In this document: positions 1-64,000 of the stretch, one piece after another
How the letters are laid out: the number at the start of each line of letters is the position of its first letter
Numbering within the stretch: position 1 is the stretch's first letter
Source: Octopus vulgaris
Taxonomy: Eukaryota
Length of the DNA: 64,000 nucleotides
Assembly (NCBI GenBank): GCA_951406725.2
Contig: OX597823.1
Location: 8,866,001-8,930,000, forward strand
Direction of reading: 5' to 3'
Notes under the pieces: generated by a model
The model's input: the letters and a program-made list of their open reading frames with translations, nothing else
Database searches by the model: none
Told to the model about the DNA's origin: nothing
Made by a program: the position numbers and the translations under genes

Positions 1-132
1 ACACAATGCGTCCGTCTAATCATTCGCTGTTTGTTTTAGCTTTATTTTTAACTGCTTTTGTATCTGTGTGGGTGTTCCACATTGACTTTTTAAAGATATT
101 GTTTCATGAAAATGGTGTTTATTTACGTAATA

Positions 133-527
133 CTAGCAGTATCACCCGGCGTTGCTCGGATTAGTAAGGGAAATAACTATATAAGCATTTTTAGAGATGT
201 AAAGTAAAATAGCCATCTCAATATGGCTAACCACAAAGGGGGGGGGTTACTGTAGCTTTTTACGTTCTGGGATTTAATAATACATTTTTAGAGAGTTACT
301 TCCCTTATATAATAGCAAAAAAATGCATTAAAATGGGAAAAATTGATGGTAATTTTCTTTTAAAATCGTAGACTCATCGTAGACGCGCGTTAATACCCAG
401 AAGGGCTCGATATGAATCACGACTATTAGATACCCAGTTTTGGTTAAACTGCACCGCAAAATGTGGGAGTAGTTGGGAATCTAAATCGTAGGAGACAGAC
501 ACACAACCTCTCTTTTATATATAAAGA
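133..527 (-). mobile_element. Non-autonomous Helitron, ~395-bp family, copy 1
   Basis: Minus strand starts 5'-TCTTTATATATAAAAG and ends ...CCGAGCAACGCCGGGTGATACTGCTAG-3' (subterminal hairpin + CTAG). Inserted between A and T with no TSD. Near-identical copies elsewhere in the window. Confidence 0.85.
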
Positions 528-1513
528 TTTTCAACTGAGATATTTCGATCACATCTAAACTGTTAAAGAATTTGTTATTACTTTTATTTTTAAGATCTTT
601 CAATATAATTTTTTTTGCTCCTGATATTTGAATCAAAATGAGATGAGCGATACGACAGATTCACTCTCAGAAGATTTCCATGTATGTTCCTTGTCAGCTA
701 TTCTAAAAATCCCAGATTAAATAACCATGCATACAACTTTACGCAAACTGAATCTCTCAATGTCTTTAATTCTTTTAAGATTTCTATTCACTATTAAATC
801 ATTCGAAATTTTATTACCTATTGACAAAACATTCTATATTGTCCAGTCCCTTCCCAGTATGCTAACGTTAGTGTTGGTACTGAGAATGTATTATGAAATT
901 TCTATCTAATGCAAGATGTAAGCTCTCCTTCCATGATTTTATTAAATTTGTCTTAATACGTATTGTCTAATTAGATTTTGTATAACGTATTTTGTCCTGT
1001 ATCAAGATATTTATCGAAATCACAACCACGAATAAGAGAAAAAGATCATCATTTATATGCAGGTTTTCGATTTGGAAGCATCTTTTCTCCGTTATATATT
1101 ATTCTGGTTGAATGTTTTACTTGGAAAACGCTGTTATTACGATCCAACAAAGGTATCCGACACACGGTCGCCCGACTTGTTACAGAAAAAGATATATAGT
1201 GATTCCTTTATGTCTAAAGCAAGGAACCAGAGCTACCGCGTCGAAGCAAAGCAACAATAGCGTAAAGTTGAACAGAAAAGGCAACAACAACAACAGAAGC
1301 AGGGTGCGTGGTCAGAGTAAACAGCAGTAACAACCCCTACTTCGCACGATTAGAAAAGCAACCTTCTAATAACTTCCACGAGCCGTTCGCTATGTCACCC
1401 TGTTCACATGTACTCACTTCTTTTTACTCCCGCCGTCATCATCTTCATCCTTTTCCTCTTCATCAACAACAGCATCACCGTCGTCGTAGTCGTCATCATT
1501 AACATCGTTTCAT

Positions 1514-1546
1514 CAACTACTACTACTACTACTACTGCTGCTGCTG

Positions 1547-1607
<61 letters not shown>

Positions 1608-1692
1608 AGCTGCTGCTGCTCCTGTTGCTTTTGCCATCAGCAGTAGAAGTACCACCACCGCCAACACCAGCACCAGCACCACCACTACTACT
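1514..1692. repeat. (ACT)n/(GCT)n/(ACC)n trinucleotide microsatellite
   Basis: Direct reading; produces the spurious poly-Thr/poly-Val ORFs. Confidence 0.95.
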
Positions 1693-2087
1693 ATAGAAGA
1701 AAACATATCAGTCTTTCAGACTCCCTCATTCTATAGTAATTAATGAAAGGACTGGGTATCCGCAGTTTTTCCTTTGAAAGTAAGCAAGTCATCGTTCCTA
1801 ATTCGAATACCTCCATTTGGTATTTGGATGTATTCAAAGGATTTAGCTGGAATGCTATAATTCCGCCTAGACCTCCGACAGGAAACTTGTAGAGACATAT
1901 CTATGCACGACCTCCTATTCTTCTAAAAAAATGAAACGAAGAGCCTAAAACCCTTGGACACTTTTGACTCTCCTCCTGTATCCGTTGTCTTCTGTCCAGC
2001 CTAGAGTTCATTCACTTCCTCCGTGAATAAATTGTGAATACGTAGGTTCAACGTATTTACACTCTATATATCTAGACTTTACATTCT

Positions 2088-2425
2088 ACAGGCGTATGGC
2101 TCAGTGGTTAGAGCGTCGAGCTTACGATCGTGAGGTTGTGAGCTCGAATCCCGGACCGGGCTGCGTGTTGTGTTCTTGAGCAAGGCACTTTATTTCACGT
2201 TGCTCCAGTTCACTCAGCTGTAGAAATGAGTTGCGACGTCACTGGTGCCAAGCTGTATCGGCCTTTGCCTTTCCTTTGGATAACACTGGTGGCGTGGAGA
2301 GGGGAGGCTGGTATGCATGGGCGACTGCTGGTCTTCCATAAACAACCTTGCCCGGTCTTGTGTCTAGGAGGGTAACTTTCTAGGTGCAATCCCATGGTCA
2401 TTCATGACCGAAGGGGGTCTTTACC
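2088..2425 (+). mobile_element. tRNA-derived SINE (family B)
   Basis: A-box TGGCTCAGTGG, B-box-like GCTCGAATCC, CORE-like TTGAGCAAGGCACTT; 11-bp TSD CTTTACATTCT at 2077-2087 and 2426-2436. Confidence 0.85.
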
Positions 2426-3555
2426 CTTTACATTCTGCTTCATGGCGCATTTATCAGCTTATCTCTTCAGTCTCATTCCACATGACACGCTATATTCAAC
2501 CTTTACTCCCAAAGAAGTGTCTGTGAGTGCAAAGGCTCAATTCATCCGCTTACTCACATATTTCATCTGGGCATCAGTTATTATGACTCCTACTATTCTC
2601 CCAAATGCATCTGCCCCTACGGTTCTCTTGGTTTCTCGTTACATTGGCATGTCTTCGATCATATTTCCTACTGCTTTGAGGACGCTTATCTTCTTCGGAC
2701 AATTCGTCCACCAAGGTGATTTCAGCGCTCATAACCGAACGTGGATCTGTCACTAACCGTACACAATATCGAGAGTGCAAAAGGTTAATCATTTGTAATC
2801 CTCAGCTCTCTACATTAATCTGTTTCAAACCCAACACTCGTCCCAGGTCAACACACACACACACACGATCTTTTTCTTTGTTCCAAAGTCAAATACTGTC
2901 AAAATTGCAAATGTCTCAGGGTTCATCGCGTCTTCCGACAACCACTTAATCGTATCTACCAAACACAAAACTATATAACTCACACACCCAGCACTGTATC
3001 ACATCTTAAATCAGACGACTGGTCGGTGGCTCGCCAGTTTATACTACCTACGTCTGGTAGCCGATTCTTTTAGTTTCTTGTCAAAACAAAAACAAAAATA
3101 AACAACAACACAAAAATTCAACAACTTTGAACAATCCATTCAAATTCCATAAAATATATATAAATAGCACCCCCTCAGAAAAGGCTTTCACTTTCCTTAA
3201 CTGCTTTGCAACAAGCTCCACACTGCAAATCCGTCAGCGTGTATAGATACAGGTCAAATGCATGAGTACCTTAGGCATAAGTTGCATTTCTTAGATCTAT
3301 TAACATATGGCTTGTATTTCCTCACCGTTCTCCAATTAATTGTATTAGGTGTGCAGCTGCTTTTCAAATTCCATACGTGACTACCTTCGGTCACTTCAAA
3401 CCACTGGCCTTGAATACATACTCTGAAATATGGTATCCCAGAGCCTTTTCCTTACTAACTCTTATACGTATATCCCCCTCTCTATAGAGAGAGGGAGATA
3501 TACGTATAAGATATACGTATAAGATCTGTCGTACATTTGGTAATACGTTAGAATG

Positions 3556-3941
3556 GTGGAGGCGCAATGGCCCAGTGGTTAGGGCAGCGGACTCGCGGTC
3601 ATAGGATCACGGTTTCGATTCCCAGACCGGGCGTTGTGATTGTTTATTGAGCGAAAACACCTAAAAGCTCCACGAGGCTCCGGCAGGGGATGGTGGTGAT
3701 CCCTGCTGTACTCTTTCACCACAACTTTCTCTCACTCTTACTTCCTGTTTCTGTTGTACCTGTATTTCAAAGGGTCGGCCTTGTCACTCTCTGTGTCACG
3801 CTGAATATCCCCAAGAACTACGTTAAGGGTACCACGTGTCTGTGGAGTGCTCAGCCAATTACACGCTAATTTCACGAGCAGGCTGTTCCGTTGATTCGGA
3901 TCAACCGGAACCCTCATCGTCGTAACCGACGGAGTGCTTCC
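3556..3941 (+). mobile_element. tRNA-derived SINE (family C), full length
   Basis: Head GGCGCAATGGCCCAGTGGTTAGGGCAGCGG...GGTTTCGATTCC; 14-bp TSD AATACGTTAGAATG (3542-3555, 3942-3955); five further copies in the window. Confidence 0.9.
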
Positions 3942-4534
3942 AATACGTTAGAATGTTTTAATTTCCAAGAAAGGTAGCCCCCCCTTTATCCTGGCAAATA
4001 CCACCCAAACGCTCCATTACGTGAATTCCGATATCGATTGGACTATTGTGGCAAATTAACGACGGCGTTCTTCTCCAATACGTTGAATCTCTCTCTCTCA
4101 CCCTTCTTTACGACCATCAATACTTTTTCTATGTAGACAATTTCCCTGGTGATCTCCTCTCTTAGTCAGTCAGTGGTGGAATCCCGCCTTGGAGCACTTT
4201 GAGGGAAGGAAATTCTGCAAAGAATTTCAACCGCATGCAAATCTCCTTTAGAATCTATCCGTTTTAGGGTGCCATCCGAGATTTATGACTTCCCTCTTGA
4301 GTTGTGTTGGTGGAGATTTTTATATTTCAGACTCTGTTGTCTTATTCAGATGCTTGTATTCCTCATTTTTTGGCATTAATCTCAATTACTAAGGCCATTT
4401 TGTATAATCTAGTCTTGAATATATTAAATGAGTGGACGAGGAAAAGTTCTTTGTTCACGGCCTTGTTCGATCAAGCTTAAGTTCGAGCTAATTTAGAATT
4501 TTCTGGATCAATTTATTTTTCAATTTTGTTGAGT

Positions 4535-4691
4535 TACTCTTTTACTTGTTTCAGTCATTTCTTACTGTGGCCATGCTGGAGCACCGCCTTTAGTCGAGTA
4601 AATCGACCCCAGGACTTATTCTTTGTAAGCCTATTACGGGGACACGCCAGCTTCGGTTGTCAAGCGATGTTAGGGGGACAACACAGACACA

Positions 4692-4765
<74 letters not shown>

Positions 4766-4807
4766 GTTCGTAAGCAAGCTACTTACCCCACAGCCACTCC
4801 TAGGCCT
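4535..4807 (-). mobile_element. tRNA-derived SINE family D, internally deleted
   Basis: Reverse complement of the family D tail (GACTGAAACAAGTAAAAGAG) and head, with the internal CA/TA microsatellite. Confidence 0.8.
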
Positions 4808-5503
4808 ATAAAATATGTCAACCAAATACTATAGGCGAAAATAATCCTGCAAATGATTGCGCTTGTAGCTACGTTTGAAAACCAGAATCACATTTATTTA
4901 TTTTCAGTAAGCATGTTTAGAGTACATATCAGTTATTGGTGACATTGATATTTCATGATCCTAAAAGACAATCCAGCATTTTTGTAAACTAAACGACAGA
5001 CGTTTTGTGCCAAATTACAAACATAGAAAGAAGGGGTATATTTGTATTGAAGCATCTATAATACTAAAGAAACTTATTTCGTTTCCAATTCCAACTGTGA
5101 GAATTATCTATTATGAAATCGTGAGACTTATTTTTGACATATATCATGATTCCAGCTTTATTCTGGATTGAGTTGAATGTCCATTCTTAATTAAGTGACA
5201 TCGCCGTTAGATTCCTGCTAGTTTTTTTTTTTATGCGAGCTAGTACAAATTAATTAATTAAAAGCTGCTCGGTATATAATTATTTTCTTTTGTTTATTTA
5301 GTCTTCATTAATGACTTTTGTTTATTTAGTCTTCATTAATGATTTGTATGAGTCTTGGGGATACTGACTTAATCACTTCTGTGGAGCCATCATATAATGC
5401 TTAGAAAAATAAAACTACTCGATACAAAGACTTTAAAAGTATTATAAGTTCTATTCTATGACGCACAAAAATATTCTATTGTTTGAGCATTATTATATTA
5501 GTA

Positions 5504-5764
5504 CTAGCAGTATCGCCCGGCGTTGCTCGGGTTGTAAGGGAAATAACTATATAAGCATTTTTAGAGAGTTATAGCCAAAAAGTAGCAAAAAAATGCATTA
5601 AAAATTGAAAAAAAATTAAGGTAAATTTTTCTTTAAATCGTTGACACATCGTAGATATTTTTAGAGTGTTACTTCCCTTATATAAAAGCGAAAAAAATGC
5701 ATTAAAATGGAAAAATATGATGGTAATTTTTTTTTAAATCGTAGACTCATCGTAGAAGGGCTCG
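5504..5764 (-). mobile_element. Non-autonomous Helitron, 5'-truncated, subfamily with internal duplication
   Basis: CTAG + CCCGGCGTTGCTCGGG hairpin; duplicated TTTTAGAG...AAAAATGCATT block, as in the copy at 30364. Confidence 0.75.
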
Positions 5765-6952
5765 TTTGTTATTCTGGGTAACTTTCTGTAAAATTATTAA
5801 AACTTTGTTCAAACATCGCTATAGAAAATGGGTTATTAGCTAATATTCAATTGGGTATACAACAAAATTTTACGATAGAATTTGTTATTCTGGGTAACTT
5901 TCTGATACCCATAATAATATTTATGGCAAAATAGGCCTTAATTTCATTTAAGGTTGTGGGAAACGACTAACTATCCTTTCTTTCGGTTTGTTTACGTTTA
6001 GCGTAATGATTTCAAATAGGCTCATTCGAAAAAGTAAATAGAAATAGTCTAAGGCTTTACTCTTCTGGGAAAGTCTGTGGCTTGGTCCAGTTTCTTCAGA
6101 AAACTCACCGAAAGAAACAGTTTTTAAATTTTCACTCCATTCAGGTACCAATGCGTTTTCTTTATCGCTGTCGGATTCACTGTTTTCACTTTAATAGCTG
6201 CCAACTTGCAAAGACAAAGGAGGAGAAGGGTGATAGCGTCAGTGAAACAATTCGCTCCCTTTGTGTGTGTGTGCGTTTGCGTGTGGTGTAAACCAGACTA
6301 AGAAAAGCATTTGACACACACACCAGAATGTGAGTTTTCTGTAAATTTTGCTTAATTGGAGTTTAAATTTTAAAAACTGGACCTGGCATGACGCGATGCA
6401 TTGTACTCTTAAAATTGCTAGGTAAATTGTAATTGAAGAAATCCTATATTGTAGATTTGTATAACTCCCAAAGGGAGGCAGATAAAATCTGCCTTTTATA
6501 ATAAGAGATAACATGACTAGTTGCTATGGCTTTTGCTGTTGTTCCATCTCGTATCTAGTGCTCTCGAATGGAAATGTTTTCATTTTTCGTAAAAGGTTAT
6601 ATTGATCTGTGAAAACCAGCTTAAAATTACCGACAATTTCATTATCCATACATTAATTCTAAATTTACTGATGCGTTTAATTTTCAGTATTCCATAATGA
6701 ATTCGGTTCTCTTATAATTATTACGTTACCCAACAGTTCTGCTAATTTGTAAAAAAGTTCAGAGAGTGTAATATAGAATTTAGTTGTAGTTTCGCTAGAA
6801 TATTCATGCATTTGAAGGTAATTCTGCAACATCATGGCTTTATAGGTATCCTGCTTTCCATTTTAGATACCTGAAAACGGAGATTTCAATTTCCTAGGAA
6901 TGGTCATATGCCGCATTTCTTTTTCTTTACAAGTGCCCATATGTAAATTTTC

Positions 6953-7376
6953 GGATCTTTTCGGTTTGAACGACAGTTTTTTTCTAGCGGTGTCATATGA
7001 AATTGTCACCCATAATTATGACCCTAGTATCGATCTATTGCATTTCTATCTGTTTTAGGGTTAGTTAGGGTTAGGGGTGGGGGGAAGGGTATCTTGTTTT
7101 TCTTCACAAATGTTAATAAACCCAATGTGTTTCTTAAACGAGGGACATATTCATACGGCACAGAATGCTTTTTACCTGAATAGACGTAATTGATTGGTTG
7201 AAATTGCAGAAATTGAAGAAAAACAACAAGAAATATCTTACAAACTATAGAATTTTCTCAATAAAAACAAAGAGAAAAAGATGTTTTATAACCACATTCT
7301 ACCAGTATGCGATGTTTAAAATTTTTTAGTTACCTAGAAATTATGTTAAAAACTGCTGTTCAAACCGAAAAGATCC
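6953..7376. mobile_element. MITE with ~28-bp TIRs and 8-bp TSD (Merlin- or hAT-like)
   Basis: TIRs GGATCTTTTCGGTTTGAACGACAGTTTT / AAAACTGCTGTTCAAACCGAAAAGATCC; TSD AAATTTTC at 6945-6952 and 7377-7384; internal TTAGGG repeats. Confidence 0.88.
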
Positions 7377-7785
7377 AAATTTTCAGATTACACGCATACA
7401 TATATTAATACAGACATTCAGACATCAATATGTAAACTTGTATGTTTTAAACTACTAACTTGTGTATCGCCCTCTGTTAATCGAATGACTGTTTTGACAT
7501 AATCAAACACGAATTTGATGTAACTGTACCAAACAAAATATTGTCGTTGTCTGTGTTTAGACCGGTAACAGATGCGAGCGCTAACGCCCGCATACACATT
7601 TACAAGCTCTTACACATGCACTCAGTCACAGGCACACACAGGTACAGACACATTACAGGCACATACACACACAAGCACAGACATACACACGCACCCTCCC
7701 CCCCCGCGAACACACGCATACATCAATGCAAACACCAATATGTATGGTGAATTTACATACAGTTGCTGTTTACTAAATTTCACTG

Positions 7786-7960
7786 AGGCATAGGTATGGC
7801 TGTGTGGTAAGTAGCTTGCTTACGAACCTTATGGGTTCAGGTTCAGTCCCACCTTTGGCAAGTGTTTCTACTATAGCCTTGGGCCGACCAAATCCTTATG
7901 AGTGGATTTGGTAGACGGAAACTGAAAGAAGCCTGCCGTATATATATATATGTATATATA

Positions 7961-7991
<31 letters not shown>

Positions 7992-8223
7992 ATGTATGTA
8001 TGTATGTATGTATGTATGTGTGTATGTTTGTGTGTTTGTCCCCCAGACATCGCTTGACAACCGATGCTGGTGTGTTTACGTACCCGTAACTTAGCAGTTC
8101 GGCAAAAGAGACCGATAGAATAAGTACTAGGCTTACTAAGAATAAGTCCTGGGGTAGATTCGCTCGACTAAAGGCGGTGCTCCATCATAGCCATTGTCAA
8201 ATAACTGAAACAAGTAAAAGATA
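7786..8223 (+). mobile_element. tRNA-derived SINE family D
   Basis: TGGCTGTGTGGTAAG...GGTTCAGTCCC head, TTGGCAAGTG core, internal microsatellite, GTAAAAGA tail. Confidence 0.85.
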
Positions 8224-8538
8224 GCATAACTCAAAGCGAGGTTACATTTGAGAAAAAAATGACCAAAATGCGAACCATATGCTTAAGTGTATTTTAACTA
8301 CACAATCGTTCCTGCACTTGAACGTAAGTATGTATCTAATATATATGTATATTTCGAAATGTAAGCTAGTATGGTAATGGATTGAAACGACTGACAAATC
8401 GTCATACTATACGGTAGTTACAAACATTACCAGGATTAAATTAAGTTTAATTATAGAAGTTTGAAGTTTATACTATTGAATATACGAAGAATAGTTGCCC
8501 CTTAGAAGTATATTAGTATTTTATAAAAAAAATAAAAC

Positions 8539-9022
<484 letters not shown>

Positions 9023-9205
9023 ATTTATAGGAAAAAAATAGTTGAACATGTTTACACAAACACATACATAACCATATATGGAAGTGTGGGTACGCATTTC
9101 ATGTGTTGTAACTTTACAATTATTTAGAGGGATACATTCACAACTACATATATTAAACTCTATAGTTACATAGATCGAGTTACACATACACATATAATGT
9201 ATATT

Positions 9206-9248
<43 letters not shown>

Positions 9249-9443
9249 GTAAATTATTATGTGACAATTATACAATAGCTAGATAACCGAAGAGATGGTG
9301 TTGGGGATTTCCACTTTGGCATCCGAAATTCAGAGCTTTATCTTGGCTATTGTATAATTGTCACATATCAATTTACAGATGAATTTCCTCTATTTACATA
9401 ATATTGAGGGCTCTTTCTTTCTTTTGTTATCTTACCGTTTTTA

Positions 9444-9482
<39 letters not shown>

Positions 9483-9484
<2 letters not shown>

Positions 9485-9701
9485 CGGGAAGCTTTATGAA
9501 AATAAACAAAATACGAAGGCAGGTGGAATACAAACAAACAATAGTATTAGTATGGCGCTCAGGAATATAAATAAAACAAGTCTTTTACGTTTCGAGCCTA
9601 CGCTCTTCAACAGAAAGATACACAGAAAAGAAACACGGAAAGAAACAAGGAGAGAAAAATCATGCGTGCAGAAGCTAGCGAATCAACATGGCGATCTGGC
9701 G
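9483..9701 (-). mobile_element. Penelope-type terminal-repeat fragment carrying a minimal variant HHR (9582-9617)
   Basis: Minus strand CTTT-CTGTTGA-A-GAGC-GTAG-GCTC-GAAACGTA-AAAG; flanked by (TA)n; homologous to 35378-35585 on the + strand. Confidence 0.65.
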
Positions 9702-9799
9702 ATATATATATATATATATATATATATAGTGTAATAAATAAAATATATGCATACATACATACATATATGTACGTACCTACATCTGCATGTATATGTACA

Positions 9800-9866
<67 letters not shown>

Positions 9867-10170
9867 GTGAGTACAGGACACCACAAATAGACGCAGAACT
9901 CAACGAGAACGAAAACGTGAAAATAAGCATGGAACGAACCTTTTTTACAAAGAAAAAACAGAGTACTAGACAAACTACACAAGGAAAAATCCCCTTCATC
10001 AGCTGTCCCTAGTTCAACTCCAGCGTGTTTCGAAGGTGAGGACAGAACACGACTCGTCGAACTAGCCCTTCCTGCGAAGAAATCAAAGGAAATTACTTCG
10101 CAGAGGGGTAAAAACAAGGAAAGAACAAAATGTAACACAAACAGGACGTAAAAACGATACAAATAAAATT

Positions 10171-10221
10171 ACAAAATAAAATACAAAATAAAATACAAAA
10201 TAAAATACAAAATAAAAATAC
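10171..10221. repeat. 12-bp minisatellite (ACAAAATAAAAT)n
   Basis: About four tandem units read directly. Confidence 0.8.
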
Positions 10222-10279
10222 AATTACAAAAAAATACAATACAAGAAATAAAAACACACAAGAAAACAACCAAAGAGGG

Positions 10280-10400
<121 letters not shown>

Positions 10401-11949
10401 GTGTATGTGTCTATGTTAGTATCTGTATCTGAATAAAATGTTATATTTTGTAGAAACAATATATGTATCAATAAGTGGAGGGGGAACAGGAATGGGATTA
10501 TTTTTTTTTTTACATAAATGTACAAACAAATATTATAGGAAATACTTCCTACTCGTACACTTGTATATACATATAAACAACTACCCAATAACATATTGTC
10601 GTACACATAAACATATTGGGGTACACACATTGTATTGTATAGTGCAAACGTAACCCTTTGCTGTGTCATTGTACAATTTCTTGTGTCTTTAGTTTATTAA
10701 AAACATCAACATATTTCACAAGTGACTGTTTGTTATCGTTTCCTCTTTTGTCTTATCTTTCCTCTCCACATCTGCCACCATCTTATATAATATTTACCGT
10801 CTTTTTTTTGCTGTGTCCATTACTGGAAAAAAGCCAACAGAGACAGCTTTGGCAAAGAACCAATATGTCAGTCTGAAAGATAACAATTTCTGTCTCGAAA
10901 ATCTATCTACTTTGATTAAATTTGCTTGATGAAGTCATGACTTCGTATTTCTGGCTCTATTTTCCGCTAAGTAAAAAAAAAACAAACAAATAAGTAAGAA
11001 AGAAATAGCTAGCCAGATAAATAAAATATATAACCAGCAAAAAATATATAGGACACTTGAAGAGATCAAATGTGAGACGAAAATATAGTGATGAGAGAGA
11101 AAATGCGTGTGTACATATGCGCGTGCCTGAATGTGTATATCTGTATATACACGCATATGTCACGCCCTCTCTTCGTCATGTACTACAGTGACAAAACGAG
11201 AGAGAAATACAGACAGAGAGAGAGAATGAGACAGAGAAAATGAAAGACAGAGAGCTAGAAAAACTGGTCTGCGAAACAGAGTGCGCGCACGCGTGCATGT
11301 GTGTGTGCGTGCGTATGTGTGTGTGTGTGTGTGTGTATGTGCTTGTCTCTGTGTGCTTGTGTGTGTGTGAGAGAAAAGATGACATTTGCGGAAGGCATTT
11401 ATCATGAAACGGAGAAAAGAGCAATTCTAAGTTGGTGACAAAATATACAGATTTTAATCTTCCAATGATGTAAAAAAAAAAAAAAAAGAGAGAAAATATT
11501 GGAAGTAACATGTAGGTTTGACCAAGCACTCAACAACTAATACAAAGTATCATTTCTAAGAGTGAAGTGCCATGTTTAATGCATCCGAGGTTCAATAAGG
11601 TTACATATGTTCAAAACCAAAATGTCATGTGCAGATCAACTCTTCAAAACAGACAGAATTTATGTACGTATAGCAGCAGGTGATTTATGATATCCAAATA
11701 AACGAATAAATAAAAAAAGAATCTAGTTTTCCATTCGAGATATTTTTCTACTTGATTTCATCATCTTACGGTAAAAAACATGATAAATTCTGTTAAAAAT
11801 GCTCTCGTAGCTTTCATATTTGGGAAATCAAATTATTAAAACCTATAAATACACTCACAAGTTATTTATGTATTGTTTTCCTTGTTTCACTCCTGCGAAT
11901 TTTGTTAGGCGAGGGCAGCTCCTTGAAGGTTTGATGTTAATGAATTTAC

Positions 11950-12326
11950 CTTCGTACCTTCTATACTTTAAGTTCGGTACTTATTCTATTCGCATAGTTG
12001 TACTAAACGCTAAGTTACAGAGACGTAAACAAACCGACTCTGGATGTCAAGCGTTAAGGGCGACAAACACACAAATACATACATGTACACACGCTTACAG
12101 ACAGACACACACATGCACATACACAAGCGCGCACATACATATATGTATATACTACAGGTTTCTACGTAGTTTCCGTCTCTCACAAGGCATTGGTCGGTTC
12201 GAGGCTATAGTAGAAGACTCTTGCCTAAGGTGCTGAACTAGAAACTATATGGTTGAGATGCAGAACTGAACAAGAAACCTTATGGTTGAGATGCTAAATT
12301 CATAACCATGCAGCAATGTCTCTGCA
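11950..12326 (-). mobile_element. Degenerate SINE family D copy
   Basis: GGTACTTATTCTAT, GTCAAGCG, GGTCGGTTCGAGGCTATAGTAGAAGAC motifs match the reverse complement of family D. Confidence 0.65.
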
Positions 12327-12483
12327 TATAAACGTCGGTGTATTTTTTTTTTTTGTTTACTTTCCCCTAAATATTTTTCTCTTCAAAGGTCTTGTAGTCT
12401 TGTCTGTTTAAATACATTCAATACACATCTATTGATCGAAATATTGGCAAAACAAATACACTGTTACTGTATTATTACTGAAG

Positions 12484-12757
12484 TGGAGGCGCAATAGCCC
12501 AGTGGTGAGGGCAGCGGACTCGCGGTCATAGGATCGCGGTTTCGATTCCCAGACCGGGCGTTGTGAGTGTTTATTGAGCGAAAACACCTAAAGCTCCACG
12601 AGCCTCCGGCAGGGCATGGTGGTGATCCCTGCTGTACTCTTTCACCACAACTTACTCTTACTCTATCTTCCTGTTTCTGTTGTACCTGTATTTCAAAGGG
12701 CCAGCCTTGTCACTCTCTGTGTCACGCTGAATATCCCCGAGAACTACTTTAAGGGTA
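12484..12757 (+). mobile_element. SINE family C, 3'-truncated
   Basis: Near-identical to 3556-3830. Confidence 0.85.
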
Positions 12758-12971
12758 TGATTATGAAGATTCGGACTGTTACTCACATCAATCGCGCTGA
12801 AATAACTTTTAACACATATATTTATGACGTGTTTCGATCAGGTTTAGTTCTATTTGTTCTTGAATGTCCTGTTACTGCATGTATACGTATTGCCCAACAG
12901 AATTTCGAGATAGAACCATTAATTCTTGTATCATCGGCATAGGAGATAACAGCGTTGCTGCACTTATTTAA

Positions 12972-13366
12972 TCTTTATATATAAAAGAGAGGTTGTGTGC
13001 TGTCTGTCTCCTACGATTCAGATTTCTAACTACTCCCACATTTTGCGGTGTAGTTTAACCAAAACTGGGTATCTTATAGTCGTGATTCATATCGAGCCTT
13101 TCTGGGTATTAGCGCGCGTCTACGATGAGTCTACGATTAAAAAAAAAATTTACCATCAATTTTTCCCAATTTTAATGCATTTTTGGCATATATAAGGGAA
13201 GTAACTCTCTAAAAATGTATTATTAAATCTCAGAACATAAAAAGCTATAGTACCCCCCCCCTTTGTGGTTAGCTATATTGAGATGGCTATTATACTTTAC
13301 ATCTCTAAAAATGCTTATATAGTTATTTCCATTACAAACCCGAGCAACGCCGGGCGATATTGCTAG
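12972..13366 (+). mobile_element. Non-autonomous Helitron, copy 3
   Basis: A|TC start, CCCGAGCAACGCCGGG hairpin, CTAG|T end. Confidence 0.88.
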
Positions 13367-16300
13367 TATATAATAATTTCTTTGTTTCAGTCCAGTCTAA
13401 TACTATATCGGGATGTATCATATCCAGAAATAAGATACTCACTGACTATCTAAGATCTAAACGAATGCTGCAATTGTTCAATAATCGAAAACGTTCTGTA
13501 TAAGCCGAATTATTTTTTTTATTGCTTTCTACTTCTGTTTCTTACACTCTAGGTCTTGAGATTTTCTTGTACCATATCTTATTGATCATATATTTTTACT
13601 AGTTACCTTCATCAAACTCTTTCTATCCAGATGTAAGGCCTTAAATGTTATGCCAGTCCCAATACTTGACTGGAACTTATATCTGAATGAAAAAAAGGTG
13701 TAATCGGTTGTTGGGTGAGAAGATCACTTTGCAATACGTTAATGACTGCATGAAACTGGCAAGTGTCTTCTATCACAACCCCGATAAGATCAAAGCCTTA
13801 AGAGCGAAATTTGGAAGGCAAAAACTGTGTAGAAGACTGCCACTGGGTACCGAATTCAGCAATATCTGGGTTTAGGACGGCGACATGCTACCTGAGTACC
13901 TGTTGCAGAAAACAGTATTCTCAGTTTTGAGGCTACCCCTCTCCCTACTTCCACAAGACATGGACATCATGAAAAAGTCCACGGATGTAACTCTTCCTAC
14001 TCCTCTCCATGTAAAGGAAATAGTGCTGTGTGTCAGTTGTAATTCAACACGCTATGAAGAAAAGGTATATTAGAGCTTGTGGTATCCGATGCTGTGCCCG
14101 ATCAATGTCAAATCAACAACCATATGCTGTTCCTTTGCTTGCTATATTCTCTTCTCTTTTTAACTTGGGTCTTATAATATTTATATAGGGTGCTTTTCAT
14201 GTAAATGTTTCTTCTGCTTTTACTAGAAACTCTCCTGAACAATTCATGTGTCAGTAACCTATGATATAGAAACAATATGTTATATTAATTAGCTGGTCGA
14301 ATAATTAAAGCTCATTAGACAACAGAGATAACTAATCAAATGATTTATGAATATATATGTGACTGATGTTGTGAAAAATATCTCAAGCCAGACGCATACA
14401 TACACGGATGCACATATACATGCGTACACATTATTACATACACGCATAAACATAGAATGCTTACACTAAAAAAATAATAACACACACGCACGGACATAAA
14501 CAAACACTCTAGGCTCTTGTTATTTTTCCCTCTCATTATCAAAACAAAATTGGGTAGCTATTTTCATTGGAAAATATTAAAGTAACTGATTATTTCATTT
14601 AATGAATAATGATTTTGTGCATATATTAAATCCTAAAGTAAAAAAATTAGAATAATATTGCCAATGCTCGGGGATTTAATATGCAAATACGAGAAGAAAT
14701 TATAGCTACCTTTCAAAGAGCATTGTAATTAAAGACAATGTCTTGGAGATATACACAGATTCAATGATTCGTTCAAACGAGGTAATTCATTTCAATGAAT
14801 ATTTTTGAGTGTCTCACGAAATATAATGAGTTTCGTTGCAAAGTCACAAGACTGTAATATGCAGACATCAACATTATTTGTATTCAAATATGCTTTAAGA
14901 GCAGCATCATGGTAACAGCGATGTTGAGAAACAGCAAGCAAGAAGTTAGAAATCAACTGTTGTAAAATTTCGACTAGGTTGGGTGTATAAATAATGATGA
15001 CAAAAAGAAATAAATAACTATGGTCTCCTGTTAAAGCACACAGACAACCGACCTCTCTGCTCTTTTACTATCAACTAAACTATTTACATTCTCAGAACAA
15101 TTAGCAAGTCTGAAAGGAGTTAGGAAACATTGTTGATCTAGTGGCCACAATCGGTTAAGTGACCAAAGTTTGTTTTCCCTAATAAGACAATAAAGAGAAT
15201 ACTGAAAGCGATATGGACTTTACAAAGGTGATCGCTAGAGACTGTAGCAGAATTGAGTTTACTATTTCATATTTGAGCTGCATTGAATGATAGCAAAAAG
15301 CTCTGGGGAAGAAATTGTTGTTAGTATTAGAGATGAAATGGCAATATGACTTAGAGCAGCTCGATCAGAATGATTGATATCATGTGTTTGTATTAATACA
15401 AACGCTGGAAGCCAATCACCTATTAAGACTAAATATTGACGGTGTTTTGTAATTGTATCTGAAAAGAAAATAAGCTACTCTTGAAGATGAATGAGACGAA
15501 GTTAGTAGAGCACACCAACAGAAGGGAACATAAAATTAATTATGGATTCATGAATGAAACAAGTAAATAGTATTTTGTTAACGTATTTTTCAGGGTAATG
15601 CTTTCAGTTTTAGAGAAATACTCAGTAGAAATTTCCGTATTCAGAAACGAGAGACAAATCAAGGAACGGGAGCACCTCTTCGATTAGAATTTATGTGGAA
15701 GTACGAGTAGAACATCAGGATAAATGTTAATAAACTCGATAATATAATGAGAATCGGTATACGAAGTCCGTTGCCGTATTATGTAACTATACTTCACTAT
15801 TATATTCTGTTTTATATGATTATTACGAGCATTTTTCGTTTGTATAAGACTATGTGGTTTAGGGAAGCATAACAGTCAACTTCATTGATTAAAAATATCT
15901 GCTATTTATTTAACCGATCTCTGAATTGTCAAAATCCACGCCGGAATTTCAACTAATTACTAAATGGAAGGAGACAAAACATCGAGATTTCTTTCGTGAT
16001 GCTCTGTTACTTATGTCTATCATTCACCAAAGCATGATAAATAATGTTTTATAAAAATTTATAACTTCGATACAAAGACATATTCTGGAGGAGGCAAAAG
16101 TAGATAAGATACATGTATGTTGCTTATTTCATCTACAATGTCGAAGACAACACTGACTCCTACTGGGTTTTATATATATAGAAATTAAAGTGAGGGATGT
16201 AGCAAAATAGCAAAATACTTCGAAACGTTTAGTCTGAGGACCAGGTGATTTTGAATATCCAGCCCTCATTCATAATAAATACTAATTTATAACTATGTAG

Positions 16301-17038
16301 GTTAAAATGTTGTTGGAAGAAACAGTCATTTATATCTACGCAAGTGCTTGAGTGACATGTATAGTACCAGGACGGGAAGTTTCATTGGCTTTATACGTAA
16401 GGGTCTATCAATTCTCATTTGAAAAATTTACAAAAGCAATGATGATCGTCCTGATTACGACAGCAACTATGTACTGTCTCTGTAAAATTTTGTAGGAAAA
16501 ATCGTACACGCAATCTTTTGCCACAACTCCTCTTCGGAATAGCTTCAAGAGGGCTTCCTCAATCTCAAGCTGCCTACAAGCGTCAACGAAGGACAAAGAA
16601 CAATTCGTGAGGGTCGATAACCATCGTTATCTGTGCTCTTCGGTGAGAATCATTACAAATGCGTTCCACTGAGGGAAAACATTGATTTCAAAACTCAGTA
16701 AGACAGCTTACTTTAGACAAAAGGAAAAGAAATATTTCACAGGGATATTTGAATAACATAAAGTCCTCTTTTTATAAATACAATAGACTATGTGATATTG
16801 GAAATTTTAAAGAATCCTCTAAATTCCAAATAAATGAATTTCTTTTCAACTTACAGGAATACATTAGAACTACTTCTCTAAAATTGATGTTTAGGAGATG
16901 TGTAGCATTACACTAAAACGTTGTATTTTCAGTTTAAGATCCAAACATTGTTTTCCTGTATGCCAAGGTTTTCTTGTGTGATAAATATAAATTGACTTGT
17001 AAGCTAATTTTTATCTATAATCACGGATTTAATCAGTA

Positions 17039-17039
<1 letters not shown>

Positions 17040-17074
<35 letters not shown>

Positions 17075-17125
17075 CAAATACTCACACACACAAACACACA
17101 TGCCTTTTAGTCACAGTGTACATAC

Positions 17126-17175
<50 letters not shown>

Positions 17176-17346
17176 GTATATATATATGTGCGTATGTGTA
17201 TTTATATGTGAACACACACTCCACACTCTTACACACACACACACACTCATATAAAGATATATATATATATATGTATATATTTATGCATGTACATATGAAT
17301 GCATAAATATTAGATGAATGGATAGATTGATAGATAGATAGATAGG

Positions 17347-17404
<58 letters not shown>

Positions 17405-17428
17405 TAGATAGATAGATAGATAGATAGA
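17040..17428. repeat. Compound microsatellite (CT)n,(CA)n,(TA)n,(GATA)n
   Basis: Direct reading. Confidence 0.9.
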
Positions 17429-17704
17429 TTAAATACACAAATATAATCATCAAAGTATAAGGCACGGAGAGACAAATATATAAGAGGGCAAGCCAAACAA
17501 GCAAAGCATGTATCTGACAAAGTGTAGAAATATGAAAGGAAATAACGAAAATACGAAATGTGTACTACGAAAATAAATACTCCGACATACGAAGTAAATA
17601 GTTAACCCACTATTTTGGGTTATACCTTATATAAAAAAAAGAAGTAAAAGAAATTAAAAAAAAAAACGATAGACATAAAAAAACCCCAAATATCTGGGTG
17701 ATGA

Positions 17705-17870
17705 GTAAGCCGATTGTGTCCATCCCACAGCTCGACTGGCACTTATCATATCTTCCCTGAAATAATGAAAGGCAAAGTCAGACTCGGCGGAACTGAACCC
17801 CAGAACTTAAAGACAAACGTAATGCTGCTATGCTTTTTACACGGCGTGCTAACGAATCTGCCAGCACACC
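17705..17870 (-). mobile_element. Degenerate SINE family E copy
   Basis: ATGAAAGGCAAAGTC...CGGCGGAA...GCGTGCTAACGAATCTGCCAGC matches 37239-37468. Confidence 0.6.
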
Positions 17871-19710
17871 ACATTGAGAAAAGAAAGAAAAAGATGTGAA
17901 ATTGACGGGGGATATGAGGAGGGTGAGATATTGAGGAAGAGAGAGAGAGAGAGATACCGAGCAATAGAAAACGAGAAAGTGAGAGGGACGAGAAGTGTGG
18001 GACAGGCCGGGAAGGAAGGGATAGAAACTAAGGGCAAAAGAGAGAAATTGAGGTGTGGAGAATAGAGAATGAAGAATTCACAATACTGGTATGTGCCATG
18101 TACCAGTGTACTTATATGGGATAGCTTGATAGTAGTTTTTCAATTCAACTCCTGACCAAATTTAACATCGAGAATTGGTTCACCAATTTTTGGTATGGCA
18201 CGTTCTCTGTTGAATAACTTCCTTTTACATGCGATAAAAGAAATATTTTATCTCTGATACAAATTTGTATGTACTGTGAAATGTTACCCCTCACAGTATA
18301 TTAAAATAATTTAAAGGACAGCAAATAATGATGCAATAATGTTGCAATAGCGGAAAAGGAAGAACTGAAATTAACAATGAAATACATACAGAGAAATTTC
18401 AGTTCATACATCGAGTACTTATATGATCCGTTAAAATTACCGCTAAGATGATGAAATTACTAGCTCGCCAATAAATTCTGGTAAGTTGACAATTATTACT
18501 CAAGTTTACAGATTTACCTAATAAACATCATGTGACTTTATAAACCGTTGTGTAACACAGCCTAGTCAAAGATACATGAAACATCGATTATCGCATTGGA
18601 TTCATTGCGATTGGTATCGATTTAATTGTATTTCGTATGTTCGTTTTAATACAAAGAATTTTCGAATTACTTTTCGATTTCCTTTTATGTATTTGTTTTC
18701 CAAGATTCATGCAGTGTAAACCCCCTGTTGAAACAGAAATTGTTATGCTTGGGGATGGTCCTATATTTTGTCAAGTAAGCACACGCACTACATATTCACT
18801 TCAGTTTTATTATTATTATAGTAGTTTCTTTTCAGAACAAGAGAAGACACGTATGATATAGAGTCGTTGAAGAGGTCACAGGATGTGTGATGAAAGAACT
18901 TTGACAAAGAAAGCGAAATAATAATAATAAAGCTAAAATGAAGACCAGATATGTTGCACGTATGTTGATTTACATAATATGACCATCCCCATGTGAAACA
19001 ATTTCAGATTTCCAGTTGTCCGAAATTCAGAAACAGTTTCCATCTACATTATGTTAATTCGACGAATTTCACTTCTCTGGATCTGTTCCATCTTTCAGTA
19101 GAATCATTCTACTGTTTGGCACGCCATCTGACCAGAGAGTACCCTTGTTGGTAAAGAAAGTGAAGGTTTTCAAGGCTCATATTTCAAATCCAAGTTGAAC
19201 AACCCATGAGCAACCCAAGCTAAATATTCACAAAACACTCCGCAGATTTCGAAACATTGAAAATGATTGGTAACCTGCAGAGGGACATGAAACTTAACGC
19301 TTTGCTTATAGCAACGAACCCTGCGCGTTTCATCATAGGATTAAGAGTATCGTTGATCATTCTAGACTGTTTCTCCTTTTACGTGCTGCTGTCCAAAATC
19401 AAATTATTTAAACATAAGTAACATACATGCTTTTAACGGGCAGAATAATTTGGAGGAACTTTGAACAAATTAATTCCAAAAGATTCTCTTGTAATTAACT
19501 AGTTCGCAATTCTTCATTTGACATCCACATTTGCCGACGGGGTTACTAGTTTTTACAATGAATAGAAAAGTACAAACAAACGACTGCATCAGACGAGATT
19601 CTATTTGTGTTGGAGAAACTTCTCGAGATGTTTCTTGTTTTTCTGGAAGGTTATTAATATCCTCGACTCACAGAACCGTGCCACCTACGAAAGCAACAAT
19701 AGTTACATAA

Positions 19711-20105
19711 TCTTTATATATAAAAGTGAGGTTGTGTGCTGTCTGTCTCCTACGATTTAGATTCCTAACTACTCCCACATTTTGCGGTGCAGTTTAACCA
19801 AAACCGGGTATCTTATAGTCGTGATTCATATCGAGCTCTTCTGGGTATTAGCGCGCGTCTACGATGTGTCTACGATTAAAAAAAAATTACCATCAATTTT
19901 TCCCATTTTTAATGCATTTTTGGCATATATAAGGGAAGTAACTCTCTAAAAATTTATTATTAAATCTCAGAACGTAAAAAGCTACGGTAACCCCCACCCC
20001 TTTGTGGTTAGCCATATTGAGATGGCTATTATACTTTACATCTCTAAAAATGCTTATATAGTTATTTCCCTTACAAACCCGAGCAACGCCGGGCGATACT
20101 GCTAG
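19711..20105 (+). mobile_element. Non-autonomous Helitron, copy 4
   Basis: A|TC start, hairpin + CTAG|T end; high identity to 12972-13366. Confidence 0.88.
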
Positions 20106-21085
20106 TATATCATATTTCTCTTGAATGTTGAAAGGAAAACGTCTTCCCTCGCAACCTGTTACTAAGCCTTTTCTCTGAACTGCTCCAAGCGGGCATTGTG
20201 AACGCGAAGCCAACTCTGAACTTCAGCGGAACATAGAGAACGTGGTCATCTAAGTTCGACAACCATTGATATCTTTGTAACAAGTGAGCAAACAAACAAT
20301 AATTTAGTTTATCTTTTTCGAGCTTCTAACGCAAAATCAATCGCTGTCTGCCATGGAATACATACTCAGAACGTTCGGGATGCTTCTGTCACCTGTTCCC
20401 CTTGTATTGCGTCTCTTTAAGTGGCAGATGGTCTCTAATCTTTAAAATAAATGTCAATGTTAAACAGAGATGTATTCTTTATTTCGTAATTTTCGACATT
20501 TATTTTGACATTGAGACACCTCCCTCTTCCTTTCTTTTCTCTAGTTTTTTCCCACTGGCAATAACGACTTTCAATAGCTCCTTTCTACATCAATTAACCC
20601 TTTTAAACTAATCCATATTAACTGCAATGGTTCAGTGACCATTGTTGTTAACGGAATAGTTGTTGTAGTTCCCTGTAGCACGTGATATTTGCCGAAACTC
20701 CCAGTGCAGTTGATTGGAAGGCACTGACGTTTGAACAGGACTTATATTGTGGTATATAAAGACAGCATATATTCTCTCGTCTTAATATAATGAGATTTTC
20801 CGAAAATATATGACACAGCAAATACATATAAACACTTATACATCAAGATATACACACAGCTAAATAGCATGGTTAGAATAAAAATATATATAAAAACAAA
20901 ATTGCAATAGTTGAAAGGAAATATAAAATAACATTGTTTATATCAATAAAATGCTAGAGGGCTGTCTCTATCATCATATATGTGTGTGTTGTATACATAT
21001 ATATATATATATATGTATACATATGTATGTCTATATATATACATACATATATATACATTTATACATATACTGTATATATATATGT

Positions 21086-21118
<33 letters not shown>

Positions 21119-21157
21119 TATATATACAGTATATGTATAAATGTATATATATGTATA

Positions 21158-21188
<31 letters not shown>

Positions 21189-22351
21189 GTAAATACATGC
21201 ATATTACACTAGTACATCTTACAGTTATGCAAACACACGAGTACATCTATATATCTGTGCATGTTAATGTTGGTGGATGGTAGAATAGCTTATTAATGAC
21301 GTTGTTTTAGATCTGCAAACAAAGTAAAATATAAAAAGGGATGGCACTCACTTCCAACACCGGAGGGTCATCATTAGTACATTAGACCTCATCGATGTTT
21401 CGCCTATTTAAGTACTGTATATCTCCATTAATCAACATAATAATATTTTATGGTACTTGATAAACGGTTCTACCACAAATTGCAGACATGTTTGAATCTA
21501 TATCTACAATGTATTATTTTCTCTTTATTCCTCGAATATTTTCTCTCTTTGTTCTCTCTTGGAATATTGCCAATATTGTGAGTAATATACTATCGATATA
21601 GTTTCATTTTATTGACCTGGCAAGAATATTATGCAAATTTTAGCCCGATTGGATTTGATCTCAAAACGATTTGAAAAAAGTCTTTAAAAAACATGTAGCT
21701 AATAATTTCCCTGTTTTATTACATACACCGTCGCATTGTTTGTCGTTGTTGCTGGGCTGCTGTGGTTGTAGTTTTGCCGTAAGTCAGGCTTGATGGAGGA
21801 GATTAGTTATGAAATGAACTCTAGCCATTGCTATCACCTTCATTTCAGGCATTGTGTACCACAAGCCAGTTAACCCGTGCAGAATAAAGAAACGAGATTC
21901 AGAGAAAGTTATACGTAGAAAACCCATTTATTTGATGCTGCAGTCAAAGCGGGAGGGAAGGATAGAGAGCGGGGATGAGGAACAAGGAGAGAGGGAGAGT
22001 GAGAAGATAGGAGAGGGGGAGATAGCAAAGAGAAGAGGAGAGAGAAGAGAGGGTAAGAGATGGAAAGAACTATGGAATGAGATGGAAGTGGAAATAGTTA
22101 GACAAGTATGGTAGAGTCAAAGATATAATTGATGATATTGAGAGTAGTGTGAGGATGGGGAGATTAATTAATTAATATAGACATATATAAATATTCGACA
22201 ATGACGGCTAATATAGCGATAGTGAAATTTCGTATGAAGGAAACATTTCCTATTTTGTAGGTTAGGAAGTCACTTCATATATATATATATATATATAAAA
22301 TTGGATTTAATCCTAAATCTAATTTTTCCCTGTAAGTTTGGATTTATTCCC

Positions 22352-22480
<129 letters not shown>

Positions 22481-22844
22481 AAGAAGGACGACAAAGGAAT
22501 AGATGATTATCTTATGAACTTCATTAGCTTACAGCTGTTTCTGCAATAGGATGCAGATGCAGTGGGTTTATAGTTGAGTGTTTGAATAACATCTTATAGC
22601 TTCATTGGAGTCTCGAATATGAAGTACAATTTATTTGGGAAAGAATTACATTTGTGCCTATATAGGGAATGTCATCAACGATGAGAAATATCAATATCTT
22701 CTCATTGCTGATGGCGTTCCCTATATCAGCCAACACTTCGTTCTGAAACATATGTATACTGAGTTCTACATCGGGTTATTGGTTCTGCAATAGCTAAACG
22801 AAGTGTATCTATCTATCTATCTATCTGTATATATATATATATAT

Positions 22845-22949
<105 letters not shown>

Positions 22950-23146
22950 AGAAGGTGAATGAATTATCCCAGTATGGATAATTCGGTTAACCGATACCTG
23001 GGTAGCAAATTCACGTCACAAAACACCGTTGAAGCTATATGCCAAGGCCAGGGATCCCGTGTTCTCGTGTGTAAATTTGTGTGTTTTTTTAACTATGAAT
23101 AAATGAAAGAATGGAGTCGAACGACGATTTTAACAAAATTCCTTTA

Positions 23147-23229
23147 CTCTCGACACATGTTTCGAAGGCTGCATATTCCTAATTCCGAAGGAATAAAGGG
23201 TGCATTATGCCGCCATCTCATCAGGAAAG
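23147..23229 (-). ncRNA. Type I hammerhead ribozyme motif (long helix II)
   Basis: Minus strand CTTTC-CTGATGA-GATGGC...GCCTTC-GAAAC-ATGT-GTC-GAGAG: full core, stem I CTTTC/GAGAG, GUC cleavage triplet. Confidence 0.75.
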
Positions 23230-23340
23230 ACAAGGAATTTATGTCAGCACCATGAAGAACAAAAACTTTTAAATGACTGCTCACATGATGTCCACAGTAA
23301 AAGGTTTTCGCTCTTCATGGTGCTGACATAAGTTCCTTGT

Positions 23341-23423
23341 CTTTCCTGATGATATGGCGGCATAATGCACCATTTATTCCCTCGGAATTAGGAATATGCA
23401 GCCTTCGAAACCTGTGTCGAGAG
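23341..23423 (+). ncRNA. Type I hammerhead ribozyme motif (inverted partner copy)
   Basis: CTTTC-CTGATGA-TATGGC...GCCTTC-GAAAC-CTGT-GTC-GAGAG; the first stem II pair is mutated relative to the minus copy. Confidence 0.65.
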
Positions 23424-23462
23424 TAAAATTTTGTTAAAATCGTCGTTCGACTCCTTTCTTTC

Positions 23463-24535
<1,073 letters not shown>

Positions 24536-24794
24536 GCGATTATCTCCCTTACACTGGAAGAAATCACTCACTACCTCCCCTTATTTAGAACTCTTTTAAA
24601 CATAAACATAACGATAACTCTATTCAATATAAACATAACGTCGTAAGAAATTTGAAAAGCTAAACGCGAAACCCGTCTTTCTTCTAAATTATGTCATTGT
24701 AAGGAAAAAAAAAATTTAATATTCATCACACATATTGACGCAAATATATATATATTTTAACCTTTAAGCCTTCTGTAGTTTTTTCACTTTTTAC

Positions 24795-24825
<31 letters not shown>

Positions 24826-26406
24826 ATGTTTGCGCTAAGTACTTTTTAGACATAAGCAAAATTTAGGTTATTTAAAATATGTTTGTCGCATATTTCGACT
24901 GCTAAAAGGCATATACACTGCATTTAACGTGAAGAAAATATCTGTCTTATGGTAAAAAGAGTGAAAATATCCGATTTGTTCAGTATTGACATCTATTAGG
25001 AATCCCAGACATCAATGTTTCTTGACTTTTGTCAATGAGATGTACTTTGAAACATCTGGGATTGCATCATACAATAGGGCTAAAATTTCCCGTTCATTGT
25101 TGGTAGAGAAAAACAATTCTAACTGTATAACCTTAGAGTAGCGTCATCTCATAGTTTAAGACGAAGTGAAGCAGACATTCTCTGTCAGCAGAAGGAAGAA
25201 AATTATATTTGTCCGAAAAATTTCGTAAACGAAATGTGTACATTTATAAATATATAAATGAATTGTCTGAAAATGCTCAGTACTATAATAATAGAGCCTA
25301 TATACTGTGTAACCATATATGAGGTTACAAATTGAGATATACTGCGAAACAGCACAATATATCTTCGTAGATATTAAATTCATATTGGAATTGCTGATCA
25401 AGTCTTTTGTTCCAGAGTCAAGCGTAAAGTTTCCCGAGTTTGTTACAATTGTATTTTTCTAGCAAGAAACATCGATGCATTATAATTAGCGTTTTGTGAG
25501 CGAAAACGAAAAAAAGGTATCGTTTTCGATACATCGCATAAATGAAATTCTGTGTGACTGAAAATATATGAAAACTATATGTATAATTACTGATATTTGC
25601 ATAGGAATAACTATATATAACTAGCATTTTAATCTATTAAAGTTCTTGGAGTACAGACAGATAAGTACTCTAATGCACAATATTATGACCAGATCTATGT
25701 AAATGTATGTGCAGATATACATTTAAATATACTGACGAACAGCATAAGGTATACTCGGAAATATTAAATAGATTTTTTTATTGGAAATGCTCCATATTTT
25801 TTTCGGTTCATAGAAAAACGACACCCATTTCATCTTTTACCAGTTTCACTTTCCCTTGAACTATAATAAGTAGTGGATACGTGGATATAAGATTGTTAAT
25901 GATAATCGGGGCAGTGGAAATACAAAGTACAGACGCAGGTACGCACATCTACACAAGTATTAAATACACATACACACACTCATACACACACAACAGAAAA
26001 AGGTAACATATATATTCGTAACACACGCAACAAGTTTCGTAGAAGTACATAGTGTCTTCATAAGGTCAGATTAATATTCTGCAATTTATTACACGATTTT
26101 GCACTCAAATTACAAATAACAACAACATTAGGACAACAGCTTCTACCTCAGCATGTTCGCACCAAATGCCATGCTGATAAAGGTAAAGATGAATACCGGG
26201 TAGTAGCAGCAGCAGCAGCAGTCCAATAATTTGGACCTGGAGATCTCCATTTCCAGAGACTTCGAGGGCCACTTCCCAGTGGTGTCGGGCGTCAACGAAG
26301 AGCCCTCGACTACAAGACGACCAAAGTTTTTTTTTTCCCCAGGGTCTGGGGTCTCCTGCCCCTAAGCCCTAGACCATCATCTAATCACCCTTACCCGTCT
26401 TGTTGC

Positions 26407-26441
26407 TTAACAACAACAACAACACCAACAGCAACAGCAGT

Positions 26442-26506
<65 letters not shown>

Positions 26507-26543
26507 GAGCAGTGGTGGTGGTTGTGGTGGTGGTGGTGGTGAT
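26407..26543. repeat. Compound trinucleotide microsatellite (AAC)(AGC)(AGT)(GGT)
   Basis: Direct reading. Confidence 0.9.
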
Positions 26544-27103
26544 GGCTGTCCTCATAGCTATCTCGATGAAATGTTCCATAGTCATAAGATATTATGGAGT
26601 GTTCAGTAACTTACTGATTATTTCGGATTCAAATGAAGTATTACTTCCCACGTTATAATAAATGGTAGGATACATTAAACTAGTTTTTCATTGAGAGTGT
26701 TATCTGTACCAAAGAATTATAGGTTAGTATTAAATCCTTAGCAGGCCAAGTTATTAGTTTTTCGTATTCATATTTTCGCTTCGAATTGTCGTGAAGAATT
26801 AAATAAGGTTTGTTTTGTATATTACGAATTTCTGGCTGCAATACGCGCCTGAATAGAAAATTGGTTGGTCAGGACTAAATTGCATTTGATTACAGGTCTG
26901 AATAATGGAGGTTAATGAAAAACATCCGAAACAATAAACTACTAAAGATCTTTCTTCATAGATCAAAGCTTAAACTTGATCTTCATTTCGTATGTGTGTC
27001 ACAGACTACGTACGTAGCTGCTATGAGTTTTATTTTGTTCCAGAGTCGGATACATTCAATAAGAACAAGTAAAACCGCTTCCTATCTCACCATATTGAGA
27101 ACT

Positions 27104-27645
27104 AATTCGATTCAATTCAATTCAATTTTTATTGGCTCAAGTAACAAAAGCAAGGCCATGTAGGGGGACAGGGAGTTATGTACAGGGAGGGTGGTCATAC
27201 AAAGAGTTCAGGCCATTTCTGGTCAAGAGAGACTTTGAACTGAGCGGTCGTCGGCATCTTCACTATCTCGTCCGGCAGCGTATTCCACGGATCCGCAACC
27301 CGGACGGAGAAAGCCCTCCTTCGATTGAGATGAAATCGTCGTAGATAGAGCTTTTCGGAGTGACCCCGCAGCCCACGCTCTGGAGTAGGAGTGAAGAACA
27401 GCTCTTTCAAGAGGTTACACTTTCCGCTTATGAGGTTGTGAGCAAGAATGAGATCCCCACGGCGTCGTCGTTTTTCGAGAGAATAAAGGTTGAGCGTCTT
27501 CAGCCTTTCTTCATAAGACAAATGCTTGAGACCAAGAACCATGCGGGTAGCCAGCTTCTGGACTTTTTCGAGATGATGTATGTCTTTGAGGAGAGAAGGA
27601 GAAGAGGCTTGAATCCCGTACTCTAATATGGGTTTCACCAGCGTG
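27104..27645 (-). mobile_element. CR1-clade LINE 3' fragment (ORF2 C-terminus + tail)
   Basis: PILEY...LEKVQKLATRMV...SYEERLKTLNLYSLEKRRRRGDLI...RGH...FSVRV..WN.LP; ends in AATAAA + (ATTGA)n tail. Confidence 0.9.
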
Positions 27646-28069
27646 ACATAATGTCGTTGTTTATTACTATATCTACTTATTCTCTGCTACAGCAAGTCTT
27701 CGAGGGATCTGATACGAATATTTTTGGGAGATTCGGGTATACGGTTTTATCGGGTATGATACACAATACCAGCTAGGAGAAACTTCCTGCAACTTGGGCG
27801 AAATGTTCTTTTCTACTTCAATTATTACGATCACTCATGTTCCTGTTTGGGTATCTTTACTGAATTATTTGCTTATATTGTTGGTTTAGTTACTAAATTT
27901 AACTTCGGTTTTACTATTTCCATTATTGTGACAACTGATTTTTCTGCAGTTTCTACCATTGCTAATGGTCGTAAACTAGCACACATACATACTCACACAA
28001 CTACATACATACATAAATATATACGTATATATATATATATATATGTATGTATATATGTATGTATATATG

Positions 28070-28116
<47 letters not shown>

Positions 28117-30363
28117 GCACATATATACATACACACACATATAAATACATATATATATGTGTATGTACATACGTATATGCGTACAAGTGCGGATGTGTTT
28201 GTATATATGCACATACATACATGAATTAGAAACATGAATGAGAGAATCAAAACACCATGTGCCCCCTTCCTCAATAACAAAACAACAACAATAACAATCA
28301 TAGTAATTTCAATTTATCAACTTTATCACCTCACACATCTCTCTCCTTTCATCTCAAATAGTTATACATTATTTATGTCATGTCTTGTACTCTCAGTTTC
28401 CCTCCCACCATCTTGCTTGTTCGTTTTACTAACACTTCATCTTTTGTGCCACAACCGCTCCCTTATATTCTGCTGCCTTTCTTCTTTCTGCATAAATCAG
28501 TAACTCACACTTTCTCACTCTATCTATCTCTCCCTATCTCTCCTCTGTCTTTCCCTCCGTTGCCAATTTTTATTTAGAGAGAGAGTTCAGCATTAGAAAC
28601 GCGAACACGATACAGAAAAAAAGAGTGAAAGGACGGCTTTTTCTCGGGAGTAATGTATATTAAAGTATCATTCTACGAAAACCTTTCCTTTCTCTCTCTC
28701 TCTCCTATATTTTGCCCTATTCTCTCCTTCCAAACTCTTCTTTTTTACTCCGATTCCCATCTACACTTACCTCTCTTTTTTATACATCCTCCCGAATACT
28801 CCACTCCACACTATTCCTCTGATTTCATTATACTTTCCACTGAACTCTATTTTTTCCTCAACACTCCTTTTTTTCCCTCTCTATTCTATCATTGCATTCT
28901 CTTTCTACAGTTCTCCTACACATATTGCAAACATATTCAATCTCTCTCCCTCCCTCCCTCCCTCTCCTGCATTCAATCTTCTCTTCTGCTATGTACACTA
29001 ATTCCTTTGTCTATGTATATTTCTCATGCTCACTTTCCTTTTTACTCTATACTCTCTATATTCTCGTCTCTCTTTATATTTCTCTGTTCCATTTCCTGAT
29101 AGGAATATTGATTAAAAACACAAAATAATAACCAATATTATCTTGCCAAAGAGAAAACTCATTTTAAACATAAAACTACAAACAAAAATTTAAATGATAA
29201 AACAAACGCCAGAAAATATATTAAAGAAAAGTTATATGTGAAATATAAAAAAATTCCAGAAATTAAAACGAAAACCCCTCAAAATGAGCCCATCACTATC
29301 AGCACAAATGGTTTTTTCTGGATATTGTTTGTTTACTTAAAATTTTCAGTCATTTATCATTACAATTTTGTTTTTGTATTCAGTACAATCTTTCACAAAA
29401 ATTGCGGTCAATGGAATATATAGGCTAAATCGAACCATAAATATGATTAAAATTATACACACAACCAAAGAGAACCAGTAGAGAGAAACAGGAAATATTA
29501 TATACGGTAATACACGCAGATAAAAGTATAGTTGCAGATTTATGCATACGTTGATACACGAACACACGAGTCTATAAAAGGCAAACATTAAAAACTGAAA
29601 CACGTTAAACTACGCACCACATATATTTGCGCTCAAACACGCACACTCAAATACACATGAGTTTGTGTGTATGTTCGTGTGCATGCAAAAATACAAATTT
29701 AAAATGCTTGTAGAAGGAGAGAGTATGTGAAGGTTTGTAAAAGTGAGTTTAGAGATTCAGTTTAAGTTGGTTACGTGCATCAGTGTGCATGAGTATATTT
29801 GAAACTGTAGCAGTTTAGAAATACGTATATATATAGCATTAGATATGCCGTCAATTAGTGTCTGTAGTTTATGAATGTAATTAGTCTGTCCATAAAGAAA
29901 ACGACAAAGAAATAAATAATTATAAACTATAATGGAAATCGAAGATCCAAAGAAACAATACATGAATTTCATGAACAGTTTGAAACAAATTGCAGACTGA
30001 CTTTTAGAAAACAAAATAAAACAAAAAAGGATAAAACAATCATCTTGAAATATGCAAATAATTTCAAATATTGACTTTGTTTCATATATGTGTACATTGA
30101 ACTATCTGCAGTTGTATAAAACGCCATAGAAGCCTCCATAGTTCAACTTATTTGAAGAAGTGTAAAATTTGGGTTTCAGGATCAGCTCCTCAAACCCCAT
30201 TCACATTTTCTGACGAAGGGTGAGTGTCCAAAACGTTAAATCTATTTTCGTAATTTTTTTATCGCGGTGTCCGCTCTCAGTGGGCTCACTTTTGTACACT
30301 TGTAGTTCAGTTTGCTTCTTATCCTGAATTTTAACTTAGTTTATGTCAATGTATTATACAATA

Positions 30364-30760
30364 CTAGCAGTAACGCCCGGCGTTGCTCGGGTTTGTAAGG
30401 GAAATAACTATATAAGCATTTTTAGAGAGTTATAGCCAAAAAATATCAAAAAAATGCATTTAAAATGGAAAAAAAATAATGGTAAATTTTATTTTAAATC
30501 GTTGGCTCATCCTAGACATTTTTAGAGAGTTACTTCCCGTATATAATAGCGAAAAAATGCTTTAAAATGGAAAAAAATGATGGTAAATTTTTTTTAAATC
30601 GTAGACTCATCGTATTCGTGCGCTAATACCCAGAAGGGCTCGAAATGAATCATGACTATAAGATACCCGGTTTTGGTTAAACTGCACCGGAAAATGTGGG
30701 AGTAGTTAGGAATCTAAATCGTAGGAGACAGACACACAACTTCACTTTTATATATAAAGA
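30364..30760 (-). mobile_element. Non-autonomous Helitron, copy 5 (internal-duplication subfamily)
   Basis: TC...CTAG termini, subterminal hairpin, A|T insertion site. Confidence 0.85.
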
Positions 30761-30937
30761 TGTGTGTTTGTGGGTGTGTTTGCTTGTGTGTGTGTATCTG
30801 TTAATACATGAACATAATCATACTATTTGTTCACTAAACCGAGCATATTGCATGTACGAATCTGTATTCGTGGTTATGTCTTGTGTTTGTAGAATTTGGG
30901 TGTGCGCATGTATGCATGTATGTGCTTCTGTAAGTAT

Positions 30938-31360
30938 ATTCGATGTGGTGTCAAAATGTTTCCGGACTGGTTATGTAGCGCGCCAACAGATGTCTGCACA
31001 CAGTTGCGTGTGTAGTAAAAACTAGCAGTGACTGTCATGAGGCAGTCTGTCGAGTGACATCGCTGTGTTTATTTTGCAAATTGTGAAATTTGTGTTTGTG
31101 TGATCATGTGTATGGTGCAGTCTGCGATTTTGTAATGAACAAGAAGTTGGAACGACGTCAAACTGCGTTAAACTTGGGAAGTCTGCTACAGCGAGGTTGA
31201 GCAGGCTTCGGCAAGTTTACAGCGACGAGGCAATGTGTCGTATTAATGTTTTGCGTGACACGGATGATTCAAAAGCGGGAGGACGTCCCCGGAAAACGAC
31301 GAGCGATTTGGAGGACGTGTCACGAACACTCGCTCCACCGGAAATGTGGAGAAAGTGTAA
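30938..31360 (+). mobile_element. Mariner 5' remnant (degenerate TIR + N-terminal HTH of transposase)
   Basis: Frameshifted CVKLGKSATA..LRQVYSDEAMCR...ENDER...NVEKV. Confidence 0.7.
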
Positions 31361-31704
31361 CAGTATGTGCATCAGGATTGACAGTTTGTGCATCAGGATT
31401 CTAACGCTGCTGTTATGACCTCTTTCCTCGCATCATCATCCAAGCGCTCTCGAACCTGTCATCTCTCATCATTACTCCCTGCGTCCAAATATCTAGGTCA
31501 TACTTTAGCCATTACATCCTGCCTTTTGGAGAGCACCGGTCTTCTGAAATTCCAACCTTGTTTATTCTTTTATTGCGAGTGTCGAATTATGTGTGTGTGT
31601 CTGTGTGTGTGTGTGTGTGTGTGTGTACATTTGCATGCGCATATATGTATATCTCTATATACGTATGTATATGTGCATGTATGTTTGTATGTAGATATAC
31701 TTAT

Positions 31705-31876
31705 AGGCGCAGGAGTGGCTGTGTGGTAAGTAGCTTGCTAAACAACCACATGGTTCCGGGTTCAGTCCCACTGCGTGGCATCTTGGGCAAGTGTCTTCTG
31801 CTATAGCCCCGGGCCGACCAATGCCTTGTGAGTGGATTTGGTAGACGGAAACTGAAAGAAGCCTGTCGTATATATG

Positions 31877-31907
<31 letters not shown>

Positions 31908-32124
31908 TTGTGTGTGTGTGTTTGTCAACCTAGCATTGCTTGACAACTGATGCTGGTGTGTTTACGTCCCCGTCACTTAGCGGTTCGGCAAAAAGAGACC
32001 GATAGAATAAGTACTGGGCTTACAAAGAATAAGTCCCTGGGTCGAGTTGCTCGACTAAAGGCGGTGTTCAAGCATAGCCGCAGTCAACTGACTGAAACAA
32101 GTAAAAGAGTAAAAAAGAAAGAGT
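31705..32124 (+). mobile_element. tRNA-derived SINE family D
   Basis: Full head-to-tail match with other copies. Confidence 0.88.
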
Positions 32125-32507
32125 GTAGACAAAGTTGACTTGGCATTGTACTTCACTAGAAAAATACTTATTGAAATGTACATAAAGAAGATTTTGAAAA
32201 CAATGCATTCCAAATTTGAATGAATAACACTAAAACTAATCTTCTATAATACGAACTTCACAACAATTAATCGTGATGCGAATATATTAAAATGGTAAAT
32301 TAAATGTGAACTTATCTAATACATTATGACAAACACAGATTTATTTCTATTGTAATCATTTACATAATCATAATTAAAAATCATTAGATACAGTATAATA
32401 TTTTCAGAGACCCATAATTACTTTGAAGACCTCTGCGTTATGTTGAAATTATCATAAAACCAAATATCTGTTTTAGATGTAGAAATTGGGATCGGTTTCT
32501 TTAGATA

Positions 32508-33230
32508 CGAGGTCTGGTCAACAAGTATCTGGATTGTTGCCATAGTAACGAAATCATAGCACGCAGAGTAAAGCCGCTTGGCACAGATTGGTTTTAAACT
32601 TTGCTGTGCCTACGAACAATATTTTAATGTACTAGTTCACTTTCGCCGTTTACAGCAGTGCTTCGAAGGAAGGTGTGTAACGTCTGATCGTCGCTTTGAC
32701 CATGACAGAGAAAGTAGAGCAGAGAATCTGCATTAAATTTTGCCAAAAGCTTTGCGATATCTTCTCAGTGCCTACGGAAAGTTTTCAAAAAGTTTTCAAC
32801 ATTCTCGACACAATCAAGGAGATTTTGTGCAACTAAAACCCAAGTGTATTTTTGCTCAGCTGGAAGACGTTTTGGCAGACACCCATCTTATAGCCAAATC
32901 ATCAGTGATAATGGACTGAACTGAACTATAACTAATCTGCACATCCTCTGATAAATAACGGGTGGTGATTCGTCGATCTTCCCTCACATCTGCACGCACA
33001 TCTGCGATGTTTTTCTCAGTTTTGCTGGTTGCGCGTCACCCAGAATGTTCATCAATATCGATATTTCGGTCATTTTGAAAACGTCTGAAAGACTCGTATA
33101 CTTGTGTGCCACTCATACTCTCCTCTCCATACACTTTTTGCAACTTTCCGTAGGCCTCTCAGCTGGTATCGCCATGACAAATTTCTCTGTCATTGTCAAT
33201 ACGACGATCACACGCTACACAACTTCATTC
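32508..33230. mobile_element. Non-autonomous mariner derivative with two opposed 5' ends
   Basis: TA|CGAGG TIR and MTEKVEQRICIKFCQKL on +, then minus-strand VYGEESMS...EKNIADVR...EDRRIT...VQISYSSVQSIITDDL. Confidence 0.8.
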
Positions 33231-34435
33231 GGAGCCAACAATATAAGTACCAATTTCTTGCATTCAGCTGTCTTGAGTATTGCCCTTAACCTACGATAAC
33301 ATTCTTTTCTGAACTTTTACCTCATCATTGAATGTTTGATTTCATCACATTCATGTACCCCTGGCTCTCCGCTATTTCTAACACCTGTATGACATTCTAA
33401 TGGTCGAGATTAACGTTGGATGTTTATGTAATTTTTCCTCTGATGAAGATACGTTTTGTACATTTATCGAGGCCAAATTCCATCCTGATATTATGTGAGA
33501 GAGCCGTGCAAGCCATCAAAGTGACACTAGATTAAAATATACGAAGCCTAGAATACCACTCATGACTACATGTCTGAAAAGGGTACACCAGGCACATGCA
33601 TTACAACCATATGTGAGCGATAGAGTGACGTCATATCAAGATATACATATATACACACAAGCGCACGCATGCATGCACACACAAACACACACACATACAC
33701 CTATATACCTATGCGGACGTGTGGGATATATTTGTATCACAGTTGCTTACTAATGTTCTATTTTGCTGATAATCTGAAATAGAATATCAATGGTCGGGTT
33801 CACGTCGAATGAGGAAAGAGTTTTTACACCTCATAAACATATTAATGATTTGAGATAAATAGGCTTCTCAGAATTCTCTGGAATAGTCAGACCGGTTTGT
33901 GCACTCTTATTTCAAATCCCGCTGAGGTAAACATATCCTTTCATTCTTCTTGTGTCGGTAAATTAATGTACCAGTCAAATATTGGGGCTGATTCTTGCTT
34001 CTCTCTCTCACTCTCATTCTACCAGCTATGATCAGATTTGAAAAATAATGGGATCTAACAAGTTTAAAACGGTGAAGACATATATGAATGCGACGACCAA
34101 ATGAATTTGAGTGGATCACATTCTATTTTACACAAATTTGTGGTTATTGTAAAGGATGCTCTAAAATATCTATACGTACACTCCGAAGAGACAACATTAA
34201 TTCGCTTTTTCAAGCTGTGAAATGTTTCATTATTTATTTTACATAGTCTTTCAAAATATACCATTACTAAGAATAATACATGCGTCCTGATTTTTCAAAA
34301 ATCGCAAAACATGATATTAAATATATTCCAGTTTCAAACTTAATTCTCTCACATGTTTCGTTAAAGTTCTGCTGGAGCAGAATTGCCTTTCTATCTACAG
34401 TGTCAGTATAGTTACTGACCGTCTATTCCACACCT

Positions 34436-34812
34436 GTGGAGGCGTAATGGTTAAGTGATTAGGGCAGCAGACTCGCGGTCATGGGATCGCGGTTTCGATT
34501 CCCAGACCGGGCGTTGTGAGTGTTTATTGAGCGAAAACACCTAAAAGCTCCAAGAGGATAGTGGTGATCCCTGCCGTACTCTTTCACCACAACTTTCTCT
34601 CACTCTTACTTCCTGTTTCTGTTGTACCTGTATTTCAAGGGGCCGGCCTTGTCACTCTCTGTGTCACGCTGAATATCCCCGAGAACTACGTTAAGGGTGC
34701 ACGTGTCTGTGGAGTGCTCAGCCACTTACACGCTAATTTCACGAGCAGGCTGTTCCGTTGATTCGGATCAACCGGAACCCTCATCGTCGTAACCGACGGA
34801 GTACTTCCACAC
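34436..34812 (+). mobile_element. SINE family C
   Basis: TSD ATTCCACACCT (34425-34435, 34813-34823). Confidence 0.88.
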
Positions 34813-35377
34813 ATTCCACACCTATTACTTCTTTGCAAATTGCTAGCCTTAAGCGAAATTTAAAAAATCGATATTAATGTACTAATCGTGGTGCGTATAA
34901 TTTTCGCTATTATTGGAAATTTCACAAAATATGTTTTATATCACACTTGAAAAGCAAATATTTTATTTGCACAAGAATAAAGCTAATTAAAAAATGGGGA
35001 TACACTCAGTTATACAAACAATTTCTCAACGAATATATATCCTGAAACTGACGTGATATTGTGTGTTCTTAAATATATTTAATATAGATTCTTTATTATA
35101 ATATTATCAGGCTTTATATTTTTGTAGAAAACCTAATATTTGTGTCACATCAATTTGGACGAGATAGAGTCCAAATTAACAACATGGAGTTAAAATCTGA
35201 GATTGTAATAAGGCTGGGTCTGTGACACCAAGAAACACTAAGACAAAGTGTGAGAATTAAATAATATATTATTACTAAAAACCCATAACCCGCGTTTGAT
35301 GCTGAGACACTTTTAGCGTAATCACTTGTCCAGGTTCCTTCCCTTCTCTTAAGAATTTTGAATATATATATATATAT

Positions 35378-35582
35378 CAGTCGCCATGATAGATCGGGAG
35401 CCACTACACACATTTTTTCTCTCCTTGTTTCTCTCCTTGTTTCTTTCTGTGTTCCTTTCTGCGGAAGAGCGTAGGCTCGAAACGTAAAAGACTTTTTCAA
35501 TTCCCGGGCGTTATACTAATACATCTGTTTGTTGTCTACACCACCTGTCTTCGTGTTTCGTTTTTTCGTGAATTCTCCGCCC

Positions 35583-35585
<3 letters not shown>
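35378..35585 (+). mobile_element. Penelope-type terminal-repeat fragment carrying a minimal variant HHR (35455-35490)
   Basis: CTTT-CTGCGGA-A-GAGC-GTAG-GCTC-GAAACGTA-AAAG between (TA)n tracts; same family as 9483-9701. Confidence 0.65.
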
Positions 35586-35680
<95 letters not shown>

Positions 35681-35917
35681 CTGTGTATGTGTATCTTTGT
35701 ATAGAAAAAATTGTTCTTCCTTAGGGATATAATATACAAGCGTACAACATTTTTGCACTTTTGTCGATTAGCGATACTGGAAAGTTTTCATGTATATAGG
35801 TATTAATGCTTTTCGTCGGTTCTTCTTCGATATTTGTACTTCACACTTCTGAAATTCTAGTTTTCACTCTGGAGATTCCCATCATTTTCGATATCGGAGA
35901 AAATATTTTAATTTCTC

Positions 35918-36081
35918 ACGCAGGAGTGGCTGTGTGGTAAGTAGCTTGCTAACCAGCCATATGGTTCCGGGCTCAGTACCACTGCGTGGCATCTTGGGCA
36001 AGTGTCTTCTGCTATAGCCCCGGGCCGACCAATGCCTTGTGAGTGGATTTGGTAGACGGAAACTGAAAGAAGCCTGTCGTA

Positions 36082-36132
<51 letters not shown>

Positions 36133-36309
36133 TTGTCCCCGATGCTGGTGTGTTTACGTCCACGTCACTTAGCGATTCGGCAAAAAGAGACCGATAGAAT
36201 AAGTACTGGGCTTACAAAGAATAAGTCCCGGGGTCGAATTGCTCGACGAAAGGCGGTGCTCCGGCATGGCCGCAGTCAAATGACTGAAACAAGTAACAGA
36301 GTAAAGAGT
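35918..36309 (+). mobile_element. tRNA-derived SINE family D
   Basis: Match to the other family D copies. Confidence 0.85.
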
Positions 36310-36326
36310 ATACACATACACACAGG

Positions 36327-36395
<69 letters not shown>

Positions 36396-36397
<2 letters not shown>

Positions 36398-36806
36398 GGG
36401 TAGAGAAATTAGAGAAATTTCCTACCTGTGGCTAGCATGCATAAAATAGTCAACAGACAAAGTTTTTCATATAAAATTAGTGTACATTCATACATTAACA
36501 GGACACAGTATATGCTAAAACAGAGTCTAAAGCATGGTTAAGATTAATTTCTTATTTGTTCATTAATGCTCGAAACCTAGGTACAAGTGGTAACTATTGA
36601 AAATGTTTTTATTTTTCAACCCCTTCGAAATTACTTTTAACCGTGGTTTGGACTTTGACAGTTTCTTTTAGCATGTAAGGTATCCTATTATGGTCACCTC
36701 TTTCGTGTATGAATGTACACGAATTTTATATGAAAAATTTGTTGTCTATTGTCTATTTTATGCATGCAAGCCACTTGTAGAAAATTTCTATAATTTCTCT
36801 ATCCTA
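36396..36806. mobile_element. Tc1/mariner-type MITE with ~100-bp imperfect TIRs
   Basis: TA|CAGGGTAGAGAAATT...GTGTACATTCATAC mirrored by GTATGAATGTACAC...AATTTCTCTATCCTA|TA; the interior recurs at ~37012-37183. Confidence 0.75.
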
Positions 36807-37238
36807 TATATTTTCTTAATATGAATTTAGTAATTTTGAAGAAATTCGGCACATAATATTTTATTTGCTACCGACTATAACTGCGCTTGCGCGGTGGATT
36901 TGAAAAATTATAATGTATAAATGTGTGCTATGTGCTCTCTATTTGTTCCATAATTAAACATTAATTATTAGCGTCCTTGCTGATGAAGTACACAGATAAC
37001 AAATTATCATTATTTGTTCATAAATGTTCGAAACCTAGGTACAAGTGGTAATTATTGAAAATGTTTTTATTCTTCATCTTCTTCGAAATTACTCTTAACC
37101 GCGGTTTGGACTTTGACCGTGCCTTTTAGCATATAATGTGTCCTGTTAAGGTCACCAATATTGTGTATGAATGTAAACTAATCATATATATATATATATT
37201 TATATATATATATATATATATGTATACATATATATATA

Positions 37239-37468
37239 TTTCTTTACTACCCACAAGGGGCTAAACACAGAGGAGACAAACAAGGACAGACAAAGGGATT
37301 AAGTCGATTACATCGACCCCAGTGCGTAACTGGTACTTAATTTATCGACCCCGGAAGGATGATAGGCAAAGTCGACCTCGGAGGAATTTGAACTCGGAAC
37401 GTAACGGCAGACGAAATACGGCTACGCATTTCGCCCGGCACGCTAACGTTTCTGCCAGCTCGCCGCCT
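37239..37468 (-). mobile_element. tRNA-derived SINE family E
   Basis: Minus strand GGCGGCGAGCTGGCAGAAACG...GAGTTCAAATTCC...TCATCCTTCCGGGGTCGATAAATTAAGTACCAG; near-identical copy at 57836. Confidence 0.85.
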
Positions 37469-37474
37469 ATTGTG

Positions 37475-37505
<31 letters not shown>

Positions 37506-38955
37506 GTTTGTATGGATGTTTGTATGGAGCTAATGCTGAATTTTTATGCTCTCTGTCCACAATATACATATGTATGACTATGTGAAGCTCCGTATTTATT
37601 TCATCAACTGTACTCGCTGGGAAATTATATATTCACTAATGTGTATAAGTTGATGCAGAAGTTCTACATGTGCGAATACCTAGATGCTTGAGCATGTATA
37701 TCATGGCAAACGTAACAATGTTTAGCCATGTAGGTGTTTACAGTTTATTCTACTTCAATAATTCCATGATATGTTATAATTGAAGCCGACAATGTGCTAA
37801 CCTATTGCTGTAGTATTTGACAGAAGTAAAGATACAATAACACAAGCTCGTCTGTACTTGTTTGTTGACAAACTCAGAAAAGAATACTTTCCTATACACG
37901 TTTCCGCACACACGTATCTGTCTTGTCTTACGGTTGTTTGGAACACAGGCATAACGTTGCTGCTTCAATTCTTGGACCAGACGGTGAGTTTTGTCCTTGT
38001 GCATGACATTTTATTTCACTTTACTCTGGTCTACCCAATTGCAGCAATTATAGCTGGATACTGGAATATCTCTCCCTCTCTCCTTTTAGCTGTCATTAGT
38101 TGGTTGTTCCGTTTTGTAAGACGAACCAAGAAATTTCTCTGTGTGCCCATGACTGTTTAGATATCTAATGCAAGAAGCGAAAGCATGGTACATGTTATGA
38201 AACCATACTCGTTCGCAAGTGATGGGTAGCTGTATCGAGGGATTATCTACAAAAATTTACTTGATTTGCTAATCTAATCACAATCATATCCTATCGTCTT
38301 AAAACACGAACGACATATTGGTTTATGCAAGACTAAATATAATTTATCTGAAAAAAGAAAAAAAAAAGAATGAATGATTACGGTTTGATCATACTTGATG
38401 ATATAAGGGTTTGGGTCAAAAGCGTAAAATTCAAAAGTAAAAACCACTTTAATTAAGTAGCTGACGTCATAGTATAATGTAATTTAAGAAAATCTTTATT
38501 TTAGTATTTTTTTCAAAGTCCTTCCATGTTTTCTTATTCATTTATATCTTTTTAGTTTCTTACAGGTGCTGCATTTTCTAGCAATAATAAATCATGTAGG
38601 AGTACATCATGTTAAGAACATTGTTTAAAGTCGTCCTTGGAAAATTATTCATGTTCCAGTGAAAGGTATCTAAGTGAAATCCGAAATAATCGTCATTCTA
38701 TTATAAGCGAATTACGAGATTTTCGGATTTGATTTAGATTCCATGTCATGTAATCTAACTCAGATGAAACCACATTCCGAAATGTGAAGTTATCCATAAT
38801 CTTAACAAATATATCAATACCAATAAACATTTCCATAATCTCAACTTGTGGTTTTATCAATATTCGTTGATGGAACGTAGTGATAAATAAAAGAGTTTTT
38901 TATTCATTTTGATATCTTGAAATATTTATGCCATAAATCACTATACATATATATT

Positions 38956-39009
<54 letters not shown>

Positions 39010-39023
39010 TGTGTATACATACT

Positions 39024-39078
<55 letters not shown>

Positions 39079-39910
39079 GCATATATATATATATATATAT
39101 ATTCGACATCTCTCTTGTCTTGTCAAATCTATATCTGTTTAAGTACCTTGGCCATGCGCGAACAACGTAATGCGTTGCAGAGTTTTCTTTCAATCGATCA
39201 TATATTTAAGAGTTATCCTTTCTTATACATCTCAACATTACTATTCTTTCTAGAGACTTTTGTGTCTAAATTATTTTTCTCTGCGCTCGTAAAAATAGTT
39301 CATGTTGGTTTTATAGTTACAGATTTTGTTTATCTCTAAACCTTTCATGTGGAATGTATAAGAAGGTTAAATGTATAGCAGATTTTTATCGCTTTAAACT
39401 TCTTTCAGTTTACCCCCGAAAAATATAACACAAAATTTTCTATTCGTATTCTTAGCTATTTCATTGTTCGGAATATTCATGAAAATTTTTATGTTAGGAA
39501 TATTTTAGTTCACTATATATTTACTTATTAAATTTTCTTAATTATTTTAGAAGATAATTCTTTAGTGCTTTAGTAGGATATGCTTTATTGCATAAGGCAC
39601 CACACTGACGCTTGCTCAGCAAAAATGGCGCACTTTTTGATAAATCACTGATAGCAAAGCAATTCCTTTTCTTTTCGCCGTGATATTATTGTAATTTCGA
39701 ATTGCTATATCCAGTACGAAACTGGTATTTTCAGTTTAATCATAGAAAGTATTCATATAATTAGTTAATCTGTCAATGACTCCATTACATGATGCAACCC
39801 AACTCTGAAGTAGTTGTGCATTTCAGTTTTACCAATTACAAAAACATTAAGCACATTTCGTATATTCATTTATGTTTATAACAGAGATACTAAATAATTT
39901 GATATTGATA

Positions 39911-40126
39911 TATACTCTTTTACTCTTTTACTCTTTTACTTGTTTCAGTCATCTGACTGCGGCCATGCTGGAGCACCGCCTTTAATCGAGCAACTCGACC
40001 CCGGGACTTATTCTTTTGTAAGCCCAGTACTTATTCTATCGGTCTTTTTTTGCCGAAGTAACGGGGACGTAAACACACAATCATCGGTTGTCAAGCAATG
40101 CTAGGGGGACAAACACAGACACGCAA

Positions 40127-40159
<33 letters not shown>

Positions 40160-40331
40160 CATATATACGACGGGCTTCTTTCAGTTTCCGTCTACCAAAT
40201 CCACTCACAAGGCTTTGGTCGGCCCGAGGCTATAGTAGAAGACACTTGCCCAAGGTGCCACGCAGTGGGACTGAACCCGGAACCATGTGGTTCGTAAACA
40301 AGCTACTTACCACACAGCCACTCCTGCGCCT
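39911..40331 (-). mobile_element. tRNA-derived SINE family D
   Basis: Full copy; candidate TSD ATATTGATA (39902-39910, 40332-40340). Confidence 0.88.
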
Positions 40332-41039
40332 ATATTGATAATTCATTTTATTGCTTTAAATTTTTGACGACAATGGTGTGCGAATTATTATGAGCTGTTC
40401 GTCAGTCTGTCTGTATCCCAAAATTTCATAGGGTTTCCATATTTTACCCTCACACATGTTTATATAAGTACCAATTAAACCTGTTGTAGATGGGAGGCTA
40501 GGCTATGTATACCAACTTTGCTACGTGATGCATTTACAGTTAAGTCTCCTGATAAAATATGATGTTTCAGAAAATAAAACTTCCAATTGGCAATAATTGT
40601 TTACATTGAAGGACATGTGAATATTATATTCCAGCATATCTACTCATCTATCGCAAAAGCTCTGACAACTGTTGTCCATTCAGAGCGCATCTATTCATCA
40701 GGCCAAGGATAGTAATTTTTTCATATACAGATTGAGCAATAACATACCGCGTGTGATAAGGTGGTGGTAGTGACTTTCATAATTATTTACCAAATGTAAC
40801 CCTTAAGAAGTAAGCTCTAATTTGGGGTGGGTGGGGATTCTTTTATGGATATAAAATGTTTTTTACAATTTGTTATAATCATATTCAATAAGGGGTCATA
40901 GGAAACCATTTCTGAATTGCAGGTAGACGAGACACATTTTACATGATTCTACGAGGATCAGTATTCTCTTACCTCAGCTCGGAGAGTAAACTCTGTGGAT
41001 GTAAAGTCCATCCTCCTCCTCCTCCTCCTCCTCCTCCTC

Positions 41040-41118
<79 letters not shown>

Positions 41119-41129
41119 ATCGATACCAG

Positions 41130-41271
41130 AACTCAACTGGTACTTAATTGTAGAACGAGAGGAAGAAAGGCAAAGTTGACCCTAGCAGAATTTGAACACA
41201 GAACGTGAAGTCAGACGAAATGCCACTAAGCATTTTTTCTGGTGTGCTAACGATCTTGCCAGCTTGTCCCC
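41130..41271 (-). mobile_element. SINE family E, partial
   Basis: AACTGGTACTTAAT...GGCAAAGTTGACC...TGCCAGCTTGTCCCCT. Confidence 0.65.
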
Positions 41272-41272
41272 T

Positions 41273-41320
<48 letters not shown>

Positions 41321-41470
41321 GATGATGATGATAATAATAATAACAACAACAACAACAACAACAACAATAATAATAATAATAATAATAATGGTGCTATTAA
41401 GTTAGACATGGCCTGGACCAATCTTTGGTCGAAGCATATCTAAGTTTATCTAATTCTAATAATAATAATG

Positions 41471-41542
<72 letters not shown>

Positions 41543-41543
<1 letters not shown>

Positions 41544-43655
41544 GGACCTGGACGAAAACAAACTGTTCCCAGAAGAGCAGAAAGGATGCCGCAAAGGCTC
41601 ATATGGCTGTAAAGATCAACTAATGATTAATAAAGCCATAACTGAAGACAACCACAGAAAGAAGAAAGGCCTCAGTATGGCCTGGATTGACTACAAAAAG
41701 GCGTTTGATAGCATCCCCCACACATGGATCCTCGAAACACTAGCCATTAACAAAGTAGCACCAACAATCATAAAATTCATAGAGCACTCTATGAATAAAT
41801 GGCAAACAGTCCTACACCTCCAAACAAAAGAGGGACTCATGAAAACCAAAGACATCCCCATTAGAAGAGGAATATTCCAGGGAGATACGCTCTCTCCACT
41901 CCTTTTCTGCTTGGCACTGTCACCTCTATCTGATATGCTAAATAGAACTGGATGCGGATATAAATGTTACGGCAAAACGATCAGCCACCTTTTATATATG
42001 GATGACCTAAAACTATACGCTGCAAATGACAAACAGCTGGAAACACTATTAAAGACAGTTCATGGATTTACCAAAGAAATAGATATGAAATTTGGATTAG
42101 AAAAATGCGCCAAAGTAACCATGAAAGAGGAAAACTAGTTAAGAGTAACAACATCACACTAGATGAAGCAAATGAAATAAAAGAATTAGACCAAAGCCAA
42201 ACTTACAAATACTTAGGAATCCATGAACTAGATAAGACACAACACACACAAATGAAAGAGAAAATAAAAAAAGAATATTATAGACGAGTTAGATCAATAC
42301 TAAACACAGAGCTCAATGCTAAAAACAAGATAATAGGTATCAACACTTTAGCTGTCCCAGTTATAAGTTACAGCTACAATATCCTTAACTGGACACGAAA
42401 TGAACTGACCAAAATAGACAGGAAAACAAGAAAAATAATGACAGGATCTAGGATGCATCACCCAAAATCTGACATAGAAAGACTATATATACAACGTATA
42501 GAAGGTGGTAGAGGCCTTATACAGCTGGAAAACTACTATAAAATAACCACCATGGGACTGCAAAAATATCTACTTCAGAAGGAAGGAAAACTGATCCAGA
42601 TAGCGGCAAAACACGAGCAAAACAAAAAACTGTTCTCAGTATTTAAGGAAGCTGACAAATACAAACAAGAAATCATACCACCTAATAAACATGAAGAAGA
42701 AGAAGAAGAAGATGAAGAAACAACAAAAGCTATAAAAAAAATGAAATCCAAACTAAAAATAGAACAGCAACGAACCATGATAAAACGATGGCAAGAAAAG
42801 CCCCTTCATGGTAAATACTGGACTAAACTAAACGCAAAAGAAATAGACAAAGAAAAATCCCAGCAATGGTTGAGAAGCTCAGGACTCAAAGCAGAAACAG
42901 AGGGATTTTTAATTGCAGCACAAGACCAAAGCCTACCCACCAGAAATTACCAAAAACATGTAATGAAAAGAAATATTACAAGTAACTGCAGAATATGTGG
43001 AGATGGACAAGAAACAATAAATCATATTATCTCTAGCTGCCCAGTCCTGGCTAAGAAGGAATATATTCACAGACATGACAGAGTTGGAACTTACATACAT
43101 TGGAAGCTATGCCAACATTATGGAATAACAACAGAAAAAAGATGGTATAGGCACACACCAGAAAAGGTCACAGAAAACGAGAAAGCAACCATACTCTGGG
43201 ATATGCCGATACACACAGATAGAGAAATTAAGGCCAACAGACCAGATATAGTTGTCAGAGACCATGAAGAAAAAAATGCTTTCTAATTGATGTATCAGTA
43301 CCGGCAGATGACAACGTGTCTCTAAAAGAAATGGAGAAACTCTCAAAATACAAAGACCTGGAAATAGAGGTAACTACAATGTGGAATCTGAAAACAGAAA
43401 CAATTCCTATCATAGTAGGTGCATTAGGCATGATAAAAAAATATTCAGACAAATACATAACAAAAACACCAGGACTTACAAACACATATAACATACAGAA
43501 AATTGCACTACTAGGCACTGCACACATCCTACGCAGAACACTTTCCATACAATAACCATCAGAGCATCACAACAAATCACAGCACATACCCAAGGCACAC
43601 AGAGCTGCGCTCGGTAGTGAAGTGAAAGCACGCTATAAAAATAAAAATAAAACAA

Positions 43656-43685
<30 letters not shown>
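41543..43685 (+). mobile_element. R4/Dong-clade non-LTR retrotransposon, 5'-truncated (RT + CCHC + restriction-like endonuclease, two frameshifts)
   Basis: EQKG, WIDYKKAFDSI, RGIFQGDTLSPLLF, LYMDD, YKYLG, CRICGDGQETINHIISSC, RHD, KANRPDIVV; 3' UTR followed by (TAA)n; inserted in (TAA)n, the known Dong target. Confidence 0.93.
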
Positions 43686-43690
<5 letters not shown>

Positions 43691-43944
43691 CCTACCTCGG
43701 GAAGGATCAAGAAGCATGTATCACAGGGTTTTACCTAAAATCGGGAACATACAAAACGCATAACACATAGAGTAGAGCTACTCGGTGATAATACAAGATA
43801 TTACAAATACTCTATGAACAGAGTGCTGCGCGCTGCAATGTAGTCAGAACACGTAAAGATGTAAATCGTAAAGAAATATTAGGAATGTTGATATTATATG
43901 GTTGAGTTTAAAATATTTCCATAGGAACACACTGATTTAGAATA

Positions 43945-44353
43945 TACTCTTAACTCTTTTACTCTTTTACTTGTTTCAGTCATTTGACTGCGGCCATGCT
44001 GGAGCACCGCCTTTAGTCGAGCAAATCGACCCCGAGACTTATTCTTTGTAAGCCCAGTACTTATTCTATCAGTCGCTTTTTTGCCGAACCGCTAAGTGAC
44101 GGGGACGTAAACACACCAGCATCGGTTGTCAAGCAATGCTAGGGGGACAAACACAGACACACAAACATACATATATATATACATATATACGACAGGCTTC
44201 TTTCAGTTTCCGTCTACCAAATCCACTCACAAGGCATTGGTCGGCCCGGGGTTATAGCAGAAGACACTTGCCCAAGATGCCACACAGTGGGACTGAACCC
44301 AGAACCATGTGGTTGTTTAGCAAGCTACTTACAACACAGCCACTCCTGCGCCT
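43945..44353 (-). mobile_element. tRNA-derived SINE family D
   Basis: Full reverse-complement copy. Confidence 0.88.
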
Positions 44354-44541
44354 ATATGTATTAAGAATTGTTAATAAATTCAGTCATTAAATGAAAATAT
44401 GTATGGTATAAGATATGTTTGCCAATGCTATTACAAGGCGGGGTAAACGAACCAGAACAAATAATATGAAATTATATAGACAGCGAAACCAGAGATTTAA
44501 CCATATCACGCCTATACATACACGTAGTAATAGACAGAACT

Positions 44542-44929
44542 GAGACGCAATGGCCCAGTGGTTAGGGCAGCGGACTCGCGGTCATAGGATCGCGGTTTCG
44601 ATTCCCAGACTGGGCGTTGTGAGTGTTTATTGAGCGAAAACACCTAAAGCTCCACGAGGCTCCGGCAGCGATGGTGGTGATCCCTGTTGTAATCTTTCAC
44701 CACAACTTTCTCTCACTCTTACTTCCTGTTTCTGTTGTACCTGTATTTCAAAGGGCCGGCCTTGTCACTCTCTGTGTCACGCTGAATCTCCCTGAGAACA
44801 ACGTTAAGGGTGCACGTGTCTGTGGAGTGCTCAGCCACTTACACGTTAATTTCACGAGCAGGCTGTTCCGTTGATTCGGATCAACCGGAACCCTCATCTT
44901 CGTACGGGACGGAGTGCTTCCATCCATCC
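44542..44929 (+). mobile_element. SINE family C
   Basis: TSD AATAGACAGAACT (44529-44541, 44930-44942); (TCCA)n tail. Confidence 0.9.
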
Positions 44930-45337
44930 AATAGACAGAACTAATAAGATACAACATAGACTTGAAGAAGAATACCCGGAACGAATATTACGGAGAACCC
45001 TAATGTTAAAAAAATGAAACTCGAGGATAGATGTAATATAATAAATATAGATGCAGTCGTCATCTTAATTATAAAAATCAGCTTCAACTTAATAATTTGG
45101 CAGTTAAATGAATTTAAAATGCTTGCGCAAAAAAAGACAAGAAAATACTAATAGCGTTTGGAAGCCACCCGCATGCAAAGCTGGTATAGGTAGTATCTAC
45201 CCGTCTTGAACAGAGAGGACTGCATCAGACCTAAATAAAGATGTGAAGTGCGCTACAAAGAAACAATAAAGGGCGTACATAAACTGAAAGTAAGCAAATA
45301 GGAATTGTTTATTGCAATATGGAAACGTATTGCGATA

Positions 45338-45684
45338 TGGAGGCGCAATGGTCCAGTGGTTAGGGCAGCGGATTCACGCGGTCGGAGGATCGCGGTTTCG
45401 ATTCCCAGACCGGGCGTTGTGTGTGTTTATTGAGCGAAAACATCTAAAAGCTCCACAAAGCTCCGGCAGAGGGTGGTGGCGACACTTGTTGTACTCTTCC
45501 GCCACAACTTTCTCTCATTCTCTCTTCCTGTTTCTTGAGTAACTCTGCGATGGACTGGCGTGCCGTCCAGCTGGTGGTGGTGGTGGTGGGGGGACACATA
45601 CGCCACAGAAACCGGGAAACTGGGCCCATGAACCTGGCTAGGCTTGAAAAGGAGGCATAAATAAATAAATAAATAAATAAATAA
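45338..45684 (+). mobile_element. SINE with family C head but a different 3' half and (TAAA)n tail
   Basis: Matches family C to about CTTCCTGTTTCT (45535), then GCGATGGACTGGCGTGCCGTCCAG...CAGAAACCGGGAAAC. Confidence 0.8.
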
Positions 45685-46649
45685 GTAAAACATGGAAACA
45701 ATGACAGAGTCGGAAGCAGTTGCTGTACGTAGAAGGAAAAACTGTCGTATAAATTTGATGTTGACTACACTGAAAGGACGTGATAAGAATAAAACAATGC
45801 AAGACCGTTAAAATATAAAAATGGGAAATGAAAGCAAATCAAAAACGTACTAAACATGGTAACAGAAAAGAGGTAAGCGAGAATGAACTCCTATGCTCTG
45901 GGTTAAAAGTTTAAGAAGGAGATCTGATTTCTGATGATTAGAACCAAAACTTAGTCACAACCAACGAAAAGATAAAATAATTGCAAAAGATAACCTCTAG
46001 CATACAGTATAAAGTCAGTGCAGGAGACAATTGATTACAACATTTCCGGTGTCCAAGTCCTAGCCAAGTTTTTGTGTATCCACAGAGTTGACGATCAGCA
46101 TTTATGTTCATTGGGCAATAGCCAACACTTGAACGCTGCAAAGGATAAAAAGTGATATAAACATATACCAAACACTTTACATGGCAACATCCTAACCAGA
46201 ATCTGACACAGAGATCAAGATAACAGTTCAGATATAATTACCAAGAATTAGAACAAAAATATCAATAATCTGATAGAAATTACCATATATTGTGACCCAA
46301 GTTGTAATATTACAAACTCTGGAAATTGAAAAAAATGTAGTATGGCCATCATTAAAGAGGAAACAGTAACGATAATAAGTGGAGCGTCAAGTATGATAAT
46401 TTATGAATAAAGACAGTAGAACTGTAACAGGGCCCATGACTATAAGTAAATTTTAAAAATAGCTCTACTATGTATAGGTCTCATCATTTGTAAGTACTTT
46501 CCAGTTCGGTAGCATAACTCACAGTATACTCTCTACAGGAATCATATACATTAAACATCAGCTAATAAAATATCACCTCACATAAATAATACAATTAGCA
46601 ACTAATAAAATAAGAAGATTCACACTCTCACACGCTATGGAATCAACAT

Positions 46650-47037
46650 AGAAGGCGCAATGGCCCAGTGGTTAGGGCAGCGGACTCGCGGTCATAGGAT
46701 CGCGGTTTCGATTCCCAGACCGGGCGTTGTGAGTGTTTATTGAGCGAAAACACCTAAAGCACCACGCGGCTCCGGCAGGGGATGGTTGTGATCCCGGCTG
46801 TACTCTTTCACCACAACTTTCTCTCACTCTTACTTCCTGTTTCTGTTGTACCAGTATTTCAAAGGGCCGGCCTTGTCACTCTCTGTGTCACGCTGAATAT
46901 CCCCGAGAACTACGTTAAGGGTACACGTGTCTGTGGAGTGCTCAGCCACTTACACGTTAATTTCACGAGCAGGCTGTTCCGTTGATTCGGATCAACCGGA
47001 ACCCTCGTCGTCGTAACCGACGGAGTGCTTCCATCCA
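46650..47037 (+). mobile_element. SINE family C
   Basis: TSD GGAATCAACAT (46639-46649, 47038-47048). Confidence 0.9.
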
Positions 47038-48130
47038 GGAATCAACATTGAATAACAGCACCAACGCATCTCACAAATTTCATAGTCTGCAAAATAACAA
47101 CTAATTAATATAACACGACGTCTATTCCAACACAATCGATATTAGATTTTAACAACCACACCAAAGTTTGGCCTTTTAGATACTGGAGATTATGTCAGTG
47201 TTTAGAAGTAGCAAAATAAAGAATTTTTATGAATATATTGCAGAAAATGTCAATCCATATAGGTAGGTAAAGACTAACTGGTAAATATCGTTGCCAGGGA
47301 CAGCCAGAAACGAAAGGGTATCCTGACCACTATATCAATCTAAACAAATGGTAATTCATTTCTATAAGGAATATCGAAACATCATCCAAATGCAAATATT
47401 TAGTAAAGGAGATGAGAAAAGAGTGGAGCTGAAGAGAGGGTCCTTGTACGTGTAGGATCTCATTGTACTATTTGCTGTATGATATTCACATTCATAAGTC
47501 GCACCATTCTCAAAGCACTGGTTCTATGTGCTTTCGGAATTATAAAGTGTGATGCAGGCAAATTTATAAAGAAAAGTTCTGGACTTACGAATGTGTATAT
47601 CATACAAAAATAATAATAGGAAATACTCCGTGCGTATTTTGCATAACGTAATTTCAATACATTAGAAAATACGAGGAAAGAACATTTTTGGCTGATTAGG
47701 ACATCATACACCCCACTCAGTAGTGCTTTTAGAACGCCATCGCTGGTGCTCCGCAGGCAAGCACCGAAGCTGTACTGTTTTGGAGAATTATATTGATCGC
47801 AGTGACGACGGTGATGAAAACGAAGACGAACTTGTGCGATCGTCTGTGGTGCGACGATACGACTTGTCACAATTCATGAATTTCAACGTATTGCATTCAG
47901 GGATCAACCGTAGATTTAGGAGTTTGGAATTTAAGAATTTTGAGTGACTCCCAAGGCACTCTAACAAGTGGACAATGACGTCAGCGAGTAAACAACTGTG
48001 GAATTCATTAGCTATAATAGCGGATATGATCGAAGGTGTCGTCTGAACAACTCTGCGCTTCAAGTTGAAGAGTTTGAACGGTCTTTTCTGGTGGACATTC
48101 AAGTCGGAGATAATAGAAAACTTTCATAGG

Positions 48131-48240
48131 TTCTTCTTCTTCTTCTTCTTCTTCTTCTTCTTCTTCTTCTTCTTCTTCTTCTTCTTCTTCTTCTTCTTCT
48201 TCTTCTTCTTCTTCTTCTTCTTCTTCTTCTACTTCTTCTT
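48131..48240. repeat. (TTC)n microsatellite
   Basis: Direct reading. Confidence 0.95.
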
Positions 48241-48800
48241 TTTCAATATCCATCTTAATATCGCACAGACTGGACTGGACTAGCAGCGCATACCACCAAA
48301 GTGACGCTCTGGTACAAATATATGTAACCCAATATACCGATCGTGACTCTACGTCTGACAAGGTTATAGCAGGAACACGCATCACAACCCAATGTGTGCG
48401 ACTTGAAGACTTCATATCAAGATAAAGAGCACATGACATTGCTGTTGAGGCCCAGTTAGAATTTTCTTTGGGTTGAGTAGCCTATCCTGTTCCAAATGTC
48501 CCTGACTGGGGTGATGACCGAAACACACACGTTTCCAGTGTTGAATTATTCAAACTCCAAAGAATTCTTCTCTGCCCATGGGAATGGTACTTCCCCACAA
48601 AGGCTTCTCACGTTCAGAGATGTACATATCGACAGCAACCGAGAAACAAATGTGCGGTATTGCGAAGAATATTTCTTATAGCCCATTTTTTGCACCGACA
48701 CAAATCATGTATATACCAACACTTCAAATTAATTAAGATCAGAAACCATGGAAGCCATTACCTGATACTGCATAAGGCCATTTTTTTTATTATTATTATT

Positions 48801-48915
48801 TAGTAATTTTTTTTTATATCGTGCTTTCACTTCACTACCGATCGTAGCTCTGTTTGCCTTGGGTATGTGCTGTGTTTTGTTGTGATGCTCTGATGGTTAC
48901 AGTATTGAAAGTGTT
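48801..48915 (-). mobile_element. Extreme 3' end of the same R4/Dong LINE family
   Basis: Reverse complement of ~43536-43660 (CCATCAGAGCATCACAACA...GGTAGTGAAGTGAAAGCACG); (ATT)n on both sides. Confidence 0.85.
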
Positions 48916-48916
48916 G

Positions 48917-48985
<69 letters not shown>

Positions 48986-50059
48986 TCAGACATCCATCGC
49001 CAGAAGATGAAGCTTCTCTTTTAGTTAATCATTATTTTTGATTTTTACTTCTTTCTTTCATTCATATGTCGAAATCGAGGTTTCCATCATCATCATCATC
49101 ACCATTCTCATCCTCCTCCCTCTCCTCCTCCTCATCCTCATTATCATTATCATTATCATCATCATCATCATCATCATAATTTAGCAATTAAAGCCCGAGA
49201 TATAACTAAATATTGACTTTCAGAAATGGAAAAAAAAAGAAGAAAAATAGACTGCATACTTGAACATTTACTCATGCAATTCATATATCTAAATCTTCTA
49301 CTGTTTTCATACGACAAAAAGAAATTCCTTAGTTTGTAACACTGGAAAAATACTAAAGCAAAAATAAAATTGAAATATTTCATATTCATTTCTAAACATC
49401 ATCAGAGTTAAAATGTTTCTAAATTTCGTGGAATTCGTGTAATAAATATTGAATAAAATATATAACATTAATGGAGTATATTGACAAATGAAAAATAACA
49501 AGATTAATCTAAGCTACAAAATCGTTGTGGTAATGTAATTGGAGTGGGATTCTGCAGTAGTAAATCTTCTCTTCAAGAAATAGAATGCTTTTCTTTTGAT
49601 TATTCTCATAGAATAAACTAAGCTGTTTATAATCAAAAGAAAAACAAAAGACGAAAGTGTGAGAAAAATAAAATGGAATTGAAGACTATTGTTTGCGCTA
49701 TCTTGTGACAATTCATTAAACTAGACATTTTTATTCAAAATATAAAAAAAAGAAAGACTCTATCTAATCCTGGCCTATAAAATAAGTAAATTATTGAGAG
49801 AAGATATTGCTGTCATTTTATAGTCAATTTTGTAAAAAAAAAACATATAAACATAATCATCATAACATTTATAATAACCAGGATTATAATGCGTAAATGT
49901 AAAACTTCATAGAACTCCATTGTTCCGTTACCTGATAGACTGCACATCGACCCATTTTCGGATGTTCCAGTCGTAGTATTTACAGTATACTAAGACAAAT
50001 GTGCTACACTTCGCGCGCGCATGCTATCGCGCCTATACACACACACACATATTATTCGA

Positions 50060-50120
<61 letters not shown>

Positions 50121-50155
50121 AAAAGGAGATGTGGAACACGAGTTGTGATATATAA

Positions 50156-50472
50156 AAAGGAAATGAAGAAAATGCTGACAAAATAATTTAAGTAATTTAA
50201 GTAATTTAATTAGGTGAAAGTTCTTTTTACCGGTTGCGCATTTGTTATGCTTATCAAAATATATTTTTTAAAGAGAGATTAGAGTTCCTTTTCTGATAGA
50301 TTTTTTCCTCTTATCTGATAAGAGGAAAAAAATCTATCAGAAAAGGAACTCTAATCTCTCTTTAAAAAATATATTTTGATAAGCATAACAAATGCGCAAC
50401 CGGTAAAAAGAACTTTTACCTATTAAATTACTTAAATTACTTAAATTATTTTGTTAGCATTTTCTTCATTTC

Positions 50473-50476
<4 letters not shown>
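50156..50476. repeat. Near-perfect ~320-bp palindrome
   Basis: ~160-bp arms around a single T at 50316 (CCTCTTATC-T-GATAAGAGG). Confidence 0.92.
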
Positions 50477-50529
<53 letters not shown>

Positions 50530-50713
50530 ATAGAGGGCATTATTACACATAAATGCCACACGCTAGGAGGGACTCTTAAAGTCATATCTACCAAATATAA
50601 ACAAATTGTACCGAATGCAATTCTCAAAGCGAGTCATCTTTTTCTTTCTCTTACGAGGTTTTTCACGCCAACTACCTGATAATTTCTTATTAATATTTTA
50701 TCCTATTTTTTAA

Positions 50714-50762
<49 letters not shown>

Positions 50763-50869
50763 TGTATGTATGTATGTATGTATGTATGTATGTATGTATG
50801 TATGTATGTGTGTGTGTATGTGTGTATGTGTGTGTGTGTGTGTGTGTTTGTGTATTTCTATGTATTTCT

Positions 50870-51744
50870 ATGTATTGGCGCCATCTTATATTTTTAATTT
50901 TGCGCATCTGCATTTTTGGTTTTTGAATTTATCGCCTACACAAACTTGTACGGTCAGTTGGGCACCATCTGTGAGAAAAACAGCACCATGATGCAATTCA
51001 CTTTACTAGAAATTTGGAAATGACATGCAGTACTGCTTGGTATTCCCGCCGGAAGCTCTAATACGAACTAATGGTGAACACATAGAACAGAAGTTGGCTT
51101 CCCCTGTCCTCAAAACATGTACCGAGAGTGATACATATCAAACATCCAGTAAACATCATAGTGTTTGGAGTGATATGTAGTGATGGCGACGTTATACCTC
51201 CATTCATCAGTCCACACGGCCTCAGACTCAAGACGGAGGCTTACATCAAGTGCTTGGTGGAGGTCATGTTACCCTGGGTCAAGGAGATCGCAACCGGAAG
51301 GCCCTATGTTTGGCGACAGGAATTTGCGCCATCCTACACAAGCAGGAGAACCTAGTCATGACTGTCAGACAATTTCCGCGAACACATCACACTTAACATC
51401 TGGTCACGTGACTACCCAGACTGCCACACACTTGATTATTATGTGTGTGGTGCAGTTGAGAGGGAAACCAGCAAAACTCCTTGTAACACCCAGGATGAAC
51501 TGAAGACAAGGATTATGGCAGCATTCACCAACTTAAACAAGGAGGACATCCAGAAAAGTTGCAGAAGATTCCGAAGTCGTCTGCTGGCCGTGGTTGAAGC
51601 CAATGGAGATATTATTGAATAAATTTACTCTTTAGTATTTCAAGCTTTTTTAATGTAAATTTCGTAAATATACCTGTTAAAATGATATGTCTGTGCTTTT
51701 TCATTTTTGTGTAATGTAGACGACATCATATTCCCTGCACCGCG
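50870..51744 (+). mobile_element. maT/DD37D (Tc1/mariner superfamily) transposon remnant, internally deleted
   Basis: KHPVNIIVFGVICSDG...YVWRQE(D)FAPSYTS...IWSRDYPDCHTLDYYV...VEANGDIIE*; 37 codons between the second and third catalytic positions; in-frame stops; ends before TA. Confidence 0.82.
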
Positions 51745-51789
<45 letters not shown>

Positions 51790-51938
51790 AATATAAGAGA
51801 GAGGTCACTATATGGCTCAATCTAGCACTAGTTAATCCAAAAGGTTTCAACCACAAAAATATATGTTTCCCATGAAAGTCGGTACGATTGTTAGCTCACA
51901 CGAACAGGGCAAATAAAAAATAACAAAAATACAGATTA

Positions 51939-52020
51939 TTTTGGGACAATTGTTTCGCTATTAATGAATTAAATGTAATTTTACTTACAAAAAGATCCAC
52001 TTGTAGCTCCTCAGCCAAAA
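51939..52020 (-). ncRNA. Type I hammerhead ribozyme motif
   Basis: TTTTGG-CTGAGGA-GCTA...TAGC-GAAAC-AATT-GTC-CCAAAA on the minus strand. Confidence 0.82.
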
Positions 52021-52377
52021 CTATCTGGATGAAATCCACTCAATCACACGCCAGATTTTACCATAACGATAAATACACGCGTGGTTCAATTGATTACATC
52101 CGACGTTATAATTCAAATGCCTCTACTAACAGCGCGCCAAACTTTCACGGAAAACAAATACCACATTTAGAAATATGTAGCATAATTATAATTAATTAAT
52201 AAGGGTGAGAGAATTAGATACTAATTTAATAGTATATCTATTCAACACCGTGAAAGTTTGGCGCGCTGTTAGTAGGGGCATTTGAATTATAACGTCGGAT
52301 GTAATCAATTGAACCACACGTGTATTTATCGTTATGGTAAAATCTGGCGTGTGATTGAGTGGATTTCATTCAGATAG

Positions 52378-52459
52378 TTTTGGCTGAGGAGCTACAAGTG
52401 GATCCTTTTGTAAGTAAAATTACATTTAATTCATTAATAACGAAACAATTGTCCCAAAA
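52378..52459 (+). ncRNA. Type I hammerhead ribozyme motif (one stem II mismatch)
   Basis: Same motif with TAAC instead of TAGC; predicted cleavage after 52453. Confidence 0.7.
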
Positions 52460-52910
52460 TAATCTGTATTTTTGTTATTTTTTATTTGCCCTGTTCGAGT
52501 GAGCTAACAATCGTACCGACTTTCATGGGAAACATATATTTTTGTGGTTGAAACTTTTTGGATTAACTAGTGCTAGAGTGAGCCATATAGTGACCACTCT
52601 CTTATATTTATTTTGTAAAAATATTATAATATATTATAAAATATTATAATAATCCAGGTTTCTCGGAGCAGTGGGCCACTTGGTGTTGAATAGATATACT
52701 ATTAAATTAGTATCTAATTCTCTCACCCTTATTAATTAATTATAATTATGCTACATATTTCTAAATGTGGTATTTGTTTTCTGTGAAAGTTTGGCGCGCT
52801 GTTAGTAGGGGCATTTGAATTATAACGTCGGATGTAATCAATTGAACCACACGTGTATTTATCGTTATGGTAAAATCTGGCGTGTGATTGAGTGGATTTC
52901 ATCCAGATAG

Positions 52911-52992
52911 TTTTGGCTGAGGAGCTACAAGTGGATCTTTTTGTAAGTAAAATTACATTTAATTCATTAATAGCGAAACAATTGTCCCAAAA
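52911..52992 (+). ncRNA. Type I hammerhead ribozyme motif
   Basis: TTTTGG-CTGAGGA-GCTA-(43 nt)-TAGC-GAAAC-AATT-GTC-CCAAAA; predicted cleavage after 52986. Confidence 0.84.
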
Positions 52993-53266
52993 TAATCTGT
53001 ATTTTTGTTATTTTTTATTTGCCCTGTTCGTGTGAGCTAACAATCGTACCGACTTTCATGGGAAACATATTTTTGTGGTTGAAACCTTTTGGATTAACTA
53101 GTGCTAGATTGAGCCATATAGTGACCACTCTCTTATATTTATTTTGTAAAAATATTATAATATATTATAAAATATTATAATAATCCAGGTTTCTCGGAGC
53201 ACTGGGCCACTTGGTGTTGAATAGATATACTATTAAATTAGTATCTAATTCTCTCACCCTTATTAA

Positions 53267-53317
<51 letters not shown>

Positions 53318-53536
53318 ATCCAAACAAGAAAACACAAAAAAAAACACAACAACGCGAGGACGTGGAACAAATATAGTATTATTGGACGCTCAGGAAAGAA
53401 GGAAAGAAGGAGGGTTTAACATTTCGAGCGGAGCTCTTCGTCGGAAACATAGGAGAAGGTAAGATCCAGAGAAGGGAAGACAGAGGGAAAAAATCGCCAA
53501 CAGTACACACGAGGTCACATTATTTAATTATATATA

Positions 53537-54056
53537 CTGAGAAAAACATCGCAGATGGTCGTACAGACGTGAGGGGAAATGGCTGAATCACCATACGTGA
53601 GATATCAGAGGATATGCAGATTAGTTACGGTTCAGTTCAGTCGATTATCACTGACGATTTGGGTATGAGAAGTGTGCCTGTCAAGTTTGTGCCAAAACTG
53701 CTTTCAGCCGACCAAAAGGACACCCAGGTTTCAGTTGCACAAGATCTCCTTGGTTGTGTCGAGAACGATGGGCCCTTTTTGAAAACTTTGCGTAGGCATT
53801 TCAGCGGGCATCCCCAAGTTTTTGGCAACATTCGATACAGATTTTCGGTTCCATCTCCTCCGTCATTGTCAATGTGACGGACACACGTTACACACCTTCT
53901 TAGCACTGCTGTAGACAGGTTAAATGAGCTAGAACTTTGAAACTTTGCACTCATGCATGGCAGAGTTCAAGGTCAATCTGTACCAAGCGGCTTCACTCCC
54001 TGTGCATTAAGTTCGTTATTATGACAACAGTCCGTATACTTATTGTTCAGAACACG
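53537..54056. mobile_element. Second copy of the opposed-ends mariner derivative
   Basis: EKNIAD...QISYGSVQSIITDDLGMRSVPVKFVPKLL on +, then the inverted 5' end finishing ...CACG|TA; reverse-complement match to 32508-33020. Confidence 0.8.
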
Positions 54057-54088
54057 TATATACATATATATATACATATATATATACA

Positions 54089-54178
<90 letters not shown>

Positions 54179-54224
54179 TATATAAACTAAATGGGCGACT
54201 CATTAATTATTTGAAACTTATATG

Positions 54225-54302
<78 letters not shown>

Positions 54303-55718
54303 TGTGTGTTTGTATGCATTTATATGTACATAAGGGAAGATAATGACAGGCAATAATCGATCACAATAGATGAGAGACGACGTTGATTTCAGCGGGAGTT
54401 GAACCCAAAGAGTAGAGGACCTGAACAGATAACCCTAGGAATTCTAGGCTTTCTATCGAATGCCTTAATTATTCTACCAATCCTCCAGTTTTGTACACTG
54501 CACTAGGGTGTGTGTGTGTGTTTGTGTGTTTGGCAGTGTATGTTCATAAGTATAATGCTTATACTCACAGAATAATGCAACTAATATTTTAAGCTGTACT
54601 TTGTTGACTTATTCTTTGCTTTTGTAACTAATTAATATATTCAACTCTGTTTCGATTTCTCTAATGGAAACTGCTCTCAGCAAAATAACTATTTTGTAAA
54701 TATGCAAAATAAACTGTTATCTTGTGAGAGGAGTGTTGAGCGGTGAATGAGGAAGATTTTCACAGACGGTGACAAAGTCTAATAGGAAATAAAGTTTGGT
54801 TTGTGCTGTTTTTGTTACTTGGTCACTTGTCATTTGAAATTCTACGAACCTGCTCATCTTAGCAAATATGCATGATGCCTCTAAAACAAACAAACACACA
54901 TACACACACGCATGCACAGACACACGTACACACACACACACTCACGCACAAAGAAATATATTAAAGAGTATCTATTCACATTACGTTTATGCAGAAATTA
55001 AAATAGAACACAACTGTCATCACACATAGAAACACATACATATAAACGTATGAGTATACTTTCACAGGTACACGCACACACATACACAGGGACACACACA
55101 CACAGGCACACCACACATGTACATCCATTTCTGTCTTTAATATTATATACATACACACACATACACACACACACACGTACGCACACACATGCATATATAC
55201 GCACTCACACACACATGGACAGACACATGCACACACACACACCTTAAACCCCACACATATATACAATAAATACACATATATACAATAAATGAGTGGAGAA
55301 AGGCAAAGTAGTGGCACTCAACATACTCTGTAGGAACTGCGTATATTAAATATATGCCCGAACTGCACATAACTTAAAGTTTCGTGAGCGCTTGCTCTAA
55401 GTCCACCTCGATAGGTACTTGAAAATAGTGTAAGAAGTTTAAAAGAAATTGCAAATGACTTCTAGGTGCTTAAGACTCTATGCCATATGATTATAATGCT
55501 ATGAAAGCGACGTTATGGAAAGATTGTTGGTATAGTATGTTGGCGCCAATAATTTGACACCGGCCAGCAATGTAATGTATTCAGGGATAACAGTTGCATT
55601 TGATAATGTACGACGTGAGGTAGTCAAGATTTTGCCAGTTACTCGATCAGTCATGTTGAAGAGTAATATAGCATGAACAGAACAAACTATCCATATTTTG
55701 CAGAAAAATCTGTCGGCA

Positions 55719-55790
55719 GCCAGCCATGAAATTCGATCTCACTTTCCTGTGATTACGCGTCAAGTGCTTTACCATTAAGCTAAAGTGCCC
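55719..55790 (-). pseudogene. tRNA-like pseudogene / Pol III head within a repeat
   Basis: GGGCACTTTAGCTTAATGGTAAAGCACTTGACGCGTAATCACAGG...GAGATCGAATTTC: A-box, anticodon-like arm, degenerate B-box; acceptor stem does not pair. Confidence 0.6.
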
Positions 55791-57835
55791 CAACGACAAA
55801 TTCTTCTGCAAATTAAGTATATATAAATCTAGCTTTATAAGACGCTATCGTGCATTAAATTCAACTTACGTTGAAAGTCAACAAAGTTTACTTTAGAACG
55901 TTGAGATGTATTGAAAGAAACAGATAAGGAAATAATTGTATTTTCAAACAGGATGATGCTAATAATATAGCATGAACAGGATAAACGATCGATATATTGC
56001 AGAAAAATCCGTCGACGGCCAGCCATGCGACTCGAACTCACATCCCTGTGATTACACGTGAGTTCGAGTCTCATGGCTGGCTGCCGGCAGATATTTCTGC
56101 AAAATATGGATAGTTTATCCTGTTCATGCTATTGTATTAACATTATTCTGCGTTTGAGAACAAAATTATTTCTTTATCTGTATCTTTCAATACATCTCAA
56201 CGCTTCTAAAGCAAACTTTGTTTGGTGAATTTCAGCAGAAGTTGAATTTAATATGTATATATTAAAAGATAATGCAGATATTGTGTACAGGGGAAATATT
56301 TTAAAATTGAATAACCATAGTTCCCAGGATCAATTTCTGTATTATCTAAATGAGATTCTGAAAGCATTGAACCAGCAGTACCCACTGTAATTAATCCGAT
56401 GTTGGATTTTCATGCCTATATAATGCGTCTTGTAAAACTCTGTAATAATATAAGACCACCAACACAGTAATAGAATTCCCTTGTGATAGAGGTCAACAAT
56501 TTCACGGAAAATTTTGCTAGCGTCAATTCTTTAATTCCTGAAGTCAACTAATTTGACATTTGAATTGCAAAGTCTTCAATTACCTGCCAGACACAACTTT
56601 GCCATTAATACCGATAAATCTCTGGGGCAATGACCAAAAGTTGTTCGACTGAACTAAGAAGTTTCTGTCTTTTCACATTATCAACTCTCGATATATTTAG
56701 AATTGCTACCCTGATAGTCTTTTCTATCAATACACCGCAATCCCAAAACTGGAGTATTTTTTATCCCGAAGCTTTGGAATGAACAAATATGTATATAAAA
56801 AAATATTTTGCTAAAACTTCTATTTTGCTGAATATACACTTTATCACTATTTTATTATTCAAATAATATGCGTGGCAAAATGTGCAAGTTTCTACACAAT
56901 GTTGCTTTGGTACGATGTCCAGATATTACCCTGTATCAACACATACATATACACCCATGTACACACACACACTGCAAACAATACTCATGTGAGATGAATG
57001 AAAAGTGAGATAGATGGACACAGTAATTTTATGTTTTAAAATTAAAAGTAAATTCAATTTTAAAATCTATGCTTTAAAATTAACAGGACTCTTTCCTATT
57101 AATTATTTTATCATTACGATTTCATATAAAGTGAAGAATACATCTTCATCGGTTTTAAATTTATGAATCAATTACCGTTTGTTAAATTCGCATCACACCA
57201 TTACGTCATTGCCTGGATAAAAAAAAAATTACCTATTCGTCTTTAATGATAATGTATAAAAGAAAACATATTATTTTCCTTTATTTCTTTTTAAATAACT
57301 AGACAAAAAATTAGGAAATTATTTGTCTGTACGTTATGATGGTGCTTATATCTATTTATTTATATTCAATTCTAGCAATGCCAATGTGAGTTGTATGGCA
57401 TATGATATGCTACTGTTTTGTCATATTCAGCGCAACTATTTACGTCATATATGAAAACCATTACTAACATAAGTTGCTATAGATGCAGGTGCTATGCAAC
57501 GTCAATTGTGCTTATATGGCAACCAAACTATCTTGAACTGTGTTATCCCTCTGTTTTACTATGTGCTGTAAGCATTCGTTAATTTCATTAACTGGAATAG
57601 TCCAAATTCTACCGAAAGGGGCTGATGGTTCATGTGCAATGCATTACTTATACGCGTGGTTGATCAGTACTACCTTGGGAGCAAAATAAAAACCACAAAA
57701 ATAACAAAAACAACAATCTTGGTTGAATTTGTCTACCTAACAAAATACACTTTAATTTTTAGTATTCAGTTAATAATTAACTATTCCTACGCTTGTGGTT
57801 AAGAGTTGGAGTTTTCTTAAACAGTCAATACATAT

Positions 57836-58066
57836 TTGTTTACTACCCACAAAGGGCTAAACACAGAGAGGACAAACAAGGACAGACAGACAAACGGATT
57901 AAGTCGATTATATTGACCCCAATGCGTAACTGGTACTTAATTTATCGACCCCGAAAGGATGAAAGGCAAAGTCGACCTCGGCGGAATTTGAACTCAGAAC
58001 ATAACGGCAGACGAAATACGGCTACGCATTTCGCCCGGCGTGCTAACGTTTCTGCCAGCTTGCCAC
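57836..58066 (-). mobile_element. tRNA-derived SINE family E
   Basis: Near-identical to 37239-37468. Confidence 0.85.
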
Positions 58067-58329
58067 TGTTTTAAACAGTCAATATCTTTAGCTTCTTCAT
58101 GCACTCTTCGGGACGAATATAGTCGATGGACATCCTTAAAGGCGAAACTGAAACATTCAAACTACCAAGTTTCAATATGTTAGTGTTTGCCTTCGCAAGA
58201 GCATTCATAGGGATGAGGCTAACTAATTTTTAAACGTCTTTTAAAATGACAGACATTAACTCAGAATTTCAATGCCCCATGTCAATTTCTAGACATCCAT
58301 TGTTCCGTCGTTTTTGTCAATCCAACCCA

Positions 58330-58545
58330 TTAATAGGTATTATTTTTGTCCGGATGGGCTTCTTGGGACTCACCAGTCAAAGCAAAGCTGGTGGAGGTGA
58401 ACCGTTCAATAATCGTCGGAACACTGTGACTTTCAGGAAGGCACTTCCATTTCATAGTAACTGCTAGAGCAAGTGGGATTAACAAAACGACTGATTGGCA
58501 TCTGGTTCAGTACAGGGGCCTTCTCTACGCAGTCGTTTAAAGGAT
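58330..58545 (-). pseudogene. Possible highly decayed BEL/Pao RT fragment
   Basis: Across frames: LNDCVEKAPVL...PLALA...SAFLKV, resembling the BEL/Pao SLNDCL-GP-L...IAL--D-EKAFLQV motif. Confidence 0.35.
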
Positions 58546-58732
58546 TCAGATATCAGAATAGGTTCTTTAGGGCTATATACTACATATATACATACATAAA
58601 TACACGCATGAGCGTGTGCATATTTTTAATATATATGTCTATACATACACACATGTATATTTATAAACATACATATATAAGTGCGTGTGTGAGTGCCTGT
58701 GTACATATGTTAATATATACATATATAGTATA

Positions 58733-60377
58733 CTAGCAGTGTAGCCCGGCGTTGCCCGGGATTAAGTTAGGATTATTAAGGTGATCAAGCGCTTTGTTTC
58801 AAACCAAACAAGTAACACCGACGTCAAATAGGTAAACATTTGGCTGAAAATAGGTTGCAGACAATTTGATTGGGAAACCCCATAAGAAATCGGTTTATCG
58901 ATATTTCCACCTATCAATCTCAGATGACTGAGACCTAAGTAACGCCGGCATCAAGCTTGAACAAAATACGCCAAAATTGGCAAAAGTTATGGTTGAAAAC
59001 TGGTGAAGCCAATTTTAGTGGGAAATCCTATAAGGAATCGGTTTATCGATTTTTCACCCTGATTGAATGGAAAACCCCATAAGGAATCAGTGTATTGATT
59101 TAACCGAACACAACATTGCTGATTCAAAAAATCTATAATTATACTTTAAAGCTGATTTTCCCACCCAACCCATTTCTGCAGAAACAGTGTCGCGACGGGA
59201 ACACCTGGGTTGGGTGTTAGACCTGCAGAGATGATCAGGTGACTCATGCCAGTTCTTTCCAAACCGCCACCCTCATCATCTAAATCATCTTGGCATGGGT
59301 TTGGAGCCCTTCCAGCAAGGAAAATAGAACACTCAAAAGGGCTCTAGATCCTATGTGTCAGTAGAGGTTATGTTCGGATCGCGACTAAGCCTTAACCTAA
59401 TCCTCTGCTAACCTCTGCTAAAGGGGGCTCGAGAGCCTCTAAAAGGCAGAGACTAATGCCGATCTAGTACTAAATCCTCCTAGGGGTACTATCGGATATA
59501 TATATATGTGTGTGTGTGTCTATGTATATATACGTGTGTCTGTCTGTCTGTCTGTATGTATATATATATATATTTATTTATTTAATAACGTACCATGTAA
59601 TTCACACTCTGGAAAATTTATTGCAGTAAAATGTTGGGAGTGGTTAAAATTTCTAAGGCTTCGAGGTTTTGTAGCATACCAGGAGGTTACAGGAATTCAT
59701 TCAAAGAAAAAAATATCTCAATGATTCCGGGATGGAGGGCCCCACCTCACCCCACTCCCTTTGATTCCACGCAAAAAAATCCGAGTCCTATTTTTTTTCC
59801 TTTGTGAAAATCATGCAGGTGAAAAGATAAATGGGGAGGTGAAATTTCCGAGGCTCCCACCTCACACTACACCATTTTACAGACCCTAACCAGGCTTTTG
59901 TAGCATAAGTCACAGGAATTCGTTCAACGAAAAAAAAATTCCAATGATTCCGGGATGATTCCTCGCCCTATCCCATGTTTTTCCGAACCAAAATAAGGGA
60001 TTTGCAGCATATTAGGAGCTCAGGGTACTTGATTCCACGCAAAAAATCCGAGTGTATTTTTTCTTAGAGAAAATCGTTCGGGTCTTAATCTAAAAATTTA
60101 CCCTTTGTTTTTCTTTTGCGCCATTATTAGACAGGGGCTTAACTCATGTCATCAAACTTACGGATTTCACCTACGTGGAAACGGGTAATATTTATGGTTG
60201 AAAATTGATTTTTACCGCTATCAGCGGGGTGCCTCAGGAAAACTGAATTGACAAAAACATAGCCATGGTCGTGATCAATGTCCTCCTAAAATTGGAGCTA
60301 CGTGCGTGGTAATTTGTGGACGTGTATAAATTACATTCACTCACACACATGCACATTCTGCCTCTTATAGATATAGA
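58733..60377 (-). mobile_element. Longer (~1.65 kb) non-autonomous Helitron
   Basis: Minus strand A|TCTATATCTATAAGAGG start; CCCGGGCAACGCCGGG hairpin + CTGCTAG|T end; internal imperfect direct repeats. Confidence 0.72.
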
Positions 60378-60387
60378 TGCGTATGCT

Positions 60388-60454
<67 letters not shown>

Positions 60455-60495
60455 CGACAAACCAATGAAAGAATTCCTTTCCTTAGTTTGTTACC

Positions 60496-60530
<35 letters not shown>

Positions 60531-61017
60531 AGTGTGTGCATGTGTGTGTGCATGTATATATGTATACATGCACACACACACTTACTCACATATACACACA
60601 TATATTATAACAGCAAGTATTAAAACGATGTCTTACATAATTTTTCTTAGAACGGTCAAAGTACTTTCGAACGTGAATGTGTTAATCACTGTTGTACTTC
60701 GTAATTTGAGAACAAATTCCAACACATGAACTTGCATGTAAGGGACATGTTACTACAACTGTAACTACTGCTATTATAGCGCAGACGCCATTACAAGGAG
60801 ACCAACGACTAAAACCATATCAATTTTGTGAGAAAATGATGTGAACATCTCCAACTGACATCAGGAAGCATTATTTTAATTTCTTAGAATATATTTTCAC
60901 TGCATTTATTGCATGATTATATTGGGTTGAATAGTTGAAACCGGTCGCATATTTTGATAATACTTCATTTTCCTCCTTAGCCATTACAATATCTTTCTCT
61001 CTCTCTCTTTCTCTCCA

Positions 61018-61049
<32 letters not shown>

Positions 61050-61057
<8 letters not shown>

Positions 61058-61197
61058 TCAATATAGGGTGGCAAAAAATTTCGTAGAATTTATTTGCCAC
61101 CAGCGGCCTAGTGGGAAAAATTTAATTTTTTCCCACTAGGCCGCTGGTGGCAAATAAATTCTACGAAATTTTTTGCCACCCTATATTGATTAATTAT
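61050..61197. repeat. Fold-back inverted repeat (~71-bp arms) at the start of the array
   Basis: ATAATTAATCAATATAGGGTGG...GTGGGAAAAA-TTTAAT-TTTTTCCCAC...CCACCCTATATTGATTAATTAT. Confidence 0.93.
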
Positions 61198-61348
61198 GAA
61201 TTTTCTGGTTAATTCCGTAATGGAATCGGCGGCTTATATTTGCTGCCGATAAATTTGGCGCGAGTGCGATGATTTGAAAATTTTAGGTCAGATATTGCCG
61301 AGGCAGGGATAGAGGTGCCTCGTGATAATATCTGCTCGGATTTGGCTG

Positions 61349-61453
61349 TTTCTTACTGACGAATCTATCGGCCTATGGAAGATTGGCTTGATTTAATTTA
61401 ATCAGGTTAGTTTACCATTAAACAATATATGAAACGGTGCATCGTATAAGAAA
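61349..61453 (+). ncRNA. Type I HHR, unit 1 (stem II ATATAT variant)
   Basis: TTTCTTA-CTGACGA-ATCTAT...ATATAT-GAAACGG-TGCA-TCGTA-TAAGAAA. Confidence 0.75.
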
Positions 61454-61832
61454 TTACAGGGTAAATGTTTTTTTAATTTTCTCCTGGTTTGCGGAATTAA
61501 TGTTATTTTGCGGTTGAAGCTTTGGCTGTTATTTCTAGTGGGTGAATGGCCTATTATGGCCATTCCTTGATTGTGATGTTGAACTTATAAATGGTCTATG
61601 ACTATTTAATTTTTTCCCACTAGGCCGCTGGTGGCAAATAAATTCTACGAAATTTTTTGCCACCCTATATTGATTAATTATGAATTTTCTGGTTAATTCC
61701 GTAAAGGAATCGGCGGCTTATATTTGCTGCCGATAAATTTGGCGCGAGTGCGATGATTTGAAAATTTTAGGTCAGATATTGCCGAGGCAGGGATAGATGT
61801 GCCTCGTGATAATATCTGCTCGGCTCTGGCTG

Positions 61833-61937
61833 TTTCTTACTGACGAATCTATCGGCCTATGGAAGATTGGCTTGATTTTATTTAATCAGGTTAGTTTACC
61901 ATTAAACAATAGATGAAACGGTGCATCGTATAAGAAA
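61833..61937 (+). ncRNA. Type I HHR, unit 2
   Basis: Stem I TTTCTTA/TAAGAAA, stem II ATCTAT/ATAGAT, stem III ACGG/TCGT; GUA site at 61930. Confidence 0.88.
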
Positions 61938-62316
61938 TTACAGGGTAAATGTTTTTTTAATTTTCTCCTGGTTTGCGGAATTAATGTTATTTTGCGGTTG
62001 AAGCTTTGGCTGTTATTTCTAGTAGGTGAATGGCCTATTTTGGCCATTCCTTGATTGTGATGTTGAACTTATAAATGGTCTATGACTATTTAATTTTTTC
62101 CCACTAGGCCGCTGGTGGCAAATAAATTCTACGGAATTTTTTGCCACCCTATATTGATTAATTATGAATTTTCTGGTTAATTCCGTAATGGAATCGGCGG
62201 CTTATATTTGCTGCCGATAAATTTGGCGCGAGTGCGATGATTTGAAAATTTTAGGTCAGATATTGCCGAGGCAGGGATAGAGGTACCTCGTGATAATATC
62301 TGCTCGGATCTGGCTG

Positions 62317-62421
62317 TTTCTTACTGACGAATCTATCGGCCTATGGAAGATTGGCTTGATTTAATTTAATCAGGTTAGTTTACCATTAAACAATAGATGA
62401 AACGGTGCATCGTATAAGAAA
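62317..62421 (+). ncRNA. Type I HHR, unit 3
   Basis: Same intact motif; site at 62414. Confidence 0.88.
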
Positions 62422-62801
62422 TTACAGGGTAAATGTTTTTTTAATTTTCTCCTGGTTTGCGGAATTAATGTTATTTTGCGGTTGAAGCTTTGGCTGTTAT
62501 TTCTTGTGGGTGAATGGCCTATTATGGCCATTCCTTGATTGTGATGTTGAACTTATAAATGGTCTATGACTATTTAATTTTTTTCCCACTAGGCCGCTGG
62601 TGGCAAATAAATTCTACGAAATTTTTTGTCACCCTATATTGATTAATTATGAATTTTCTGGTTAATTCCGTAATGGAATCGGCGGCTTATATTTGCTGCC
62701 GATAAATTTGGCGCGAGTGAGATGATTTGAAAATTTTAGGTCAGATATTGCCGAGGCAGGGATAGAGGTGCCTCGTGATAATATCTGCTCGGATCTGGCT
62801 G

Positions 62802-62906
62802 TTTCTTACTGACGAATCTATCGGCCTATGGAAGATTGGCTTGATTTAATTTAATCAGGTTAGTTTACCATTAAACAATAGATGAAACGGTGCATCGTAT
62901 AAGAAA
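62802..62906 (+). ncRNA. Type I HHR, unit 4
   Basis: Same intact motif; site at 62899. Confidence 0.88.
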
Positions 62907-63284
62907 TTACAGGGTAAATGTTTTTTTAATTTTCTCCTGGTTTGCGGAATTAATGTTATTTTGCGGTTGAAGCTTTGGCTGTTATTTCTAGTAGGTGAAT
63001 GGCCTATTATGGCCATTCCTTGATTGTGATGTTGAACTTATAAATGGTCTATGACTATTTAATTTTTTCCCACTAGGCCGCTGGTGGCAAATAAATTCTA
63101 CGAAATTTTTGCCACCCTATATTGATTAATTATGAATTTTCTGGTTAATTCCGTAATGGAATCGGCGGCTTATATTTGCTGCCGATAAATTTGGCGCGAG
63201 TGCGATGATTTGAAAATTTTAGGTCAGATATTGCCGAGGCAGGGATAGAGGTACCTCGTGATAATATCTGCTCGGATCTGGCTG

Positions 63285-63389
63285 TTTCTTACTGACGAAT
63301 CTATCGGCCTATGGAAGATTGGCTTGATTTAATTTAATCAGGTTAGTTTACCATTAAACAATAGATGAAACGGTGCATCGTATAAGAAA
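63285..63389 (+). ncRNA. Type I HHR, unit 5
   Basis: Same intact motif; site at 63382. Confidence 0.88.
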
Positions 63390-63767
63390 TTACAGGGTAA
63401 ATGTTTTTTTAATTTTCTCCTGGTTTGCGGAATTAATGTTATTTTGCGGTTGAAGCTTTGGCTGTTATTTCTAGTGGGTGAATGGCCTATTATGGCCATT
63501 CCTTGATTGTGATGTTGAACTTATAAATGGTCTATGACTATTTAATTTTTTCCCACTAGGCCGCTGGTGGCAAATAAATTCTACGAAATTTTTGTCACCC
63601 TATATTGATTAATTATGAATTTTCTGGTTAATTCCGTAATGGAATCGGCGGCTTATATTTGCTGCCGATAAATTTGGCGCGAGTGCGATGATTTGAAAAT
63701 TTTAGGTCAGATATTGCCGAGGCAGGGATAGAGGTGCCTCGTGATAATATCTGCTCGGATCTGGCTG

Positions 63768-63872
63768 TTTCTTACTGACGAATCTATCGGCCTATGGAAG
63801 ATTGGCTTGATTTAATTTAATCAGGTTAGTTTACCATTAAACAATATATGAAACGGTGCATCGTATAAGAAA
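63768..63872 (+). ncRNA. Type I HHR, unit 6 (stem II ATATAT variant)
   Basis: Same motif with one stem II mismatch; site at 63865. Confidence 0.75.
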
Positions 63873-64000
63873 TTACAGGGTAAATGTTTTTTTAATTTTC
63901 TCCTGGTTTGCGGAATTAATGTTATTTTGCGGTTGAAGCTTTGGCTGTTATTTCTTGTGGGTGAATGGCCTATTATGGCCATTCCTTGATTGTGATGATA

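Follow-up and report, generated by a model that had tools for sequence, protein, structure and literature searches.

Layout of the insertion

The window, i.e. the whole analysed stretch of 64,000 nucleotides from Octopus vulgaris, contains at 51784–53275 an insertion which consists of a 466-nt inverted arm and 1.9 direct units of 533 nt, placed head-to-head inside a (TA)n microsatellite (Table 1). This layout agrees with the first-pass annotation, where an inverted partial unit of about 465 bp joined to approximately 1.9 direct units had been noted in (TA)n. In the sense of the ribozymes carried by the insertion, the arms face outwards, with their 5' ends joined at 52249/52250 and (TA)n adjoining the 3' end of each. 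As (TA)n is present on both flanks, no target-site duplication is readable.

Table 1. Coordinates of the insertion, its parts and two further elements of the window
Feature	Position	Strand	Remarks
Left (TA)n target run	51745..51783	none	TA run spans 51745–51795
Inverted 5'-truncated arm, 466 nt	51784..52249	-	copy of direct 52682–53145
Type I hammerhead, motif intact	51932..52027	-	C3 52014, cut after 51945
Head-to-head junction	52248..52250	none	CC at 52248–52249 fits either arm (2-nt overlap)
Direct unit 1, 533 nt	52250..52782	+	differs from both other arms at six points of the common 365 nt
Type I hammerhead, C-A mismatch in stem II (A52440)	52371..52466	+	C3 52384, cut after 52453
Predicted 3'-terminal hairpin (GGTG...CACC) and AT-rich motif	52682..52744	+	second copy 53213–53275
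Direct unit 2, partial, 493 nt	52783..53275	+	stops at the recurrent 3' terminus
Type I hammerhead, motif intact	52904..52999	+	C3 52917, N7 52921, cut after 52986
Right (TA)n target run	53276..53313	none	TA run spans 53272–53313
Broken PLE-like coding relic	23656–24800		between (TA)n runs; GIY-YIG and CxxxxCxxC
484-bp hammerhead array	61050..64000	+	short inverted arm 61050–61125; runs past the window end

The direct arm occupies 52250–53273, its end being 53275 if the 2 nt common with the TA run are included. Its units are spaced by 533 and then 531 nt, and over their common 493 nt show 7 substitutions and one 2-nt indel. In the alignment, the inverted arm differs from the contiguous direct stretch 52682–53145 by 4 substitutions and one 2-nt indel, and from direct unit 1 by 9 substitutions (365 nt compared). 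Overall, the arms diverge by 1–2.5%, and the private changes are split 6/1/3 among the three arms, a distribution for which equal arms are not rejected (exact P = 0.18). At the junction, the arms are offset by 101 nt without a palindrome, and the family allele at the equivalent position 52782 is C.

The arms also end differently. The terminus of the direct arm recurs in insertions of this family and comes directly after the hairpin-plus-motif segment 52682–52744, 289 nt downstream of the hammerhead cut, while the sense 3' end of the inverted arm meets (TA)n 130 nt short of it, at the equivalent of 52614. Site 52578 is G in unit 1 and T in both the inverted arm and unit 2. We take G to be the majority state in the public sequencing runs considered below, as there is no T row among 40 of the 51 variant rows; this single site hints that the units of the template may have been non-identical.

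The hammerheads and the repeat family

The type I core is intact in all three hammerhead copies, stem II being perfect in two of them and having one mismatch in the third. The two predicted plus-strand cut sites are 533 nt apart, and the TAAC variant occurs in the copy with C3 at 52384. Stem I comprises 7 contiguous pairs, and 12 pairs in all around one A-A mismatch; stem II has 4 pairs and is closed by a 43-nt loop with inner hairpins. These observations repeat what had been read at first pass (three copies, plus-strand sites 52453 and 52986, TAAC in one copy, 43-nt spacing). The very short stem III seen then is also present, with 2 bp and a palindromic tetraloop, but the palindrome, given earlier as CAATTG, extends to 8 nt (ACAATTGT) rather than 6.

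The type I descriptor, when run on dinucleotide shuffles of the window and on shuffles of the unit, yielded no match in 60 shuffled windows and in 3000 shuffled units (0/3000), and the hammerhead motif is far beyond chance. Rfam produced nothing at the gathering score across the whole window; an E-value scan of the window gave sub-threshold matches only, the best being microRNA-precursor models on the inverted repeat. As the Rfam hammerhead models find nothing at the insertion, the ribozyme was called from the motif descriptor and from folding. The alignment of the three hammerhead copies contains no covariation, since its rows are nearly identical. A search of metagenome and viral contigs with a 24-nt ribozyme pattern returned 0 matches.

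In folding predictions, the single-ribozyme fold of the intact copies lies 2.7 kcal/mol above the minimum, and that of the copy with A52440 lies 4.9 kcal/mol above a competing fold. The palindrome of stem III is predicted to form an 8-bp duplex of -6.4 kcal/mol, and dimeric cleavage via this stem is plausible under the model. Given the stem II mismatch and the competing fold of the upstream plus-strand ribozyme, the locus may release its monomer poorly.

According to the accessible part of PMC4209133, canonical animal type I hammerheads have helix I of ~6 bp, helix II of 4 bp, helix III of 1–2 bp and a palindromic loop, and cut as dimers, whereas the minimal hammerhead of Penelope-like elements (PLEs) has helix I of 4–5 bp, helix II of 7–8 bp and an extra base inserted between 9 and 10.1. 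The copies in the insertion lack the extra base, and have helix II of 4 bp and helix I of 7 contiguous pairs. Judged by its motif, the ribozyme is thus of the canonical animal type I and not the PLE minimal form, and its earlier likening to the short-stem-III ribozymes of PLEs does not hold. In the available text of a preprint (10.64898/2026.07.22.740005), only one of nine predicted retrozyme dimers was cleaved in vitro.

The unit has 32% GC, and its monomer is strongly self-paired by folding prediction (z -6.46, 0 of 100 shuffles), the circular form being predicted to be 66% paired. The list of open reading frames in the window has none of at least 100 aa overlapping the unit, and a tRNA scan of the unit found none. 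The unit is present in 20 of the 24 listed public runs, which carry 6 organism labels and come from 10 studies; the best run contains 0.46 of the sampled unit words, so that none reaches half, and among the unit-bearing runs listed there is no RNA-labelled one. Contigs of four runs (X1, X2, X4 and X10) were placed on one unit (52500–53045), numbering 4160, 2159, 1165 and 25, the last in X10; X10 may be of RNA type, and its contigs are not taken as a sign of expression, while X1 and X2 were read to 76–80%. The unit is therefore a high-copy, multi-copy family. The search for homologues proposed at first pass, with a single-locus unit as the outcome that would speak against that reading, was made in these public runs and yielded thousands of variant contigs per DNA-type run, and the suggestion of a bounded insertion of a mobile family was borne out.

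Variant positions were defined as those reaching at least 10% in a DNA-type run, which gave 26 positions from 40 of the 51 variant rows. N7 (G/C) is the sole variable core position among them; four more are situated in loop II, and one is the outermost pair of stem I. The 40 fixed positions of the core and inner stems contain none of the 26, but this avoidance does not reach significance (P = 0.13). In stem I, position 52912 is changed at a frequency of 4% in X4, and one contig of X10 also carries the change.

Six contigs of X4 exit the unit at 52744 into (TA)n, which is the right end of the insertion. In X2 there is another opposite-strand joint (52703/52861, direction unspecified), also with a 2-nt overlap, and tandem joints were found in X2 and X10. 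The left end (52614 equivalent) is absent among 24 of the 198 loose ends, and the head-to-head junction of the insertion itself is absent among the joints listed for the four runs; the missing junction proves nothing, as X1 and X2 were read in part and may come from other individuals or species.

A dip in depth at 52747–52784 was considered as a monomer boundary and ruled out, as it coincides with six clustered differences and is bridged by one X10 contig. Loose ends at 52893, 52993 and 53029–53031 (X1, X2, X4, X10) mark partial relatives that diverge just before or just after the ribozyme, which suggests that the family may comprise subfamilies with different ribozyme modules.

Other elements of the window

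The window has three further cases of a head-to-head arrangement in (TA)n, at 61050, 22950–23447 and 50118–50475. The first of these opens the 484-bp array, which had been described at first pass as unrelated to the insertion. The array has six hammerheads, four with a perfect stem II, and a near-palindrome of 12 nt makes up its stem III region, with a predicted duplex of -17.5 kcal/mol. When the 533-nt unit was aligned to it collinearly, the local score was 177 against 112 ± 11 in shuffles (0 of 300), while on the reverse strand it equalled chance. After removal of the ribozymes the score remained at 153 against 91 ± 10 (0 of 500 shuffles), and under strict scoring 3 of 500 shuffles were as good. 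Both families enter (TA)n at a common motif, CACCCT-(A)-TATT(G/A)ATTAATTAT, situated directly 3' of a predicted hairpin closed by GGTG/CACC, the inner sequence of which differs. Since the alignment is beyond chance and the entry motif is the same, the two families are likely distant relatives with an ancestor and a start signal in common, and the description as unrelated is not supported.

The 9-mer TTTGGCGCG is found at 52257, 52790 and 61254, about 50 nt past the common terminus in both families, in otherwise AT-rich units. It resembles, in our view, an E2F site or a Pol III A-box, and may presumably be a promoter element.

The element at 22950–23447 is a third hammerhead element (C3 23224, cut 23152, minus strand). 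Its arms lie head-to-head in (TA)n, and their 3' ends are unequal by roughly 150 nt. The element has no detectable relation to the 533-nt or the 484-bp family, and the comparison of the 533-nt unit with 22950–23259 was no better than shuffles. At 50118–50475, two (TA)n runs enclose a nearly perfect inverted repeat of 320 bp, extended on one side only by 39 nt, like a PLE tail; motif scans revealed no hammerhead in it.

The coding relic has its GIY-YIG segment at 24086–24535, at the end of a broken frame, with the CxxxxCxxC motif upstream. Its Pfam GIY-YIG score is 18.2 bits, below the curated cut-off of 22.6, and its Atlas value is 0.96 to clusters with 31–34% GIY-YIG; a CxxxxCxxC motif upstream of GIY-YIG is described for Neptune and Nematis in the accessible text of PMC8557442. 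By these features, the relic indicates that PLEs are present in this genome and does not identify the partner of the retrozyme. Compared with the 3' region of the relic, the 533-nt unit scored such that 287 of 300 shuffles were as good, and no link between the unit and an autonomous PLE sequence was found within the window.

Several further elements were observed. The right neighbour of the insertion (53314–53540, minus strand) enters the same (TA)n and has a minimal hammerhead of PLE type, now decayed, with its core at 53444 and an additional base ahead of stem II. The terminal 13 nt of this neighbour match part of the unit; 9 of 500 shuffles did as well, which is not significant after four comparisons. 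Similar decayed PLE-type motifs occur at 9613 (minus) and 35459 (plus). A frameshifted non-LTR retrotransposon relic with RVT_1 and zf-RVT matches lies at 41401–43286. Older inverted-repeat structures are present at 55640–56290 and 36388–36814 (arms 82% and 70%, respectively), the former with an additional partial direct repeat, like a decayed tandem-plus-inverted insertion. The left flank of the insertion (51000–51744) resembles the terminus of a decayed Tc1/mariner-type element; for the tested frame of this flank there was no Pfam match.

Relation to known systems and origin of the insertion

We consider it well supported that the insertion is a non-coding, multi-copy type I hammerhead repeat, and likely a non-LTR retrozyme copied in trans by a PLE enzyme into a TA microsatellite.

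The likeness to non-LTR retrozymes (PMC7229834; 10.64898/2026.07.22.740005) includes non-coding tandem units with a type I hammerhead in each, GC under 50% and a strongly self-paired monomer, the last predicted here; the axolotl HHR_Amex2 has the same short palindromic stem III of 2 bp and a tetraloop (PMC7229834). No LTR-type internal region lies between the units. Non-LTR retrozymes are further characterised by the lack of a primer-binding site and a polypurine tract and, where a target-site duplication occurs, by one longer than 4 bp; (TA)n on both flanks of the insertion would mask such a duplication. The unit length exceeds the 150–450 bp given in PMC7229834 and is within the 51–972 bp given in the preprint. 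A difference is loop II of 43 nt with inner hairpins, which makes the usual contact between loops 1 and 2 doubtful in the folding model. The preprint calls active those elements that have two consecutive complete ribozymes; here both plus-strand copies keep the core, the upstream one with the stem II mismatch. Taken at the level of sequence, the insertion fits non-LTR retrozymes on every conclusively tested feature. An inverted 5' arm, a (TA)n target and a fixed internal 3' end are not described in the available portions of PMC7229834 and of the main text of the preprint, and open-access text contains no description of the 533-nt family or of inverted arms in hammerhead retrozymes; repeat databases may list the family. 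The 533-nt family is likely new, within the known retrozyme repeats, and no new class of element.

PLEs have been proposed as the movers of non-LTR retrozymes (PMC7229834; 10.64898/2026.07.22.740005), and the layout of the insertion resembles that of PLEs with an endonuclease (EN+; Neptune, Naiad, Penelope/Poseidon; PMC8557442, PMC3846280, PMC11167929). The reported PLE signature combines a partial tandem and a neighbouring inverted copy truncated on its 5' side with a one-sided tail and a bias to (TA)n (PMC8557442), the head-to-head form being the commonest (PMC3846280) and most insertions being 5'-truncated (PMC8557442). The insertion has the same partial tandem with a head-to-head inverted truncated copy, the same (TA)n target without a readable duplication as in Neptune and Naiad (PMC8557442), an internal 3' end after a stem-loop and unequal ends of the two arms. 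On the other hand, EN+ PLEs carry an ORF with reverse transcriptase and GIY-YIG, both absent here, and the offset of the 3' ends (130 nt, not the 30–40 nt of the PLE tail) speaks against copying by a PLE. By its structure, then, the insertion is not an autonomous PLE, yet it bears a PLE-like integration scar. The non-autonomous Chlamys PLEs (MRC1; PMC8557442) are similarly non-coding, with pLTRs and multicopy head-to-tail insertions, but are algal, belong to a clade mostly without hammerheads and have 3' sequence in common with known autonomous families.

As the direct arm runs across two cut sites and has neither end at one, a single linear monomer extending from cut to cut cannot have been the template; a multimer, a circle or repeated jumps are needed. 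Furthermore, 1.9 units were copied through two uncut ribozyme sites, which points to an uncleaved multimer or a circle, the multimer being slightly favoured. The earlier proposal of a multimeric or circular RNA is thus supported against a single linear monomer, while the circle is not specifically supported. The template switch invoked at first pass fares similarly: a switch between same-sense RNAs cannot invert a copy, so that the inversion needs either priming off both DNA strands or fold-back of the cDNA, and only in the latter form could a switch be retained.

We propose the following route. A source array would give rise to a multimeric RNA, in which pairs of hammerheads are predicted to cut slowly via the palindromic stem III, releasing monomers and perhaps circles. 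A protein with PLE reverse transcriptase and GIY-YIG would nick (TA)n, and copying would start internally just past the hairpin, at the recurrent end 289 nt beyond the cut, and then cross two uncut ribozyme sites through 1.9 units. A second cDNA, likely primed off the other DNA strand, would produce the inverted arm, followed by head-to-head joining with the 2-nt overlap. The anole PLE enzyme is reported to cut and extend both strands of AT-rich DNA in vitro, to start internally in RNA at a stem-loop and to use mainly unprocessed RNA, ribozyme cleavage being dispensable (PMC11167929). Extension of both strands and an internal start would together yield two outward-facing arms joined at their truncated ends.

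For animal retrozymes, the PLE link has been argued from co-occurrence, the common ribozyme type and pLTR similarity (PMC7229834; 10.64898/2026.07.22.740005). The insertion is useful because its anatomy ties a retrozyme to PLEs, which is evidence of another kind: the integration scar is a PLE one, and the fixed internal start is away from the cut. Moreover, in a high-copy family with small differences between units, the choice between circle and multimer can be tested from the genome assembly alone. The layout as such is already known as routine for PLEs, and the class of element is not new.

The main rival for the origin of the inversion is fold-back, in which the 3' end of the cDNA, after reaching 52250, would self-anneal at 52682, copy to 53145 and join the left target; we regard it as a tentative alternative. 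The inverted arm is indeed nearer to contiguous 52682–53145, with 5 events over 466 nt as opposed to 9 over 365 nt for unit 1; T at 52578 is common to the inverted arm and unit 2 against G in unit 1 and the run majority, and the 2-nt overlap coincides with the foot of the terminal hairpin. The same sharing is, however, also predicted by priming from both DNA strands on one transcript. Self-priming has been proposed for PLE inversions, but the junction here lacks the palindrome of the cases behind that proposal (PMC3846280), and the PLE enzyme extends both strands directly in vitro (PMC11167929).

The published retrozyme model, rolling-circle copying of one circular 533-nt RNA into all three arms, is likewise regarded as a tentative alternative. 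It would explain how the arms pass the cut sites without stopping, and is compatible with the predicted pairing of the circular monomer, with the circles shown for coral, mussel and axolotl retrozymes (PMC7229834) and with the 6/1/3 split of private changes. One circle should however yield identical arms, yet at 52578 a state rare or absent in the runs joins the inverted arm to unit 2; this is one site, and reversion or conversion could explain it. The preference of the tested PLE for unprocessed RNA in vitro (PMC11167929) also stands against the circle.

A more speculative extension of the multimer reading, which we put forward without strong commitment, is that the GGTG...CACC hairpin with its AT-rich motif, kept in both diverged families, is used by a TA-targeting PLE enzyme as its reverse-transcription start, the templates being uncleaved heterogeneous multimers and not circles. 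If so, the hammerhead would be a passenger or a brake outside transposition, the rolling-circle model would be wrong for the 533-nt family, and the motif would provide a handle for tracing the mobilising enzyme.

That the repeat is the 5'-truncated non-coding 3' end (pLTR) of an autonomous PLE, instead of a self-standing non-autonomous family, is improbable: layout and target are as in PLEs, whose insertions are mostly 5'-truncated, but the units are head-to-tail without an ORF between them, tandem joints occur also in X2 and X10, and the ribozyme lacks the features of the PLE minimal form. An assembly artefact (inversion or duplication), or a rearrangement at the DNA level in a satellite whose ribozyme is dead, is very improbable, for although the junction is missing among the listed joints and assemblers struggle with such structures (PMC8557442), the arms diverge, (TA)n adjoins either outer end, the right end is the recurrent end of the family and the layout is common to three other insertions in the window. 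A DNA transposon (MITE) was ruled out, since the arms in inverted orientation are unequal and represent truncated copies of a tandem unit.
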